Part shown: in pieces, positions 1-64,000 of the stretch | Layout: every line of letters starts with the position of its first letter | How positions within the stretch are numbered: the first letter of the stretch is position 1 | Source of the DNA: an uncultured Caulobacterales bacterium | GTDB taxonomy: Bacteria; Pseudomonadota; Alphaproteobacteria; Caulobacterales; Parvularculaceae | Reading direction: 5' to 3' | Length of the DNA: 64,000 nucleotides | Assembly (NCBI GenBank): GCA_964392325.1 | Contig: CAYMPJ010000002.1 | Location: 65,521-129,520, forward strand | Notes under the pieces: generated by a model | Database searches by the model: none | Told to the model about the DNA's origin: nothing | The model's input: the letters and a program-made list of their open reading frames with translations, nothing else | Program-made: the position numbers and the translations under genes

Positions 1-1194
1 GATATTGATGTGACCGGTGATGGCATGATTGGCAAAATCCAGCCCAGCTGCCAAAACGGAACCGAGACCGCGTGCACAGACGGGCTCAATATTGATCTAG
101 GCGGGCGGGTTGTTATGAGCCGTCTTGCAGAATTACACGCCCATATCGACAAGACACAAAGCTGGGAGCGCGCACCAAATCTCGACGGCACCTATAATGG
201 CGCAAAATCAGGGGCGAAAAGCGACCGCATAAATCCGTGGACAGATGAAGATGTTTATACGCGCATGTCTTTTGCACTCGAATGCGCTTATGCACACGGA
301 ACCCGCTCTTTGCGCACCCATATTGATAGTCAGAAAAAACGCACCCAGCCGAGCTGGCGCATATTTGATCAATTACGGCGAGAATGGGCTGGAAAAATAA
401 CATTGCAAGGGGTGATCAGTTTAGGGGTCGGGAAAATAATGGGCAAATATGGCCACACAATTGCACGCCATGCCGCCGAATATAATGCCTGTTTTGGACC
501 CGTTATTTATAACTCCGAAAATCAGCACAAAGAAATAATCCGGTCATTTGAACTGGCCGAACAGTATAATTTACCCCTTGATTTTCATGTGGACGAAACC
601 CTCAACCCCCTAGCCAATGGATTAGGTTTAATTGCCCAAACGGCTTTGGAGCGTGGGTTTTCCAAACCGATTATTTGCGGCCATGTCTGTTCCCTGTCGA
701 TGAAAGATGAGGAAGAGATCGCCAGCATTCTCGGCCTCGTAAAACAAGCCGGCATTGGCCTTATTGCCATGCCCATGAGCAACCTCTATTTGCAAGACCG
801 CTCCAAAGGTGCGCCATTATTTCGCGGCTGTGCGCCGATGCGCGACATTCATAAGGCCGGTGTTGCGCTTGCTATTGGCGGCGATAATTGCCGCGATGCA
901 TTTCATCCCTATGGAGATTATGACATGGTAGAGGTGTACCGTGAAGCGGTGCGTATCGGTCATCTCGATAATACAATTGGGCACTATGCAAATACGATCA
1001 GCAGCACGCCAGAACGTTTAATGGGATTGTCACAAAGCGCCCGTCTCGCAAAAGGACATTTTGCGGATATGATTATTTTTCAAGGCACAAGCTTCTCGCA
1101 AATTTTTACCCGCATCGGCGCGCCGCGTTCTATTATTTGTAATGGGCGCATGGTGGATGCGCCCTTGCCGCCATTTCCAAATCTGGATTTTTAA
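1..1194 (+). CDS. Amidohydrolase, cytosine deaminase-like (5' end outside window)
   Basis: The frame is open to position 1. Metal-binding motifs HAHID and DFHVDE match the CodA-type amidohydrolase layout, and about 20-25 N-terminal residues appear to be missing. Confidence 0.75.
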   Translation, partial: DIDVTGDGMIGKIQPSCQNGTETACTDGLNIDLGGRVVMSRLAELHAHIDKTQSWERAPNLDGTYNGAKSGAKSDRINPWTDEDVYTRMSFALECAYAHGTRSLRTHIDSQKKRTQPSWRIFDQLRREWAGKITLQGVISLGVGKIMGKYGHTIARHAAEYNACFGPVIYNSENQHKEIIRSFELAEQYNLPLDFHVDETLNPLANGLGLIAQTALERGFSKPIICGHVCSLSMKDEEEIASILGLVKQAGIGLIAMPMSNLYLQDRSKGAPLFRGCAPMRDIHKAGVALAIGGDNCRDAFHPYGDYDMVEVYREAVRIGHLDNTIGHYANTISSTPERLMGLSQSARLAKGHFADMIIFQGTSFSQIFTRIGAPRSIICNGRMVDAPLPPFPNLDF

Positions 1195-1392
1195 AAATAA
1201 TAAAACAGGGCGAGCGCGGCCCTCATGCACCCGCAAGTCATTCTCGCCCCCACCCCAAAGCACGATTGTTTACACCCTAAACAGGTTAACAATATTGCCA
1301 TCAGCGAATGAATGGCTTACCACTCCACCCCATAGGATGCGCCAACTCCAATTGATAAAATTAAATCCCTTAAAGAAGGCAGGGCTTCACTC

Positions 1393-2112
1393 ATGATAAA
1401 AACACTCATCGCCGGTAACTGGAAAATGAACGGGCTCATGGCTTCACTGAAAGAAGTAGATGCTCTCGATAAAATGCTTGGTGCTGATCAATCCCATGTT
1501 GAAATTCTGATTTGCCCTCCGGCTACGCTTTTAAGCGCGATGGTCGAACGGACCAAATCAAGCCCGATTATGTGTGGCGGCCAGGATTGTCATACCGCGC
1601 CTAGCGGAGCCCATACCGGCGATATAAGCGCCCTTATGATGAAGAATTTGGGAGCAAGCCATATCATTGTTGGACATTCAGAGCGCCGCGCCGATCATGG
1701 TGAGCGTAATGAACAAGTTAAAAACAAAGCCGAGGCTGTTCTGGACGCCGGGCTTATGCCCATTATCTGTGTCGGCGAAACCAAAGCCGAACGCGAGGCC
1801 GGCAAAGCTTTGTCTGTTGTGGAGGAACAATTGGTAGGCTCGGTGCCACAAAACAAGCAAAGTGAAGTGGTGATTGCCTATGAACCTGTATGGGCAATTG
1901 GCACCGGACTTATTCCAACCCTTGATGACATTGGGGAGATGCATCAACACATCCGCAAATTAAGCTCGGCTGTCACCCCTATTCTCTACGGCGGCTCTGT
2001 TAAACCGGGAAATGCCAAAGACATCTTAAGCATTGAAAATGTCAACGGCGCTCTTGTTGGCGGCGCCAGCCTTAAGGCAGAAGATTTCTTCGGTATTATT
2101 AGCGCAGCGTAA
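1393..2112 (+). CDS. tpiA: Triosephosphate isomerase
   Basis: TIM signatures AGNWKMNG, VGHSERR and AYEPVWAIGTG; length 239 aa. Confidence 0.95.
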   Translation: MIKTLIAGNWKMNGLMASLKEVDALDKMLGADQSHVEILICPPATLLSAMVERTKSSPIMCGGQDCHTAPSGAHTGDISALMMKNLGASHIIVGHSERRADHGERNEQVKNKAEAVLDAGLMPIICVGETKAEREAGKALSVVEEQLVGSVPQNKQSEVVIAYEPVWAIGTGLIPTLDDIGEMHQHIRKLSSAVTPILYGGSVKPGNAKDILSIENVNGALVGGASLKAEDFFGIISAA

Positions 2113-2331
2113 ATTCCAGCAGCTTGTAGCACATTCAACCACCCGTTTAGCCAAATCATTGTGCCGTCTAATTGTATTGGGCGGCATATCGCCAGAGACA
2201 CCGCGCGCGGCAAACGCGTTACTCACAAAAAATTCAACACCAATATGCCTTGTCCTTGTGCTCACTTGGCTTGAACCATAAAACCATGTCCGGTAAGAGT
2301 GGTCTTTACGTTTGTACATGGAAAAAAGCTC

Positions 2332-3324
2332 ATGCGTTTTCTGCTTCTCTTTTCAATCCTCATTATTCTTTTAATTGCATCAAGCAGTTGTACCCATTGG
2401 CGATTAGAGAAAAAATATCCGCCGATTGGCAATACGCTTCTAATTAGCGATCAAAAACTTCATTATCTTGATATTGGGCCGCGTGACTCGCTATATCCTC
2501 CATTGGTTATTCTCCACGGGGCTAGTGCAAATTTAATGGATATGAAGCTTGCTATTGGTGATGAGCTTTCCAAAACCCACAGAGTGATCTTAATCGATCG
2601 GCCTGGACGGGGCTATTCTACGCGGCCAGCAGATGGCCATAATCTGGATGTTCAATCTTCCATGATCCATCAGGGTCTGGAATTATTGGGCATTGAAAAA
2701 CCAATAATCATTGGTCAAAGCCTCGGCGGAGCTGTGGCTTTAAATTATACGCTGAACTATCAATCCAAAATCAGTGGCACGGTTCTAATCGCAACGGTCA
2801 GCCATGAGTGGCCCGGCGGGGTAGCATGGTACAATACGGCATCCGACATCCCTATTCTTGGCTTTATCCTTAGGCGGACTTTATTTCCTATATATGGACA
2901 AGCTGTTGCGCCCAAAGGAATTGCGAGCACTTTTTGGCCGCAAGACCCACCGCAAGATTATTATGAAAAAGCAGGTATTGCCCTTTTATTTCGTCCCAAA
3001 GATTTTAAAAGTAACGCTGCTGATATTGCACATTTAAAAACCAATATCCAAGCCATGCAAGAGCGTTATGGCGAGATTACCGTCCCGGTTAAAATTTTCG
3101 TCGGCACCCATGACACAAATGTCAGTCCAACTATTCATAGCTATCGATTATCAAAACAGATAAAAGGATCGGAGTTCATCCTACTCGAAAATCATGGACA
3201 CGGGCTCCAACATACTGGCGCGCCGGAAATTATTGCAAGCATCAAAGCTTTGGCTGTGCAAGCCTCATTGCCAACTCCCGAACCAGAAATTGCGCCAGAG
3301 ATCACTTCAGAATCTGCACAATAG
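2332..3324 (+). CDS. Alpha/beta-fold hydrolase with N-terminal hydrophobic signal or anchor
   Basis: HGASAN oxyanion region, nucleophile elbow GQSLGG and C-terminal HGHG. The ATG at 2332 gives MRFLLLFSILIILLIASSSC; the ORF-track start at 2299 is a GTG extension. Confidence 0.8.
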   Translation: MRFLLLFSILIILLIASSSCTHWRLEKKYPPIGNTLLISDQKLHYLDIGPRDSLYPPLVILHGASANLMDMKLAIGDELSKTHRVILIDRPGRGYSTRPADGHNLDVQSSMIHQGLELLGIEKPIIIGQSLGGAVALNYTLNYQSKISGTVLIATVSHEWPGGVAWYNTASDIPILGFILRRTLFPIYGQAVAPKGIASTFWPQDPPQDYYEKAGIALLFRPKDFKSNAADIAHLKTNIQAMQERYGEITVPVKIFVGTHDTNVSPTIHSYRLSKQIKGSEFILLENHGHGLQHTGAPEIIASIKALAVQASLPTPEPEIAPEITSESAQ

Positions 3325-3373
3325 ACTATTGATTGGTCGCCCTACTTCACCAAGCGGGGGGCTGGAAACTGGT

Positions 3374-4615
3374 TTATTCGCCCAGCGCATCCATGACGGA
3401 GAAAATATCCTTATCGCCCCGGCCACACATATTCAGGATCAAGATTTTATCGCGGTCCATCTCGGCGGCTTTATCAAGGGCTCTGGCCAATGCATGAGAA
3501 GGCTCTAACGCCGGAATAATACCTTCCAGTTGCGCACAAAGCTGAAAACATTCCAAGGCTTCCTCATCGGTTGCGGAGACATATTGCACCCGGCCAATTT
3601 CATGAAGCCATGCATGTTCCGGGCCGATACCCGGATAATCAAGACCCGCCGAAATAGAATGCGCATCAATAATCTGCCCGTCTTCATCTTGCAGCAAATA
3701 AGTGCGATTTCCATGTAAAACACCGGGCCGGCCACCAGTTAATGAGGCGGCATGTTGATCAGTATCAACCCCCTTACCTGCGGCCTCGACACCTATGATT
3801 TGCGTTTCCAGATCATCAAGAAATGGATGGAACAAACCAATCGCATTCGACCCACCGCCAATACATGCCATAATCGCATCGGGTAGTCGCCCCTCCGCTT
3901 CGAGCAATTGGGCCTTGGCCTCCCGGCCAATTACGGACTGAAAATCTCGCACCATTTCCGGATAGGGATGGGGCCCAGCTGCAGTGCCTATGATATAAAA
4001 AGTATCATCTACATTCGTTACCCAGTCGCGCAATGCCTCGTTCATTGCATCTTTTAGCGTGCCCCGACCGGATGTAACTGGAACAATCTGCGCGCCAAGC
4101 AATTTCATTCGAAAAACATTGGGCTTTTGCCGCTCGACATCTGTCTCCCCCATATAGACCACACAGGGAATATTAAACCGTGCACAAACTGTTGCCGTAG
4201 CAACGCCGTGCTGCCCTGCCCCGGTCTCGGCAATGATGCGCGTCTTACCCATACGTTTTGCAAGTAAAATCTGACCGATACAATTATTGATTTTATGCGC
4301 GCCTGTATGATTGAGCTCATCGCGTTTGAGATAAATTTTTGCACCCTTACCTGAGTTTTTTCCAACCCGTTCATTGCGCACATAATCCGTCAAACGCTCT
4401 GCATAATAAAGCGGCGACGGGCGACCGACATAATGGTTTAGAAAATAATCCATCTCGGAGAGAAATTCCGGGTCCGCCTTGGCGCGTTTATATTCCTTTT
4501 CCAATGAGAGAATGAGAGGCATCAAGGTTTCCGCAACAAAGCGACCTCCGAATTTGCCAAAGCGCCCTTCCTGATCGGGGCCTGTGGAATAGGAATTGAG
4601 TGTTTGCATTTCCAA
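3374..4615 (-). CDS. trpB: Tryptophan synthase beta chain
   Basis: HTGAHKINN (PLP lysine region), GGGSNAIG, full-length 413 aa, immediately downstream of trpF. Confidence 0.95.
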
Positions 4616-4697
4616 TCTCTCTGATAGTCTCTCTTGAAATTTTTACCGTTTTTGCGCGTCGCCGCACCCTTTATTTTCCCGATTATCCCTTAGACAT

Positions 4698-5378
4698 TTA
4701 TCCATTTGACATAGCCTCACGCGCGCTCTCGATAAAGCGCGCGATTAAGTGAGGGTCTTTTTGTCCCGGTGCCGATTCAACCCCCGAGGACACATCTACC
4801 CCCGCAAAGCCTTTCATTGCTCCAACCATTTTAATCGCCTCTAAAATATTGTCAGGGCTTAATCCCCCCGCCAGCAACCACGGCGTATCGCTTTTATAAT
4901 TTGCCAGAACTGACCAATCAAATACCTGCCCATGCCCTCCGGGGCGCGCCTTTCCCCCGTCGTCTTGAACCGGTGGTTTGGCATCAAACAATAGCATATC
5001 GACATTATAGAGGGGCGCCTGCTCTAGGTCTTCCGGTGAACTTATACCAAGCGCCTTCCAATATTGTGGATAGGTGTAGCGCGCCTTCACATGCTCGAGG
5101 CGCTCGGGCGTTTCCCTGCCATGAAATTGAAGAATGTCAGGGCTGACCACCTCCATGAGTGCATCCAGAAAATCATCCTCCGGATCCACGACTAAGGCCA
5201 CGCTGGCAATTTCCGCAGGCAATTCCTCAATCAGCTTTGCACACGCATCAAGGCTAATATTGCGCGGGGACTTATCAAAAAACACAAAGCCGACATGGCT
5301 CGCCCCAGCAGCACTCGCAGCGACAAGGCCATTGGAATCGCGAAGGCCGCAAATTTTTATAAATTTTGAGTTGGTCAT
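4698..5378 (-). CDS. trpF: Phosphoribosylanthranilate isomerase
   Basis: N-terminal KICGL motif, TIM-barrel length of 226 aa, and trpF-trpB adjacency. Confidence 0.9.
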   Translation of the reverse strand: MTNSKFIKICGLRDSNGLVAASAAGASHVGFVFFDKSPRNISLDACAKLIEELPAEIASVALVVDPEDDFLDALMEVVSPDILQFHGRETPERLEHVKARYTYPQYWKALGISSPEDLEQAPLYNVDMLLFDAKPPVQDDGGKARPGGHGQVFDWSVLANYKSDTPWLLAGGLSPDNILEAIKMVGAMKGFAGVDVSSGVESAPGQKDPHLIARFIESAREAMSNG

Positions 5379-5504
5379 CTCCTTCGGGAATAACCCGAAA
5401 AAGCTAGGGTGACCAGAGCATTCCGCGAGAATCTGGATTCTCTTAAAATTCCGGAAAATCAGGATTTAGTTGGCGTTAAATATACAGATAGGCGCTGATA
5501 GAAA

Positions 5505-5855
5505 TTAGTCGGTTTTAAGGACAGGCAATGTTTCAATATCATCGGTTTCTACCGGCGCACTTGCGAGCCACTCGGTTTTTTCCTTGCGCAAAGCCTTTAA
5601 CTCTACCCGCATTTCCTTGGCGCTCCGTCGCACTGGTCGTCCAGACGACCACATGCCCACCATTCCAAGACAAAAGCCGATGGCAATCATCGCCATAAAC
5701 CACGCCCATAAGGGGAGAGCCACACTGGTTAAAAACCCGGACCCATCAGCGAATGGATTCATACTCACCGCCACTTCCTGACGGTTCGCAACCATAAATA
5801 CGACCGCAATCAAAAAGACTGGCACCAGGATAATATATTCAATGAGCTTTTTCAT
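5505..5855 (-). CDS. LapA/DUF1049-like small inner-membrane protein
   Basis: 116 aa with two hydrophobic helices and a charged tail. It sits between ihfB and trpF, the usual alphaproteobacterial position. Confidence 0.6.
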   Translation of the reverse strand: MKKLIEYIILVPVFLIAVVFMVANRQEVAVSMNPFADGSGFLTSVALPLWAWFMAMIAIGFCLGMVGMWSSGRPVRRSAKEMRVELKALRKEKTEWLASAPVETDDIETLPVLKTD

Positions 5856-5916
5856 AGGATGTGTATTGCCATATTTTGCTACCCGGAAGCAAGGTCAAGA
5901 GATGACCAACCCTATG

Positions 5917-5942
5917 AAAAGTTGGGGGGAAAAGTTGGGGGG
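5917..5942. repeat. Tandem 13-bp duplication AAAAGTTGGGGGG x2
   Basis: Two adjacent perfect copies read directly (5917-5929 and 5930-5942) in the ihfB/lapA-like spacer. Confidence 0.8.
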
Positions 5943-6070
5943 AAATTTTAAGGGCGAAATTGTAACCGGGTACTCTATGATTTTGCGTTTTTAAAAAGGG
6001 GCGGTTGGGTGAGCCCGTTTTTCCAAAAAATCTGGCTTTAGACAAAATCCGGCGCGAGAAAAAGAACAAC

Positions 6071-6349
6071 TTACTTGTTTAAGCGTTCTTTGATCTCTTT
6101 ACCGGCTTTAAAAAAGGGTGACCATTTTTCTTCAATCGAGACAGACGCGCCAGAACGAGGATTTCTGCCAATTCGGGCTGGTCGGTGTTTTACGGAAAAT
6201 GCGCCAAATCCCCGCAGTTCTACCCTGTCCCCATTGGCCAAGGCTTCGGTGATTTCATCAAAAACCACAGATACGATCCGCTCCACATCCCGGTAATAGA
6301 GATTGGGGTTTTCGTCCGCCAGCTTTTGGATCAATTCCGATTTAATCAT
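6071..6349 (-). CDS. ihfB: Integration host factor subunit beta
   Basis: The HU/IHF fold sequence [10 protein letters not shown]...[26 protein letters not shown] is present. The ATG at 6349 is preceded by GGGAGA; the longer ORF-track start is rejected. Confidence 0.9.
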
Positions 6350-6717
6350 GAGTATCTCCCTCAAATCTGATAGCTCAACCAACCGTGGCTATACCGCACT
6401 ATGCTAAACCCCTGAAGTGCAATGGGCCGCAGTGCAATATATCGGGCTGTCTTCTAAAGCTGAACCAGATGCATTCCCTAAATGCGCAAATAACAATGAT
6501 TTTGACTGCCACATTGTCGAACCAGCCAATTTTTCCACTCTTTATTCTATACTATGCCAAATTTTGCGATCGGCTTTGGGGCTTTTCAACCGCCATGCGA
6601 AAGCGTAATTTTGGCACAAACATAGAAAAATATACAAATTCATATACTTAACGGTTAAAACAGTGTCAAAAAATCAATGCGGCGTCAAGGCACTTCTCTT
6701 TACAAACATAGCCCGCT

Positions 6718-7518
6718 ATGACCATCTCACCCATTATGAGCACACAAAAAGACACGATTGATTTTGGATTTGAGACTATTGCCACCGAGCAGAAGGCTGG
6801 CAAGGTCCGGGCTGTTTTTGACAGTGTTGCCAGTAATTACGATATTATGAACGATGCCATGTCGATGGGTATTCACCGGCTATGGAAGAAAACCCTCCTT
6901 GATCGCTTAAGCCCGCGGCCCGGACAATCCCTGATTGATGTCGCAGGCGGTACTGGCGATATTGCCGCTGGCTTTATTCGCCGCGCCAATGAGCGCGGGT
7001 CCGATAAACCAGCTCATGCTACCATTTGCGATATTAATCATTCCATGTTGAAAGCCGGACAAGAGCGCGGACAAAATGTTAAAAATCCCGATGCTCCCTA
7101 TCAGGATCAAATGACGCGCGTATGCGGCAATGCGGAGGCACTACCGCTTCCCTCTTCCTCTATGAATGCCTACACAATCGGTTTTGGAATTCGCAACGTC
7201 ACGGACCGCGATGCGGCCTTGCATGAAGCCTACCGGGTTTTGAAACCGGGGGGGCGGTTTATCTGCCTTGAGTTTTCCCACATGATTACTGGCAGTTTGC
7301 AAAAACTCTATGACACCTATTCATTCAATGCCATACCGTGGCTCGGCGAAAAAATCGCGGATGACCGTGACTCCTACCAATATCTGATTGAATCGATCCG
7401 AAAATTTCCCACCCAAGAAGCATTCCGCACACAAATTGAGCATGCCGGCTTTTCAAAAGTTCGCTTTGAAAATTTAAGTGGTGGTATCGCCGCTCTTCAC
7501 CTTGCCTGGCGGCTATAA
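6718..7518 (+). CDS. ubiE: Ubiquinone/menaquinone biosynthesis C-methyltransferase
   Basis: SAM motif DVAGGTGD, C-terminal GGIAALHLAWR-type end typical of UbiE, followed by ubiB. Confidence 0.92.
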   Translation: MTISPIMSTQKDTIDFGFETIATEQKAGKVRAVFDSVASNYDIMNDAMSMGIHRLWKKTLLDRLSPRPGQSLIDVAGGTGDIAAGFIRRANERGSDKPAHATICDINHSMLKAGQERGQNVKNPDAPYQDQMTRVCGNAEALPLPSSSMNAYTIGFGIRNVTDRDAALHEAYRVLKPGGRFICLEFSHMITGSLQKLYDTYSFNAIPWLGEKIADDRDSYQYLIESIRKFPTQEAFRTQIEHAGFSKVRFENLSGGIAALHLAWRL

Positions 7519-7543
7519 ATATTCCTGCAAAAAGAAACATTTT

Positions 7544-9118
7544 ATGTTCAGCTATATTGGTGACGTTTTCAGGCTTTTACGTGCAGGCGCAGCACTTACT
7601 CGCCACGATGCGCTCGTCCCCCTCGAATATGCACATCACTTCCCGCTTCCCTTAAGACTATTTGGCAAGTTAACGCGTATTGGCGCAAAAAAACATGATG
7701 GCGAGCGTCTATTACGCCCGGGGGAGCGCCTTGCAAAAGCGTTTGAAGGCCTTGGCCCGTTTTATGTTAAAACCGGGCAATTTATGGCAACCCGGCCTGA
7801 TATAATCGGGTTTGAAATGGCCAATGATCTGTGCAGGTTGCAAGATCGTATGCCGCCCTTTTCCCGCGATTTGGCAATTGCCGAAATTGAACGCAGCCTC
7901 AACAATAAATTAGGCAATCTGTTTACTGAATTTTCCGAACCCATAGCCGCTGCCTCCATAGCCCAAGCGCACAAAGCCGTCACAAAAGATGGCGAAAAAG
8001 TTGCCGTTAAAATATTGCGCCCGGATATTGAGCGGACCGCCTCGAAAGATTTTCGCGCCCTTTCAAGAGCTGCAAAACTCCTCGAAAAAATCTCCCGCAA
8101 CATCCGGCGTATGGAGCCTGTGAAATTCATTCTCACCCTTCAAGAGGCGGCGCGCCTTGAACTGGATTTACGCCTTGAGGCAGGTGCGGCTTCCCAAATG
8201 GCGGATAATTTACATTGCGATACAAAAATGCGCATCCCGGCAGTCGTCTGGCCCTATCTGGCTAAACGTGTGCTGACTATTGAATGGATCGATGGTACGC
8301 CAATTGGCGATCTCCCTGAGCTCGATAAGCGCGGTATTGATCGCCCTGCCTTGGCGGTCCAGATCATGCAAACCTTTCTAACCCAAGCGCTGCATCAAGG
8401 ATATTTCCATGCGGATATGCATCAGGGTAATATGATCATTGATGAAGAGGGCCGCCTTGCGCTTATTGATTTTGGCATTATGGGCCGCCTTGATGTGGAT
8501 GCACGGCGTACATTTGCGCAAATTATTTTTGGCTTCATCAACCGTGATTACCAGCATACTGCGCAGGTTCACTTTGATGCAGGCTATGTTGAAGCGCATC
8601 ATTCCGTTGATGCCTTTGCCCAGGCGCTACGCGCCGTTGGCGAGCCGATGTATGGACAAAATGCCGATAAGGTCGATATGTCAAGGGTATTGCAACAACT
8701 CTTTGATGTAACCGAAATGTTTGACATGCACCTTCGCCCCGAGCTGGTATTATTACAGCGCACCATGGTGACCGTTGAAGGCGTTGCCCGTATGCTCGAT
8801 CCGCAAATTAATATGTGGGATTGTGCGAGCCCCGTGATACGCTCATATATTGCCGGACAAGTCGGGCCAAAAGTTCAAATCGAGCGGGTGCGCGATGCGG
8901 CGCTTAAGGCCATAGAAATCGCCCCGAAAATACCCAGCTATGTTGAGGAACTGGCGACAGCGGCGAACAAAATATCAGATGAGCGTTTGGGTCTTTCCCA
9001 AACAACCACGCAAGAACTCGCCCGCGCTATGGCCAAAGAGAGCCGCGCCACAAGAGCGGCCATGTGGTTTGCGGGCTTTGGTGCGCTCGTATTGGCCGGG
9101 ATCTTAATGGTGCAATAG
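7544..9118 (+). CDS. ubiB: Ubiquinone biosynthesis protein kinase-like UbiB (ABC1 family)
   Basis: AASIAQAHKA, HADMHQGN and IDFG motifs, plus C-terminal TM helices. The ATG at 7544 (MFSYIGDVF) avoids overlap with ubiE. Confidence 0.92.
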   Translation: MFSYIGDVFRLLRAGAALTRHDALVPLEYAHHFPLPLRLFGKLTRIGAKKHDGERLLRPGERLAKAFEGLGPFYVKTGQFMATRPDIIGFEMANDLCRLQDRMPPFSRDLAIAEIERSLNNKLGNLFTEFSEPIAAASIAQAHKAVTKDGEKVAVKILRPDIERTASKDFRALSRAAKLLEKISRNIRRMEPVKFILTLQEAARLELDLRLEAGAASQMADNLHCDTKMRIPAVVWPYLAKRVLTIEWIDGTPIGDLPELDKRGIDRPALAVQIMQTFLTQALHQGYFHADMHQGNMIIDEEGRLALIDFGIMGRLDVDARRTFAQIIFGFINRDYQHTAQVHFDAGYVEAHHSVDAFAQALRAVGEPMYGQNADKVDMSRVLQQLFDVTEMFDMHLRPELVLLQRTMVTVEGVARMLDPQINMWDCASPVIRSYIAGQVGPKVQIERVRDAALKAIEIAPKIPSYVEELATAANKISDERLGLSQTTTQELARAMAKESRATRAAMWFAGFGALVLAGILMVQ

Positions 9119-9136
9119 TTTTTCTACGGAGTAAAA

Positions 9137-10390
9137 ATGACCTTTTTGTGCAATAATTATTTTTCAAAAAAATATCACCTTTACCCACTCCTTATTTGTA
9201 TATGTCTTGGATGGAGTTCCGTTAGCGCGAATGATAAATATTGCGCTGATGAGATTTTAAGCGCGCCTATTTATTGGAACATCAACAGACTGGCCAAGAC
9301 CAAAGCCGGACTTGAAGCAGGCGATGAGGCCTATGCGCCCGCTCATGATGAACTGATCAAACAAGCAAATTGGGCGCTGAATAAAAAACCCTATTCCGTC
9401 ATAGACAAACAACGCCCCGGCCCCAGCGGCGATCTTAAAGATTATGTCAGCTTGTCTCGCTATTTCTGGCCTAATCCGGATACCAAAGATGGCCTTCCCT
9501 ATATTCGCAAGGATGGTCGCTCTAATCCTGAACTGAACGGCGTTAATTATGATCGTCGCCGCTCGCAAAGAATGACCAATGCGGTAAGAGATTTAGCGCT
9601 TGCAGCCTATTTTAGCGGCGACCAAAAATACGCCGATAAAGCGATGCAGTTTGTCCGCACATGGTTTATCGATAAAGAAACGGCGATGAACCCGCACCTC
9701 AAATTTGCTCAGAGCGTTCCCGGCAAACAAGAGGGGCGTGAATTTGGTATTCTCGACACGCGCATATATTGGGACGTCATCGACGCTCTTTTACTGTTGC
9801 AATCGTCCGGAATGGCCGATGAAAAAATCGTCAACGGGGCGCGGCTATGGTTTGGCAATTATGGGGCTTGGTTGATCACGAGTGATTTTGGCATGAAAGC
9901 CAAGGCGAAATATAATAATCACGGGACATTTTATGATGCCCAACTCTCCCATGTTTTAGTTTTTGCCGGGCGCTGTGATTTGGCAAAAAAGGTTCTGAAA
10001 AGCGGATATGAGCGCACAAAAAAACAAATCCAAAAATCCGGCCTTATGCCCGGTGAGATTAAACGGACCAAATCTCTATATTATCACAGCTTCAATGCCC
10101 AAGCCTTTATTCGCATCGCATCGCTGGCACAAAAATTTGATCTTGATTATTATACAAAACGCAAGCGCGGATCGGGTTCGATAAAAAACACAGTCCATTT
10201 TATTGCTTCTTATGCCGGGCGTACAGATGAATGGCCTTACGAAGAAATTAGCGATGATATTGAGCATTCACTATGGCGCACGCTAAAATATGCCGGACTG
10301 CTCGATGACAGCCCGGAAATAAGCGAAGCGTTAAACCGATTGAGCTATAAAAACCCGAAGAGCAATCTAACCTTATTAATCGGCCCTTAA
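9137..10390 (+). CDS. Alginate lyase family (AlgL/PL5-like) protein, probably exported
   Basis: Hydrophobic N-terminus. The DYVSLSRYFWPNPDTKDGLPYIRKDG region and an NNH motif (KYNNHGTFY) resemble the AlgL NNHSYW catalytic region. Confidence 0.65.
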   Translation: MTFLCNNYFSKKYHLYPLLICICLGWSSVSANDKYCADEILSAPIYWNINRLAKTKAGLEAGDEAYAPAHDELIKQANWALNKKPYSVIDKQRPGPSGDLKDYVSLSRYFWPNPDTKDGLPYIRKDGRSNPELNGVNYDRRRSQRMTNAVRDLALAAYFSGDQKYADKAMQFVRTWFIDKETAMNPHLKFAQSVPGKQEGREFGILDTRIYWDVIDALLLLQSSGMADEKIVNGARLWFGNYGAWLITSDFGMKAKAKYNNHGTFYDAQLSHVLVFAGRCDLAKKVLKSGYERTKKQIQKSGLMPGEIKRTKSLYYHSFNAQAFIRIASLAQKFDLDYYTKRKRGSGSIKNTVHFIASYAGRTDEWPYEEISDDIEHSLWRTLKYAGLLDDSPEISEALNRLSYKNPKSNLTLLIGP

Positions 10391-10419
10391 GGCCCGTACC
10401 ATGAGACGGGAAGAATCAA

Positions 10420-10974
10420 ATGGGAGGCGTTATGATAAAATGGTTACTTATTGTGCTGCTCGGCGGCGCCTTATTGCTGATCGCATTTTTTATCATTTTC
10501 GCATTGATGGTTTGGAACCATGAACGCGGCTACCCCAAAGCTATTCTCAGCGAGAAGGTTAAAGGCACTTGCTATGTTAGCCAAGAATCATTTGTCTTTC
10601 TAAAAACCACGGACGATTATATTGAAAGTAAAATTTTAAAAATTCTCCCGAGGCCAGAAAATGTCTCCCATATTTATGGGGATTACATACCGGGAACCTT
10701 TCTGAAAGAAGATGGCTCGGATATAACCGATTTGACGGACGCAATCCATGTACCCGCCGGAACACGGTTTATACTAAAAGATGGCTTTCATCATCGCACC
10801 CTTAATTCCAGCCGGTTTTATTTCTGGCTGGAGCCGGAAACGATATCTCTGGACAGTTCCTATTTTTATCAATCCCTTGGCATGACCACAAAGAACGGTG
10901 AAACTCATTTCTATACAGATGAAGAAATGGGCCTATTTCCGCAAAATGATATGTTTGTTAAGGCCGAGTGCTAA
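10420..10974 (+). CDS. Hypothetical N-terminally membrane-anchored protein
   Basis: One strong TM helix (WLLIVLLGGALLLIAFFIIFALMVW). No family recognised, and the gene is markedly AT-rich. Confidence 0.5.
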   Translation: MGGVMIKWLLIVLLGGALLLIAFFIIFALMVWNHERGYPKAILSEKVKGTCYVSQESFVFLKTTDDYIESKILKILPRPENVSHIYGDYIPGTFLKEDGSDITDLTDAIHVPAGTRFILKDGFHHRTLNSSRFYFWLEPETISLDSSYFYQSLGMTTKNGETHFYTDEEMGLFPQNDMFVKAEC

Positions 10975-11116
10975 AAAACTTCCCCAACGCCGCCGAACAT
11001 TCCAGCTAAACGGCAAAGCTAAATTTCAGGGCCACTTCACATTACCGATTGCCCCCAACTTGCCCTAGCCCTTGCCGCTCGCATCGGGTAAAAGATTAGA
11101 AAATGAAGAAATTTCC

Positions 11117-12355
11117 ATGAAAGACCCGAATTTGACAGACCAACCATCCATTTTATTGATTATCGGCGGCGGGATTGCGGCCTATAAAAGCCTCGTGCTT
11201 ATCCGTGAATGCGCAAAGCGCGGGATAGCCACCAAAGCGATCCTGACCAAGGCGGGCGCTGAGTTTGTAACGCCGCTATCGGTCTCCGGCTTGACCGGCG
11301 AGAAGACATTTACCGCGCTTTTTGATCTCACCGACGAAGCGGAGATGGGCCACATCCAGCTCTCCCGCGCGGCTGATCTGGTCGTGGTTGCTCCGGCTAC
11401 AGCTGATTTGATGGCAAAGGCCGCCAATGGGCACGCCAATGATCTCGCCACCACCGCGCTGATGGCAACCGATAAACCGGTCATGATGGCACCGGCCATG
11501 AATGTACGCATGTGGGAACATCGCGCGACCCAGCGCAATTTAGAGACGCTAAAATCAGATGGCGTAACGATTATTGGTCCCGATAAAGGGGATATGGCCT
11601 GCGGTGAATTTGGACCGGGGCGCATGGCCGAACCGGAAGAGATTGCCGATGCGATCGAGACCTATTTTGCAAAAACCCGTGTCGGCCCCATGACCGGTAA
11701 ACGCGTATTGGTCACCGCAGGACCCACCCACGAACCCCTCGATCCGGTGCGCTATATCGCAAACAGATCTTCGGGCAAACAAGGCTATGCAATTGCATCA
11801 GCTTTACGCAATCTGGGCGCAGAAGTCGTTCTGGTAACCGGACCAACGGATATCGCGGCGCCTCATGGGGTGGAGACCGTCAAGGTTCAATCCGCACGCG
11901 AAATGCTCGCCGCCAGTGAGGCCGCGCTTCCCGTCGATTGCGCCGTATGCTGCGCCGCTGTTGCCGATTATCGCCCTGAGATAGAAACAAATCATAAAAT
12001 CAAGAAAGAACGCGGCGGCCTTACCGCCATACCATTGGCAGAAAATCCAGATATTCTAAAAACACTTTCCCGTCATGAAAGCCAACGCCCTGAACTGGTT
12101 GTTGGGTTTGCCGCAGAAACAGACGATGTCATTGATCACGCGCAAGCAAAACGCGCCCGAAAAGGGTGCGACTGGATTGTTGCAAATGATGTTTCTCCGT
12201 CCACAGGGAATATGGGGGGAGACCGCAACACAGTGACCATTCTCTCTGATGCGGGGGAGGAAGAATGGCGCGAGATGGGCAAAGATAAAGTTGCTATTCG
12301 GTTGGCTATCAAAATCGCTAACCGGCTTGGTTCTTCTATCGACCAAAAGGATTAA
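11117..12355 (+). CDS. coaBC: Bifunctional phosphopantothenoylcysteine decarboxylase / phosphopantothenate-cysteine ligase
   Basis: Flavoprotein N-domain ([10 protein letters not shown]) plus a DFP C-domain, about 412 aa. ATG at 11117. Confidence 0.93.
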
Positions 12356-12360
12356 AATTA

Positions 12361-12837
12361 ATGGAAAATTTCTACCCGGCGGAATTTCAGCCTGTTGTCA
12401 AAATTACCCGCCTTGAGAATGCCGCAGGTCTTGATCTTCCCTCCTATGAAACTGCATTGGCCGCAGGAGCAGATGTCCGCGCTGCAATTGATCAGGATAC
12501 CCCGCTTACATTGGCACCGGGCGAGCGTTTTATGGTACCAACCGGTATCGCCATCGCGCTTCCCGTCGGTTGGGAGGCACAAATGCGCCCGCGCTCCGGA
12601 CTAGCAGCCAAGCACGGAATTTCATGTGTCAATTCTCCCGGTACAATTGATGCAGATTATCGCGGCGAATTGCGGGTGATCCTGATTAATCATGGTAGTG
12701 AAGACTTTGTTATTAATCGCGGTGACCGTATAGGTCAGATCGTCGTTGCTCCCGCTTTTCAAGCCCATTTTGAAGAAGTTGATACGCTTGATGAAACGGA
12801 GCGCGGCGCGGGCGGTTTTGGTTCGACCGGTGTTTAA
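12361..12837 (+). CDS. dut: dUTP diphosphatase
   Basis: [10 protein letters not shown] and [10 protein letters not shown] motifs; directly follows coaBC. Confidence 0.95.
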
Positions 12838-12848
12838 AGGGGACATGC

Positions 12849-13610
12849 GTGGCGCTTAGTTCCGATCAAATAGAGCGTTATTCACGTCATATTCTCCTCA
12901 AAGAAATTGGCGGACAGGGCCAGCAAAAACTCTTGAATGCGAGAATTTTGGTAGTCGGTGCTGGCGGCCTTGGCAGCCCCGCCCTTTTATATCTCGCCGC
13001 GGCAGGAATTGGCACCATTGGCATTGTTGATGATGACCAGATATCACTCTCGAATTTACAACGACAAATTTTATACAAAACCGGCCAAGTTGGTCAGAAT
13101 AAGCTGGAGGGCGCAGCGGCGCATATTTCCGGCCTAAACCCTGATGTGAAAATCATTCCCCATCAGCTAAGGCTGGCTGATAAAAACGCAGCAGCGCTGA
13201 TTGCAGATTATGATTTGATTTTGGAGGGCGTTGATAATTTTCAAACGCGCTACGCGCTAAATGAGGCTTGCATCGCCGTGAAAAAACCTCTTATTTCCGC
13301 AGCCGTCGGGCGCTTTGAAGGTCAGGTTGCAACTTTTAAACCGTATAGTGCGCCCGGCACGCTTCCTTGTTATCGATGCCTTGTTCCGCAAGAACCGCCG
13401 CGCGATGAGCAAATAAATTGCGATGAAGAAGGAATATTGGGCGTTGTCACCGGCGTTGTCGGCACCCTTGCCGCGACTGAAGCGCTAAAGGAAATACTAG
13501 GATTGGGAACCAGCCTGGCCGGACGCTTGCTAATCTACAGCGCCCTTGATTCACAACTCAGAACCGTAAAACTCAATGCGGATCCTGATTGCCCTGATTG
13601 TGGATTATAA
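12849..13610 (+). CDS. HesA/MoeB/ThiF family adenylyltransferase (molybdopterin-synthase adenylyltransferase-like)
   Basis: RYSRHILL, Rossmann motif GAGGLGSP, and CxxC pairs (CYRC, CPDC). Confidence 0.85.
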   Translation: MALSSDQIERYSRHILLKEIGGQGQQKLLNARILVVGAGGLGSPALLYLAAAGIGTIGIVDDDQISLSNLQRQILYKTGQVGQNKLEGAAAHISGLNPDVKIIPHQLRLADKNAAALIADYDLILEGVDNFQTRYALNEACIAVKKPLISAAVGRFEGQVATFKPYSAPGTLPCYRCLVPQEPPRDEQINCDEEGILGVVTGVVGTLAATEALKEILGLGTSLAGRLLIYSALDSQLRTVKLNADPDCPDCGL

Positions 13611-13663
13611 ATCGGGCTGTAAGGGCTGCTCGTTTCAAAGCACTAAAAAATACGGCGTGCGCC

Positions 13664-14101
13664 TTATCTCATCCGGCGATTTTTCTTGGGCGGTTTTGTG
13701 CGTATGATGGCATCTTTTATTTTTTCTGCGTCAGCGCTCTCGCATTGCTCGGCGCAGTGCAGAGCATCATTTCCCATGCTGCCGGTAATATATGGGTCAG
13801 CGCCAGCGCGCAGTAGCATTTTAACAATCTTCAGCGCGCCCTGCTCTGCGGCCATTGCAAGCGCAGTATCATTGGCCATCTCTTCATCTTGCGCATTTAC
13901 CTCCGCCCCTTTTTCTATCAATGTATGAACAAGACGGCTCTCATTGCTCTCAACCGCATAATGAAGTGTGGTGCGGCCAGTCTCATCAACCGCATTTATA
14001 TCGCCGCCCTGATCGAGAAGTTCCATAACCTTATCGAACGCGCCTTTTTGCGCAGCAAAGCGCAAATTTTCATTAATTTCCTGCTGCACTTCATAATCCA
14101 T
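13664..14101 (-). CDS. Ankyrin-repeat protein
   Basis: Repeats of the TTLHYAV...LIEKGAEVNAQD type; 145 aa. Confidence 0.8.
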   Translation of the reverse strand: MDYEVQQEINENLRFAAQKGAFDKVMELLDQGGDINAVDETGRTTLHYAVESNESRLVHTLIEKGAEVNAQDEEMANDTALAMAAEQGALKIVKMLLRAGADPYITGSMGNDALHCAEQCESADAEKIKDAIIRTKPPKKNRRMR

Positions 14102-14119
14102 AACACTTACCCTAAACGT

Positions 14120-14149
14120 AAAAAATGCCCACGGAAAAACTCCGTGGGC
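14120..14149 (-). terminator. Rho-independent terminator after the M23 peptidase gene
   Basis: An 8-bp stem GCCCACGG/CCGTGGGC (14127-14134 and 14142-14149) is followed on the minus strand by a T-run (ATTTTTT). Confidence 0.6.
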
Positions 14150-14173
14150 CGATAAAACACACTATTTGAAGAT

Positions 14174-15334
14174 TTATTCTGTAGTTGGCATATCGCCGGC
14201 TAATAACTGCGGATCAACCAGACGATTCAAGCCCAGCCATCGCACGCTCCAATGAAGATGAGGGCCGGTAACGCGCCCTGTCGCGCCGACAAGGCCGATC
14301 ACCTCGCCCCTTTCAACCCGCTGACCAACTTTCACATCTAATTGCGACATATGCAAAAATGCACTTTCAATGCGGTGTCCATGATCAAGCAAAACGGTGC
14401 CGCCGCCAAAATACATATCGGGCTGCGCCAGCGTTACCACGCCGCTAGCAGGCGCGATGATTGGTGTACCCGTTGGGCGCGCCACATCAACACCGGAATG
14501 GGGGCGCTTTGGTTCTCCATTTAAAATTCTACGTGAACCAAACACACCGGAAATGCGGCCCGTTAGAGGCCAATCAAACCCGCCGACCCAATCAGCACTA
14601 TCATTATAGCTTTTGCTTCGTGCAACTTTGAACAAGGCCTGGTCCGCGCGAATTTTTTTCAACTGCTCGGCATTGAAACCCGATACTTTTGATTGATCAA
14701 GATTATCGATACGCTGTTCAGGGAAACTCTTATCTTCCAACTCAATTGTATGACGATGGGTAATCCCGCTGGGTAGGGTGACCGTTAGCAAAGCGGTTAG
14801 GGCACTATCGCGGCCAAAGCCCAGCACGAATAAACCGTCATCATCCACCATTATGGTGTTGCCCTGCAGTTTAACTTCTGCGCCGGGCTCTGTTTGGCCA
14901 AACAACATACCCCCTTGGGAGAACACACCGGTAAGGGTAAATCCTTCGGGCGTGTTGGCAAAAACTTTCTGGCGTTCATCGGCCAGCGTCATTGCCTCTT
15001 GAAAGTTTGCCTGTTTTTGCAAGTTCACCGGGTTTGCAACATCTGCATCTTTCAAAACCAGCGCCCCGGACTGAGGATCGCGTTCAATCTTTTGGCCTAC
15101 CGGGGGGAGATCAGGCTGATTGAGAACTGCACTATTGGTAGCAATATCCAGCTCTGGCGCGCTTCCATCTTTTATATCCTCAGGCAATTCAGGCACAGCG
15201 ATAGCCGAGCTCACGGCCTCGCTCGATTGAACACTTGCACGCGCCTCAACACTATCCTGACTGGCATCACCCACCGGGGTGACCGCGCAACTCGTCAACA
15301 CTAATCCTGCTAAAGTAAATTTCAAAATTTGCAT
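14174..15334 (-). CDS. M23 family metallopeptidase (LytM-like), exported
   Basis: HSGVD and GPHLHW zinc motifs in the C-terminal domain; N-terminal signal or lipoprotein-like sequence. Confidence 0.88.
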   Translation of the reverse strand: MQILKFTLAGLVLTSCAVTPVGDASQDSVEARASVQSSEAVSSAIAVPELPEDIKDGSAPELDIATNSAVLNQPDLPPVGQKIERDPQSGALVLKDADVANPVNLQKQANFQEAMTLADERQKVFANTPEGFTLTGVFSQGGMLFGQTEPGAEVKLQGNTIMVDDDGLFVLGFGRDSALTALLTVTLPSGITHRHTIELEDKSFPEQRIDNLDQSKVSGFNAEQLKKIRADQALFKVARSKSYNDSADWVGGFDWPLTGRISGVFGSRRILNGEPKRPHSGVDVARPTGTPIIAPASGVVTLAQPDMYFGGGTVLLDHGHRIESAFLHMSQLDVKVGQRVERGEVIGLVGATGRVTGPHLHWSVRWLGLNRLVDPQLLAGDMPTTE

Positions 15335-15345
15335 GTCAAATTCCC

Positions 15346-15558
15346 TTAATCAAGAAGGCCAAATCCTTTAGATGCCGCCTCGGCGTCTTTATAAGCTTCC
15401 TGTTTATCTACATTCCAGTAGCGAAGCGCCTCTAACGGTATGCGCACACCGGTAACGCTGCATAACACATAATCACCCGGCACTAAAATATCATAGTCCG
15501 CATCGCTATATTCTAGCTTGGCTTCGCCGCCATTCAAAAAATTGTGCTGATGGTTCAT
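15346..15558 (-). CDS. DUF2093-like small protein
   Basis: 70 aa. The sequence recalls the alphaproteobacterial DUF2093 family (YDILVPGD...CAVTG-type core). This is memory-based only. Confidence 0.6.
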   Translation of the reverse strand: MNHQHNFLNGGEAKLEYSDADYDILVPGDYVLCSVTGVRIPLEALRYWNVDKQEAYKDAEAASKGFGLLD

Positions 15559-15611
15559 ATTTCTCTCTCAAAAGTCTAATGTAGCGCGGCAAGGCGCAAA
15601 GCGCAAAGCCC

Positions 15612-16796
15612 TCATCCAATCTGCTTCTCGTAAATCCGGTAGGTCTTGTCGATTTCCGCGCCAATATCTTCTAACATGGTGATCATGGGCTTGTTACTCT
15701 CCAATATCCATGAGAGTTCAGCATGTGTAATCCCATGCTCGATACTAGAATTATTGACCATTTCAATAATCTTATACGCGAAGGCAGCCCCCAAGGGTTT
15801 GCCCTGAAATTTCTTTCGGATGCCCATAAGCGGCATCCGCGCTGTCTGCACTTTCTTGACCTTCAGATGCCACAAAAATTTCACCCAGTTTAACGGGAGC
15901 AGACGCCCTTTCATATCCTTGATGATTTCATTGATATTGGGCAAGACAATGCCCATCGCCGCTGGCTCACCATCTACAAGACACATCACCGTATTATAGC
16001 GCGTTATGATTGGCCGAAGATCCGTTGCCATGTGATTGGCTTCTTGCTTGCTCAGCGGAATAAAGCCCCAATTATCGGCCCATGCATCGTTGAAAATATC
16101 AACAGCCGTATTAATTTCTTCACGGAATATTTTAAAATCAAAATTACGCACTTCAACACGGTCATTGGCGATTAATTTATCGACAAATTTCTGGCGTCGT
16201 TCTGGCATAAATCCGTAGCGCGCTGGGTACCATAGGGCATACATGTCAGAGGCTTTTTCAAAACCCCAATTTTCTATATAGTTCTGATAGTAGGTTTTTC
16301 CATGAGGCATCATAACCGCTGGCGATCGCTCGAACCCATCGATTAATAGTCCGCACTCCTCATTTACAGAGAAATTATATGGGCCAGACATTTTCGTCAT
16401 ACCGCGCTCAAAAAGCCAGTCGCGCGCTGTGGTAAGGAGAAGGTCGATAACGGAACTATCATCGATAGCTTCAAAATATCCAAAATGGCCGGTCTTTACA
16501 TTATAATGACTATTATGGGTCTGATTTACAATCGCTGCGATACGCCCGACAATTTCATTTCCACGCTCAACAATCCATAACTGGTGGTCATTATCAGCAA
16601 GGAGCGGGTTTGATTTGGTATTGAGCCGGGCTAAAATTTCATAATCCAGTGGCTGTACAAAAGCCGAATCCCCTTCATAGAGAGGAAGGGTCATACGGAC
16701 AAATCTGCGACGATCCTGAACACTATGAACCTGGCTCAAGGATAAACCATCAATTTGCGTGGGCGATGATTGGGAAGGGGCCAATTGAGATGACAC
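15612..16796 (-). CDS. GNAT-fold-like N-acyltransferase family protein (394 aa)
   Basis: The pattern FVRM.LPLY...FVQPL...NP...WIVERGNEIVGRIAA and FNDAWADNWGFIPLSKQE recalls a widespread family of about 390 aa annotated as N-acetyltransferase. The function is unknown. Confidence 0.55.
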   Translation of the reverse strand: MSSQLAPSQSSPTQIDGLSLSQVHSVQDRRRFVRMTLPLYEGDSAFVQPLDYEILARLNTKSNPLLADNDHQLWIVERGNEIVGRIAAIVNQTHNSHYNVKTGHFGYFEAIDDSSVIDLLLTTARDWLFERGMTKMSGPYNFSVNEECGLLIDGFERSPAVMMPHGKTYYQNYIENWGFEKASDMYALWYPARYGFMPERRQKFVDKLIANDRVEVRNFDFKIFREEINTAVDIFNDAWADNWGFIPLSKQEANHMATDLRPIITRYNTVMCLVDGEPAAMGIVLPNINEIIKDMKGRLLPLNWVKFLWHLKVKKVQTARMPLMGIRKKFQGKPLGAAFAYKIIEMVNNSSIEHGITHAELSWILESNKPMITMLEDIGAEIDKTYRIYEKQIG

Positions 16797-16958
16797 TGGA
16801 GGTCGCCGCTTTCATTGAAAAATCTTCGAAATTCAGCTTCTTAAATATCCCAAAATACCTTTTCTTGGAACCTTTAATCTCAATGCACCAACCATATTAT
16901 CGGGTAAACCCGCAAAAAAGAGGACGAAAAATCGAGCTATCAATTATGAGAGACCGAA

Positions 16959-17516
16959 TTAACGTCGGCGCAATTTAATTGTCAGGTTTTTACCGGACTC
17001 ATCAAGCTCAAACAGGGTCTTCTCAATAGGGGGCGCTTTAAACCGTTTTTTTGTATCGAGAGATACGCCCCATTTTTCAACGGGAATGCCAAGATTACCT
17101 TTATCGAGGATCATATTTGAGTTCTTATCGTGAAAAACCGCAACCGCATACACATCCGCCTCCGGGGCATGAATACAAAAATATGTCTCATCCTTAAGAG
17201 CGGGAAAGGTGGTTTGCACAATTTGCCCGGCTTGCTTCAGAAAAGTCTCAGGATCATTCTTATAGAGATCCACGACAATTTGCCCCTCTCCGCTTTTAAC
17301 TTTAGTCACGATAACCTTGATCTGAAAAGGCGCGCCCGTGCAGCTTTCATGCTCAAACGCGAACGGATCGCTTTCTGTTTCCTGTTCTTGGGCAGCGGCT
17401 GCGACGCTGGCCCCGAAACCAACTAACCCCGCACTGAGTGCACTCAAAACTAGCGAGCTAATCAAAGCTCTTTTCTTTGAGGGTTTCGCATTTAACTCTG
17501 CAACAAGATTAGTCAT
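16959..17516 (-). CDS. DUF2141 domain protein, secreted
   Basis: Signal peptide; YAVAVFHDKNSNMILDKGNLGIPVEKWG matches the DUF2141 core (HDENGNGKLD..GIP.EGYG). Confidence 0.65.
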   Translation of the reverse strand: MTNLVAELNAKPSKKRALISSLVLSALSAGLVGFGASVAAAAQEQETESDPFAFEHESCTGAPFQIKVIVTKVKSGEGQIVVDLYKNDPETFLKQAGQIVQTTFPALKDETYFCIHAPEADVYAVAVFHDKNSNMILDKGNLGIPVEKWGVSLDTKKRFKAPPIEKTLFELDESGKNLTIKLRRR

Positions 17517-17707
17517 AAGAAAAATATCTCCAACACATTACAAACCGCAACATTACAATTCGTTACTTCATAACACCACAAATTTAACCGCTTAACTTGG
17601 CCAAAATGTGATTTTTTCATGACTCTCTCCCCCCTAACCCCAGCCGCATGAATAAAATCACCGGTTTCAGGCGCACATAGCGGTCAAAATTGCGTGATGA
17701 ATAGCCT

Positions 17708-18919
17708 TTAAGAGGGCATATCTACTTTCGCGGATGAAAATTGCTTGGCCATTGCGCCATAAGCTTCAAGAATATGATCAATATCTTGCGTGCTATGAGC
17801 TGCAGAAACACTTAAACGCAAAAGCGAAGTCCCATTTGGAGTGCCCGGCGGGATTCCCAAATTAACATAAACCCCCTGCCTAAGCAGAAAATCCCAAGCG
17901 GCAAATGCTGTCTCCTGGTTTGGGAATAGAACAGAAATTACAGGCGCGGGATCTGCCGCAAGCTTAAGACCAAGCTGTTTAATCGATCCATGAATACGAG
18001 TTACATTGTCCCATAATTTAGCGCGAATCTCTGGCTTGCTGGAAATAGCGTGCAAGGCCGCAGTAGTTGATGCAATATTGGCCGGTGAGGGAGAGGCAGT
18101 AAAAGTATAAGCGCGGGCAGAAAACCGCAAATATTCAAGTTCTTTATGGTTGGAAGCAACAAAGCCTCCAATTGATGCAAGACTCTTAGAAAAGGTGCCG
18201 GAATAAAAATCAATTTTATCCATTACCCCTTCTGCGTCCCCGCAGCCTCGACCATTGGGTCCATAAACCCCGAACGAATGGGCTTCATCCACATATAACA
18301 TCCCGCCATGGGCATGGGTGACCTCGGCAAATTCTTTTATCGGCGCAACATCCCCGAACATGGAATACATCCCCTCGATGCAGACAAGCTTGCCTTTTAC
18401 CGACGGATCAAGACGCGAAAGACGTTTATCGAGACTCTCGGGTGAATTATGACGGAAACGGATTGTTTCCGCACCGCTTAATTGGCAGCCATCATAGATG
18501 CAAGCATGGCAATCAGCATCAATGAAAATGACATCCTCGCCGGGGCTTGCCAAAGCGGAAATCGCCCCGAGATTAGCTTGATATCCGGTTGAATAGACCA
18601 TGCAATGACCCATACCGAGGAACTGCGCCAAGCCCTCTTCCAATGCTTTATGGCTGGAGAAAGTACCATTGGCAAAGCGCGACCCGGTCGTACCGGTGCC
18701 CTGGCTCGCAAGCGCTTCTTGCCCAGCTTTAATTCCCTCTTCCTGAAATGTAAGACCCAAATAATTATGGGTTCCGGCAAGGACTGTCGGTTTTCCTTTA
18801 ATCACCGCCCGGGTCGGGCTGATAATTTCCTCCATCACCACTGTAAAGGGGTTTTTTCCCGCATCGGATAATTGATTATAGGTAACGGCAGTTTTTTCGA
18901 ATTTTTCAAATAGGCTCAT
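17708..18919 (-). CDS. spt: Serine palmitoyltransferase (alpha-oxoamine synthase family)
   Basis: Long colinear similarity to Sphingomonas SPT as I recall it: NPFTVVMEEIISPTRAVIKGKPTVLAGTHNYLGLTF, RFRHNSPESLDKRLSRL, and the PLP lysine in GTFSKS. Confidence 0.9.
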   Translation of the reverse strand: MSLFEKFEKTAVTYNQLSDAGKNPFTVVMEEIISPTRAVIKGKPTVLAGTHNYLGLTFQEEGIKAGQEALASQGTGTTGSRFANGTFSSHKALEEGLAQFLGMGHCMVYSTGYQANLGAISALASPGEDVIFIDADCHACIYDGCQLSGAETIRFRHNSPESLDKRLSRLDPSVKGKLVCIEGMYSMFGDVAPIKEFAEVTHAHGGMLYVDEAHSFGVYGPNGRGCGDAEGVMDKIDFYSGTFSKSLASIGGFVASNHKELEYLRFSARAYTFTASPSPANIASTTAALHAISSKPEIRAKLWDNVTRIHGSIKQLGLKLAADPAPVISVLFPNQETAFAAWDFLLRQGVYVNLGIPPGTPNGTSLLRLSVSAAHSTQDIDHILEAYGAMAKQFSSAKVDMPS

Positions 18920-18972
18920 AATAGTTCCAGCAATATTCCGATACAGATCATTTATATAGACGCCATCATAGA

Positions 18973-18998
18973 CATGCCTGTTTCACAAACAAGGCATG
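18973..18998 (-). promoter_or_regulatory. Intercistronic hairpin between the ACP gene and spt
   Basis: CATGCCTGTTT / AAACAAGGCATG forms an 11-bp stem with one bulge and a 3-nt loop. There is no T-run. Confidence 0.4.
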
Positions 18999-19012
18999 AT
19001 CCCATGAATAGC

Positions 19013-19276
19013 CTATGCATCCTTTTGCTTGATCTGATGAATAGCATCGACAAGCTCGCCAATTGTTTTGATTTCTGAAATAACATTCACCGGTATCGAG
19101 ATGTCGTAAGCATCCTCAATCTCCATCACAATGTCGAGCACCGCAACACTCTCCGCTTCGAGATCGACAACCATGTCTGTATCTCGGGTGAGCTTGATAT
19201 TCTTCGTGTTTATAGGTTCCAGAAACCCGCATATTTTATGAAAAACGAGATCGTCATCTTCCTGAATGGCTGTCAT
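19013..19276 (-). CDS. Dedicated acyl carrier protein of the sphingolipid cluster
   Basis: 87 aa with the ACP helix-II region DLEAESVAVLDIVMEIEDAY. The start is trimmed to MTAIQEDD (ATG at 19276) to remove the overlap with the upstream gene. Confidence 0.85.
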   Translation of the reverse strand: MTAIQEDDDLVFHKICGFLEPINTKNIKLTRDTDMVVDLEAESVAVLDIVMEIEDAYDISIPVNVISEIKTIGELVDAIHQIKQKDA

Positions 19277-19326
19277 GATAAATTTTTCCGGTTTGATCGC
19301 CGTTCCTAACTGGCAATCTTTCTCAT

Positions 19327-20391
19327 TCAAAGTAGTCCTTGTTGCTGATACCACAAAGCGGTGCGCGCAAAACCCTCTTTTAAGGGAATTTTCGGGTGCC
19401 AGTCTGTTGCATCCTTTAGCAAATTTTCTCGCGCTGCCCAATCAGGATGAAAGAATTCAGCGATTTTTTCTGGAGTAACCATGGGAGAGCGCCCCGTGGC
19501 CCGAATCAATGCGCTTGTCGACGCAGCATAAGCCCACAATACCGAGTGCGGCAGAGAGAGCGTGCGCGCTTTTACTTTCTGGGCTGTGGCGCAAGCATAA
19601 GCGATTTCATCCCAGCTATGCCCATCTGGCTGATTATCTCCCACTTCATAAAGTTTATCAGCGGGTGCATGATAAAGCGCCGTCAAAACCGCACGGGCAA
19701 AATCGTCAACAAAAAGAATAGAAGCTCTGGTGGGTGACTTGCTTGCGGGAACCGGTGCCAATCCGTTTTTGACAGCCTTGAAAAAGGGTAGTGTCGCAGT
19801 ATCTCTTGGCCCGAACATGGCTGGTGCCCGTAAAATGATATGCTTGGCGCGCCCGCTTAAACCGTCAATAATCGCTTGTTCACTTTGAAATTTACTACGG
19901 GCATAGGTCGATATTTCCGGCTGGCGTGCGGCCAGAGAAGAAATATGGATGAATTTATTCTCCCCGTCAGTTCCGTCATTGGCATCACCGCACTGGTCAG
20001 CAAAAACCTCTGCAAGCTGGCGCGCCCCATCAACATTTACCTCATAAAACTCTTCATTACGGCGCGCATGGGTTAGCCCCGCACAATGTATAATATGATC
20101 TTGACCCTGAACGAAATTCTGAAGAACCTGCGGGTCAGATAAATCCCCTTCAACAACCCGCACCCCTTCCCGGCGATGAAGGCGGGCGGGGTTTCTTACC
20201 AGTACGCTTAAATGATGCCCTTGCTCTAGCAGTAAATCTGCAAGCGCGGCCCCAACAAATCCGGTTGCGCCGGTTAATCCAATGGACATGCTTTGTTGCT
20301 GCCGGGGGGTATCCTGCAAGGTCTTTTGTGGAGACCCATGATCTTGGGAGAGCGATTGAGTGTGATCGGAATTTTGCAAAAATTCAGCCAT
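19327..20391 (-). CDS. NAD(P)-dependent epimerase/dehydratase-family reductase (CerR-like)
   Basis: Rossmann motif GATGFVG. Its position between the acyl-ACP synthetase and ACP/spt matches the Caulobacter ceramide cluster. Its ATG directly abuts the upstream stop (TAAATG). Confidence 0.75.
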   Translation of the reverse strand: MAEFLQNSDHTQSLSQDHGSPQKTLQDTPRQQQSMSIGLTGATGFVGAALADLLLEQGHHLSVLVRNPARLHRREGVRVVEGDLSDPQVLQNFVQGQDHIIHCAGLTHARRNEEFYEVNVDGARQLAEVFADQCGDANDGTDGENKFIHISSLAARQPEISTYARSKFQSEQAIIDGLSGRAKHIILRAPAMFGPRDTATLPFFKAVKNGLAPVPASKSPTRASILFVDDFARAVLTALYHAPADKLYEVGDNQPDGHSWDEIAYACATAQKVKARTLSLPHSVLWAYAASTSALIRATGRSPMVTPEKIAEFFHPDWAARENLLKDATDWHPKIPLKEGFARTALWYQQQGLL

Positions 20392-22317
20392 TTATCCGTG
20401 ACTATTAGCCAGTGTTTTTACAGCCTTTTGATCTTGCTCGATTTCGACCGGCTTATCAAATTCACCATTCAGATATTTCTCACGAACCTTGGAGCGCGAC
20501 AATTTTCCTGAAGATGTCATGACCAAGGAATGGGGACGCACTAAAATAACCTTCGCCAAAGCCCCGACGCTGGCCTGAATGACTTTGACAATTTCGCGGT
20601 GAAGGGCATCGCTGGCTTGTTCATCAAGCCCGCCTCTGCGCTCAACGATGGTGACAACCTGCTCGCCAACGCCGCTATCAATAGAAAAGGCCGCAACCCC
20701 TCCCTGACGGACATTTTCAATTTCCTCAACAGCCCATTCAATATCTTGTGGCCAAATGTTGCGGCCATTAATAATGATCAAATCTTTAGCGCGACCAGTA
20801 ATGATTACATCACCATCAAGGGTATAGCCCATATCGCCAGTATCAAGCCATTCGCCGTGAAACATCGCAGCAGAAGCTTCCGGGTCCGAATAATAGCCCG
20901 GTGTAATACTTGGGCCAGAAATAAAAATGCGCCCGACAACACGGTCAGCCGTTACGCTTCCATCGCTATTGCGAACTTCCAGCGCATGGCCGGGAAGGGC
21001 CTGACCGCACTTAACAAATGCCCGCTTTTGATCTGGCGCGGTTATCGCAGATACAGGTTGCGCGATACCGGAACGATTATAATGGCCCATATCCACATAA
21101 TCGAGCTCAACGGGACACTCAATTTGCGAAAAGGCAATCGCCAAAGTCGCTTCGGCCATGCCATAGCTGGGGGTGAAGGCTTTCGGCTCAAAACCAACAT
21201 CAGAAAAGGTTTGCGAAAATGATTCCAGAGCTTCCGGGCGCACCATATCGCCGCCAATACCGGCAATGCGCAATTTGGACAAATCAAGATGTGAATGATC
21301 GGCCTTTATTCCCCGCTTGGCAGCCAACTCATAACCGAAAGAGGGACTATAGGTAATGGTCGTGCCATAGCGCGTAATCAGGTTTAGCCAAGCCAAGGGG
21401 CGGCGCACAAAATCGGAGGTTGCAATAAAATCAACCGAAAGCTGCGCAAACAGTGGGGTCAGAACAAAACCGATTAATCCCATATCATGGTACAATGGTA
21501 GCCAGCTGGTCGCCCGGTCTTCTGGTTGTAATTGCAACCCATCGCGGCCAATTGATTGAAGATTATTCGTGACAGAGTTTTGCGAGCCAATCACACCTTT
21601 AGGCGCACTGGTCGAACCCGACGAATATTGAATATAACAATTCTCTTCCGGACTGAATGGAACCAGTTCTGTGTCACTTTCGGGCAGTTCTTTTAAAGCT
21701 TCATAGCTTAGAAGATCAATTTGCTGAAAGTTCGAGGCGGCTTCTTCCAGAAATTCCATCAAGGATTGCGGGCCGATTGCAACCGTCGCATCCGCCCCTT
21801 GCATCATCTGGTAGACTTGGCGAATATAACCATCCTTACCGCCAAGATTGACGGGGACCGGCATTGGCGCAGGAAATATACCCGCATACTGACAAGCAAA
21901 AAAGGTCGTTAAAAACTCCGGGCTTGTCTCGGCGACAAGGCAAGCACGTGAACCACGGGGGTAGCGTGCGCTAAGCTTTTTACCAAGATTTATCGCGCGG
22001 TCTCGCAATACCGAATAAGGTAGGGTTTGTTTAAGCTCGGCTTTTACAGAGAAAAAATTGTAGCCGGTCTCGCCTTTGGCAGCATAATCCAACGCTTCTG
22101 TCAGCGTTGAAAACCCTGCAATTTGGCTTTTAAGCTTTGCATTGAGCCTCGGCGTTGGCGGGGCTGTGGCAGTATCCTCACTATCACACGCTTGTGCGCT
22201 CTGCGTCGCTGTTATATTGGAAAAATTTGTATTTATCCCGGAATTCTCACAGGTTCCAGACTTCTCGCGGGCATTTCGGGGCGTAGATTTCATCGTCTCA
22301 GTTATCAAAGTCATCAT
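20392..22317 (-). CDS. Fatty acyl-AMP ligase / acyl-ACP synthetase
   Basis: Adenylate-forming motifs YSSGSTSAPKG and WLDTGDMGY. There is an N-terminal extension of about 75 aa, so the exact start is uncertain. Confidence 0.85.
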   Translation of the reverse strand: MMTLITETMKSTPRNAREKSGTCENSGINTNFSNITATQSAQACDSEDTATAPPTPRLNAKLKSQIAGFSTLTEALDYAAKGETGYNFFSVKAELKQTLPYSVLRDRAINLGKKLSARYPRGSRACLVAETSPEFLTTFFACQYAGIFPAPMPVPVNLGGKDGYIRQVYQMMQGADATVAIGPQSLMEFLEEAASNFQQIDLLSYEALKELPESDTELVPFSPEENCYIQYSSGSTSAPKGVIGSQNSVTNNLQSIGRDGLQLQPEDRATSWLPLYHDMGLIGFVLTPLFAQLSVDFIATSDFVRRPLAWLNLITRYGTTITYSPSFGYELAAKRGIKADHSHLDLSKLRIAGIGGDMVRPEALESFSQTFSDVGFEPKAFTPSYGMAEATLAIAFSQIECPVELDYVDMGHYNRSGIAQPVSAITAPDQKRAFVKCGQALPGHALEVRNSDGSVTADRVVGRIFISGPSITPGYYSDPEASAAMFHGEWLDTGDMGYTLDGDVIITGRAKDLIIINGRNIWPQDIEWAVEEIENVRQGGVAAFSIDSGVGEQVVTIVERRGGLDEQASDALHREIVKVIQASVGALAKVILVRPHSLVMTSSGKLSRSKVREKYLNGEFDKPVEIEQDQKAVKTLANSHG

Positions 22318-22825
22318 TAACTCTCTATCAAACTCGCTACATGGATAGAAAGCCTGTCAGCAGACAACTCCCCGGCCCAGCTATATGCCGCAGAACATAA
22401 AAAAGGAATTCTCGGATTTTTCACCAGTACACTTTTCACTTAATTATGCCCTTCAACCAAAAAGCTACTTTTATAACGACACTAGCACCACACTAGCGAA
22501 TTTCGTGCCTTAATCCAAAACCCTCCAGATCAATGCACGCATTTAAGATATAAAATTCTAATACGCCACTTTATTACTCATAAGGCCCACATTCACAGGT
22601 ATATCATTGCGCGAGGCAATGACATTAGTTCACAGAATTTAGACCAGGCTTCCCTTGTACCCCTAACCCAGATGAGATGCTATATTTTTTTTGCCTGCTC
22701 GGGCCATCAAGTGTGACTATTTTTTATCGATCGGGAAACTTGCATCCCAGAGCCACACAAAATCATCTAACCTACTGTATTTATTATTATTTAGAGACTT
22801 AATGCGGTTATCGAAAATCATGTTT

Positions 22826-23183
22826 TCACCAAACAAATTTACTTTTTAGCGCCTGCGAAGCAGCGAAAATACCCATTCTTTCTGAAGTAAAATCATCCTG
22901 TGGCACAAATGTAACCCCAAAATTGTAACGACCAAATTGGGTTGAGCCCCTGCCCGCTTTTGAAAAATTACCCGAGGATAGCCTTACAAAAACCGGGATC
23001 GAACACACGCCCCCACGCAAATTGGCCCTGATCTGAATGGCTCTTGTTTGAGCGGCAATTCCTGCGAAGGCATTGGTCGCGGGAGATCGTCGCAGTGCGT
23101 CTTTTAACTATCCATCCCTGACGAGAATATGGTAGAGGGAGCGTAAGAACGCTAATCGAAAAATCTGGCTGGCTAGAATTCAA
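22826..23183 (-). pseudogene. Possible decayed outer-membrane beta-barrel gene (frameshift or stop)
   Basis: Two adjacent minus-strand frames show alternating beta-strand-like sequence (FSISVLTLPLPY...; TNAFAGIAAQTRAIQIRANL...YNFGVTFVPQ...LKSKFVW-stop). The terminal aromatic residue is typical of outer-membrane proteins. A TAG and a frame change interrupt the sequence. Confidence 0.3.
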
Positions 23184-23369
23184 TATTTCATCTTACGGAT
23201 GAAAAATTGGGCTTTCAGTTACCAATCACGAGAAGCTTTCTTGAAACCAGACAAGATAAATATTGTAATTCAGGCATAGCCTATCTTATTATCTGATCGG
23301 CTGTTTTTTGCGCTCGCAGATGGATTTGTTTCCTTTCTTTCGAACGCGCTCTTTTGGAGGCTTTTTCTC

Positions 23370-24137
23370 ATGCGTCTTTTTATTGGCTACAAGGCCTGGA
23401 AAGAAGAGGAATTTCTGCTCAATCGTATGAGTCTAAAAGATCTACGCAAAGCGTATATCACCTATCCTGGTATTCAGACTTATATTGTTCTCATTATTTT
23501 CAGCCTGATTGGCATTGCTCTCACGGCCACCTCGCCAGTTAGAATTATTGCGGCTATGGCTGCGAGTGTTTTTTTATATCCCGCAATTTGGTATTTCCTG
23601 CACCGCTTCGTCCTGCACAATCCACTAATGTATAAAAACCCGCTGACCGCCGCCGCGTGGAAGCGCACCCATTATGATCATCACCGTTTTCCCAACGATC
23701 TCTCGGTTTTATTTGGCGGGCTCCACACAACCTTGCCAACTGTCCTGATTTTCACAGGGCCAGTAGGTTGGGCAATTGGCGGCTTTTCTGGCGCTCTTGC
23801 CTCTATCGCTGCGGCGCTCATTGTGACCTGCATTTATGAATTTTGGCATTGCGGTCAACATCTCGCCTTTGAACCAAAATCAAAATTCTGGCAGCGGATA
23901 AAAAAACTCCATCTCGCACATCATTATCATAATGAAACTGGCAATTTCGGGATTACCAACTTTGTTGTCGACCAAATTCTCGGCACTCACTATGAAGAGG
24001 TTGACGATATTCCCCGCAGTCCGACAACGCGAAATCTTGGGTACACGGACGAAGTTGCAAAACAATATCCGTGGGTAAAAGAACTCACCGATGGGGAAGG
24101 CAAGTCACAAGGCGGCCTGCGCCCGGATACGGTTTAA
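23370..24137 (+). CDS. Fatty acid hydroxylase / sterol desaturase superfamily membrane enzyme
   Basis: Three histidine boxes (HRFVLH, HYDHH, HLAHHYH) and several TM helices. Confidence 0.8.
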   Translation: MRLFIGYKAWKEEEFLLNRMSLKDLRKAYITYPGIQTYIVLIIFSLIGIALTATSPVRIIAAMAASVFLYPAIWYFLHRFVLHNPLMYKNPLTAAAWKRTHYDHHRFPNDLSVLFGGLHTTLPTVLIFTGPVGWAIGGFSGALASIAAALIVTCIYEFWHCGQHLAFEPKSKFWQRIKKLHLAHHYHNETGNFGITNFVVDQILGTHYEEVDDIPRSPTTRNLGYTDEVAKQYPWVKELTDGEGKSQGGLRPDTV

Positions 24138-24163
24138 ATATCCTATCTTAAGATATTTAAACC
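24131..24163. repeat. Perfect 12-bp inverted repeat GGTTTAAATATC-N9-GATATTTAAACC
   Basis: Read directly. The left arm contains the hydroxylase stop codon. It lies about 110 nt upstream of the carotenoid oxygenase gene. Confidence 0.7.
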
Positions 24164-24273
24164 CTTGCACGAACTGTCACATCTTCTTGCTTCAATGGTA
24201 CAAGCCGCGCCATACTATGAAGATTATCTGATCGCTGTTACGCGACAGGAAACCCTTATTTCGTGATGGTTTT

Positions 24274-25797
24274 ATGTCCCCGCCCCTAAAACAAACCCCG
24301 CCCCTAAAACCAACTCCGCTAAAGGCGAGCCTATTACCCTCGCCTCATCCCTATCTAAACGGTGCCTGGACACCTCTCCACGAGGAGGTTGATACCAAAG
24401 ATCTGGAAGTCATTGGCAAAATCCCCCACGATTTGGCCGGACTTTATATACGCAACACCGAAAACCCTCTCCATGATGCCATCGGCGTTTATCATCCCTT
24501 TGATGGGGACGGGATGATCCACGCAATTTCTTTTCGCAATGGCAAGGCCCATTACCGCAACAAATTTGTACGCACCAAAGGACTAATCGAAGAACAAAGG
24601 GAACAACGCTCCCTTTGGGCCGGAATAGCAGGTAATCCCAAAAAATCAGAACGTCCCGGATGGGGCGCGCGCGGGGATATGAAAGATGCCTCCTCAACAG
24701 ATGTTGTCATCCATGGCGGCGAAATCATATCTACTTTTTACATGTGCGGAGAAGCTTATCGTCTTGATACTGACAGCCTGGAGACAATTGGCACTGGTGC
24801 ATATGTTCCGCCGGAGGGCATCTCCGCCCACCCGAAACTAGACCCGCAAACCAGCGAGATGTTATTTTTTAATTACGGCAAACAAGCCCCCTATATGCAT
24901 TACGGTGTTGTCGGGCCTGATCGTCAATTAAAACATTATATCCCCATAGAATTACCCGGGCCGCGATTGCCCCATGATATGGCATTCACAAAAAATTTCT
25001 CGATACTGATTGATTTGCCGCTTTTTTGGGATGCGGAAAAATTAAAGGACGGGTTTCATTCCGCCAAATGGCACCCCGATCTGCCAACCAGATTTGCGAT
25101 TGTACCCCGTCACGGCAGCCCGAATGATATCCGCTGGTTTGAAGGCGCGCCGACTTATGTATTGCACTGGATGAATGCATGGGAAGAAGGCAATGAGATT
25201 GTCCTTGATGGATATTTTCAAGATGACCCCGATCCCGACCCATTAGACATCCCCGGTATTGATCGCCGCTTTGGTAAGCTGCTCGCCAATATTGATCAGC
25301 ATTCCTTCAAATCCAGACTTCATCGTTGGCGCTTTAACCTTGAAACTGGCAAAACCAGTGAAGAGCGCCTTGACGAGCGAATTATGGAATTTGGCACTTT
25401 TAATCAATCCTATGCGGGGGAGAAATCACGCTATCTTTACTCGGCCACCTCAAAGCCTGGCTGGTTTTTATTTAATGGTCTGGTCAAACATGATATGGAA
25501 ACCGGTGACAGCGAAATTTTGACATTTGGTGAAGAACGTTATGCCAGCGAGACCCCTTTTGCACAACGGACAAACACTCTTGATAAAAATGGCCGTGTTG
25601 ATGAAGATGATGGTTACCTGATATCTTTTGTGACAGATATGAAAGAGAAGCGATCAGAATGTGTGATTATTGACGCCAAAGATATCAGTGCAGGACCAAT
25701 CGCAAGGATTATCCTGCCCCATCAAATTTCTAGTGGAACACATGCAAGTTGGGCATCATTTGAAGAAATTGATGCCGGGCTACAATTGAACAGTTAG
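24274..25797 (+). CDS. Carotenoid cleavage oxygenase family (RPE65/lignostilbene dioxygenase-like)
   Basis: HPFDGDGM, PHDMAFT, LHWMNAWEE and a C-terminal SGTHASW provide the four-His iron ligand pattern of the family. Confidence 0.9.
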   Translation: MSPPLKQTPPLKPTPLKASLLPSPHPYLNGAWTPLHEEVDTKDLEVIGKIPHDLAGLYIRNTENPLHDAIGVYHPFDGDGMIHAISFRNGKAHYRNKFVRTKGLIEEQREQRSLWAGIAGNPKKSERPGWGARGDMKDASSTDVVIHGGEIISTFYMCGEAYRLDTDSLETIGTGAYVPPEGISAHPKLDPQTSEMLFFNYGKQAPYMHYGVVGPDRQLKHYIPIELPGPRLPHDMAFTKNFSILIDLPLFWDAEKLKDGFHSAKWHPDLPTRFAIVPRHGSPNDIRWFEGAPTYVLHWMNAWEEGNEIVLDGYFQDDPDPDPLDIPGIDRRFGKLLANIDQHSFKSRLHRWRFNLETGKTSEERLDERIMEFGTFNQSYAGEKSRYLYSATSKPGWFLFNGLVKHDMETGDSEILTFGEERYASETPFAQRTNTLDKNGRVDEDDGYLISFVTDMKEKRSECVIIDAKDISAGPIARIILPHQISSGTHASWASFEEIDAGLQLNS

Positions 25798-25806
25798 GAC
25801 ATCATT

Positions 25807-27042
25807 ATGGACAATCCGGTTTATATTCTCGGCGGCGCGCAAAGCGATTTTTCTACCAACTGGACCAAATCAAACCGTAACCTGTTTGATCTTTTCTCCC
25901 ATACTATTCACACGGCACTCGAAGAGGCAAAAATTGACCCTGACGAGATTGAAGTGGGCCATGTGGGAAATTTCGTGGCGGAACTTTTTACTGGCCAAGG
26001 CATGTTGGGGGGATGGTTTGGCCATGTGGATGAACGCCTTGCTGGCATCCCGACCAGCCGCCATGAAGGGGCTTGCGCCTCCGGCTCTCTAGCTTTGCTG
26101 GCCGCCATGGCAGATATTCAAGCGGGCCATTATGATCTGGCCTGTGTTGCCGGGATCGAGTTAATGCGAAATGTACCCGGTGAAAAGGCTGCAAATTATC
26201 TGGGCGCCGCTGCATGGGTAGGTAAGGAAGCCCAAACCAGCAAATATGTATGGCCAGCAATGTTTTCCGATCTCGCGCAAGCTTATGACGATCGTTATGG
26301 GTTAAACCATGACCATTTATTTGAAATATCCAGAATAAATTACGATAACGCGTCTCGTAATCCCAACGCACAATCCCGAAAATGGCAGTTCACGGATAAA
26401 AGCTTTAGTCACGATGATGAGGCCAATCCGGTTATCGAAGGCTGGATGCGCCGCCATGATTGCGCGCAAGTAACTGACGGCGCGGCGGTTGTTTTTCTGG
26501 CATCGGAAACAAAAGCCAAAGCCTATGCCAAATCTCACAATATCCCTTTTGAGACCTTGCCCCGTATTGATGGCTGGGGACACACAACCGCGCCAATGCT
26601 TTTGGAGACCAAACTTAGCGGTAGTCAGGATAAAGACTATATATTGCCATGGACCCGAAAAGCCATAACCGATGCATTTACCCGCGCCGCCATTAACGGC
26701 CCTGATGAGCTTGATCTTGTAGAAACCCATGATTGTTTTTCCATAACCGAATATATGGCAATTGAGCATTTTGGCATTACCGCACCCGGTGAAGGCTGGA
26801 AGGCGGTAGAGGAAGGGCGTATCGCAATGGACGGCGATATTCCTTTTAACCCGTCTGGCGGATTGATCGGCCTTGGCCATCCGGTTGGGGCAACGGGTGT
26901 GCGCATGCTTTTGGATGTTGCCAAACAAGTGACCAACCATGCCGGTGACTATCAGGTAGAGGGCGCACGAACTGGCGCAACGTATAATGTTGGCGGATCT
27001 GGAACCACCAATTGCTCCTTCATTGTACGCTGCGAGCAATAA
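25807..27042 (+). CDS. Thiolase-like protein (SCP-x / lipid-transfer type)
   Basis: Active-site Cys in HEGACASGS, THDCF, GHPVGATG and NVGGSG motifs. Confidence 0.85.
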   Translation: MDNPVYILGGAQSDFSTNWTKSNRNLFDLFSHTIHTALEEAKIDPDEIEVGHVGNFVAELFTGQGMLGGWFGHVDERLAGIPTSRHEGACASGSLALLAAMADIQAGHYDLACVAGIELMRNVPGEKAANYLGAAAWVGKEAQTSKYVWPAMFSDLAQAYDDRYGLNHDHLFEISRINYDNASRNPNAQSRKWQFTDKSFSHDDEANPVIEGWMRRHDCAQVTDGAAVVFLASETKAKAYAKSHNIPFETLPRIDGWGHTTAPMLLETKLSGSQDKDYILPWTRKAITDAFTRAAINGPDELDLVETHDCFSITEYMAIEHFGITAPGEGWKAVEEGRIAMDGDIPFNPSGGLIGLGHPVGATGVRMLLDVAKQVTNHAGDYQVEGARTGATYNVGGSGTTNCSFIVRCEQ

Positions 27043-27064
27043 TGCACCTTAGGAATTTTCATCG

Positions 27065-27862
27065 ATGATATACATCCTGCTGACGAATTTTTGCTTTTCC
27101 CTTTTCGTATTTTTTCTCGTATGGGTGATAAGCGTCAAAATCAAAGATGCCAGTATCGTCGATATTTTGTGGGGCCCCTCATTGGCGATCCCCGCCTTGC
27201 TGACATGGTTTCGTTTTGACGTTACCGATCCGCGCGCGCTGCTTATCACCGCGCTGGTAACCATCTGGGCAACGCGGCTCGGTCTTTATCTTGCGATCCG
27301 CAATCTTGGCCATGGTGAAGATTTTCGATACCAGAAAATGCGTGCGAAAAGCGGCAGTGACAAAAAATTTGCCATTCAAAGCCTCTATGGCGTCTATTTA
27401 TTACAGTGTTGCGTTTCCTTCTTTGTCTCCTTGCCGGTGCAGGTGGGTCAGTTAGGAAACCATCATATACTTGGGTCTGATGGCTCTATTGGCACTCTGG
27501 CAAAAATCGGCACTATTTTATTTATTATCGGCATAAGCTTTGAGGCCATTGGCGATGCACAATTAAGGGCTTTCAAAAAAAATCCCGCCAATCAGGGAAA
27601 ATTGATGGATAAAGGCTTATGGGGCTGGACCCGGCACCCTAATTATTTTGGCGATAGTGTCGTGTGGTTTGGCCTTACCTTGATCGCCCTGGAGAGCACA
27701 TACGGATATCTGACCATTCTTAGCCCCATCCTTATGTTTATCTTTTTATATTTTCTCTCCGGCAAAGGACTACTTGAGCGCCTTATGGCGAGAAAATATC
27801 CTGATTATGATGACTATAAAAGCCGGGTTAGCGGTTTTTTTCCCCTGCCACCGAAAAAATAA
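27065..27862 (+). CDS. DUF1295 / steroid 5-alpha-reductase-like membrane protein
   Basis: Polytopic, with a WTRHPNYFGD motif. Confidence 0.8.
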   Translation: MIYILLTNFCFSLFVFFLVWVISVKIKDASIVDILWGPSLAIPALLTWFRFDVTDPRALLITALVTIWATRLGLYLAIRNLGHGEDFRYQKMRAKSGSDKKFAIQSLYGVYLLQCCVSFFVSLPVQVGQLGNHHILGSDGSIGTLAKIGTILFIIGISFEAIGDAQLRAFKKNPANQGKLMDKGLWGWTRHPNYFGDSVVWFGLTLIALESTYGYLTILSPILMFIFLYFLSGKGLLERLMARKYPDYDDYKSRVSGFFPLPPKK

Positions 27863-27914
27863 TAATCAGTGCACCACTGTATAAACTCTTTAGACATGCA
27901 ACCGGCCAGCTTTT

Positions 27915-29051
27915 ATGACAAATAGAAATAGCTCAACAGATAATTCCAAGCCATTGGCCGGTTTTCGTATCATTGAGTTGGCAGGCATTGGCCCCGCGCC
28001 CCATTGCGGGCAATTATTGGGTGATCTGGGAGCGCAGATAATTCTGGTAGAACGTCCGATGCCGCCCTATCCGTTTATTGAACGGCGCGGAAAAAAATCA
28101 ATTATTCTTGATTTGAGCAAAGACCAAGCGGTCAGTGCATTTCTAAAACTTGTAAAAACCGCAGACGCGGTCATTGATGTATATCGCCCCGGTGTTACCG
28201 CGCGCCTTGGCGTTGGACCAATCGAGTGTAAAAAAATCAACCCAAAGCTTGTTTATGGTCATATGACTGGCTGGGGACAAACTGGTCCGTGGGCGGATAT
28301 GGCTGGTCACGATATCAATTATCTCGCCATTACCGGTGCATTACATGCAATAGGCCCAGCAGACACTCCCCCCTCCCCTCCGCTTAATATGATCGGTGAT
28401 TTTGGCGGCGGCTCTGTTTATCTTGCTATGGGCATATTGGCGGCTTTATTAAAAGCTCAAAAAACCGGCCAAGGCGATATTATTGATGGCGCGATTATTG
28501 ATGGTGTCAGCTCGTTAATGGGTACCCTTTACTCTCTTCACGCGCTGGGACAGTGGAGCCCAGAGCGCGGTCAAAACCTGTTGGATGGCGGGGCGCCTTT
28601 TTATCGATGTTATGAAACTGCTGACGGCAAATTTATGGCGGTCGGATCTATTGAACCAAAGTTTTTTAAAGTTTTGTTGGAGCGCCTAAATATCAATGCC
28701 ACGCACTATGGCGACCAAAATGATCGCGCCCAATGGCCAGAACAACATAAAATTCTGGAAAGTATTTTTATCAAAAAATCACGCCAGGAATGGGCAAAAC
28801 TATTCGACAAGACGGATGCGTGCGTGACCCCGGTGCTTGATTATCTAGAGGCGATAGATCACCCGCACAATAACGCACGGGCAATGCATCGCAAAGAAGG
28901 GCCTTATATTCACCCCCCGATTGCGCCGCGCTTTTCCAGTATGGAAGAACAAGACATCCCGCCTTTAGCATCACATGGCGCTGATACACACGCGATTTTG
29001 CAAGAAATTGGACTTGATGATGGCGAAATAGATATTCTGATTACGAAGTAA
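27915..29051 (+). CDS. Family III CoA-transferase fold, alpha-methylacyl-CoA racemase-like
   Basis: FRIIELAGIGPAPHCGQLLGDLGAQIILVERP and GHDINYLAITGALHAIG closely recall the mycobacterial MCR motifs. Confidence 0.85.
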   Translation: MTNRNSSTDNSKPLAGFRIIELAGIGPAPHCGQLLGDLGAQIILVERPMPPYPFIERRGKKSIILDLSKDQAVSAFLKLVKTADAVIDVYRPGVTARLGVGPIECKKINPKLVYGHMTGWGQTGPWADMAGHDINYLAITGALHAIGPADTPPSPPLNMIGDFGGGSVYLAMGILAALLKAQKTGQGDIIDGAIIDGVSSLMGTLYSLHALGQWSPERGQNLLDGGAPFYRCYETADGKFMAVGSIEPKFFKVLLERLNINATHYGDQNDRAQWPEQHKILESIFIKKSRQEWAKLFDKTDACVTPVLDYLEAIDHPHNNARAMHRKEGPYIHPPIAPRFSSMEEQDIPPLASHGADTHAILQEIGLDDGEIDILITK

Positions 29052-29054
29052 TAT

Positions 29055-30701
29055 TTATTTTTTATAATGATCAAAGGCAAAAGCCTTGATCAAGCTCAAA
29101 GTCATTAAAGCCATAACCACCGAAAAGGGTAGCGCCCCGACGATCATCGCCGCCTGTAGTGCCCCTAGCCCCCCAACATTCAAAAGCGCCGCGATAATAC
29201 CGCCCAAAATAAGGGACCAGATAATAATCATTTTATTGTAGTTTTTGGGGCGTTCACTCGAGGCCGCAATCGTATTTACGACCAAAATAGCAGAGTCGGC
29301 AGATGTAATTAAATAGGTCAACAAAAGCACAACAATAATCGCCGACATAATAACAGCGAGCTGTGAATTAAGAATGAGTTGCACGGTAACAAATAATCTT
29401 GAAGAGAGATCCGCATCAACCAGGGCACGTTTGGCAATACCACTCAATTCGAGATCAAGCGCCGCGCCGCCGGCCAGAAAGAACCATGTGAAACACATTA
29501 GCGATGGGACAATAATCGCGCCCAAAACATATTCGCGTATCGAACGCCCGCGTGATACGCGGCATAAGAATATGCCCACAAATGGCGCAAAAGCGATCCA
29601 CCATGCCCAATAATAAATTGTCCAAGCACCCTGCCAGTCAAATAGACTTTTGCCGAGTTCCGTTCCGTCATCTGGCCATACAGTAAATGACATGATGGGT
29701 AATTCTTTGATATACTCCAACATGCCAATCGCCCCCCACTTAAGGGCAAATAGAGCAGACCCGAAAAACAGAAAAAACAATAAAAGGAAAACCGACAGCA
29801 CCATATTCAGATTGGAGAGCCATTTAATGCCTCGCCCGACACCAGATAAGGCCGATAGCATTGACGCAAGGGTGACAATTGCAAGGGCGATATAAAGAGA
29901 AGTAAGCGTCGGTTGACCATCTTCGTCAAGAATCCAGCTTGCATCGGATATATAAAAAGCACCAAAGACAAATTGCTTTACACCAAGACCGATGGTTACT
30001 CCCACACCAATAATGGTGGCAAGAATAGCAATAACATCAATAATATTTCCCAACACCCCATTGGTGTACTTGCCAAATAATGGGGTAAGCGCCGATCGCA
30101 TTGTGAGCGGCATGCCCTTATTATAACTGAAATAGGCCAGTGCCATTCCCACTATGCCGTAAGCTGCCCATGGGGTCAGGCCATAATGAAGCAATGTCCA
30201 TTTATAAGTCGCAGCAATATTATTTTCACTCAAGGCCTGCGTTGCGCCTTTGAGAACGTCGGGATTGCTTTGGAAATGGAAAATTGGCTCGCCGGTAGCA
30301 TAAGTCAGCATACCAACGCCAACACCTGCGCCAAACATCATCGAGAACCATGAGAAATTGGAAAATTCCGGCTTCTCGTCATCCTTACCTAGCTTGATCC
30401 TGCCGGTTCTGGGGATAACCGCCAAAGCCAGACAGGTGATCAAATAAAAGGCTGTGACATAAATATACCATCCCCCGAAATGGGAGATGGTGTAGGCTTG
30501 TATTTCAAGTAATTTTTCGGCTGAGTCTTTTGGATTAGTTACCGTCCACAAAATCAGTAGGCCAACTAATAGTTTTGCACTTATCGCAACATATTTATTA
30601 AAACCACTATAAAAACCTGTATCAGAATTTCTCTGATCAGGTGATTGATTGTCGTTATTTTTATACACTACGGACGGTTTGGGGGAACTGTTTTGGGGCA
30701 T
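29055..30701 (-). CDS. BCCT family (betaine/carnitine/choline) transporter
   Basis: BCCT signature WTIYYWAWWIAFAPFVGIFLCRVSRGRSIREY; 12-TM-type profile. Confidence 0.9.
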   Translation of the reverse strand: MPQNSSPKPSVVYKNNDNQSPDQRNSDTGFYSGFNKYVAISAKLLVGLLILWTVTNPKDSAEKLLEIQAYTISHFGGWYIYVTAFYLITCLALAVIPRTGRIKLGKDDEKPEFSNFSWFSMMFGAGVGVGMLTYATGEPIFHFQSNPDVLKGATQALSENNIAATYKWTLLHYGLTPWAAYGIVGMALAYFSYNKGMPLTMRSALTPLFGKYTNGVLGNIIDVIAILATIIGVGVTIGLGVKQFVFGAFYISDASWILDEDGQPTLTSLYIALAIVTLASMLSALSGVGRGIKWLSNLNMVLSVFLLLFFLFFGSALFALKWGAIGMLEYIKELPIMSFTVWPDDGTELGKSLFDWQGAWTIYYWAWWIAFAPFVGIFLCRVSRGRSIREYVLGAIIVPSLMCFTWFFLAGGAALDLELSGIAKRALVDADLSSRLFVTVQLILNSQLAVIMSAIIVVLLLTYLITSADSAILVVNTIAASSERPKNYNKMIIIWSLILGGIIAALLNVGGLGALQAAMIVGALPFSVVMALMTLSLIKAFAFDHYKK

Positions 30702-30838
30702 ACCTACTCAATGATTTTGATATATCATAACGGAGGCTGTGCCAATTACAAGGATGGCTGCGCTTGCGAGAAGTAGGGCGAGAAAGTGGAGCTAAGAAAT
30801 CTGAAAAGGCAGGGGTTTTGAGATGACCTGAATGGTAT

Positions 30839-31537
30839 TTACGAGGCTTCCAGGCCTTTGATGGCTAACACAAATTCCTCAAAATTATCGATAACAAGGT
30901 GCGCGCCCGCATTTTCCAGTCGCTCGCCATGACCTTCAAAACAGTGCCCACCGCCGCAAAAACCCCAAACCCTCATCCCGGCGGCAAGACCGGCCTTCAC
31001 CCCTTGAACACTATCTTCCAATACGAGGCAATCTTCGGCCGGTTTGGCAATTGACCTGGCGGCATGAAGAAAAATATCGGGCGCGGGTTTGCCATGTTTT
31101 AACCCTTCAGCTGAATAAATGTGTGGTTCAAAAAAGGGGGTCAGGCCAGTATGGTTGAGTTTCCGATCAAGATAAATTTGCTTTGAAGAAGAGGCAACGG
31201 CTAATGCATATCCTTGATCACGAACGTAATTTACCGCGCGATCAGCCCCTGGAACCATTTGTAATTGATCTTTCAACCGTCGACGCGCCTCCACAAGCCC
31301 CTCAAACAACGCAGATGTCGGCTTTTTCCCATGAATATCTATATAGGCGTTTTCCAAAATAGTGCGAAAAACATCATCGCGGTAACCGGTAAATTCGCGC
31401 ACCAGATCAGCCGCGCTCCAGTCAAAACCGTGCCCTCGCAAGAAGGTTACGCTATCATCCAGGCCCAAAGCCTCGCTATCGACGAGAACCCCGTCACAAT
31501 CAAAGAGAATTGCCGAAATTTTAGCCTTAGTTATCAT
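30839..31537 (-). CDS. HAD-IA family hydrolase
   Basis: Motif I LFDCDGVLVDSE, plus later K and DD/ED motifs. Confidence 0.85.
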   Translation of the reverse strand: MITKAKISAILFDCDGVLVDSEALGLDDSVTFLRGHGFDWSAADLVREFTGYRDDVFRTILENAYIDIHGKKPTSALFEGLVEARRRLKDQLQMVPGADRAVNYVRDQGYALAVASSSKQIYLDRKLNHTGLTPFFEPHIYSAEGLKHGKPAPDIFLHAARSIAKPAEDCLVLEDSVQGVKAGLAAGMRVWGFCGGGHCFEGHGERLENAGAHLVIDNFEEFVLAIKGLEAS

Positions 31538-31609
31538 TGTCTATACATGAGGGTCTGCGCGCAAAAAAGAAAGTATGAAACGCAAACTACCTTAAAAAAA
31601 ACTGCCCAT

Positions 31610-31640
31610 AAAAAAACAACGGTGTGAAATCACACCGTTG
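31610..31640 (-). terminator. Rho-independent terminator of hppA
   Basis: A 10-bp stem CAACGGTGTG/CACACCGTTG (31617-31626 and 31631-31640) with a 4-nt loop is followed on the minus strand by a run of 7 T. Confidence 0.75.
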
Positions 31641-31669
31641 TTTCAAAACCAATTAAATAAGATGACGAT

Positions 31670-33793
31670 TTAAGCGCCAATACCAGCAAATACGGCCAGC
31701 ATTAACAACGCCACAATATTGGTAATTTTAATCATCGGATTGACCGCAGGACCAGCTGTATCCTTGTAAGGATCACCAACTGTATCACCGGTTACCGCGG
31801 CCTTATGAGCCTCGGAGCCCTTACCGCCATGATTGCCATCTTCGATATATTTCTTGGCATTGTCCCATGCACCGCCACCAGCGGTCATGGAAATCGCCAC
31901 GAAAAGACCTGTGATGATCACACCGATCAACATCGCACCAAGTGCAGATAGTGCTTGGGCTTTGTCAGCGATTGTGCCGATAGCAAAGAACAAGACAATC
32001 GGTGAAAAAATCGGCAGTAATGATGGAACAACCATTTCCTTGATCGCCGCACCGGTCAACATATCAACGGCCCTCGCATAATCAGGACGGGATGTGCCTT
32101 CCATGATTCCAGGATCAGCCTTGAACTGACGGCGTACCTCTTCAACGATTGCACCCGCTGCCCGGCCCACCGCCTGCATGGCAATACCGCCAAACAAGAA
32201 GGGTAAAAGACCACCGATAAACAAACCACAAATCACATAAGGATTTGAAAGAGAGAAATCGACGACAACACCGGCAAACCATGGGTATTCGTCCGGGTGG
32301 TTAGTGAAATGTTCAATGTCTTTTGTATAGGCAGAAAACAATACCAACGCACCAAGACCGGCAGAACCAATCGCATATCCTTTGGTAACCGCTTTAGTGG
32401 TGTTTCCAACCGCATCAAGAGCATCTGTGGTATCGCGCACCGACCCTTCAAGGCCGGACATTTCAGCAATACCGCCAGCATTATCAGTAACCGGACCAAA
32501 TGCATCTAACGCAACAATCATACCGGCCAAAGCAAGCATGGTCGTAACCGCTGTTGCAATACCGTATAGACCGCCGAGATTATAGGTCATGATAATACCA
32601 ATCACGATCACTACCGCCGGGGCCGCTGTTGCTTCGAGAGATACCGCCAACCCTTGAATCACATTCGTACCATGTCCAGATTCAGAAGATTTGGCGACAG
32701 ACTTAACGGGGCGAAACCCGGTGCCTGTATAATACTCGGTGATAACCACGATCAGACCCGTAATCGCCAGACCAACAGTCCCGCATAAAATCAGGTTCAT
32801 ACCGGTTAGGCCAGTATTGGCAATCTCATCGCCAACGCCAAACATGGTACTGGTCACAAGAGTAATTGCGATCAATGACAAAATGCCAGTAACAATAAGA
32901 CCTTTATAAAGGGCCCCCATAATATTGGTCGATCCACCGCCAAGTCGTACAAAATATGTACCAATGACCGATGTCACGATACAAACGGCACCAATCGCCA
33001 GTGGATAAAACATCAATGTACCAGCCACCGAAGGATAGAGAATTGAGCCAAGCACCATGGTTGCTGCAATCGTCACCACATAGGTTTCAAAAAGGTCAGC
33101 CGCCATACCAGCGCAATCACCAACATTATCACCAACATTATCGGCGATTGTCGCAGGATTGCGTGGATCATCTTCAGGGATGCCCGCTTCCACTTTACCC
33201 ACCATATCGCCGCCAACATCGGCACCTTTGGTAAAGATACCGCCGCCAAGCCGGGCGAATACAGAAATTAGCGAAGCACCAAGAGACAAGGAAATCAGAC
33301 CATTTACAACGGCCCGGCTCTCCGGCGCATTTCCAAATCCGTGCACAAGGATGGCATAATATCCGGCAATTCCCAAAAGAGCGAGACCGGCAACCAACAT
33401 GCCGGTAACCGCGCCCGAGCGGAACGCAACGGAAAGACCTTGTCCAAGGCTTTCACTGGCCGCTTGTGTGGTGCGCACATTTGCGCGAACCGATACGATC
33501 ATCCCGACATAACCGGCAAGACCAGACAGAAGCGCCCCGATTAGAAAGCCCGCAGCTGGGATGGGATCAAACCCGAAAACCAGCAGCAATGCAACGAAGG
33601 TGACACCCCCCACAATTGCAATAGTCGTATATTGTTTATTCAAATAGGCTTGCGCCCCCTCTTGAATAGCCCCGGCTATCTCTTGCATACGCTCATTGCC
33701 TGCGGAGAGAGCCATAACGGATCGCGCAGTGACAACCCCATAAATAATTGCAAGTATGCCGGCCGCTATGACCAACCAAAGTTCTAAGCCCAT
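31670..33793 (-). CDS. hppA: Membrane-bound proton/sodium-translocating pyrophosphatase
   Basis: [20 protein letters not shown] and [19 protein letters not shown] motifs; 707 aa, polytopic. Confidence 0.95.
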
Positions 33794-34115
33794 GATTTAC
33801 CTTCCTATGGTGTAGCCCCGCGGGTAACCCCCAAGGAGACATCTACACAACGTTCAATTTATTCATAACCCATCGTATGGCTAGTGACGATGAAGTCAGA
33901 AACTTGACTCTACTGTTCATTAAATTAGCCGGGCGGACGCCCCACCTTTAAGATATATTCGTTTCACCTAATTGTACCGCCCCTATAGCGGAATTCTATT
34001 ATCCCGACCAGCCCGAGAATTTGAGGGAAAATTGCAAAGAGTTCCCTGAAAATCAAGCCCACGAGTCAGCCGTGTTGCATTTTTTATACAGATACTCAGC
34101 TGCCTTGCTACTGTA

Positions 34116-35588
34116 ATGATGTCGCACGAATCAGACGATTTTACTCAGACGATCGTGCAGTCAACGGGAGAGAAAGCCATGACCAAAGAACCGGAACTTG
34201 AGGCTCTTGAAGAAGCTTATACCTATACCCGCCGCTGGCTGGGCAATATTAATGAGGCCAAGGTTGGGGCAGTGGCAAGCGTTGAAGCCCTGCGCGCGAG
34301 TTTTGATATGCCTCTCCCTGAATCGGGCGCTGATCCTGTAAAAATCATCACTGATCTGGCAAAAGCAGCAGAGTCGGGATTAAATATCAATTCTAGTGGC
34401 CGGTTTTTCGCCTGGGTGAATGGCGGGTGCCTGGCCTCGGCTCTTGCAGCAGATTTACTGGTGACCGCCTGGGACCAGAATGCCTCCATGTTTGCGGTGT
34501 CTCCAGCTGCCAGTATCATCGAGGAGGTTGCCGGAAACTGGATGAAAGATTTGCTCGATCTGCCCCGCGAGGCGTCTTTTGCATTCACCACTGGATGCCA
34601 GATGGCCCATACAACCGCGCTTGCCGCAGCAAGATTATCGGTTCTGGAACAAGCTGGCTGGGCCCTCAATGAACAAGGGATGTTCGGAGCTCCAAAAATC
34701 CACCTGATTACCAGCGGCAATCGTCATGGTTCAATTGAACGGGCAGCAAGGTTTTTAGGATTTGGACAAAACTCCCACATCACCGTAAAAACCGATGAGA
34801 TGGGTAGAATGCAAGCGGGGGATCTGCGCGCGGTTCTCTCACAAGCCAAGGGTCCAAAAATTGTTTGTTTAAATGCAGCCGATTTGAATGTTGGTGCTTT
34901 TGATGAATTTGACGAACTCATTCCTGTCGCCAAAGAATTTGGTGCATGGGTGCATGTTGATGGTGCATTTGGGTTATATGCCAGAGCAAGCCGCGCCAAG
35001 CGCCACTTACTTGCTGGTGTCGAGCTTGCTGATAGCTGGGCAACCGATGGCCATAAATGGCTAAATGTACCCTATGATTGCGGTATCGCCATCATTCGCG
35101 ATAGCAAAGCCCACCGGGCCGCTATGACTTTATCGGCGGAATATATCGCAACAGAAAATATTGCCCGCGACCAGATTGACTGGAACATGGAATGGTCACG
35201 CCGTGCCCGCGCTATTCCGGTTTATGCAAGCCTAAAAGAACTGGGGCGCAGCGGCGTAGAAGATATGATAGATAGATGCTGCACTTATTGCGAAGCCATT
35301 GTAAATGGCATTGGCGCTCTGGCGGGGGTACGTGTCCTCGCCGCCCCGACCCTTAATCAGGGACTAATCCGTTTTGAACGGCCCGGGGCGAGTGATGAAG
35401 AAAATAATCAGTACACATTGAATATGATTGAACAGATCAATAAAACTGGCGAGGCTTTTTTCTCCTCCACCTTATGGCGCGGCACGCGAGCAATGCGCGT
35501 TAGCGTTGTCAATTGGCGCACAAATGAGGAGGATGTCAGCCGGACAATTGCAGTAGTTCAAAAAGTCCTGCAGCAGTCTCACGTTTAA
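34116..35588 (+). CDS. PLP-dependent group II decarboxylase family protein
   Basis: PLP lysine region SWATDGHKWLNVPYDCG. The more likely start is the ATG at 34179 (MTKEPEL), which is preceded by GGGAGAG. Confidence 0.85.
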   Translation: MMSHESDDFTQTIVQSTGEKAMTKEPELEALEEAYTYTRRWLGNINEAKVGAVASVEALRASFDMPLPESGADPVKIITDLAKAAESGLNINSSGRFFAWVNGGCLASALAADLLVTAWDQNASMFAVSPAASIIEEVAGNWMKDLLDLPREASFAFTTGCQMAHTTALAAARLSVLEQAGWALNEQGMFGAPKIHLITSGNRHGSIERAARFLGFGQNSHITVKTDEMGRMQAGDLRAVLSQAKGPKIVCLNAADLNVGAFDEFDELIPVAKEFGAWVHVDGAFGLYARASRAKRHLLAGVELADSWATDGHKWLNVPYDCGIAIIRDSKAHRAAMTLSAEYIATENIARDQIDWNMEWSRRARAIPVYASLKELGRSGVEDMIDRCCTYCEAIVNGIGALAGVRVLAAPTLNQGLIRFERPGASDEENNQYTLNMIEQINKTGEAFFSSTLWRGTRAMRVSVVNWRTNEEDVSRTIAVVQKVLQQSHV

Positions 35589-35622
35589 AATTCCAATAGC
35601 AGAGGTAAAATGCGCCTTGTGA

Positions 35623-35645
35623 GCCTAATCCAGTTTTGATTAGGC
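35623..35645. terminator. Hairpin between convergent genes
   Basis: GCCTAATC-CAGTTTT-GATTAGGC forms an 8-bp stem between the decarboxylase stop (35588) and the membrane-protein stop (35657). The flanking T-runs are weak. Confidence 0.45.
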
Positions 35646-35656
35646 CATCATCCGTT

Positions 35657-36856
35657 TTACGGCGCTATGGTTTTATCCAACCATGGGATCAATTGGTTTG
35701 CAACGAAAAACCCTGCAACAGTATCGGCGAAAAGTGAGAACATCCATGTCAGTACTGGAAAAATGACCAGCGCGATCAATCTTATTGTTACGGATGCATT
35801 GATCGGCCACTCACGAACGGAATTAATATAAGTTTTATAATTGATCAAATCCATCTGATTCATATCGCTAGTATTCTGTTTCAAATGGGAGTGTGAAAGG
35901 GAAGAATAATCGCCATTGAGCGCTTGATTGATAACTTCGATTTCCCGGCTCTTGGTTTGACGTAATTTTTTTACGATCCCGGAAACGGGCAAATAGAATG
36001 CGATAATGGAAAACGGCGAAACCAAAATGAGAATTATCAAAGACGGACCTAATAGGTTCAAACCATCAACAATGAGGGCAATGGGGATCACCAATAATGT
36101 ACTGACCATCGCAAACAAAGTCTTTAACCCGACATGAGAATAAACGATTAGGTTATCAGTATTGAGAAGGTTAATCTTGGTGTTGCGCTTACCAACACGG
36201 CGAAAAATAAATCCGCCATTAATGATGATTGCCGTTGCCTGCAAAATAATCACCCATGTGAAGAGAGCCATAAAAAAGCCGAGCAAGAATCCAGTGGGAA
36301 CCTGCTCACCAGCTAAGAAGGCACGCACCTTGGGATTTGTAGAATTTGCAACGAGTAAAAAAACGATTGAAGACAAAGTCATCAATGTGAACTTTACTCT
36401 AGAAACATGGGTAATACGTTTTCTCAATTCAGCGTAGGCATTTTCCGAGAGATCAAGATCAGGGCGCAATCGATCCAAATTCTTCTCATATTGCTTGACG
36501 AGATACAGGCATAATGCGCTCGTATAGCTAATCTGTAGGGCATTTGCTGAGGGTAGATCCAAGATTATTGTTGGTGGCAGGAATATTGCCATGAATAGGA
36601 TAAAAATCAAATATGGATTGAGCCATGAGATATTATTCAATCTCAACAAAAGAGGGTTGCATAATGCTGGCGCAGCAATGGATTTAGGTTTTCGTATAGA
36701 AAGTTTCTTCGCAGGTGAGCTTGTTTTTTGCCCGACTTGACTTTCAATGCGCCCCTCTATTCGCTTTTTCTTTTTTGTCTCTGCACTTTGCCCCGCGGCG
36801 CTATCGAGCAGCTTAGCTGACAAGGAGGAAAGAGGTTTTGTTGTCAAATTTACCAT
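35657..36856 (-). CDS. Hypothetical polytopic membrane protein (399 aa), no family recognised
   Basis: A basic, hydrophilic N-terminus of about 50 aa is followed by about 7 hydrophobic helices with two soluble loops. The ATG at 36856 is preceded by GGGGG-N6. Confidence 0.6.
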   Translation of the reverse strand: MVNLTTKPLSSLSAKLLDSAAGQSAETKKKKRIEGRIESQVGQKTSSPAKKLSIRKPKSIAAPALCNPLLLRLNNISWLNPYLIFILFMAIFLPPTIILDLPSANALQISYTSALCLYLVKQYEKNLDRLRPDLDLSENAYAELRKRITHVSRVKFTLMTLSSIVFLLVANSTNPKVRAFLAGEQVPTGFLLGFFMALFTWVIILQATAIIINGGFIFRRVGKRNTKINLLNTDNLIVYSHVGLKTLFAMVSTLLVIPIALIVDGLNLLGPSLIILILVSPFSIIAFYLPVSGIVKKLRQTKSREIEVINQALNGDYSSLSHSHLKQNTSDMNQMDLINYKTYINSVREWPINASVTIRLIALVIFPVLTWMFSLFADTVAGFFVANQLIPWLDKTIAP

Positions 36857-36899
36857 TTTAAACCCCCTTTCTCCATTATCGGTTTGTATTGAGATCGTT

Positions 36900-37739
36900 T
36901 TATCGACCGAATTTAAACCATTTCTTGGCTGCATTTTTTGCGTGGCGCGTATCCTTCAAACATCCAACAAAGGTCAAGTTTGGACTATATGCCAAATCTC
37001 GCGGCGTGCATGATCCCAAAGGAAGAAACGCTGATCCGATTGTCCGGCGCATTCCTGAATTATCGTGTAAATCGTTGATTGTATCGATAAGGTTGCTTTT
37101 CAATGCATCATAAACTTCTGGAGTCGATGCTGTGAAAGGGTTTTTGCGCGCACCATTGATGATGGCATCAATCCCATACTTATTGGCGGGGGTCGCCTGC
37201 GCCTGATAATAACTTGAAGAAACGACTTGCACGCAAGTCATGGGCGTTTTGTCAGAATTCTCATCCAGCCATTTTACGATTTCATGTTGTATCTGCATTA
37301 GCGCAAGACGCAGAAATTCACGTTCAGTTGAATCTGTGGGGAGTTCACTTGCCATGAGCGCAACCGCAACCAGGAGCAAATCGCTATAAGCATACGCGCC
37401 CCCAACGAAACTTTTTGCTTGCGTTAAAATTGGCGCCACCGGCCAGTCTTGATCTCCCAGATGATTGCCATCGTCAGATACATACCGATACACATCAATG
37501 AGGTTTTGCGCGTTAACATCAACATCAATGGTTTCGTATTTGATGCCGTGTGTTGTGGCTTCTACAACCATGTGCGTATTATTCTCTATACCGATATATT
37601 GTGTAGCGTGACTATAGTCACCCTCATCCAGCATCATGATGATTTTATCAATGTCACTATCACCGCCTGAAAGCAGGACATCACCTGGTTTTAAATCTGC
37701 GAGCGATAATTTTTTTGGATTTGGTGGACGGCGCGACAT
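36900..37739 (-). CDS. Permuted papain-fold (NlpC/P60-like, YiiX/C92-like) hydrolase
   Basis: The motif order is LKPGDVLL, then SHATQYIG, then VVEAT..GI, then later MTCVQVVSSSYY and TPRDLAYSPNL (His before Cys). The ATG at 37739 is preceded by GGGAGAGAG. Confidence 0.55.
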   Translation of the reverse strand: MSRRPPNPKKLSLADLKPGDVLLSGGDSDIDKIIMMLDEGDYSHATQYIGIENNTHMVVEATTHGIKYETIDVDVNAQNLIDVYRYVSDDGNHLGDQDWPVAPILTQAKSFVGGAYAYSDLLLVAVALMASELPTDSTEREFLRLALMQIQHEIVKWLDENSDKTPMTCVQVVSSSYYQAQATPANKYGIDAIINGARKNPFTASTPEVYDALKSNLIDTINDLHDNSGMRRTIGSAFLPLGSCTPRDLAYSPNLTFVGCLKDTRHAKNAAKKWFKFGR

Positions 37740-37924
37740 ATCTCTCTCCCTGAGCATTTAATCATTCACTCTATAGGTCCAACACAAATTGTCAAACCAG
37801 TTATTCACGGCATTACTTCAGCAATGATGGTTGGTTAGTATTATTTTTTTTAATTTAGAAATGAAGATAAGCTATTATATTCCCGCCCTCTAAAGTAGAG
37901 CCTAAGTCAAATCTATTCTGCCTA

Positions 37925-38067
37925 ATGAGGAACCGTGTTGAGCTTTTTCAACGGAGCACGGCTGCGCTGGCAATGCGTGTTAGCATTGACGATTGGCGCA
38001 TGAATGAAGATGATATCACCCGGATAATTGCTGCAGCACAAAAGTCCTGCAGCAATCTCGAGTTTAA
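37925..38067 (+). pseudogene. Orphan, frameshifted copy of the decarboxylase 3' end
   Basis: 37971-38067 aligns by hand to 35491-35588 with about 79 of 98 matches and one 1-nt gap. It translates as AMRVSIDDWRMNEDDITRIIAAAQK, compared with AMRVSVVNWRTNEEDVSRTIAVVQK. Both copies end in GTTTAA. Confidence 0.8.
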
Positions 38068-38079
38068 AAGGCCATGAAT

Positions 38080-38508
38080 TTAAAAGGGAAACGATTTAAG
38101 ATCGGGGTCGACCCAGCGATAGCGCGCCTCCACACTGAAGAGCTTCTCCTTGGACCAATACTCCAGCAACCAGTCACTGCGGCCCATCTGCGTGGCCAGC
38201 AAAGCATTGACTGTCACATATAAAGGTTGTTCATCGGGGGCCTTATTTAGAAAATCTTTTGCACCGCGCAAGGACGCCATCGTAATCGTTTCGTGATATC
38301 CATCACTATCTGAACTTTCCACCCCCGTTGCCTCATTATATGTTCTTATAATTGATGGCATTTGGCCAAAAACATCTCTTTGACCATCAGATAATAGGCC
38401 AATAGCAGCAGCAAAATGCGCATTGTGGGTCCATTCCGGTTTTGGCAATGTATGATCAATCAGCCCGCTGACGACACGGTTGATTTCAATATCTGAACTA
38501 TATGTCAT
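38080..38508 (-). CDS. Hypothetical protein (142 aa)
   Basis: Clean ORF with an ATG at 38508 (MTYSSDIE). No family recognised. Confidence 0.55.
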   Translation of the reverse strand: MTYSSDIEINRVVSGLIDHTLPKPEWTHNAHFAAAIGLLSDGQRDVFGQMPSIIRTYNEATGVESSDSDGYHETITMASLRGAKDFLNKAPDEQPLYVTVNALLATQMGRSDWLLEYWSKEKLFSVEARYRWVDPDLKSFPF

Positions 38509-38558
38509 TTCTTTTTTCCTTTTCGGCTTTAAGTGCGACACCGGATCTGGCGCAGCCC

Positions 38559-38584
38559 CAAAAGGAAAACCCCGCCGGAGGCGG
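38559..38584 (-). terminator. Weak candidate terminator
   Basis: On the minus strand, CCGCC-TCC-GGCGG is followed by GGTTTTCCTTTT. The stem is only 5 bp. Confidence 0.35.
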
Positions 38585-38823
38585 CGAGGCTTGTATGAAT
38601 TGAGATAGTAAGCTTAAAGCTAAAACTATTCTCGCGGACATGCACAAGCACAAACCACCGAAGATCGCTGGTTTGATTGCTGTCGTTGTATGGTCATCAT
38701 CTTGTGCATCAAAGAAGACTAGCAAATGGATCTTCCAGATGCAAACTTGTTTTCTCATTTAAACCGTGCGGCTACAGTTAACGCGCGGCAAATGAGTGGG
38801 CCAAATATCAATTCACCTTACAC

Positions 38824-39315
38824 TTAAAGATCCAAGTGCAGGAATTGATTGAAGTCGCCAGAATAGTCCAGTTCCGCGCTGGCATAGTCACCAAATGCAT
38901 CCCCGCTTTCAAAGCCATAGCGCCGATAAAGAGAAAGGGCGGGCTGGTAAACTTCTCCAACGCCGGTTTCCAGACTTAACCGCTTTAAACCCATTTTTTC
39001 CGCATCAAGGATAATACGCTCAAGGATTTTAGCCCCCACGCCGCGCCTTAAAAAATTATGGTCCGTACGCATGGATTTTATCTCGCCTTGATTGGGGGAT
39101 AATGTCTTTAATGCACCAATCCCCATCAATGCACCCTCGGACCATGCCCCATAAAGGTTTATCTCTGGCGCTTGCAAGGCGCTAACATCAAGAGCAAAAC
39201 TTTTGTCGGGGGGCGAATTTTCGATCATGCCCTCAGTATGAAGTTGGACCAACTCTATCACTTGCGGATCACTAACATCGACGATGTCAACCTTCATAGC
39301 TTTTTCCTTAATCAC
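38824..39315 (-). CDS. GNAT family N-acetyltransferase
   Basis: Acetyl-CoA motif RRGVGAKILE; 163 aa. Confidence 0.85.
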   Translation of the reverse strand: MIKEKAMKVDIVDVSDPQVIELVQLHTEGMIENSPPDKSFALDVSALQAPEINLYGAWSEGALMGIGALKTLSPNQGEIKSMRTDHNFLRRGVGAKILERIILDAEKMGLKRLSLETGVGEVYQPALSLYRRYGFESGDAFGDYASAELDYSGDFNQFLHLDL

Positions 39316-39418
39316 TCAAGTCCTAAACACTGCCAATAACGATATACTAAAGAGTGTGCAACGCCCATTAACTGGTCAGCAATTTTTTAGCTTTGTGATT
39401 ATTTCAACTAAAGCCCCC

Positions 39419-40360
39419 TCAATCCAGATGCAGACAATCTCGCAATGCTACCTCCAGAGGCGTAGATTTAAAATCTGGCAATATAGAAAAGAGCTTACTG
39501 CCATCGATACCGTGGGGCACCTGCCAAAGATAACGCATCTCCATAACTTCTCGAATAGACGGGATTACTAAACCTAAAGTTTTCATGACAGGCCAAGGCA
39601 TTGACCCGACTTTTAATTTTTTCCCGTACACATTCTCAATTGCTGAGACTAATTGTGCGCCGGTTAAATTATATCCCTCAAACCCGAAGGTCACGCAGAC
39701 GGGTAATTCTTCTTCGATCTGCGCCAATTCAACCATAGCCCGCCCCATATCGGGCAAATAAGCCCAGGCATGAAGTCGATCAAGGGGGCCTGGATAGGTG
39801 AATTTTCCTTTTGATATTTTCGCGCTCATATAGCTATCAAACCAGTTCCCGGTTTTTTCGCGCTCCAAAAAATCACCCCCGCGCAAGATTATGGTACGCA
39901 CCCCGGCATTCGAGGCGAGCGCATAAGCCTGTTCCATCTGTACACGCATCACCCCTTTTCGGGTATCTGCACAATGGGGCGTATCCTCATAGAGCGTCAT
40001 GGGCATTTGTGTCCCGTAATTATAGACATTGCCGGGGATCATAACCCGCGCGCCGGTGGCTTTGGCCGCGCCTATCACACTGCTCGTTAAGCGCGGGAGC
40101 TCGCGGGACCATTTCTCATAAGGCGGATTGAGAGCATTAACGATGACATCACAGCCATGCGCTGCTTTGGTCACCGCGTTTATATCGAATGCATCACCCT
40201 CTATGGGATCATAGGTGGTGTCTGTATGGCGCGCTGGCCCATCTTGCCAATTGCGTGCAAAGCCGCGCACTCTCCATCCCGCTTGGCCAAAGGCTCCAAT
40301 AGCAGCACGGCCAAACCGTCCTTTTGCACCCAGAACCAGAACAGATTTCGGCATTTTCAA
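39419..40360 (-). CDS. NAD(P)-binding epimerase/dehydratase-like (atypical SDR) protein
   Basis: N-terminal Rossmann motif VLGAKGRFG; divergent from a LysR regulator gene. Confidence 0.8.
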   Translation of the reverse strand: MKMPKSVLVLGAKGRFGRAAIGAFGQAGWRVRGFARNWQDGPARHTDTTYDPIEGDAFDINAVTKAAHGCDVIVNALNPPYEKWSRELPRLTSSVIGAAKATGARVMIPGNVYNYGTQMPMTLYEDTPHCADTRKGVMRVQMEQAYALASNAGVRTIILRGGDFLEREKTGNWFDSYMSAKISKGKFTYPGPLDRLHAWAYLPDMGRAMVELAQIEEELPVCVTFGFEGYNLTGAQLVSAIENVYGKKLKVGSMPWPVMKTLGLVIPSIREVMEMRYLWQVPHGIDGSKLFSILPDFKSTPLEVALRDCLHLD

Positions 40361-40521
40361 ATCCCCTTTTTAAACTTGACAGAAATACTCTATCCATCCA
40401 CATTTAATGTATCAATTTGCCAATAATGCATTATGATATTCAAATATGAATAGATAAAAACGTGAATGGAATAGGCATGAATAGCCGGGGGGGTATGGAT
40501 AAATTGGGGGGCCACTCACAG

Positions 40522-41409
40522 ATGGATAATTTAAATAATCTGGATTGGAGCCTCCTGAAAAGTTTCGCCGCTGTTGGCGAACATGGCTCCCTTTCAGCTG
40601 CTGCAAGAGCCACACAAACCAGCCAGCCGACAATCAGTCGGCATATCTCCACTCTTGAACAACAAATTGGTCTACGTCTTTTTGACAGAGATATTAATGG
40701 TGTTGCATTAACGGCAACGGGTGAGGCGCTTATGGGCCATGTTAAAGACATGGCTGACGCGGCGGCGCGTCTTTCTATGTCCCTGGATGGAAAAACCCAG
40801 AATCTTTCTGGCAGTGTACGCATTACTGCCAGCCGGATTGTTGCTACCTACATATTACCAGACATCATAACGGCCCTGCGTGCGCTCGAACCGGAAATCA
40901 CTCTGGAGATCGTAGCATCGGATAAAACCGATAACTTATTACGCCGTGAAGCCGATATTGCTATTCGTATGTATCGACCAACGCAGTCTGATATTATTGC
41001 CCGTAAAGTGGGCGAGCATGCAATCGGCATGTTTGCCCGTAAAGATTATATCAAACGTCGCGGAATGCCCAAGACTTTAGAGGATATGACCCATCACGAT
41101 TTTATTGGTTATGATAGAGACACTCAAATTATTGATGGCTTTAAAAATGGAGGAATGGAAGTTGACCGAACATTTTTTGCTTTCAGATCAGACGATCAAG
41201 TCCTTTGCTGGAAAATGGTATTGGCAGGTTTTGGTATCGGGTTTAATCAGGTTAAAATCGGAGAAAAGGAACCTGATTTAGTCCGTGTCATGATCGCCGG
41301 CGAGGTGGCCCGGCTTCCGATCTGGCTTGCTGCACATACGGAGCTAAAATCAAGCCCCAGAGTTAGGCGCGTTTTTGATTTTCTGGCGCAACATTTAAAC
41401 GCACTGTGA
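40522..41409 (+). CDS. LysR family transcriptional regulator
   Basis: wHTH sequence SLSAAARATQTSQPTISRHISTLE plus a LysR substrate domain. ATG at 40522 (MDNLNNLDW). Confidence 0.9.
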   Translation: MDNLNNLDWSLLKSFAAVGEHGSLSAAARATQTSQPTISRHISTLEQQIGLRLFDRDINGVALTATGEALMGHVKDMADAAARLSMSLDGKTQNLSGSVRITASRIVATYILPDIITALRALEPEITLEIVASDKTDNLLRREADIAIRMYRPTQSDIIARKVGEHAIGMFARKDYIKRRGMPKTLEDMTHHDFIGYDRDTQIIDGFKNGGMEVDRTFFAFRSDDQVLCWKMVLAGFGIGFNQVKIGEKEPDLVRVMIAGEVARLPIWLAAHTELKSSPRVRRVFDFLAQHLNAL

Positions 41410-41442
41410 AAGAAAATTCAGTCTCACCCTAACCTTAAAACC

Positions 41443-42333
41443 TTAACTGGCTTTAGAGTTGCCACCAAGCCAGGATTTACGTTTTGGCTTATCCTGCTCA
41501 CTACTGATTTCCTCAGCCACGGCCTCAAGACGTCTGACCGCCAAGTCCGGATCCTGGGTTTCGGGCACCACAAGCCCCATGGAGAAGACCACTTTCGCCG
41601 CTTCCTCAACACTCATGGTCAAAATGCGCAAGGAACTTCGCGAGACAAAGAGAAGAAAGCCGGATGTGGGATTTGGGACAGTTGGCACAAAAATGCTGAC
41701 CAGATCATCCCCCTTATCATTGAGCATTTCATTTACTTCTCCCTTGGCATCTCCGACAACAAAGGACATTGCCCAAACCCCCGGCCTTGGATATTCAACC
41801 AATGCAACCTCTTTGAAAGAGCGATCAGATTGTTGCAGGGCAGTCTCGAAAACATTTTTAAAGAAACCATAGAGGTTGCGAACAACCGGAACGGAATCAA
41901 CCAAACGCTCCCACGCATTTAAAATTGAGCTCCCGATAAAATTTCGCGTTAATGCTCCTAAAAAAATCAGAACAAAAATAGCAACGACAACACCGATAAA
42001 GGGGAAGTTAGTTATAAATGCATCGACAAGCTGATTTCCGCTATTGGGAAACCATTTTTTGACGAATTGATCTACATTGGAAAGCGGCCCGGTAAACAGC
42101 CACCACATTAACCAAGCGGTAATACCAAAGGGCGCTGCGATCACAACGCCGGCGAAAAAATTCGAGCGTAATCTGCTCATAAAGCTGGTTCGGGTCGGCT
42201 TAATCAGGGGATCGCCCCCTTTGGAGAGACTTTCCGAAAAATCACCCCCCAGATCCTGAAATCCTTTATTGGTTGAATTTGAGGATTGGTGACCTACCCC
42301 GGATCCTTTGTCATTCCCCTTTTTATCGGTCAT
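41443..42333 (-). CDS. DUF502 domain membrane protein
   Basis: VALVEYPRPGVWAMSFVVG and FVPTVPNPTSGFLLFV are hallmark DUF502 motifs. Confidence 0.8.
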   Translation of the reverse strand: MTDKKGNDKGSGVGHQSSNSTNKGFQDLGGDFSESLSKGGDPLIKPTRTSFMSRLRSNFFAGVVIAAPFGITAWLMWWLFTGPLSNVDQFVKKWFPNSGNQLVDAFITNFPFIGVVVAIFVLIFLGALTRNFIGSSILNAWERLVDSVPVVRNLYGFFKNVFETALQQSDRSFKEVALVEYPRPGVWAMSFVVGDAKGEVNEMLNDKGDDLVSIFVPTVPNPTSGFLLFVSRSSLRILTMSVEEAAKVVFSMGLVVPETQDPDLAVRRLEAVAEEISSEQDKPKRKSWLGGNSKAS

Positions 42334-42604
42334 AATATACTCATTCTTGCTCGTGTTTTCGCGTGCGCACTATAGCGTGCTCTAGCACATAATCCCATTG
42401 CTCAAAACCAGCTTCTATCCGGGCGTATACCCTTAAAAATAAAAATATCCGTCCAAAATTACGCCATCGCAACAGATAACCTTGTTATCCCTAATGTAGC
42501 TGTTAAAACCAGCGCAAAACGACTAGAACACGTTATAAGAGACTGCAGGATTCTGATTTTTCAATAGATTTACACTGATATCTAGATAAGGCGTTAACAG
42601 GGCA

Positions 42605-43903
42605 ATGAAAAGGAGATTTATATTAATATTTACGGTACCCGTTCTCGTATGCGGGCTTTTGCTACTGGGTATCTATATTTTTCAGGACAATTTGAGCCGT
42701 CATACCATTAATCCACGAACGCCCTTTCTAACCGTCAAAAAACCACCAGCACCCGATTATCGCCGCGATTTTGGCCAAGAGCGCGAAACGCAGGACCCAG
42801 ATACTCGGCCAGATACTGGACCCAACACTGGCAAAAACGCATGGGCTTTATGGCCCAGCACGCAAACCCAATATCCAAGAGTGAGCCAGGAGAGCGATAA
42901 TTTATCCGGAGAAGATGCCTCTAAAATTGCCGAGATTTTCTACATCCACGGCAATGGCTATTATGACAAGGCAAATTGGAACGCAGATATCCATGATGCG
43001 GATGCAACAACCGTTCTCGAACAGATCTCTATTCCCAATGAGATTGGCCCCTTTTTTACCGTTGGCGAAATTTTTGCTCCGCGTTATCGCCAATCAACTT
43101 TGTTCTCCAGATTTACCCACAAATATGATGGCGTCGCATCCCAGCGATTAGCTTACACAGATGTCCGATCCGCCTTTATCCAATATTTAAGCGCAGCCAA
43201 CCCGGAACGCCCGCTTATTCTGGTTGGCTATGAACAGGGCGGATTATACCTTACAGGATTACTACGCGAGTTTTTTGCCAACAATAAAGAGCTCCGTGAA
43301 CGCCTCGCCGCCGCTTATGTGATTAATTACGGAGTTCCTATCTCGCTGGTTGAGAATAATCATATGGGCGTCCCCGCTTGCCAATCCCCTCAGCAAACCG
43401 GATGTCTGATATCCTATAATGCTTATGAGGCAAGCTTAAAACATGAAGTCACCCGTACCCGTAATCGCACTTTAATGATTGATAGCGCTGAACAGTTCAC
43501 AACTGTCACAGATGAGGAAATGCTTTGCATTAATCCATTATCATGGACCAGCACGAAGGACTATATCGACGCAAAAAGCCATCGCGGCGGCGCTTCAGCG
43601 ACAGGCCTCGTTATTGAACAGGAACCACCGATCATTAAACAGGCTATAGGCGCGCAGTGTGTTGAGGGCGTTTTGATTATCGACAAGCCTGAAAAACGGT
43701 TTTTACGAAGAAGACACTGGTTTGGCCAGCAATGGCGCGCGCAATCGTTTAATCTATTCTATGCAGATTTACGCGAAGATGCGCTGCGCCGGGTTGATAT
43801 ACATCGCCCTGTTCTGGCAGAAAATATTCGCCAGCTTGATCCCATCGCTATCGACGGCTCGATAGAAGTTGGTGACAGCCCCATTAACAAAGTTCCAGAC
43901 TAA
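42605..43903 (+). CDS. DUF3089-like alpha/beta-fold protein, N-terminal anchor
   Basis: FYIHGNGYY and FAPRYRQSTL match the DUF3089 pattern. The elbow reads GYEQG where I would expect GHSQG. Confidence 0.65.
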   Translation: MKRRFILIFTVPVLVCGLLLLGIYIFQDNLSRHTINPRTPFLTVKKPPAPDYRRDFGQERETQDPDTRPDTGPNTGKNAWALWPSTQTQYPRVSQESDNLSGEDASKIAEIFYIHGNGYYDKANWNADIHDADATTVLEQISIPNEIGPFFTVGEIFAPRYRQSTLFSRFTHKYDGVASQRLAYTDVRSAFIQYLSAANPERPLILVGYEQGGLYLTGLLREFFANNKELRERLAAAYVINYGVPISLVENNHMGVPACQSPQQTGCLISYNAYEASLKHEVTRTRNRTLMIDSAEQFTTVTDEEMLCINPLSWTSTKDYIDAKSHRGGASATGLVIEQEPPIIKQAIGAQCVEGVLIIDKPEKRFLRRRHWFGQQWRAQSFNLFYADLREDALRRVDIHRPVLAENIRQLDPIAIDGSIEVGDSPINKVPD

Positions 43904-43931
43904 ATCACGACTTAAAGAATGAGATAACATC

Positions 43932-44804
43932 ATGATGAAAATCAGAAAATTGGTAGTGCCTGTTGCAGGGATGGGAACGCGCGTACTTCCCGCAACAAAA
44001 ACAACACCAAAAGAAATGCTTACAGTTATAGACCGTCCACTGATTGATTATGTTGTCCAGGAAGCATATGACGCCGGTATTGAACACATTATTCTGGTAA
44101 CCGGAAGAGGTAAAGGCGCAATTGAAGATTATTTCGATCATTCTTTCGAGCTTGAACATGCGCTAGAGGTAAAAAACAAAACCGAAATTCTTGAAAGCGT
44201 CATCAATACAATTCCTCAGGCCGGCAATATTTCCTACACCCGCCAACAAGCCCCTCTCGGACTAGGCCATGCAGTCTGGTGCGCCCGGGAGCTGGTTGGA
44301 AACGAGCCTTTTGCCGTATCCCTGCCAGATGAGATCGTGCCCACCTCACCGGGATTTCTGAAACAGATGGTTCAATCCTATGAAGAGACGGGCGGCAATC
44401 TCGTTGCTGTCGAGGAAGTCCCTCTCCAAGACACCAGCAAATATGGGGTGATTGCGCCAACGGAAAATCTAGGCAAGCTCGTTAAAATGTCCGGCATGAT
44501 CGAAAAACCCGCGCCAGAAGAGGCTCCGTCCAATTTACGCATTATTGGCCGCTATATTCTTCAACCGGAAATCTTTAAATTGCTGGAAACCCAGGAACGC
44601 GGTGCTGGCGGAGAAATCCAGTTAACGGACTCCATGAATACACTCGCAGGACAACAAGATTTTCATGCCTGCATTTGTGATGGGCCTATTTATGATTGCG
44701 GGTCCAAAACCGGCTGGATGCAGGCAAATATCAAACTCGGTATTGATCATCCGGAATTTGGCGAAACCATGCGCGACTATATCCGTTCTCTGAATATGTC
44801 TTGA
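43932..44804 (+). CDS. galU: UTP--glucose-1-phosphate uridylyltransferase
   Basis: PVAGMGTRVLPATKTTPKEML, GHAVWCA and IEKP motifs. Confidence 0.93.
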   Translation: MMKIRKLVVPVAGMGTRVLPATKTTPKEMLTVIDRPLIDYVVQEAYDAGIEHIILVTGRGKGAIEDYFDHSFELEHALEVKNKTEILESVINTIPQAGNISYTRQQAPLGLGHAVWCARELVGNEPFAVSLPDEIVPTSPGFLKQMVQSYEETGGNLVAVEEVPLQDTSKYGVIAPTENLGKLVKMSGMIEKPAPEEAPSNLRIIGRYILQPEIFKLLETQERGAGGEIQLTDSMNTLAGQQDFHACICDGPIYDCGSKTGWMQANIKLGIDHPEFGETMRDYIRSLNMS

Positions 44805-44886
44805 ATTTTTTAAGCGCACTAGCTATCAGTTTCATCCCACCCTAGCAATCATACCCGCCCTTCTTATCATTTCCGCCCCCCTTGTC

Positions 44887-44906
44887 ATTCCCGCGAAAGC
44901 GGGAAT
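44887..44906. repeat. Palindromic element ATTCCCGC-GAAA-GCGGGAAT
   Basis: A perfect 8-bp stem with a GAAA loop lies between the convergent galU and nuclease genes. It is preceded by the related half-sites CATACCCGCC and CATTTCCGCC. Confidence 0.6.
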
Positions 44907-44965
44907 CCGAAAAAGCTCATATTCATCGCCCTCTTTAATGAGAGGATCAATATACGATGAATAGT

Positions 44966-45826
44966 TTACGCACATAATTGCGCGTCAATACATTTTGGTA
45001 TCAGGCAGAGGGAATGTCCTACCGCAACTGACGGACCATTAATCCATTCGACAAAACCGCGAAAACTGACCGTTTGACCCTCCAGAGTTTTTAAATCTTC
45101 CGCCTCTATGGACCAGAATTTGGACCATTGCCTAGCGGCACGGCTATCGATGGTTGCGGTCACATCGGTTTTATAGTCATCGCCAAAATTTAAAAACCAA
45201 CGTCCGCCAAATTTTCCGACCCCGACAATCCGGCCGGAAAATATTTGTTGGCTGCCAATACAATCGCGCGCATCACTAACATTATTGGCATCACGCATAC
45301 GATACCACGAAAGCGCCCATAAACCCTTTTGTTCGTTTCTGGCCTTTTCCTCCAGGGCAAGAAGCGTATTAATTTCATCATAATCAGAATTAATCGGCAT
45401 GACCCGCGCTGCGCCGCGCACGATTAAATCCTCTTGGAGGCTATTTACCTTTGCGCGCAAACTTGGCAATCGCACAACTTTATCGCCCCACCGTGTGACT
45501 TCACCCGTATATTCAATCACATAATTATCTTTATCAAGAATGGACTGGAGCATATTTCGTGACATACGAGAAAATTGCCGGGCATTATTTAACAAAACAT
45601 CATTTTCAGGACTTATGATATTTGCAATTACACAATTTTCTTCCCCCGATCGAAACCGATGACCGCTTAACGCGGTTGCGCCGGAGGCGTTAAAATTATT
45701 AACACCACTCTTTGCCAAGGCTCTTACACCTCCAAAGGGTAGGGAAAGCGCACAAATTCCGGCAGAAAATTTGCGCCGGTTTATCTCAAAAGATTTTTTT
45801 GCAAGATTATATTTTTGTCCGTACAC
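44966..45826 (-). CDS. Thermonuclease (SNase-like) family protein with signal peptide and extra C-terminal domain
   Basis: LIVRGAARV and EEKARNEQKGLWA are SNase motifs, and RRKFSAGICALSLPFGGVRALA looks like a signal peptide. The start is uncertain: GTG at 45826 or ATG at 45859. Either one overlaps the end of pbpC. Confidence 0.7.
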   Translation of the reverse strand: MYGQKYNLAKKSFEINRRKFSAGICALSLPFGGVRALAKSGVNNFNASGATALSGHRFRSGEENCVIANIISPENDVLLNNARQFSRMSRNMLQSILDKDNYVIEYTGEVTRWGDKVVRLPSLRAKVNSLQEDLIVRGAARVMPINSDYDEINTLLALEEKARNEQKGLWALSWYRMRDANNVSDARDCIGSQQIFSGRIVGVGKFGGRWFLNFGDDYKTDVTATIDSRAARQWSKFWSIEAEDLKTLEGQTVSFRGFVEWINGPSVAVGHSLCLIPKCIDAQLCA

Positions 45827-47987
45827 GCACCTGAACCTTCGCTGACTTACCAGATTCATCAACCATCGCAATCGTATAAAAACCGCCACGCTCGGGAAAC
45901 CACAAATGGCGCTGTCCAAGAGGGTCAGGAAATATTTTTTGTCCCTCCACATACCAACTCGCCTGCCCAGCCCCGCCGCGCCCACTAAGAGCAATGCCGC
46001 GTTTGGCGGTTTTCGGTCCAATAAAAATCTCTATGCCATTTTGCGGAAACACAATACTGGGCGGGTGTGATTTGACGGGATATATTCCCTCCTCATGATC
46101 AGGAATAGTTACCAATAGCAGATCTTCTATATTCTCATCCCCATTATCGATAGCCTCATTTTCAATGGGATCTTGATCAAGATTTTCCCGCGCGATCAGG
46201 TCAAACAGGGAAAATAATAACGGCGCAGCAACTTTGCGGCCTGTTGCTCCCGGACGCGGAGCGCCATCCGCCCGCCCTACCCAGACGATAATTGTATGCT
46301 GATCGTTAAATCCTGCCGCCCAAGCATCACGAAACCCATAGGACGTACCCGTCTTAAAGGCGATATTGGGGGCATTTTGCACTAATTTAGCCGGAGCACG
46401 CCCTTTTAAGGAGGGGACATCATAAAGAATTTTTGCAATCTTTTTTGCATTTTGTGCCGATATAAATTGATATCCACCCTCACCAAGGACTTGTTTCTTT
46501 TTGTTTTGATCTCCAGAGGGCATAACAACACGCAAAGGGTGTATTTTACCATCTTGTGCAAGGGCTGCATAAAGGCTTGCCAAATCGCGCATCCGGATAC
46601 CAGCCCCGCCGAGTGCGAGAGCCAATCCATCTTTTTTATCGGCGCGGGCCCGGGTTTTTAAATCCGCACCCGCCATATTAACGGCCGCAGAAAACCGCGC
46701 ACTCCCCACACTCTCCAAAGCCGCAACCGCAGGAATATTTAACGAATGCTGCAAGGCTTCACGAATGCGTACCTCCCCGCGAAAAGTGCGATCAAAATTT
46801 TCGGGACTATAGCCCCTAAAACTGCGCGGCATATCATTGATCACCTGATTTGCGTTCAGCAAGCCATCTTCAAATGCTAAACCATAAATGAAGGGCTTTA
46901 ACGTTGACCCCGGCGAGCGCAACGCGTTGGTGAGATCAATCCAGCCGCCGGCGACTTTACGGCTTGAGGAGCCAACCAAAGCCCTGACATCACGGCTATG
47001 ATTATCGACGATAATCACGGCCGCGGTGGTTTCATCGCGCCACTGTTTTGCATAATGGGCAACCAGCTTTTCAGCGCCAGTTTGGAGACCAATGTCGAGC
47101 GTAGTGTGCACAACCCCTTGGATTGACGCGTTTTGCTGCGTTTTGTTTTGCGAACTTCCCGGCCCGCGTGAAACCGAGTGAGCAAAATGCCAAGCGGCTT
47201 GTTTAAATGCATGTTTCTTGCTTGGTAATGGCGCTCTTGCAGCTTCCTCGCCGCGGCGCGGCGTTATAAGATCAAGCGCAATGAGTTTGTTTAATATTTT
47301 TTGCCGCGAGGATTTTGCATTTTCAGGCTTTCTATCAGGCCGCCTTGCTTCGGGGGCTTGGGGAAGGGCTATCAATAAAGCCTGCTCGGCATTGGTTAAA
47401 TGGCCCGGCTCTTTTTCAAACCAGATAAGGCTTGCCGCGCGGATACCCTGAATATTACTTCCATAGGGAGCAAGGGTTAAATATAGAGAGAGAATTTCAT
47501 CTTTTGAAAGACGTCGCTCAATTTGCAGGGCACGGAGCATTTCAATTAATTTTGAGCCAAGATGGCGCGGACGTGGCTCGAGCAATCGCGCCGTCTGCAT
47601 GGTAATTGTTGAAGCGCCCGAGACAATTCGACCAGAGGAAATTGCGCTTTGGGCCGCTCTGATCACCGCCAGTAAATCAACGCCGTTATGGCTATAAAAT
47701 CGTTTATCTTCTATCTGTAAAAGTCGCTCGATAAACGCGCTATCGAGCGCTTCAATATCGGCATGAAAACGCCAATTGCCATCTTTATTGATAAAGGCAT
47801 GCACCCAATTACCATTGCGATCAATAACCAGTGGGCTGAAATTTTCACGTTCCTGCAAGGGCGGCGGGAAGCTTATATCCAATAAGGCAATAAAGGCGAA
47901 AAGGGTGATAAAACCATAAAGCAGGGTGCGCCGCTTCTTTGCGCATCCCTTTATATGCATTATGATTTTGCCGATCGCCGTCATCAT
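45807..47987 (-). CDS. pbpC: Penicillin-binding protein 1C
   Basis: Glycosyltransferase motifs EDKRFYSHNGVD and GASTITMQ, transpeptidase motifs SPGSTLKP and KTGTS, and its position after the alpha-2-macroglobulin gene. Confidence 0.9.
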   Translation of the reverse strand: MMTAIGKIIMHIKGCAKKRRTLLYGFITLFAFIALLDISFPPPLQERENFSPLVIDRNGNWVHAFINKDGNWRFHADIEALDSAFIERLLQIEDKRFYSHNGVDLLAVIRAAQSAISSGRIVSGASTITMQTARLLEPRPRHLGSKLIEMLRALQIERRLSKDEILSLYLTLAPYGSNIQGIRAASLIWFEKEPGHLTNAEQALLIALPQAPEARRPDRKPENAKSSRQKILNKLIALDLITPRRGEEAARAPLPSKKHAFKQAAWHFAHSVSRGPGSSQNKTQQNASIQGVVHTTLDIGLQTGAEKLVAHYAKQWRDETTAAVIIVDNHSRDVRALVGSSSRKVAGGWIDLTNALRSPGSTLKPFIYGLAFEDGLLNANQVINDMPRSFRGYSPENFDRTFRGEVRIREALQHSLNIPAVAALESVGSARFSAAVNMAGADLKTRARADKKDGLALALGGAGIRMRDLASLYAALAQDGKIHPLRVVMPSGDQNKKKQVLGEGGYQFISAQNAKKIAKILYDVPSLKGRAPAKLVQNAPNIAFKTGTSYGFRDAWAAGFNDQHTIIVWVGRADGAPRPGATGRKVAAPLLFSLFDLIARENLDQDPIENEAIDNGDENIEDLLLVTIPDHEEGIYPVKSHPPSIVFPQNGIEIFIGPKTAKRGIALSGRGGAGQASWYVEGQKIFPDPLGQRHLWFPERGGFYTIAMVDESGKSAKVQVRVRTKI

Positions 47988-48036
47988 TTATAAACCGGTG
48001 ACGCCGCTATCGCGGCTCCTTTAATCATGCCCCTGC

Positions 48037-51000
48037 CTATTGGCCCGCAGCAGATGTAATTGTAATTTCGCGTCCCGACGTTCTGGCAGAAATACCGGGC
48101 CGATACATATCCTCGGTCACCGCACCGGGCATAGTATAACGCCCCGGCGTGATCGCCCGCACTTCATAAGCAAGGGTGAAGCCTTTTCCATTAGTTACAT
48201 CAACCGCAGCCACAAACCGGTCATCCCGTGCTTCGCTAACGCGCGCATAGCTTAAACCCTTGAGCCATGGATAATCACGCCCCTTGGGGAGCAGAACCGA
48301 TTCAATCTCAAATCCAGCCGGCAATAAATCAGCAATGATAAGGGGGTGGCGGCGTTTGTCACTGGCCTTTCCCGAAAGTGTAATAACAAAGCGATCATTT
48401 TGCTGGACCGTGTTCAAACTGGCAACACGGCCATCGCGATGTAAAATGCGTTTGGTAAGGCTCACGCCATTATTGACCGCAAGAGGTGGCCCTTTGGGGG
48501 CACCAGATTTAGTGACCGATAAAAATAAGGGACCATCCGAGCGGTTTTCATATAAGCGTCCTTCATCAAAATCGATATCCCTTAAAGTAAAGCTGGGAGA
48601 AGGCGATAATCCTTCAAGGTCAGAGCCATCAACCGCAATATTAACAGGGCCGGCATTTTTTAATAATTCATTGGCCGCCATTAAGACAAAAGCTTTTTCC
48701 TGGGTATGCATCTGGCGAGGCTCTTTCATGGCCTTCGTCATATTGCCCGTCGCCTCTTCTAAAAGATGGTCATAACCAGACTCCGATATGAGCGCGATAA
48801 TACCCGCAGAATCCCGCAGCGAAGTTTGGTAATAGTCATAATCATTATTGTGGCCCTCGCCTTTAAGCGCTTCACGAAATGCATTATCCGCGCGGGCTTT
48901 GTCGCCAAAACGCGCAAGGGCAGCGCCAATATGGGCTTTTGCGAGAGGGCTTTTTATTTTACCCATCAAGCTATCATGAAAATAACGCACATCTGATAAA
49001 TCAGCACGCCCCGCTTTTGCCAGAACAAAATGCGCATAGGCGGCCGCACGCAAACGATAACGCTCGGTACTATCGACATTTCCGCCAACATTAACCCGCA
49101 ATATATAGCCGACATTTGTCCAGCGTTGAACATCGGCAATTTCGGTAAGGGCATTATAGGTCAATTCCAAAGCATGTTCAGGAACAGAGTACCCTTCTGC
49201 GCTCGCACGCTGGAGGAAGTCACTGACATAGGGGCCAAGCCAGACATTGCCATAGCGATCCCCGCTTCGCCACAGACCAATCGCACCGTCCGGGCTTTGT
49301 CGGTCGAGTATTTTATTGATTGCTGTTTGCACGCGCGGGCGCACAATCCTGTCCGGACCGCGCCCGATTTCGCCGCCAAGTCGATCTACAAACAATAGCG
49401 GAAAGGACGAACTGGTTAATTGTTCAGTACACCCATAAGGATAGCGATAAAGCGCATCCAGCAGAGGGCCGGGTTCCACGCCGTTTAACCTAGAATAAGA
49501 AAGCGTGACCTCGCCCGTTCCCGGCACATAGTCAGCGAGTAAAGCTTTTGTCGGTGTGAATTTCTCACCGGGTTGCTGTGCAATTGTTGATGTCTCGGTA
49601 ACTGGAAACCAAGGGGTGCGCACCTCGATAGGATAAGCACGGAAAACTTCAAAATTCTCCGGACCCGTTACCTCAAGTGCGACATGTCCAATACCGGAAC
49701 TAGAAGCCGAAAGGGCAAATTCACGGGTTTGCTTTTCTCCTTTTGCGAGAGTGAGGGTAATGTCCTCGTTCAAATTCACTGGACCAGAACCCGTAATTTT
49801 CAAATTATAGTCACCCGCAGCGCCATCAACATTATCAATGAGCAATGTTGCTGTAGCTTCATCGCCCGGAGCTAAAAACCGCGACAAGGAAATCAGCGCC
49901 GGAACACGGTCGCGCACTGTGAGTGGCTGCGCGTGATTGCCCAATTTATTTGCCGACCATGCAACTGCCATCAGGCGCAATTCGCCATTGAAATCGGGAA
50001 CATCAATCCCCACAACGCTCTTACCGTTTTGGTCAAGTTTTACCAAACCGGAAAACAAGGCAACGGATTTTGTTGGTACGACGGTTAACCCCTCGCCGCC
50101 AATCTGATCTCCGCCATAGCGTGTTGCCGCGCCAAGATTGGCATTTAAAATACGTCCATAGTCGTCATGAATTGAGAGACCAAAGCGTTTTTTACCATAA
50201 TAATGGCCAACCGGATCAGGGCTGCTAAATTTCGTCAACCGTAGAATGCCCTCATCGACTGCAGCAAGGCTGAGCATAACGGCTTCGCCTTTATTGGCAC
50301 CCTCAATTGTAACCGGGAGAGACAATTTTTGACGGGGCCTCAAAATCTCTGGCGCATCAAGCGAAACATTCAGGGTCCGCTCCGAAGTATCATAGGCCAC
50401 ATAGTGAATGCCCATCGCGCGGCGTGGGATTGGTTGGGATATCGCATTGCGCGGCGTCACCACGGTTGCCATCACATAAAAACCACCCGCCCCCCATGAA
50501 GGGTCTGTATCGATGATAATTTCCCGCCCCTCTTCTTCGACTTTCAAGCGCTTGACCATATGCACTTTATCACTCGCCACAATGATGGTGGCTTCACCTG
50601 CATAAGGGGGCGCTAAAAATAAACGGGCTCTTGTTCCCGGTACAACGCTTTCTTGCTCAGATGAAATAACCGCCTGATCAGGTGTATCCGTACCCGCACC
50701 ATAAGTGCGCCAGCCAACATAGAATTTACGTTCTGTTTTTGTGGTGGAACCGGTCTCCCAAACAGCGAGACGATAGCTGCCATTATCCAGTTTTTTTCGA
50801 ATTTTGGCCGGTTCATCAAGGGTCGTTTTGCTGCGCCCTTCATCGATCAGAACATCGCGGTAAGACCGACGCCAGCGCCACCTTTCCCCGTCACGATACC
50901 AATCATACCAATATTCCTCGCGCACCAATCGCCATTCCAGCTCGCCTTCTTGTAGCGCGCCATCGCGGTCCAGAATAATCGCTTCCAAAACACTCTCTTC

Positions 51001-53076
51001 TTTGCGCGAAAAGTTTGGCTTATTATCTTCAGGGCGCACGCCCACATAACGGTCATCATGGCGTACCGGGACCCGTGCACTTTCTCGCACAACACGTCCC
51101 CCCGGCTCTATCGCCGCAACAACAATATCAGCCCTTAAAGGCGCGCCATTTGCCCCCGGTGCATCCGCGCCATTGAGTATGAATGTCGCTTTACCCTCTC
51201 CATCAGTAACCGCATTAGGCAATTTGCGAAAACGCTCTAAAACAGGATTTTTCGAGGGTCCAAAGCGATAGCCTTTATGGGAAGGAAACGGATTAGGATC
51301 AACGCGGTAGCGCACCTCTCCCTCGACAGTCAGCCCAGCACCTGGTGCTCCGTATAGGAATCGAACATCGACCAGCATCTCACGCTGTTCGTTTGCGTTG
51401 ATCGGGGTTTCTTCATCGAGCGCCAGTTCAACGCCGAGACGCTGGGGCACAAAATCCTCAACAGAAAACTCAACCTGCCCGACGCGGTCCACACCATCAG
51501 CATAAACCTGGGCACTCCACAAACCGCGAGATGCAGATTTTGGTACATCATAGCTTGTCGAAAACCCGCCAATACTGGTTTGGGAAATACGCTCTTCATG
51601 AGCGAGCGTGCCGTTGGGCCGCATAATTTTTAAAGTTGCCGGACGATCAAGGACCGCCTCGCCATTATCATCGCGCAACAAAGAAGTCAGATGCAATGTT
51701 TCACCCGGGCGATAAATACCGCGATCAAGATAGACAAATCCGTCAACTTTACGCGGCGCGGCGCGGCCACCAATATTGCGTTCAGACAAATCCAACGGTG
51801 CACGGCTGAAATCAAGAGCAGCAAAATCATCCTGACTGCCATAAGCGAGAACCATTTTCGGTTCTAACGGCCCCGTTCCGCGCATCACTCCGTCATCAAA
51901 GCGCACCCGCCCGTCGCCATTTGTACTCGCTTTAGCAAGGACATCATTATTCTGGGCAAGCACAACCAACTCGACACCGGTTAACGGACGGGCTGTATCT
52001 ATTGAGCGTACAAACACATCCATCCCGTCACTGCCGCGATAACTTGTAAGCGCCATATCCGTATACATGATCCAGCGCCATGCCTGCGCTTTTCGCCGGG
52101 CGGATTTGGCGCCTTCACTCGCATCTTGCATTTTCAGGAAATACACTCCCGGTTGCAGTCCTTTTAAAGCCGCGCCAAGTGGGAAGACGGTGGTTGCAAC
52201 ATTATTGCGATCACCCTTCGTTTCGAGTTCCCCCTCCCAAACCATAACCCCATTACGGCTACCGTCACGCTCACCATACAAAGAAGAATACTCATCTTCT
52301 CCAATTGCCTCGCCCTGATCTATCGCATTTTGAAATAAGGTTCTGTCAGAAACACGGCGTACACTGAGTTCTACCTTATCGACATTAACCGTCTCAATGC
52401 CAAGACCATCAGCTTCTAGTCTGGGTAAGATAATGCCATCGCCAGCAAAACCGACAAAGGCTGGTTTATCTCCAAAAGCGATTGTAACCCGGCTTGCCTG
52501 ATCCAGAGTTGTCCCGTCTGCGGCTGGCAAGCCCGCACGAATATTTGCGGTATAGGTTTTATCAAATCCAAGCCCGCCTAAACAAAGCGAGCTACCATTG
52601 ACAGCAATGGCTGCTTTGGTGTCCGGGGTAAGGCGAATATAATCACCATAGTTAACTTTTCCGCTTGTATCGAGATCAGCGGAAAAATGCAGGCACGCTT
52701 TGGGTGACAATTCTGTTGTATCAAGGACAAGGCGGCGATAACCAAATCCGTCTGGATTGGTGCCGGCAAGTTGCGGCGAATTTGCTGCGCGGGGCGCATT
52801 TTCATCACGCAGTGCCTGAAAGCCATGAACCGGACCCTCAGAAGCACTCAGCTCAGGAGTAGACGTCTCCCCTGTTCCCGCAGTCACATGCGTAACCGGT
52901 AAATCATCTTCACCAGATTTTGGTAAAATAAGACGCCCGATCATCAAACCCACCGCGAAGGCCCCTAAAAGCCCGGCGGCAACTAGTACTCTATTTCTGG
53001 ATTTGGGCGATTGTGTCGTGCGTTGTGAAAATTGATGAGGCGGTGTGGTCAATGCGGTCTCTCCCGGAAATTGCAT
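48037..53076 (-). CDS. Bacterial alpha-2-macroglobulin family protein (YfhM-like)
   Basis: 1679 aa. Thioester motif YPYGCTEQL (CTEQ encoded at 49420-49431). N-terminal TM anchor without a Cys. Paired with pbpC. Confidence 0.92.
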   Translation of the reverse strand: MQFPGETALTTPPHQFSQRTTQSPKSRNRVLVAAGLLGAFAVGLMIGRLILPKSGEDDLPVTHVTAGTGETSTPELSASEGPVHGFQALRDENAPRAANSPQLAGTNPDGFGYRRLVLDTTELSPKACLHFSADLDTSGKVNYGDYIRLTPDTKAAIAVNGSSLCLGGLGFDKTYTANIRAGLPAADGTTLDQASRVTIAFGDKPAFVGFAGDGIILPRLEADGLGIETVNVDKVELSVRRVSDRTLFQNAIDQGEAIGEDEYSSLYGERDGSRNGVMVWEGELETKGDRNNVATTVFPLGAALKGLQPGVYFLKMQDASEGAKSARRKAQAWRWIMYTDMALTSYRGSDGMDVFVRSIDTARPLTGVELVVLAQNNDVLAKASTNGDGRVRFDDGVMRGTGPLEPKMVLAYGSQDDFAALDFSRAPLDLSERNIGGRAAPRKVDGFVYLDRGIYRPGETLHLTSLLRDDNGEAVLDRPATLKIMRPNGTLAHEERISQTSIGGFSTSYDVPKSASRGLWSAQVYADGVDRVGQVEFSVEDFVPQRLGVELALDEETPINANEQREMLVDVRFLYGAPGAGLTVEGEVRYRVDPNPFPSHKGYRFGPSKNPVLERFRKLPNAVTDGEGKATFILNGADAPGANGAPLRADIVVAAIEPGGRVVRESARVPVRHDDRYVGVRPEDNKPNFSRKEESVLEAIILDRDGALQEGELEWRLVREEYWYDWYRDGERWRWRRSYRDVLIDEGRSKTTLDEPAKIRKKLDNGSYRLAVWETGSTTKTERKFYVGWRTYGAGTDTPDQAVISSEQESVVPGTRARLFLAPPYAGEATIIVASDKVHMVKRLKVEEEGREIIIDTDPSWGAGGFYVMATVVTPRNAISQPIPRRAMGIHYVAYDTSERTLNVSLDAPEILRPRQKLSLPVTIEGANKGEAVMLSLAAVDEGILRLTKFSSPDPVGHYYGKKRFGLSIHDDYGRILNANLGAATRYGGDQIGGEGLTVVPTKSVALFSGLVKLDQNGKSVVGIDVPDFNGELRLMAVAWSANKLGNHAQPLTVRDRVPALISLSRFLAPGDEATATLLIDNVDGAAGDYNLKITGSGPVNLNEDITLTLAKGEKQTREFALSASSSGIGHVALEVTGPENFEVFRAYPIEVRTPWFPVTETSTIAQQPGEKFTPTKALLADYVPGTGEVTLSYSRLNGVEPGPLLDALYRYPYGCTEQLTSSSFPLLFVDRLGGEIGRGPDRIVRPRVQTAINKILDRQSPDGAIGLWRSGDRYGNVWLGPYVSDFLQRASAEGYSVPEHALELTYNALTEIADVQRWTNVGYILRVNVGGNVDSTERYRLRAAAYAHFVLAKAGRADLSDVRYFHDSLMGKIKSPLAKAHIGAALARFGDKARADNAFREALKGEGHNNDYDYYQTSLRDSAGIIALISESGYDHLLEEATGNMTKAMKEPRQMHTQEKAFVLMAANELLKNAGPVNIAVDGSDLEGLSPSPSFTLRDIDFDEGRLYENRSDGPLFLSVTKSGAPKGPPLAVNNGVSLTKRILHRDGRVASLNTVQQNDRFVITLSGKASDKRRHPLIIADLLPAGFEIESVLLPKGRDYPWLKGLSYARVSEARDDRFVAAVDVTNGKGFTLAYEVRAITPGRYTMPGAVTEDMYRPGISARTSGREITITSAAGQ

Positions 53077-53501
53077 TTATTCATCCAGCGAGCGCGAGTA
53101 ACATAGCCTTGAAAATTGTTTCGAAGACGTCAGCCTTTAGAATTCATCTTAAAAATTCTCACGCTTGCCGATTGGGTAATCTGTAAGAATTCATTATGAC
53201 CACAAATTGCCAGAAAGAAAACGATTCGAAGAATTTTTTCGGGCATAATAGCAATTTGAAGAGTGAAAGCCCTGATATCCTTCATTCTACAGAGAATTAG
53301 CATATCATACTAGAGTAGACTGAACACAATGTGAGTGGTCAGCCCACCTTGCCAAGCTTTCGAAAGATGAATTCTTCGTCACTCGACAAGCGCACCGGAC
53401 AAGCTTACTGGATTTTAATGCAACCATCTGTGTGCAGCTCAGCTAGCGTTGCACCGCAAAAGCAATTTGGCAGCTATCGCACAAAAAGCATCCTAGCTCT
53501 A

Positions 53502-55439
53502 TCATCCGTGTAAATTCACGATATCGGCAGTGATACCCAGAACCTGACGCACAGTTTCAACAATTTGCGGCGCATTCAAGCCCGCCGCATCATACATTTT
53601 AACCGGGCTATCTTGATCTTGAAAAATATCCGGTAAAGTCAGTGTGCGGATTTTCAAGCCATTATCCATAGCGCCAACACTTGCAAGATGGTGCATAACA
53701 ATGGCACCAAACCCGCAAATAGAGCCTTCCTCAACTGTAATTAGCACCTCATGCTCGCGCGCAAGACGTTCAACCAGATCCGTATCAATCGGTTTTGCAA
53801 AACGCGCATCAGCAACAGTCGCCGAGAGACCTTGGGTCTCCAGAATATCGGCAGCCTTTAGCGCCTCTTGCAATCGCCCACCATAGGAAAGCAATGCAAT
53901 TTTTGTTCCCTCACGAACAATGCGCCCCTTGCCGATTTCCAGATGCTTGCCCATTTCCGGCATATCCAACCCGACGCCCTCACCTCGCGGATAACGAAAC
54001 GCAATTGGGCCTTCATCATAGGCAACAGCCGTAGATGTCATATGAACAAGCTCTGCTTCATCGCCCGCAGCCATCAAAACCATATTTGGAAGACAGCCAA
54101 GATAAGCAATATCAAAAGCCCCGGCATGGGTTTGGCCATCAGCACCAACAAGTCCGGCCCTGTCCATCGGTATGCGAACAGGCAAATTCTGGATTGCAAT
54201 ATCATGAACGACACTGTCATAAGCGCGCTGCAAGAAAGTTGAATAAATCGCAGCAAAAGGTTTCATGCCATCTGCGGCCATACCAGCTGCAAACGTCACC
54301 GCATGCTGCTCGGCGATGCCGACATCATAGCAACGATCGGGATAGACATCTGCAAACATATCAAGACTGGTTCCCGATGGCATCGCCGCTGTTATACCAA
54401 TAATTTTATCGTCATGTTCGGCTTCCTTGATCAGGGTTTTTGCAAACACTTTCTGATAGGAAGGCGCATTTGGTGTGCCTTTACTCTGTTTACCCGATAC
54501 AACATCAAATTTGGCAACGCCGTGATATTTGTCATAGGCCTCTTCCGCCGGGCCATAGCCTTTACCCTTTTGGGTGACCACATGGACAAGCACAGGGCCT
54601 TCCTTCATATCACGCGCATTTTCAAGAACCGGTATCAGATGGTCTAGATTGTGACCATCAATTGGGCCGACATAATAACAACCCAGCTCTTCAAACAGGG
54701 TACCGCCAGTCACCATGCCGCGGCCATATTCTTCGGCTTTGCGCAATTGTTTGTAGACCGCGTTTGGCAAGCGTTTGCCCAGTTGCTTGGAAAAAGAGCG
54801 GAACCCTTGATAGACACCAGAAGAAGAGGCACGGGCCAAATAAGCGCTCATCGCCCCAACAGGGGGAGCAATGGACATATCATTATCATTCAAAATTACG
54901 ATCAGCTTCGACCCTAGATGGCCGGCATTATTCAAAGCCTCATAAGCCATACCCGCCGACATCGAGCCATCACCGATGACTGCAATTGCATGATTGTCCT
55001 TTTGCTGATGATCTCGCGCTCTTGCAAAACCAAGGGCTGCAGAAATTGACGTCGCCGCATGGGCCGCGCCAAAGGGATCATATTCACTTTCAGAACGTTT
55101 GGTAAAACCGGATAATCCGCCCCCTTTTCGAAGTGTGCGGATACGATCGCGACGACCAGTCAGAATTTTGTGGGGATAACATTGATGCCCGACATCCCAG
55201 ACCAATTTATCGTCCGGTGTGTTAAAGACATAATGAATTGCCGTGGTCAGCTCAACCACCCCTAAACCCGAGCCTAAATGCCCGCCAGTTTGGGATACCG
55301 CATCAATCATCTCGGCGCGAAGTTCGTCGGCGAGCTGTCGCAAATCAGACTTCTCAAGTTTACGCAAATCTTCTGGCCAAACCACTTTATCAAGCATTGG
55401 GGTTTTGGAACTGTCATTTGAGGAGGGAGTGTCGGTCAT
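53502..55439 (-). CDS. dxs: 1-deoxy-D-xylulose-5-phosphate synthase
   Basis: GGHLGSGLG and the ThDP motif [18 protein letters not shown] at 55439 (MTDTPSS). Confidence 0.95.
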
Positions 55440-55827
55440 GCTTATCTTTCCGTACTGCACTTTTCAGCCATTTTTTTAGCTGTATTTTGTTATCAATTTT
55501 AATTCTCAACGAGCCCGGCTTTACGAGCCTTGCGTGATTTGTTTAAACCGCAACTTATAGTGTATGCGCACCTTTTAGCTAGGTTTTAAGATGGCTTAGT
55601 ATCGAACACATATCTTTGCAAACCCATCTATGCAAACATTAATACCATGCCTGCTGGGCATCGCTGCATATCAATGCTCCTAAACTCGCATCGCCAAATC
55701 CGCCGAATCCGGCAAACCCTTTATATACGCCTAAAATCAGGCATGCAGCAAAACAGACCCTAAAGCAAATATCAAGACTAATTCGCGTCACTTTATAGAA
55801 GATGCTTCAGATATGATCATCTTTAGC

Positions 55828-56067
55828 TTAGTCAAAGCTGGCCGAACTCGCAGAAACCTGCCCGCCATCATCAACAACAATTTTCTCGATTTTTTCCTGG
55901 GCCGCCTTTAATTTCGCCCCGCAATGCGCCTTCAACGCCGCCCCGCGCTCATATAATACTATCGAATCCTCAAGTTCAGCGCGGCCACTTTCAAGCTTTT
56001 GCACAATCTCTTCCAGTTCCGCCAAAGCCGCCTCAAACGACATTTTTTTGATATCGGCTGCTGCCAT
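55828..56067 (-). CDS. xseB: Exodeoxyribonuclease VII small subunit
   Basis: MSFEAALAELEEIVQKLESG pattern. The start is chosen 6 nt after AAGGAG; alternative ATGs lie at 56073 and 56043. Confidence 0.85.
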   Translation of the reverse strand: MAAADIKKMSFEAALAELEEIVQKLESGRAELEDSIVLYERGAALKAHCGAKLKAAQEKIEKIVVDDGGQVSASSASFD

Positions 56068-56381
56068 TGCCATCTCCTTAATAGAGCCCAACCTCACAGC
56101 GTGGCACTCTCCAGTCCATGCTTTACGCGTGTGGTGCTTCCGGCGTCAAGGCCCGGCTTTTTCCTCTCTATAGGGCTAAATAATCACAGGAATCACGCAT
56201 CGATTATGGGCAATGAAATGATCTGGAATTTCTAACAATCCCAGTAAATTGTTAGATTTTATGCTGCGACGCAACATAAATTTACGGTATCCTCGGGTTC
56301 ATCGTTGTAATTAAATCACATTTATTTTTCATTTGGCGTATAGATGAGTTAGAGCATTGCAATCTTGTTCTCGTTCATAAA

Positions 56382-56408
56382 TTGTAATGATTACTGTGGG
56401 AGTATAAT
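56382..56408 (+). promoter_or_regulatory. Candidate promoter with overlapping palindrome upstream of the TonB-dependent receptor
   Basis: TTGTAA-N15-TATAAT (TATAAT at 56403-56408). The palindrome GTAAT-G-ATTAC (56384-56394) overlaps the -35 region. This is a sequence pattern only. Confidence 0.3.
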
Positions 56409-56521
56409 CACTGGAATTTGATCGAAACTGAAGATCATTGCCCAGAAACCGGGAAATTCGCGAAACCCGCCTCACAAAATGGACAATCTGGCTAAGAAAT
56501 CAACGGCCACAATAATAAAAT

Positions 56522-59404
56522 ATGAACAATATCAATTCTTCAATGGGACCAAAGGGTAATAAAATGATGAAATCCACAACAAACGCTTCCATAGCTCGTC
56601 ACTCATTACATCTGATGTCAGGTGCGGCGGTTTCGGTGATGGCTGCCCATGGCGCTTTAGCCCAAACCGATGACGAAATCATCGTGAGTGCGACCAAGCG
56701 TGAACAAACCCTTCAAGAAGTCCCAATTGCGGTTTCGGTTGTCGATGCGGACACGATTGAAAAAGCGCAAATCATTGACCTTATCGATTTGCAAGCAACT
56801 GTTCCTTCTCTTCGTGTTACCCAGCTGCAAAATTCATCTCAAACAAACTTCGTGATCCGCGGTTTTGGTAACGGCGCGAACAATCCCGGTATTGAAAGCG
56901 CTGTTGGTGTTTTCATTGACGGCGTGTTCCGGTCACGATCAGCTTCTTCAATCCTTGACCTTCCTACCCTGGAACGCGTGGAGGTTTTACGGGGCCCGCA
57001 ATCAACACTATTTGGTAAAAACGTGTCCGTTGGTGCGATTTCAATTACAACCAAAAAACCGTCCTTCGAATGGGAAGGCGACTTTAACGTAACATACGGA
57101 AATCTCGACGCAGTCCGCGCCAAAGGCACCTTGTCAGGGCCGATCACCGATACATTGGCCTTCCGCGTTTCAGGAAGCACTTCAAACCGCGATGGTACGT
57201 ATACGAATCTGGTTACCGGCGATGATAATATCAATGAACGCAATCGCTGGAGTGCACGTGCACAGCTTTTATGGGAACCACTAGACACGCTTTCATTCCG
57301 CGCAATTGGCGAATATAACCGTATTGATGAAATTTGTTGTGGAGCGACACAGCTTATCAATGGCCCAGCGACACAATTGATTGCCGCACCCGCAGCAGTT
57401 GGCGGTCTTGGTGAAGTTATCACAAGTCCTGCGAATGATCTCGATGCACGTATCGTTGCTCTGGACACTCTGCCAGAGAACGAGCTGGTCGGTCGCGGTG
57501 GATCACTTGAAGCCAATTGGGATCTCGGTTGGGCGCAAGTCACATCTATCACTGCATACCGCGAACAATCTGACTTTAACAATACAGATGTTGACTTCAG
57601 CGGCGGCGATATTGCTGTCCAGCCTCAAGATCAACTTTCTCAAACATTCACTCAAGAACTACGAATTAGTGGCTTTACAGAAACCGACTTTGGTGATTTC
57701 AACTGGATTGCTGGTGGTTTCTACTTCGATGAAAACTTGGTTTTTGAAAGAGACGTGATATTTGGAACTCAGATTCGCCCATTTGTTGACGCTCAACTTG
57801 GTGCGCTAGGCGCAAGCCTTCTTGCAACAGAGGGTGCCTCACAGGTGGCACAAGCCCTAACGACTGGGCCAAATGCACTATTTCCTGAGTTTCAACCAGC
57901 AGGTGGTGCAGATGCCCTAGCCTTTGGCTCAACTTTCGTCCCGGGCACAGGCGTGTTCGGCGACTATGAGCTCGATAACCGCTCATACTCCTTTTTCGGT
58001 CAGGTCGACTGGGATGTTACTGATCGTCTTACCCTTACCGGCGGTGTATCCTATGTAAACGACCAAAAAGAAGCGACAGGAACTAGCCTGCTCACTGACC
58101 AGCTTTCAAATTTTGACCTTAATCAATTCGTAACAAGTGGGCCCTCATTCATTGCAGCGGGTGCTTTTGCTCCTGTTGCTGATGGTACTTTTGCGGCTAT
58201 CTCAGGTGCGGGGGGGACTGTTCCAACAAACCCATTCAACGGCAACAGCCCGTTCACCGGGGCTGACTTTGCCTTTGATCCAGCGAACCCCGTTCCATTC
58301 TTCACTGCAGCGGGCACACTCGCGGCTGTTGATCCGGCAACATTTGCTAGCATTCGTGGCGGCGCTGTTGGTGCAGCACAAGGAGCTGTCGCAGCCGACC
58401 CAACTGCCAACCCACTACTTGGCCTGACAGGATTAAGCGTTGTACAATTCTTCGATCCGCAGTTTGATTTCCCTGTTGCGGGGGCTGTACGAGATAATGA
58501 AAATTCATTTTCCGACGACGGGTTCGTTGTTGATGACTCTGTTAATGTTACAGCGCGTATCGCATATGATATTACGGATAATTTCAACGCTTATTTCTCT
58601 TATGCAACTGGTTTCAAAGCAAGCGCAGTCAATCTTTCTTCTGACTCGTTTCCCCCAACACAAGCCACGGATGCCAACGGTACGCCTCTCGTTGACGATG
58701 ACGGCAATCCAGTCATCGTAGGCCGCTTCGCAAACCCTGAAGATGTCACCACATTCGAGATTGGTGCAAAAGCCCAGTTCCCGGGCGGGTTTATTAATAT
58801 CGCCTTGTTTGATCAGGAAGTTGATCAGTTTCAAATCAATGCCTTTACCGGAACAGCCTTTGCCCTCATTAATGCTGGCACGCAAGACGTTAAAGGTTTT
58901 GAGGTCGATGCAGCTTACTCACCGATTGATTCTCTGAATTTCACTTTCGGCATTACCTATCTCGATCCTGAAATTACGGAATTTGTGAATGCGCCTTGTA
59001 GCTTATTCTTTGGCAATCCAAATTGTGCCAATGGTGAAGTCACCTTTGATGCCTCTGGGATTCGCCCAGCTGGTGTTCATGAAGTTAGCCTTTCAACGTC
59101 GGCCAATTATTATAGAGAACTCAATAATGGTGCAGCAATTAATGCACGCATTGAATATCTCTATGAAAGTGAAGTCCGCGTTATAGACAATGGACCGGAA
59201 GATATCACACGTCAGGTAAGCGTTATTAATGCAAACCTTGGTGTTGCCTTCGAAAATGGGTTCAACGTTAATATCTTTGGACGTAATTTAACGGATGATG
59301 ACTACCTCCTCAGCGCGTTCCCAACGGTTGCGCAAGGTGGAAGCTTCTCTGGCTATGTCAGTGAGCCTCGCACATACGGTGTTACTGTCGGTTACAAATT
59401 CTAA
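56522..59404 (+). CDS. TonB-dependent receptor
   Basis: Signal peptide, TonB-box/plug start DEIIVSATKREQ, beta-barrel repeats, and a C-terminal ...TVGYKF. The start may be the MMKSTT ATG further downstream. Confidence 0.9.
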   Translation: MNNINSSMGPKGNKMMKSTTNASIARHSLHLMSGAAVSVMAAHGALAQTDDEIIVSATKREQTLQEVPIAVSVVDADTIEKAQIIDLIDLQATVPSLRVTQLQNSSQTNFVIRGFGNGANNPGIESAVGVFIDGVFRSRSASSILDLPTLERVEVLRGPQSTLFGKNVSVGAISITTKKPSFEWEGDFNVTYGNLDAVRAKGTLSGPITDTLAFRVSGSTSNRDGTYTNLVTGDDNINERNRWSARAQLLWEPLDTLSFRAIGEYNRIDEICCGATQLINGPATQLIAAPAAVGGLGEVITSPANDLDARIVALDTLPENELVGRGGSLEANWDLGWAQVTSITAYREQSDFNNTDVDFSGGDIAVQPQDQLSQTFTQELRISGFTETDFGDFNWIAGGFYFDENLVFERDVIFGTQIRPFVDAQLGALGASLLATEGASQVAQALTTGPNALFPEFQPAGGADALAFGSTFVPGTGVFGDYELDNRSYSFFGQVDWDVTDRLTLTGGVSYVNDQKEATGTSLLTDQLSNFDLNQFVTSGPSFIAAGAFAPVADGTFAAISGAGGTVPTNPFNGNSPFTGADFAFDPANPVPFFTAAGTLAAVDPATFASIRGGAVGAAQGAVAADPTANPLLGLTGLSVVQFFDPQFDFPVAGAVRDNENSFSDDGFVVDDSVNVTARIAYDITDNFNAYFSYATGFKASAVNLSSDSFPPTQATDANGTPLVDDDGNPVIVGRFANPEDVTTFEIGAKAQFPGGFINIALFDQEVDQFQINAFTGTAFALINAGTQDVKGFEVDAAYSPIDSLNFTFGITYLDPEITEFVNAPCSLFFGNPNCANGEVTFDASGIRPAGVHEVSLSTSANYYRELNNGAAINARIEYLYESEVRVIDNGPEDITRQVSVINANLGVAFENGFNVNIFGRNLTDDDYLLSAFPTVAQGGSFSGYVSEPRTYGVTVGYKF

Positions 59405-59431
59405 AAGACACTGTTCCAACGAACGATAAAA

Positions 59432-59460
59432 ACGCGCTGTTTTTACAGCGCGTTTTTTTA
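59432..59460. terminator. Bidirectional rho-independent terminator
   Basis: ACGCGCTGT-TTTT-ACAGCGCGT forms a 9-bp stem, followed by TTTTTTT on the plus strand and by T-rich sequence on the minus strand. It lies between the convergent receptor and ADH genes. Confidence 0.8.
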
Positions 59461-59471
59461 TAGGTCATGTT

Positions 59472-60632
59472 TTAAAATGCAGCTTGGTAAATTGCGATTG
59501 CATCATCTCGTGTTACCTCGCGCGGATTATTGACTAAGAGGCGCGTTTGTAACATCGCGTCATCTGCAAGCTGGCCAATATCACTCGCCTTCACGCCAAC
59601 ATCGCGTAAACGGCGCTCTATGTCGGTTTTCTCGATAATATCATCCAGATGCTCGATCAAGTGCTCTGTCATTGCTTGGTCTGCGCCTTGCGTGTCAGGA
59701 AAAATAAACCTTGCAAGCGCAGCATAATCAGGTAGCGCAAATTGGGCATTAAAGCGCAGTACATGGGGCAATACCAATGCATTTGATAATCCGTGCGGGA
59801 CATGAAAAATCCCGCCAAGCGGATAGGCAAGCGCATGAACCGCGGCTACTGGTGCATTGGCAAATGCCTGCCCGGCCCACATCGCACCGAGCAACATATT
59901 AGCGCGCGCCTCAAGATTATCCCCATGATGAACAGCCGTAATTATATTATCGCTCATCAGGCGCAAGGCCTCGCGTGCCATCATATCCGATACTGGATTT
60001 TTTTTATGCTTTGATGTGTACGCCTCAATTGCGTGCACCATCGCATCAATACCGGTTGCCGCCGTAACATGCGCCGGTAGCCCCAATGTAAGCTCGGCAT
60101 CCAGCAATGCGATATCGGCATATAATTGGGGAGAGACTACGCCCATTTTCTGGGTTTTTCCCGTTGTAACAATTGATATTGGCGTAACTTCCGACCCCGT
60201 GCCAGCTGTTGTCGGGATTAATACTAATGGCGTCTGCCGAGCACCCCGCACTGCACCGACCCCGTATATCTCATCCAGCCTTTGCCCACTTTTTAACAAT
60301 AGAGCAACAAGCTTGGCCGCATCCATTGACGAGCCACCCCCTAGGCCAATTACAAGATCACATTTATATATTTTTGCTGCGTTCAATGCTTCTTCTATAA
60401 TCTCGCTGGATGGGTCGGCAATTACATTAGAAAAAACCTCAGCATCCATTCCAGCATCCACTAACGCGCGGCGAACTGGCTCAGCCAATCCACAATTTAC
60501 GATGCCTTGGTCTGTAATTATCAGTATACGCGTTGCCGTAAACTGTTCGGCAATCAAGGCGGGCAGACGGGTGAGCGATCCCGGCGCACAAACGATTTTG
60601 GGAACTGTTTGAAATTCAAAATCACGCTTCAT
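59472..60632 (-). CDS. Iron-containing (group III) alcohol dehydrogenase
   Basis: GGGSSMDAAK, HAIEAY and PHGLSNA motifs. Confidence 0.9.
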   Translation of the reverse strand: MKRDFEFQTVPKIVCAPGSLTRLPALIAEQFTATRILIITDQGIVNCGLAEPVRRALVDAGMDAEVFSNVIADPSSEIIEEALNAAKIYKCDLVIGLGGGSSMDAAKLVALLLKSGQRLDEIYGVGAVRGARQTPLVLIPTTAGTGSEVTPISIVTTGKTQKMGVVSPQLYADIALLDAELTLGLPAHVTAATGIDAMVHAIEAYTSKHKKNPVSDMMAREALRLMSDNIITAVHHGDNLEARANMLLGAMWAGQAFANAPVAAVHALAYPLGGIFHVPHGLSNALVLPHVLRFNAQFALPDYAALARFIFPDTQGADQAMTEHLIEHLDDIIEKTDIERRLRDVGVKASDIGQLADDAMLQTRLLVNNPREVTRDDAIAIYQAAF

Positions 60633-60872
60633 AAATGAAAACCAATTTTAGTGTGTTGCGCGATCAGGACGCGTCTGTTCTATCGTCTTACTTATCGCAC
60701 AATACACAAAATAACTACATTTCACCAGAAGCCTGCGTAAACGCTTTCCAAAATGTATTGCCTACGTATATAGTAAAATTGGTGAAATCATATACATTCA
60801 ATAGATAGAAAAAAAATTCAATTCTATTGTTAGTTTAGATTCGCCAATACTAAATAGTAACAGGGTAAAATC

Positions 60873-61913
60873 ATGAAACGCTTTATTATCACTATACTGT
60901 CAATAATTTTGGCAATCGCTGCATATGTTATTTATCAAGCTGTACATATTAGCGGCGCATTAGTGAGTGTTGATCCTGTCACCCCAAATAGTTGCTCCAA
61001 GCTGGCTGTTTTCCCCGGTGCGGAAGATATTACGATAGACCATACCACCAAAACAGCTTTCATTTCTGCAGCAGATCGCAGGGCCCGTTTAAAAGGCACA
61101 CCCCCACAGGGCGGAATATACGCGCTTAGTTTAGACGGGGAACAAAATTTGCGTAAAATCAACACAGATGGTCCAAGCGATTTTCAACCACACGGTATTT
61201 TTCTGCTATCGGGCAACGACAAACGCTTGTTTGTCATCAATCATCCATTATCGGGCGGACACACAGTAGAAATTTTTAGCGTACAAAAAGATGCATCCCT
61301 TCAACATCTTGAAACGATTACTTTTGATAAAATGATATCCCCAAATGATATCGCCGCAACAGGGCCACGCACATTCTATTTCACAAATGATCATGGTTTT
61401 GGCGGCGGCTTACCGCAACAGATTGAAACAAGCTTGCTTTTGCAACTATCCAATGTCGTCTACTTTGATGGTAATGAAGCCAAAACGGTCTCGAAATTTC
61501 TAGGCTTTGCAAATGGTATTAATATCTCTGATGATGGGAAGAGTGTTTACGTCGCTGAAGCGGTTGGACGAAAAATGGGGGTTTATGATCGCAATATCGA
61601 AACAGGATCGTTAAAACGTCGAGCGCTTCATTCTCTCCCAACGGGTCCCGATAATCTTGAATTTGACGTTGACGGATTTTTATGGACGGGCGGTCATCCA
61701 AGAATTTTTGAATATTTAAAACATGCCGCTAATGCAGACTATCCGGCACCATCACAAGTTATGCGGATTAATCCGAGCAATGGTGATTTTGAAAATGTCT
61801 ATGTATCAGTAGACGGAAGCTTTTCAGCTGCAACGGTTGGAGCCGTTTTTGAAGATAAACTCTATATAGGATCAGTTTTTAATAAAGACATACTGGTTTG
61901 CACGCTAAGTTAA
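60873..61913 (+). CDS. Paraoxonase/arylesterase-like six-bladed beta-propeller protein, N-terminal anchor
   Basis: FQPHGIFLL, SPNDIAATGPRTFYFTNDH and ANGINISDDGKSVYVAE parallel the PON motifs (HGIS, NDIVAVGPEHFYGTNDH, ANGINISPDGKYVYIAE) as I recall them. Confidence 0.75.
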   Translation: MKRFIITILSIILAIAAYVIYQAVHISGALVSVDPVTPNSCSKLAVFPGAEDITIDHTTKTAFISAADRRARLKGTPPQGGIYALSLDGEQNLRKINTDGPSDFQPHGIFLLSGNDKRLFVINHPLSGGHTVEIFSVQKDASLQHLETITFDKMISPNDIAATGPRTFYFTNDHGFGGGLPQQIETSLLLQLSNVVYFDGNEAKTVSKFLGFANGINISDDGKSVYVAEAVGRKMGVYDRNIETGSLKRRALHSLPTGPDNLEFDVDGFLWTGGHPRIFEYLKHAANADYPAPSQVMRINPSNGDFENVYVSVDGSFSAATVGAVFEDKLYIGSVFNKDILVCTLS

Positions 61914-61949
61914 ATGGCAAAATACCCGTACCGGAAAATCTATTTCAAT

Positions 61950-62810
61950 TTAAGAATTTTGCGCGACATGGTTTTTGAGTTTTGGGTGCCCAAGACAATC
62001 ATCATAGGTTGATTTCAAATGCTCCATCCGCATCTCGATTGCGGATTTCATTTCTTCATGCGTAAAAATATGCGACCGCCCCGCTAAAATTGAATCCGCA
62101 ACCATATCCGCCACCAATGATGGAGGAAGTCCATTTTCGACCAAAGCACTGGTCGCCGCATGGAGAGCCTCTTCGTTTTTCGACGGTTGAGATAAACCCG
62201 CTGTAGGACGCTCGGCAATTGTATTATGAATATTTGTTGCCACCCAACCAGGACATAAGACACTCACCCCGATATTTTCTGGTGCCAATTCCTGAGCTAT
62301 TGTTTCGGAATATCCCACAACAGCAAATTTAGTTGCATTATAGGGCCCAAGACCCGGCATTCCCCAATGCCCTGCCATAGAGGCCGTATTGACAATATGG
62401 CCTCCCTCTGCGTGGGATTTTATGAGCGGGGTAAATATCTCGACGCCATACACAACGCCCATCAAATTAATATCAACAATCCACCGCCAATCTTCAAGCG
62501 GCACCGACCCTGCATTTCCCCCTAAACTAACCCCTGCATTGTTGAAAACCATATGGACTTTTCCATAGTTTTCTATGGTTTTGTCAGCGGCCGCTTGTAC
62601 ATCCTCAGCTTGAGCGACATTACAAATAACTGTCTGAATTTGATCTGCATAATTTGTAAGCCCAGCCGCAGCCGCACTCAATTTTTGACCATCAATATCG
62701 GCCATCATAACATTAGACCCGCGCGATAACAGGGTGCGCGCAATCTCAAGACCAATCCCCGATGCTGCACCCGTAATAAATGCGGTTTTATTTTCAAAAG
62801 AGGTGATCAT
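61950..62810 (-). CDS. Short-chain dehydrogenase/reductase (classical SDR)
   Basis: TGAASGIG and YNATK motifs. The ATG at 62810 (MITSFENK) is preferred over the TTG at 62846. Confidence 0.88.
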   Translation of the reverse strand: MITSFENKTAFITGAASGIGLEIARTLLSRGSNVMMADIDGQKLSAAAAGLTNYADQIQTVICNVAQAEDVQAAADKTIENYGKVHMVFNNAGVSLGGNAGSVPLEDWRWIVDINLMGVVYGVEIFTPLIKSHAEGGHIVNTASMAGHWGMPGLGPYNATKFAVVGYSETIAQELAPENIGVSVLCPGWVATNIHNTIAERPTAGLSQPSKNEEALHAATSALVENGLPPSLVADMVADSILAGRSHIFTHEEMKSAIEMRMEHLKSTYDDCLGHPKLKNHVAQNS

Positions 62811-62848
62811 ACCCTGTCTACCCTTGTAAAGATCATAATTGATCAAAC

Positions 62849-64000
62849 TTAAATTGCCCTTTGGGCATGCAACGCTTCAATGGTTCGCGCATGGGTTTCC
62901 CGAGTGATAGGATAGCCAAGTAAGAAGAAGCCCGCAATCAAACAAAGCACAAACACGATAGGCCCCATCAGCAAACCCATATTGATGAGTATCTCTGGTT
63001 CAACCGATTCGGATTTTTGTTGCGTTGGAAACTTTACAAGATCCAGACTTACGCCAGCAATAAACCCACCCAAACCAAAACTTGCCTTACGGGCAAACAT
63101 TACGGCTGAAAATAAAATGCCTTCCTGACGTCGCCCGGTTTTAAGTTCATATTCACTGGCGACATCAGCCATCATGGCTTCTGTAACAATCATTATAGAA
63201 ATTGAAAAAATTTGCCCAATAAATGTGAACCCAACAACAATTTCAAACAGGCCCGGCTCGCCATTTCCCGGAATGAGACCGAAAGTTCGTCCCAATATTG
63301 GCAAAATATAAAAAATGGAAAACATCAAAATCGAAAAAATTGCAGCCCATTTTTTATCTAATATTTTCGTTAAACCCGGTGCTAATAATGCGCCAGGAAT
63401 AATCGCAACCCCAATTGATAAAACGTAAATGATAAATTCTTCAGAACTCAATCCCCAGTAAAAAGTTGCCATATAAACACTAATCGCCGTAGCAACACCG
63501 GCCATGATTGAGACAATAATAAAACCAATAGACAATGTCCGAAATGATGGCTTCGCAAAAGCCCGGACAATCTCATGATAAGCACGCCACCAGACAACAT
63601 TTGTAGTTTTTTCGGACTTTTTTATCAGATCGGGAATATGCGCGCGCGTCCCTAAAAACGCGATGATAATACTTGCCGTCGCAACCACGCCGCCAACCAA
63701 TCCCATGCCGCTAAATCCTGCACGGTTTAAACTACCATCCTCAAGCACCGCCAAATTTGCAGAAAAGACAACAACAAAAACAATACCCAGTATAATACCA
63801 GCAAAGTTACCGAAGAAAATACGAGAGGTGGTCAATAAGGTCCGTTCCCGATAATCATCGGTAAGGTCAGCGGTAAGTGAAATATAGGGTATAAAAAAGA
63901 TTGTCAGGGATAATCGCGTGAATATGGCAAAAGCAATCATCCAGACTATGAGTTGTCCGGTTGATAAAGAGGCTGGCGGGGAGAACAACAACCATAAACT
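62849..64000 (-). CDS. MFS-fold transporter, GPH (glycoside-pentoside-hexuronide) family-like; 5' end outside window
   Basis: The frame is open to the window edge. There are more than 10 hydrophobic helices, and LTDDYRERTLL resembles the GPH loop motif. Confidence 0.75.
   Translation of the reverse strand, partial: SLWLLFSPPASLSTGQLIVWMIAFAIFTRLSLTIFFIPYISLTADLTDDYRERTLLTTSRIFFGNFAGIILGIVFVVVFSANLAVLEDGSLNRAGFSGMGLVGGVVATASIIIAFLGTRAHIPDLIKKSEKTTNVVWWRAYHEIVRAFAKPSFRTLSIGFIIVSIMAGVATAISVYMATFYWGLSSEEFIIYVLSIGVAIIPGALLAPGLTKILDKKWAAIFSILMFSIFYILPILGRTFGLIPGNGEPGLFEIVVGFTFIGQIFSISIMIVTEAMMADVASEYELKTGRRQEGILFSAVMFARKASFGLGGFIAGVSLDLVKFPTQQKSESVEPEILINMGLLMGPIVFVLCLIAGFFLLGYPITRETHARTIEALHAQRAI

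Follow-up and report, generated by a model that had tools for sequence, protein, structure and literature searches.

A recombinase-less two-gene islet past a decarboxylase stop codon, probably a presence/absence polymorphism bounded by imperfect direct repeats of the gene's 3' end

In a 64,000-nt stretch of DNA from an uncultured Caulobacterales bacterium (the window), the 3' end of a decarboxylase gene occurs twice, on either side of a low-GC insert. The original prediction read this arrangement as the scar of an element that had integrated into the gene end, supplied it with a diverged surrogate from another lineage and left the displaced native end on the far side. Two questions are raised by such a locus: whether it is an insertion scar at all, and which of the two gene ends is native. 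The duplication itself is well above background. Smith-Waterman alignment of the two regions (Table 1) gives 92 identical columns out of 116 (79%), with small gaps, and a local score of 107, as compared to 16.6±2.3 (maximum 27) in 500 shuffles. An independent repeat search also recovers the pair, as two blocks of 78% and 86% identity at an offset of 2479-2480 nt. At 114 nt, the duplicated end is slightly wider than predicted. Both copies terminate in GTTTAA, and the core representing their longest exact identity occurs only twice within the window, once per copy. Immediately 5' of this core, one base is missing from the distal copy, whose frame is shifted as a result. This frameshift, the lack of an upstream gene body and the substitutions V480D, N481D and T484M, at positions conserved in 88-100% of the homologues (105-119 of 119), bear out the proposal that the distal copy is a non-functional relic. 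The codon-level similarity claimed to reach about 37925 was not recovered by a family HMM, which picks up the relic only from about 37964 (envelope from about 37946). Just upstream, the strongly conserved GEAFFSGTTW block is missing, and a six-frame search of 35600-38110 with the same HMM detected no further decarboxylase remnant.

Table 1. Features of the decarboxylase locus and its insert (window coordinates)
Feature	Coordinates	Strand	Remarks
PLP-dependent (group II) decarboxylase gene, 469 aa, intact	34179..35588	+	Pfam PF00282, E 1.4e-48; functional target gene
Proximal direct repeat	35477..35590	+	Last 37 decarboxylase codons, stop codon and 2 nt; functional, lineage-typical (empty-site) type
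15-nt core AAAAGTCCTGCAGCA	35561..35575, second copy 38040-38054	+	Longest exact identity between repeats; putative exchange region
Insert proper, 2,365 bp	35591..37955	.	Gap in global alignment to sister-lineage contig L095; missing in sister lineage
8-bp perfect inverted repeat GCCTAATC-N7-GATTAGGC	35623..35645	.	Read from sequence; between convergent decarboxylase and membrane-protein genes
Cargo gene 2, 399-aa polytopic helical membrane protein	35657..36856	-	Uncharacterised family; AF2 model
Cargo gene 1, 279 aa, permuted papain-like (YaeF/YiiX, C92-like) NlpC/P60 enzyme	36900..37739	-	Pfam PF05708
AT-rich spacer, 36% GC	37740..37955	.	Holds promoter-like site for cargo operon
Distal direct repeat	37956..38069	+	Decarboxylase 3'-end relic; frameshifted, decaying, without upstream gene body
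142-aa gene, function uncharacterised	38080..38508	-	Right-hand neighbour; directly convergent with decarboxylase in empty-site lineage

Only the two minus-strand cargo genes and their spacers lie between the copies, as had been noted, and the insert amounts to 2,479 bp when one repeat is counted. Its low GC content was also confirmed: at 42.2%, as against 47.5% for the window, it is the lowest (rank 0) of 617 same-size sliding windows, with a tetranucleotide distance of z=2.1. The inverted repeat GCCTAATC-N7-GATTAGGC is possibly a bidirectional terminator carried by the insert, and was not flagged by a consensus terminator scan because it lacks a T-run. A promoter-like site, TTGACA-16-TAGAGT (37795-37768, minus strand), also lies inside the insert. 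Domain searches of the insert, of the called genes within ±10 kb and of ten other window ORFs of recombinase-like size (354-427 aa) revealed neither a recombinase nor a transposase. Neither an integrase nor an integrase remnant was detected in the insert or within ±10 kb, and the insert displays no terminal or att-type inverted repeats, in line with the original prediction. No circular form of the islet was seen, and no link to a phage or plasmid was found.

An insertion-type scar predicts an empty site in which the decarboxylase is directly convergent with the 142-aa gene. Such a site exists, with full synteny, in seven contigs of a sister lineage (L095, L096, L121 and four more) from at least six samples; the two genes are separated by a gap of 12-45 bp and the cassette is absent. 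The sister-lineage decarboxylase is 95% identical to that of the window at the amino acid level. The exact window product is also called in metagenome contigs, and the insert is present in all five contigs carrying it; in the sample of one of these five, the insert is also found on a contig across an assembly break. The spacer downstream of the relic has the same 12-bp architecture as the L121 empty site. The locus is an ordinary insertion/deletion scar directly past the decarboxylase stop codon. Since the next homologue beyond the sister lineage is only 64% identical, in unrelated contexts, and provides no outgroup, a gain in the window lineage and an ancestral presence followed by loss in the sister lineage both fit.

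The native copy was identified by a three-way comparison including the empty-site allele. Over the 83 nt preceding the core, this allele shares 15 variable sites with the proximal copy as compared to 3 with the relic; in all, the proximal copy has the L095/L121 state at 15 of the 19 sites that vary there. Past the core and into the flank the balance is inverted, with 8 sites shared with the relic and 1 with the proximal copy. This switch across the core (Fisher p=6e-4) is a weaker mosaic signal than it appears, because 6 of the 8 relic-like sites are located 3' of the stop codon, and there the proximal side consists of nothing but insert DNA; in the coding tail alone, 2 sites are relic-like and 1 is proximal-like. 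Surrogate sequence is possible in at most the last 13 coding nt, stop codon included, and the two differences located there are ordinary third-position differences. On this comparison, the gene-attached copy is the normal, selected gene end of the lineage and, since it is the one resembling the empty-site allele 5' of the core, the divergence of about 20% sits in the relic. Over about its last 30 nt and the 12-nt spacer that follows, the relic runs collinear with the empty site; relic and empty-site allele differ at 16 of 83 sites upstream as opposed to 1 of 30 in the core and tail (p=0.039). At the six positions of the repeat where the proximal copy and the empty site differ, the relic carries the sister state four times and the proximal state never. 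The original prediction thus stands as far as the scar, the empty site, the relic and the missing recombinase are concerned, whereas its polarity, with an element-supplied surrogate of foreign origin attached to the gene, is not supported, given the 15 sites against 3.

The divergence of the relic looks like the signature of unconstrained decay rather than that of a diverged functional orthologue. Changes at the three codon positions are distributed 3:8:5 in the relic and 15:9:62 in the functional gene (p=0.003), and the relic has undergone 9 GC>AT changes as against 4 AT>GC. The relic-specific changes (16/83, in addition to 2 indels) correspond to a branch of 0.19. At four-fold sites the lineages have diverged by 0.17 altogether, or about 0.085-0.10 per lineage, a value which may underestimate the truly neutral rate. 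The relic branch is therefore about twice the per-lineage neutral divergence (binomial p 0.0015-0.008) and nearly three times the total intergenic divergence (6.9%). Combined with the near-native last 30 nt, this excess suggests a repeat that predates the lineage split or was already divergent on arrival, and an exchange inside the last 30 nt or so of the gene.

The explanation which we consider probable, taken as a whole, is that of a presence/absence polymorphism in which a small islet without recombinase is bounded by imperfect 114-nt direct repeats from the decarboxylase 3' end; the distal copy, a non-functional duplicate, would have been free of constraint since before the two sampled lineages separated. 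DNA carrying the cargo operon and a copy of the decarboxylase 3' end would have recombined with the chromosomal gene end through a Campbell-type or att-like single crossover or, alternatively, flanking homologous recombination would have imported the islet from a relative already carrying one, the product being arranged as B-O-P' / P-O-B'. The event separating the lineages may have taken place in the window lineage, as integration or import, or in the sister lineage, as a deletion between the repeats. Whichever applies, the exchange point would lie in the last 30 nt or so of the repeat, at or 3' of the core AAAAGTCCTGCAGCA, because only there are the relic frameshift and damaged codons avoided and the decarboxylase kept intact. 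The longest exact identity of the repeats, 15 nt, offers little for RecA-dependent recombination to work on. In this account the repeat, the empty site, the copy that matches the empty-site allele and the signature of decay are observed, whereas how the DNA recombined, by which enzyme, and whether the islet was gained or lost are inferred.

A different and rather unlikely reading is that of a classical scar of a site-specific integrative element, of the e14 or phage 21 in icd type, where the entire proximal 114 nt would be the surrogate end, the distal copy the displaced native end, and the integrase would have been lost later. The locus does match the e14-icd architecture, where the gene is intact and a pseudo 3' end lies across the insert from it (PMC6379469), and the relic passes directly into the native right flank. 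A relic older than the split could also be accommodated by an old integration, with the surrogate in both lineages, followed by a sister-lineage loss via the last 30 nt. However, since 5' of the core it is the proximal copy that resembles the empty-site allele, this deletion has to be postulated as an additional step, its crossover falling at the extreme 3' end of the repeat, and the absence of an orthologue-like third-position bias among the relic-proximal differences leaves little of the 20% to an original difference between surrogate and native ends. The lack of any integrase or remnant in the insert or within ±10 kb argues against this reading as well, as does the fact that the cassette family was not found in viral contigs or plasmids. 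Quite improbable is a recent local event following the split, in which foreign DNA would have been captured at a break past the stop codon while 114 nt of native target were duplicated by stagger fill-in or template switching, the spare copy then decaying. Neither foreign homology nor a crossover inside the repeat would be required, the decay signature is compatible, the differences between proximal copy and empty site within the repeat are all ordinary lineage differences listed with the other 86 mismatches, and the relic indeed shows the ancestral (sister) state at 4 of these 6 sites and the proximal state at none. Against it stand the excess of the relic branch over both per-lineage neutral and intergenic divergence, the uneven divergence along the relic and the size of the duplication, since known stagger-generated target duplications are far shorter than 114 nt. 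Least probable of all, the relic would be the rest of another decarboxylase gene, either a second, tandem paralogue or an older resident allele displaced downstream, mostly deleted or overwritten at cassette arrival and lost altogether from the sister lineage by between-copy recombination. A relic which predates the split, has the orientation of the gene and adjoins the native right flank would suit this scheme, and orphaned 3' regions are known from displacement by homology-facilitated illegitimate recombination (PMC5361080). Against it speak the missing GEAFFSGTTW block, the lack of any other decarboxylase remnant in 35600-38110, the secondary sister-lineage loss also required and the absence of a reported tandem decarboxylase pair among 80 genome loci, each listed with a single match in a survey limited to the matches themselves.

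As to the content of the proposed islet polymorphism, comparison with other loci indicates that the cargo is a conserved, uncharacterised two-gene operon with its own putative promoter, travelling as a unit between distant bacteria. Cargo gene 1 scores 27.9 bits against Pfam PF05708 (cutoff 27), and its invariant His44 precedes the invariant Cys169. Its AF2 model (pLDDT 80.6) retrieves YiiX (2if6, E 2.8e-7) and 3kw0 (E 8e-5) with Foldseek, and no signal peptide or secretion-system domain was seen in the protein. Cargo gene 2 belongs to a family of 587 representatives and begins with a lysine-rich extension of about 60 residues specific to the window copy. It matches no Pfam, NCBIfam, PADLOC or PHROG entry, and its all-helical AF2 model (pLDDT 88) has no PDB match better than E 0.1; PADLOC likewise returned no match for the cargo. 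The search for the same cassette elsewhere, proposed with the original prediction, revealed the membrane-protein gene paired with a C92-like gene in 11 further metagenome loci. The pair is conserved in unrelated contexts with a patchy distribution across phyla, and its neighbours are of different kinds, with a TIR gene and an hsdR tail at two loci and fatty-acid desaturases at another two. The donor arrangement, a decarboxylase beside the cassette, was observed at no other cassette locus. Permuted NlpC/P60 enzymes are lipid-directed (PMC3142127); in LnsAB such an enzyme works with a membrane protein (PMC7387801), and the permuted NlpC/P60 phospholipase Tox-Act1 is countered by a membrane-associated immunity protein (PMC12994826). 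By fold, gene context and analogy, the cargo most likely acts on membrane lipids or lipoproteins, its role most likely being that of an acyl-transfer/phospholipase system or of a toxin/immunity or defence-type module.

Among known systems, e14 and phage 21 in icd likewise form an insert at the 3' end of a protein gene kept intact, with a diverged partial 3'-end duplicate at the far end of the insert (a 163-bp pseudo-icd' for e14 in E. coli; PMC6379469) and relatives displaying the empty site. The islet differs in its lack of integrase and phage genes and in its size, just 2.4 kb with two cargo genes. Unlike in icd, where the attached copy is that of the element, its attached copy is of the empty-site type for 83 of the 114 nt, and its exchange point would lie at the 3' rather than the 5' end of the repeat. 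Recombinase-free duplication or displacement of resident-gene homology is shared with Campbell-type insertion and with Rhs/T6SS effector-immunity displacement, where the cargo is also a small conflict-type or accessory module (PMC5361080, PMC3240628) and where homology-facilitated illegitimate recombination displaces orphan 3' regions (PMC5361080). The homology of the islet (about 114 nt, 79% identity, 15 nt at the longest) is however shorter and more diverged than the experimental anchors, and no donor linking decarboxylase and cassette was identified. Cis-mobilisable or degenerate genomic islets are bounded by att-like direct repeats and lack an integrase of their own. The present islet is similar: the direct repeats at its ends come from the target gene, it is small and has no integrase, its composition differs from that of the chromosome and its presence varies between close lineages. 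In contrast, no cognate integrase, excision product or additional repeat or core copy was found in the 64 kb, and the 21% divergence of the repeats makes present-day site-specific mobility doubtful. Finally, the cargo differs from LnsA/LnsB (PMC7387801) and Tox-Act1 (PMC12994826) in its membrane partner, which is not CPBP/Rce1-like and belongs to no Pfam family, and its two genes are adjacent and co-oriented whereas lnsA and lnsB are unlinked. It shares with both systems the YiiX-type permuted fold, the invariant His preceding the Cys in cargo gene 1 and the strict pairing of this gene with a polytopic membrane protein.

The feature, of a known kind, is a small islet that encodes no recombinase and has at either end a direct repeat consisting of a gene's 3' end. 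Local alignment of positions 35400-35600 with 37880-38090 retrieved both copies of the gene end, the proximal one still attached to the decarboxylase and the distal one, referred to here as the relic, on the far side of the insert, with 92 of 116 columns identical. The score of 107 compares with 16.6±2.3 (maximum 27) in 500 shuffles, and the repeat pair put forward by the original prediction is real by this control; an independent repeat search returned the same pair as two gap-free blocks at a spacing of 2479-2480 nt. The repeats flanking the insert are 114 nt long, 21% diverged and derived from the 3' end of the decarboxylase gene. A reading of this gene as a 490-aa ORF was discarded in favor of the gene as called. 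A profile HMM built from 119 decarboxylase homologues matched the relic at model positions 432-459 only, from about 37964, and the weaker similarity earlier described as extending to about 37925 is therefore unsupported. Applied to the six frames of 35600-38110, the HMM detected no decarboxylase remnant besides the relic, and no gene body is attached to the distal copy. Both copies contain an identical 15-nt core, AAAAGTCCTGCAGCA, directly before which one base is missing from the relic, shifting its frame. A long identical run in the repeat was considered as a trace of recent gene conversion and rejected, the 64-nt run being typical of a gene that also has runs of 68, 59 and 56 nt. The relic sits within a 50-aa ATG-initiated ORF (37925-38077), preceded by a weak plus-strand promoter-like site (37854-37881); this ORF gives no sign of expression or function. 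The relic is identical in every insert-bearing contig covering it (L081, L082 and L085), these contigs being 99.9% identical overall.

Features of the islet and its flanks, in window coordinates
Feature	Position	Strand	Description
PLP-dependent decarboxylase gene, intact	34179-35588		469 aa as called in public assemblies; PF00282, E 1.4e-48
Proximal copy of the gene end	35477-35590		end of the decarboxylase
Core, proximal copy	35561-35575		15 nt
Insert	35591-37955		2,365 bp
Cargo membrane protein	35657-36856	-	399 aa, all-helical polytopic, model pLDDT 88
Cargo enzyme	36900-37739	-	279 aa, YaeF/YiiX-like permuted NlpC/P60
Relic (distal copy)	37956-38069		no gene body attached
Core, relic	38040-38054		15 nt
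142-aa gene	38080-38508		right-hand neighbor

The interval between the repeats is occupied by the two minus-strand cargo genes and spacers. Its GC content of 42.2%, against 47.5% for the window, is the lowest among 617 sliding windows of the same size, and its tetranucleotide z value is 2.1. The absence of a recombinase, as originally predicted, was borne out by a Pfam search that found no recombinase or transposase domain in the insert, in the called genes within ±10 kb or in ten further window ORFs of recombinase size (354-427 aa). The exact decarboxylase of the window is carried by five contigs, all of them 99.9-100% identical to the window and all with the insert, as is also the case for L085, which lies beyond an assembly break in one of the samples concerned. 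The assembly of Logan SRR8818201 breaks exactly at the left insert junction (35584-35613), where the end of L083 and the start of L085 overlap by 30 nt; the break could correspond to a graph branch, for instance a minor empty-site or variant allele, or to mere fragmentation.

An empty site, with the decarboxylase convergent on the 142-aa gene, had been predicted and was found in a sister lineage. It could be reached only through members of the 90%-identity cluster of the window decarboxylase, which holds two variants, both 95% identical to the window protein at the amino acid level. Outside this cluster the nearest decarboxylase relative is 64% identical, and none of 80 genome loci with decarboxylase homologues, all 62% identical or less, is syntenic. 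The sister contigs keep the left side of the neighborhood (RPE65, thiolase, BCCT, HAD, H+-PPase and decarboxylase) as well as the right side (142-aa gene, GNAT, NmrA-like, LysR, DUF502 and DUF3089). The empty site was observed in L095, L096, L121 and L122-L127, the stop codons of the decarboxylase and of the 142-aa gene being separated by 45 bp (L095, L096), 12 bp (L121) or 29 bp (L125-L127). Seven contigs of the sister lineage, drawn from six samples or more, lack the cassette and preserve the whole neighborhood, in agreement with the insertion originally proposed. The window and the sister lineage differ by 6.2% over 12 genes, by 0.17 at 4-fold-degenerate sites (JC 0.19) and by 6.9% in intergenic sequence. 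The locus therefore differs by an insertion or deletion and is not a fixed ancient architecture; the databases searched yielded no outgroup for the direction of the event.

In order to establish which copy is native, the empty-site allele was aligned with both window copies. Upstream of the core 83 sites could be aligned. At 15 of them the empty-site allele shares the base of the proximal copy and not that of the relic, at 3 it shares the base of the relic and not that of the proximal copy, and at 1 all three sequences differ; the relic has 2 indel columns in this part. Downstream of the core and in the flank the preference switches to the relic (8 sites against 1; Fisher p=6e-4), a probability that leans largely on flank sites, the coding tail by itself giving 2 against 1. 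Six of these eight sites lie past the stop codon, where the proximal copy consists of insert sequence. An origin in the element is possible for no more than the 13 nt that close the ORF, its stop codon among them, and the coding-tail differences of the proximal copy (35576 and 35582) are third-position changes, like the 84 other mismatches of the gene. The relic is followed by a 12-nt spacer (AAGGCCATGAAT) that, like the beginning of the 142-aa gene, is collinear with the empty site of L121, which has a single unit. Judging from the three-way alignment and the collinear spacer, the gene-attached copy is the lineage-typical one and the relic is contiguous with the native right flank. The idea that the element had supplied a foreign surrogate gene end is not supported, given the agreement upstream of the core.

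The principal rival is an e14/icd-type integration, according to which the proximal copy would be the foreign surrogate and the relic the displaced native end. Repeats of a gene's 3' end flanking an insert (92/116, score 107) and an unoccupied site in the sister lineage are what this reading calls for. However, the attached copy matches the empty-site allele upstream of the core at 15 sites versus 3, no recombinase is encoded in the insert, in the called genes within ±10 kb or in the ten further window ORFs, and the codon-position analysis described below gives it no help. Such a scheme is possible only as an ancestral islet lost from the sister lineage by a deletion, which is an extra step.

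The relic carries specific changes at 16 of 83 sites. These are distributed over codon positions 1:2:3 as 3:8:5, compared with 15:9:62 for the 86 differences between functional orthologues (Fisher p=0.003), and GC>AT changes outnumber AT>GC changes by 9 to 4. Residues conserved at 88-100% (in 105-119 of 119 homologues) are replaced: V480D (V in 117), N481D (N in 105, S in 14) and T484M (T in 119). Given this codon-position spread, the GC>AT excess, the lost conserved residues and the frameshift, the 20% divergence bears the signature of unconstrained decay, as opposed to that of an orthologue functioning in another lineage. Decay of a duplicate freshly made from native sequence once the lineages had split is disfavored on two counts. 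The relic branch of 0.19 (JC 0.22), with two indels in addition, amounts to roughly double the neutral divergence of one lineage, 0.085-0.10 (binomial p=0.0015-0.008), and its changes are unevenly placed, with 16/83 upstream against 1/30 in the core and tail (p=0.039). A transposon or insertion sequence finds no support: there is no transposase, 35591/37955 show no terminal inverted repeats, and the flanking repeat is 114 nt long with 21% divergence. A plasmid, phage or viral origin of the cargo was dismissed, since neither protein has a tblastn match in PLSDB or a relative in IMG/VR, and PHROG gives only a chance-level match (0.021).

Recombination at the gene end, involving an old relic and a native-type proximal copy, is the explanation ranked highest. 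The observations are compatible with a B-O-P' / P-O-B' structure whose exchange region O coincides with the core or follows it directly, and a chromosome-homologous segment is duplicated on both sides of the insert, as expected of Campbell-type integration. Three histories may be envisaged. DNA carrying the cargo together with a copy of the gene end that had already diverged and lost its function could have integrated in a Campbell-type or att-like manner; an old islet with its old relic could have been imported from a relative by flanking homologous recombination, the right-hand crossover falling in the tail of the relic; or the islet could have been present ancestrally and then deleted in the sister lineage through recombination between the repeats. 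In every case a working decarboxylase would be retained only if the exchange occurred downstream of the relic's frameshift and damaged codons, and selection alone would thus explain the position of the exchange.

In the empty-site lineage, the decarboxylase is separated from the 142-aa gene by a tandem array whose 16-17-nt unit, TTAAAAGG(C/T)CCTG(T/A)A(C/T), varies in copy number (L095:11408-11456, L121:7408-7423, L125:2105-2135 and window 38065-38082). The length of this spacer, 12, 29 or 45 bp, varies by sample, the window having the 12-bp form after the relic. As this unit resembles the in-gene core (AAAAGGTCCTG is common to both in L125), the exchange region may belong to a hot spot of short repeats.

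The donor arrangement, with the cargo beside a decarboxylase, was sought at the other cassette loci fetched and no decarboxylase fragment was found at any of them; gene-end duplications around the cassette were not found at other loci either. A decarboxylase-like peptide beside the closest cassette relative, on contig L097, was rejected as an out-of-frame reading of the frameshifted C-terminus of hsdR (YDALARNESAIDAMGNDKIRVIA). The cassette is convergent there with the 3' end of this type I restriction gene (L097:2820-3139), apparently frameshifted near TTTTTGAATC, whose out-of-frame reading mimics the decarboxylase motif STLWR..AMRV and produces a spurious tblastn match. On contig L088, 73-76% repeats were likewise discarded as a bracketing duplication, belonging as they do to paralogous histidine-kinase genes (6436-7241 and 8875-9674) that share this identity for about 800 nt in their 3' parts. 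The C92-like homologue between these paralogues lacks the membrane partner, and a Y1 transposase gene lies 7 kb away.

The match of the cargo enzyme to Peptidase_C92 (PF05708) is marginal, with 27.9 bits for a cutoff of 27, an E value of 2.8e-6 and coverage of profile positions 2-75 of 166 only; NCBIfam YaeF, with E 5e-4, falls far under its own cutoff. Tyr42, His44 and Cys169 are invariant in 35-36 homologues of 42-60% identity and follow the permuted His-before-Cys order. Foldseek searches with the AlphaFold2 model (pLDDT 80.6) retrieved YiiX (2if6; E 2.8e-7, target TM 0.67) and the permuted enzyme of Bacillus cereus (3kw0; E 8e-5). With its permuted catalytic order, invariant residues and modeled permuted papain-like fold, the protein is predicted to be a YiiX-type enzyme.

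Searches of Pfam, NCBIfam, PHROGs and PADLOC assign the cargo membrane protein to no family, and none of its PDB matches is significant. Neither it nor ten of its relatives displays a CPBP/Rce1-like or other convincing Pfam family. An exhaustive search gathered 587 representatives at 50% clustering, a figure out of reach of a word-indexed search, which returned almost nothing; this membrane family is without annotation or solved structure, and one of its members is a TIR fusion. Insect 7TM chemoreceptor channels were rejected as a structural match, being too weak (E >= 0.1, TM about 0.2-0.3). The model itself (mf60a78e9a772) is confident, and its best PDB matches, all weak, are to odorant and gustatory receptor channels of insects (E 0.1-0.3). 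Mechanical ORF calling gives 425 aa (35657-36934), overlapping the 3' end of the upstream gene, and public calls start at 36856. Residues 1-60 form a low-confidence, lysine-rich extension missing in homologues, whose alignments begin at 47-70 or later. P0208, a 512-aa relative, combines an N-terminal TIR domain (PF13676, E 1e-20; ThsB-like in PADLOC) with the membrane domain, a fusion that hints at a capacity of the membrane module to act in conflict systems of the TIR type.

The enzyme and membrane-protein genes occur as a pair in the same order at 11 further metagenome loci and in L086/L087, L091-L094, L097 and L098, in unrelated and mostly Bacteroidota-like or marine contexts; L088 has the enzyme gene alone. 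Neighbors of the cassette are mixed and include a CAP12-PCTIR TIR protein (L091) and the hsdR tail (L097). Fatty-acid desaturase genes flank the cassette at two unrelated loci (L101:940-1905 and 5819-6377; L106:8010-8927) and a fatty-acid hydroxylase is found near it in L091 (4257-5084), which could fit a lipid-related role or be coincidental. In L106 an unrelated gene of the PLP-decarboxylase fold is located 3.4 kb from the cassette. The AT-rich spacer upstream of the operon holds a promoter-like site, TTGACA-16-TAGAGT, and the insert thus seems to bring its own expression signal.

Permuted NlpC/P60 enzymes bind or cleave fatty-acyl substrates (PMC3142127, PMC12994826). From the permuted fold, the enzyme-membrane pairing and the gene context, we infer that the cargo is a two-component system acting on membrane lipids or lipoproteins, with a role either in metabolism or in conflict. 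Known anti-phage defence was rejected, as the cargo proteins and nine relatives are unmatched in PADLOC-DB 2.0, where only the TIR half of P0208 matches. The TIR-fused relative, together with TIR and type I restriction tail neighbors, hints at a conflict module, which may pair a toxin with its immunity protein or serve as a two-gene defence of the abortive-infection type. The islet may also be mobilized in trans to AAAAG(G)YCCTG, a short motif that in varying copy number likewise forms the spacer of the empty site. That either proposal holds, the operon as a new mobile membrane-lipid conflict module or the islet as a trans-mobilized, integrase-less site-specific element, is unlikely when both are taken together.

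The locus offers a fully bracketed case of a tiny accessory module entering or leaving a chromosome without a recombinase of its own while the adjacent gene stays intact: the site is available in its occupied form and in several empty-site alleles, together with the decaying duplicate. It also calls for caution, as it does not follow from the mere presence of a diverged copy of a gene's 3' end which of the two copies is foreign, and comparison with the empty site reverses here the intuitive reading. The cargo, a conserved and phylogenetically patchy permuted NlpC/P60 and membrane-protein pair, is perhaps a more useful lead than the scar, and its function, once known, would add to the small set of characterized bacterial YiiX-like enzymes. 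Among known systems, LnsAB consists of a permuted NlpC/P60 enzyme working with a polytopic membrane partner (PMC7387801), but that partner is of the CAAX-protease/CPBP family, to which the 399-aa protein has no match; Tox-Act1, likewise a permuted NlpC/P60 enzyme, is neutralized by a membrane-associated immunity protein (PMC12994826). The gene-end scar finds a parallel in e14, which leaves a 163-bp pseudo-icd' (PMC6379469), and the relic in the orphaned 3' regions ascribed to homology-facilitated illegitimate recombination (PMC5361080).

Follow-up and report, generated by a model that had tools for sequence, protein, structure and literature searches.

The window analysed here, a stretch of 64,000 nucleotides from an uncultured Caulobacterales bacterium, carries at positions 35657 to 37739 a compact module of two genes, and the question that this locus raises is what a papain-like enzyme and a membrane protein outside every described family are doing side by side. 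A first-pass annotation had proposed two co-oriented genes separated by a 43-nt gap, and both were confirmed as minus-strand open reading frames (ORFs). Gene 1 (36900-37739, minus strand, within an ORF of 36900-37757) encodes a 279-aa cysteine enzyme of the permuted NlpC/P60 group (YaeF/YiiX, C92-like), and gene 2 (35657-36856, minus strand, within an ORF of 35657-36934) encodes a 399-aa membrane protein with seven predicted transmembrane (TM) helices. The start of gene 1 at 37739 was preferred because a Shine-Dalgarno sequence, GGGAGAGAG (37742-37750, minus strand), is located 2 nt upstream and because all homologues begin at the equivalent MSLRP; the GGAG core of this element, as read from the sequence, lies 6 nt from the ATG and supports the 279-aa product. 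The start of gene 2 at 36856 was preferred because GGAGAAAGGGGG (36863-36874, minus strand), likewise read from the sequence and contained in the 43-nt spacer, is found 6 nt upstream, and because independent gene callers made the same choice, in support of the 399-aa product. Both ribosome-binding sites are strong. Upstream of gene 1, a candidate sigma-70-like promoter (37768-37795, minus strand; TTGACA, 16 nt, TAGAGT), a consensus match alone that scored 10/12 in the scan, sits within an AT-rich leader region of 185 nt. Since homologous clusters number 38 for gene 1 and 2,909 for the family of gene 2, the two were accepted as genuine genes and not as chance ORFs.

The module had also been read as lying on an acquired segment, for which the main support comes from diverged relics of the two flanking genes on either side of it. 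On the right, a relic of the 3' end of a PLP-decarboxylase gene (37956-38074, plus strand) was recognized by repeat analysis, blastn and translation (ELFQRSTAALAMRVSIDDWRMNEDDITRIIAAAQK) as a 78% copy of positions 35477-35595, with similarity at the protein level beginning near 37937, and it probably marks the right border of the acquired segment. On the left, an internal fragment of a 153-aa gene (35586-35638, minus strand) is 77% identical to positions 38392-38444, the translations being AHKAHFTSAIGIL and THNAHFAAAIGLL, respectively; this relic is placed between the stop codon of the decarboxylase gene and the stop codon of gene 2 and would mark the left border. Base composition lends weak support to the acquisition of the module, for which GC contents of 0.41-0.45 were obtained versus 0.475 in the window, GC3 not being distinct. 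No integrase, transposase, tRNA, terminal inverted repeats or Rfam element was found flanking the module.

Gene 1 encodes a divergent member of the YaeF/YiiX-type permuted NlpC/P60 enzymes. The original assignment to the circularly permuted enzymes of the YiiX/C92 type was borne out, with His, polar residue and Cys following one another in the order then given, and the motifs PGDVLL, SHATQYIG, VVEAT, MTCVQVVSSSYY and TPRDLAYSPNL were all found to be present and to form conserved blocks in an alignment of 37 family members. The protein consists of a single domain, and its homologues fall into 38-39 clusters. The Pfam profile PF05708 (C92) was matched at 27.9-28.0 bits (cutoff 27), which is above the gathering threshold but marginal, and the match spans only profile positions 2-75 of 166, that is, the N-terminal half; just 11 of the 37 family members reach this profile at E<=0.01. 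A Foldseek search against the PDB retrieved YiiX (2IF6; E 2.6e-6, TM-score 0.64) and BcPPNE (3KW0; E 9e-5, TM-score 0.65) and no further match below E 0.1. In the AF2 model (pLDDT 83.5), Cys169 opens helix 169-178, His44 opens strand 44-52, and Glu60 is located in the following strand. Across the 37 aligned sequences His44 and Cys169 are invariant, and Glu60 and Tyr116 are each retained in at least 90% of them; these four residues are the predicted catalytic residues of gene 1.

Residue-level comparisons with the two structural relatives are in line with this prediction. When gene 1 was aligned with E. coli YiiX by hhalign, DYSH fell on DYSH, VVEAT on VFEAV, and Tyr116 on Tyr115 of YiiX, the signature tyrosine that in BcPPNE is Tyr127; HMMER aligned His49 of BcPPNE to His44, and the spacing from His to Glu is 16 residues in gene 1 versus 15 in BcPPNE (PMC3142127). 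The correspondence of C-V-Q-V-V in gene 1 with C-S-E-V-V in YiiX comes from a local alignment with an E value of 0.16, not significant alone. Gene 1 shares with YiiX and BcPPNE a common fold, the order His, Glu, Tyr, Cys, and the elements DYSH and V-E-A, and C-x-[QE]-V-V at a helix N-terminus may be a further shared element, but identity is as low as 10-17%, and gene 1 differs by a helical insertion of about 45 residues between Tyr and Cys (about residues 120-165 in the comparison with YiiX) and by a longer region after Cys, where residues 195-245 are poorly modelled. Helix 111-129 is conserved in the family and strongly hydrophobic (Kyte-Doolittle 1.68). The S1 pocket of YiiX holds a fatty acid, and hydrophobic S1 pockets are found across the permuted NlpC/P60 enzymes (PMC3142127). 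E. coli YiiX carries an obvious signal peptide/lipobox, whereas gene 1 carries none; neither a signal peptide nor an N-terminal hydrophobic segment was detected in the gene 1 family, and the product is predicted to be cytoplasmic. A further difference from the YaeF/YiiX relatives is that the gene 1 family has a dedicated membrane partner downstream.

For this partner, gene 2, the lysine-rich cytoplasmic head, about seven TM helices and two soluble loops described earlier are backed by hydropathy, the positive-inside rule and the helices of the AF2 model (pLDDT 74, all-helical), in which long helices extend past the bilayer. The predicted topology is N-in/C-out with seven TM helices, and the larger loops (residues 121-155, 216-239 and 291-352; loops A to C) would all be cytoplasmic, with K+R counts of 5.8 at the N-terminus and of 7.7, 3.3 and 10.4 in loops A to C versus 0.2-1.2 on the opposite side. 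A REWP motif is conserved before TM7, and loop C contains it together with the invariant Lys302 and Trp350; conserved catalytic-looking residues were not found in the family. The window copy has, in addition, a lineage-specific Lys/Ser-rich N-terminal extension of about 65 aa and a C-terminal tail of 14 aa. That gene 2 fits no described family still stands, with Pfam, NCBIfam, PADLOC, PHROGs, PDB sequences and Foldseek against the PDB and BFVD all negative: two profiles gave no match among PDB sequences at E<=10, and the best Foldseek E values were about 1 (PDB) and about 0.1 (BFVD viral library). A weak match to DUF485 (15.7 bits, cutoff 28) was dismissed as noise.

The description of the module as an orphan, on the other hand, had to be given up, for it proved to be a recurrent unit and the gene 2 family to comprise thousands of clusters. 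A word-based search had returned two relatives, and the near-orphan status of gene 2 was overturned by a profile built from the ORFs downstream of gene 1 homologues; an exhaustive profile search yielded 2,909 clusters at 50% identity. Partners at other loci are 25-36% identical to gene 2 (E 1e-45 to 1e-67). No plasmid match was obtained for the family (tblastn of two members against 72,556 plasmids), and a scan of viral contigs returned nothing. Because the gene 2 family is far larger than the gene 1 family and also occurs alone or behind other upstream genes, including those for a sulfatase-family enzyme and a TPR protein, it appears to have a function of its own.

The synteny check named in the first-pass annotation came out in favour of the pairing. 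A homologous partner was found directly downstream of gene 1 in about 12 of the 16 assessable lineages, and the paired lineages include Bacteroidota and Gammaproteobacteria and extend over several bacterial phyla. At the conserved loci, the spacing from gene 1 to its partner ranges from -37 to +21 nt, the order and orientation are the same, stop and start codons often overlap, and the surroundings of the paired lineages are otherwise unrelated. The pairwise identities of the two families are correlated (r = 0.87, 36 lineage pairs). In four lineages gene 1 is found without the partner, its His and Cys intact, so the partner is not strictly required by gene 1; the solo copies adjoin other polytopic membrane proteins, namely a 7TMR-DISM cyclase or membrane sensor kinases, as would suit an enzyme working at the membrane. 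The TM domain of the histidine kinases of these lineages was tried as a gene 2 homologue and rejected (hhalign probability 0.1). One distant homologue of gene 1 was located on a viral contig (L027), where it is also unaccompanied. The solo copies, together with the fact that most of the gene 2 family occurs without gene 1, might suggest that the two genes are mere neighbours with no functional link, but order, orientation and an overlap or a gap of <=21 nt have been kept in about 12 lineages that share no other surroundings, and both families have diverged together as the above correlation indicates; this reading is extremely improbable, and the synteny brings it close to refuted.

If the genes are linked, it may be asked which of them is the functional core. 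Gene 2 could be a channel, transporter or sensor, on which the enzyme would act by cleaving or deacylating a cytoplasmic loop or the Lys-rich head as a switch. The disproportion between the families (2,909 clusters for gene 2 versus 39 for the enzyme) and the occurrence of gene 2 alone or behind sulfatase-family or TPR genes, as if accessories plugged into one membrane module, speak for such an arrangement; a regulatory surface could be formed by the helices that extend past the bilayer together with Lys302, Trp350 and REWP, the invariant elements of loop C, and a role in signalling is hinted at by the sensor kinases and the cyclase beside the solo copies of gene 1. However, the Foldseek comparisons given above revealed no resemblance of gene 2 to a known channel, transporter or sensor, and the cytoplasmic loops of its family were not seen to carry a conserved Cys or Gly-Cys acylation motif. 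The permuted NlpC/P60 enzymes characterised to date have lipid acyl groups and not protein backbones as their targets (PMC3142127, PMC12994826). On balance, we consider a gene 2 core switched by gene 1 to be very unlikely.

The earlier statement that no described system has this pairing is outdated, as a permuted NlpC/P60 enzyme is combined with a membrane protein both in LnsAB (PMC7387801, PMC13559823) and in Tox-Act1/Imm-Act1 (PMC12994826), although the membrane partners in these systems are not homologous to gene 2 and the systems act outside the cytoplasm. The gene pair most resembles known two-protein lipid acyl-transfer systems. Like the gene pair, LnsAB joins a YiiX-like permuted NlpC/P60 enzyme, whose centre is Cys/His/Tyr, to a polytopic membrane protein without essential catalytic motifs; it moves the sn-1 acyl chain of phosphatidylglycerol, and both proteins are needed in vitro (PMC13559823). 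LnsAB is the best functional analogue for how the gene pair could work. LnsB is of the CPBP/CAAX type (249 aa) and remotely homologous to archaeal Rce1 4CAD (PMC7387801), whereas gene 2 shows neither sequence nor fold similarity to CPBP: it had no Pfam match, the CPBP/Abi family included, and 4CAD was absent from its Foldseek matches. Moreover, LnsA leaves the cytoplasm and forms a cap over LnsB on the external side of the membrane, whereas gene 1 has no export signal and the gene 2 loops are predicted to be cytoplasmic, and lnsA and lnsB are not contiguous, whereas the gene 1 and gene 2 families are adjacent or overlapping. The N-termini of lipoproteins are inaccessible from the cytoplasm, so the substrate must differ from that of LnsAB.

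The location predicted for gene 1, on the cytoplasmic side of membranes, is that of the LRAT/HRASLS (PLAAT) proteins of animals, which are also permuted NlpC/P60 enzymes and in which an acyl-thioester on the catalytic Cys hydrolyses or transfers phospholipid acyl chains (PMC3142127, PMC7387801). These proteins are eukaryotic and possess their own C-terminal TM anchor, whereas the 7-TM protein that accompanies gene 1 is encoded separately; neither sequence nor Foldseek comparison gave a significant match between gene 1 and LRAT/PLAAT.

Taken with the conserved pairing, these comparisons lead to the reading that we favour, namely that the operon encodes a two-protein enzyme complex on the cytoplasmic face of the inner membrane which functions as an acyl hydrolase or transferase; we assign it a probability of roughly 0.4. 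Gene 1 and the gene 2 loops are predicted from their sequences to be on the same, cytoplasmic side; what we infer beyond that is that the two proteins interact physically and that the substrate is a lipid, as well as which way the reaction runs and which physiological role the pair has. By analogy with LRAT/PLAAT, LnsA, Tox-Act1 and the fatty-acid-bound YiiX, Cys169 would be activated by His44 and Glu60, and Tyr116 would stabilise the acyl carbonyl. Cys169 would then attack a fatty-acyl ester or amide, giving an acyl-thioester, and the simplest substrate would be a membrane glycerophospholipid or a lipidated amine or peptide. The acyl group might be released as a free fatty acid, in which case gene 1 would be a phospholipase or deacylase, or be passed to an acceptor, as by an acyltransferase. 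The three Lys/Arg-rich cytoplasmic loops of gene 2 may hold the enzyme at the bilayer and either present the lipid to it or gate its access, in the way that LnsB serves LnsA; this scaffold role is proposed by analogy only, gene 2 being unrelated to LnsB/CPBP.

The location of the known enzymes is a separate matter that tells against such a lipid complex: the characterised bacterial relatives YiiX, YaeF, LnsA and Tox-Act1 act outside the cytoplasm. The four lineages with a solo gene 1 and the occurrence of the gene 2 family on its own weigh in the same direction. The patchy, horizontally transferred distribution would fit a conflict system too.

The alternative of a conflict system, either for anti-phage defence by abortive infection or as a toxin-antidote pair, can be framed in two ways: gene 1 may be a phospholipase-type toxin that would damage the membrane of its own cell from the inside, with gene 2 restraining it, releasing it on infection or protecting the bilayer, or gene 2 may be a pore-forming effector with gene 1 as its activator. 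The gene pair is rare and patchy across phyla, with a new neighbourhood each time; relics of the flanking genes bracket the module of the window, indicating acquisition; and the compact layout of two overlapping genes with the enzyme first is that of toxin-immunity pairs. In a Flavobacteriaceae lineage, the gene adjoining the pair is a strong match to the TIR defence candidate PDC-S35 (E 8e-77), and this trio is set between housekeeping genes. Among known systems, Tox-Act1/Imm-Act1 provides a permuted NlpC/P60 phospholipase used as a toxin with a membrane immunity protein (PMC12994826), and LnsA was extremely toxic on its first expression in E. coli (PMC13559823).

Tox-Act1/Imm-Act1 of the Salmonella T6SS (also TseH) resembles the gene pair in that a permuted NlpC/P60 enzyme, for which His and Cys are essential, is followed directly by the gene of a membrane protein, and Tox-Act1 is a phospholipase on PG and PE (PMC12994826). 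It differs, however, in being delivered by the T6SS and toxic only in the periplasm, and Imm-Act1 is a small protein of two TM helices (PMC12994826). The gene pair has instead a 7-TM partner of 330-400 aa, which is unlike typical small immunity proteins, has solo enzyme copies, and belongs to Pfam C92 and not to DUF4105/DUF6695. Tox-Act1 is, furthermore, harmless in the cytoplasm (PMC12994826). Secretion-system, Rhs, PAAR and CDI genes are absent nearby: at the gene-called loci, no T6SS, T5SS, Rhs or PAAR gene was found within 6-10 kb on either side of the pair.

The lean of the first-pass annotation towards defence or toxin-immunity thus found little backing. Neither gene 1 nor gene 2 had a match at E<=1 in PADLOC (PADLOC-DB 2.0), and PHROGs gave none; plasmids and viral contigs yielded no match to the gene 2 family, and for gene 1 they yielded a single distant homologue, on a viral contig. 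A defence candidate adjoins the pair in just one of about 12 contexts, the other neighbours being metabolic or housekeeping genes without a PADLOC match. Four lineages retain a catalytically intact gene 1 and no partner; a toxin dependent on an antidote would not be expected to occur in this way, and an obligate toxin-antidote relation is accordingly disfavoured. We therefore place a conflict system on the unlikely side, and the lipid acyl hydrolase or transferase complex is kept as the preferred reading.

A bolder reading, which we regard as distinctly unlikely, is that the 7-TM protein represents a large undescribed superfamily of at least 2,900 clusters that lacks any Pfam model or structure, serving as an interchangeable dock or activator for cytoplasmic enzymes. 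At this locus the enzyme would be the YiiX-like cysteine enzyme, and at other loci TPR proteins or a sulfatase-family enzyme would take its place. The branch paired with C92 enzymes would then constitute a new two-component system, horizontally mobile, by which the inner leaflet of the cell's own membrane is remodelled or, on a trigger such as phage infection, destroyed.

To our knowledge, the bacterial YiiX/YaeF-type enzymes are widespread and almost uncharacterised, and a reaction has been defined for LnsA alone, an enzyme that needs a membrane partner. Were there a second partner family, unrelated to the first and genetically linked to its enzyme, this would point to the combination of a permuted NlpC/P60 enzyme and a polytopic membrane protein as a general design for membrane acyl chemistry, and the gene pair would be the first such case predicted to act from the cytoplasmic side. 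Its practical impact will be modest until a substrate or a phenotype is found. The analysis also exposes a sizeable unannotated family of membrane proteins, for which the conserved enzymatic neighbour provides a first functional handle.

The two genes lie in the same orientation on the minus strand and are separated by a spacer of 43 nt. The open reading frame of gene 1 (the putative enzyme gene) spans 36900-37757 (-) and its first ATG gives 285 aa; the ATG at 37739 gives 279 aa, the length originally reported, and was preferred because GGGAGAGAG is found 2 nt 5' of it, with the GGAG core 6 nt from the ATG, and because it is the MSLRP start common to every gene 1 homologue in the family alignment. 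The frame of gene 2 (the membrane protein gene) spans 35657-36934 (-), and its ATG at 36856, giving 399 aa, is the choice of independent gene callers and has GGAGAAAGGGGG 6 nt ahead of it. A sigma-70-like site at 37795-37768 (-), composed of TTGACA, 16 nt and TAGAGT, matches the consensus and was considered a candidate promoter, and a search for an intrinsic terminator for the two genes found none. These frames, starts and spacer confirmed the co-oriented pair described in the first-pass annotation.

The pair is bracketed by diverged partial copies of both neighbour genes. The 3' end of the PLP-decarboxylase gene, ~120 nt at 35477-35595, has a second copy at 37956-38074 (78% identity; relic translation ELFQRSTAALAMRVSIDDWRMNEDDITRIIAAAQK), and an internal 53-nt piece (38392-38444) of the 153-aa gene (38080-38541 (-), without a hit to Pfam, NCBIfam, PADLOC or PHROGs) has a copy at 35586-35638 (77% identity), which lies directly 3' of the decarboxylase stop codon. 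Overall, the stretches that hold these duplicates run over 35477-35638 and 37937-38444, with 77-78% identity. The layout is therefore full decarboxylase gene, fragment of the 153-aa gene, gene 2, gene 1, decarboxylase fragment and full 153-aa gene, and the cargo between the relics consists of the two genes and their leader only. The module has neither an integrase nor a transposase gene, no tRNA, no Rfam element and no terminal inverted repeats, and the whole 64-kb window (1-64000) lacks tRNA genes and Rfam families at gathering threshold. The GC contents of the two genes (0.41 and 0.45) deviate only mildly from that of the window (0.475), and their GC3 is not distinct. The segment looks acquired, and recombination with DNA of a related genome having the same neighbourhood would be the simplest reading.

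Gene 1 matched Pfam Peptidase_C92, the YaeF/YiiX permuted papain-like amidases, with 28 bits against a cutoff of 27, the alignment covering only profile positions 2-75 of 166, and NCBIfam YaeF scored far below its threshold. The C92 model is reached by 11 of 37 family members, and the family lies at its edge. The family is small, with 39 clusters among 5.8 billion proteins, none of them named; named records with homologues include Flavobacteriaceae, Cryomorphaceae, Spirosoma, Gemmatimonadota, Pseudohongiella and Azotimanducaceae. The sole viral match was a distant homologue (28% identity) without membrane partner on an IMG/VR viral contig (L027 1043-1714). Of the 37 aligned sequences, all have His44 and Cys169 and at least 90% have Glu60 and Tyr116, and all motifs quoted in the original description are present and fall on conserved blocks.

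In the AF2 model of gene 1 (pLDDT 83.5), His44 opens a strand, Glu60 lies in the next strand and Cys169 is the first residue of a helix. The only significant PDB matches in Foldseek were YiiX (2IF6, E 2.6e-6, TM 0.64) and the B. cereus enzyme BcPPNE (3KW0, E 9e-5, TM 0.65). HMMER paired His44 with BcPPNE His49, and hhalign against E. coli YiiX aligned DYSH with DYSH, VVEAT with VFEAV and Tyr116 with the signature tyrosine Tyr115; the cysteine motif C-V-Q-V-V is similar to C-S-E-V-V of YiiX. The predicted catalytic residues of gene 1 correspond to the published BcPPNE set of Cys154, His49, Glu64 and Tyr127 (PMC3142127). Unlike YiiX, gene 1 has a ~45-residue helical insertion between Tyr and Cys and a longer, poorly modelled post-Cys region, and lacks a signal peptide. 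The first-pass annotation was correct in assigning gene 1 to the permuted NlpC/P60, YiiX/C92-like enzymes.

Gene 2 drew no hit from Pfam, NCBIfam, PADLOC or PHROGs, none from PDB sequences searched with two profiles, and only best Foldseek E values of ~1 (PDB) and ~0.1 (viral library); its AF2 model (pLDDT 74) consists of helices only, several of them very long. A word-based search yielded two relatives only and thereby understated the family. An exhaustive profile search put it at 2,909 representative clusters with E<=1e-3, of which 550 also passed E<=1e-30; almost every member is a single-domain protein of ~350 aa. Hydropathy and the positive-inside rule, applied across the family, predicted seven TM segments, N-in and C-out, with family mean Lys+Arg of 5.8 in the N-terminal head, 7.7 in loop A (121-155), 3.3 in loop B (216-239) and 10.4 in loop C (291-352), against 0.2-1.2 on the opposite side of the membrane. 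Among 49 diverse members, Lys302 and Trp350 (REWP motif) are the sole invariant residues and no catalytic-looking conserved pattern was found. This large, unannotated membrane family is real and new. The window gene 2 carries a lineage-specific 14-aa tail and a lineage-specific Lys/Ser-rich head of ~65 aa (residues 1-65, 36662-36856), absent in all homologues, and gene 1 ends in a basic, aromatic tail, HAKNAAKKWFKFGR (residues 266-279, 36900-36941), likewise lineage-specific and absent in all homologues; the head of gene 2 and the tail of gene 1 could be extra membrane- or partner-binding elements.

Pairing was assessed in loci fetched around gene 1 homologues, and absence was counted only with enough flanking DNA. 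A gene 2 homologue (25-36% identity to gene 2 of the window, E 1e-45 to 1e-67) directly followed gene 1 in the same orientation, the two genes overlapping by up to 37 nt or lying up to 21 nt apart, in ~12 of 16 assessable lineages (the window, L001/L002; L003; L004-8/L013; L011; L014; L016; L017; L018-20; L024; L025; L031/32; L033/34), and was missing in four (L009, L010/L021, L012 and L030, Spirosoma rhododendri). The genes around the pair are different from lineage to lineage, so the two travel together, and their pairwise identities are correlated over nine full-length lineages (Pearson r = 0.87, 36 pairs). Such synteny and co-divergence essentially exclude mere adjacency of the two genes; the pairing is conserved, real and new. 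In two loci a gene is broken: gene 1 occupies two reading frames in a Pseudohongiella MAG (L011 5227-6332) and the partner falls into two ORFs in a marine contig (L014 4092-5108), representing either decaying copies or assembly errors.

Other associations were also recorded. Multi-TM histidine kinases are encoded divergently from the C92-like gene, with no 7-TM partner, in a Cryomorphaceae MAG (L012 6201-7592 (-)) and, as an ortholog, in Spirosoma rhododendri (L030 6427-7782 (-)); they share 46% identity overall and 37% in the TM sensor domain, and constitute a second conserved association of the enzyme in two Bacteroidota lineages. In L009, the gene 17 nt upstream of the solo C92-like gene, in the same orientation, encodes another polytopic membrane neighbour, a 7TMR-DISM receptor with a fused adenylate/guanylate cyclase domain (5945-7984 (+)). 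Seen from gene 2, the linkage does not hold: more distant members of its family are solo or behind other genes, such as one only 28 nt behind the gene of a sulfatase-family (alkaline-phosphatase superfamily) enzyme (L038 4588-7062) and one flanked by two TPR protein genes, with a gap of 4 nt (L028 3576-7503), and the 7-TM protein may partner with different proteins. The much greater size of the membrane family and the variety of its upstream partners would fit an enzyme that regulates or modifies a membrane-protein core, a reading we regard as quite improbable.

That the pair is a conflict system is suggested by its patchy distribution, the acquisition scars at the module and the compact layout with the enzyme gene first. 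Moreover, in the marine Flavobacteriaceae lineage (L004-L008 and L013) a TIR protein, a strong PADLOC defence candidate (PDC-S35, E 8e-77; L004 4749-5663 (+)), is encoded just upstream, the TIR gene and the pair being three accessory genes between miaB-like and ftsY housekeeping genes. However, PADLOC and PHROGs gave no match to either protein, no member of the gene 2 family was found on a plasmid or viral contig, gene 1 has just its one distant homologue on a viral contig, the other neighbourhoods contain mostly metabolic or housekeeping genes, with uncharacterised neighbours scanned without PADLOC match, and solo gene 1 copies retain the catalytic residues. A conflict role is considered rather unlikely.

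To our knowledge, every characterised permuted NlpC/P60 enzyme acts on fatty-acyl groups. The protein of gene 1 has no export signal and carries a conserved hydrophobic helix, the predicted cytoplasmic loops of gene 2 share the enzyme's side of the membrane, and the two genes are tightly coupled. As precedents, the YiiX crystal holds a fatty acid inside its hydrophobic S1 tunnel (PMC3142127), LRAT/PLAAT proteins are phospholipase/acyltransferases (PMC3142127, PMC7387801), LnsA with LnsB moves the sn-1 acyl chain of phosphatidylglycerol onto lipoproteins (PMC13559823) and Tox-Act1 is a PG/PE phospholipase (PMC12994826). Taken together, these features best support a tentative model, to which we assign a probability of about 0.4, in which the pair is a membrane-docked, cytoplasm-facing acyl hydrolase or transferase. 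Fold, motifs, topology and linkage were established in this analysis; the interaction of the two proteins, their substrate and the reaction's direction are inferred. In the model, an acyl-thioester would arise at Cys169, with the 7-TM protein serving as dock and substrate presenter.

The interpretation in the first-pass annotation is supported in part. Its family call stands, but its statement that no such pairing had been described needs correction, as LnsAB and Tox-Act1/Imm-Act1 both combine a permuted NlpC/P60 enzyme with a membrane protein. The module belongs to neither pair. Gene 2 shows no similarity to the CPBP proteins, the type of LnsB, and LnsA is exported, whereas no export signal is seen in gene 1; Imm-Act1 is small and has 2 TM helices, in contrast to the 7-TM gene 2, and Tox-Act1 is delivered by T6SS. 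Both the class of enzyme and the overall design have known parallels. The module is best regarded as a diverged YiiX-family enzyme joined to a partner of its own, whose 7-TM family is undescribed, and its predicted site of action is the cytoplasmic side.
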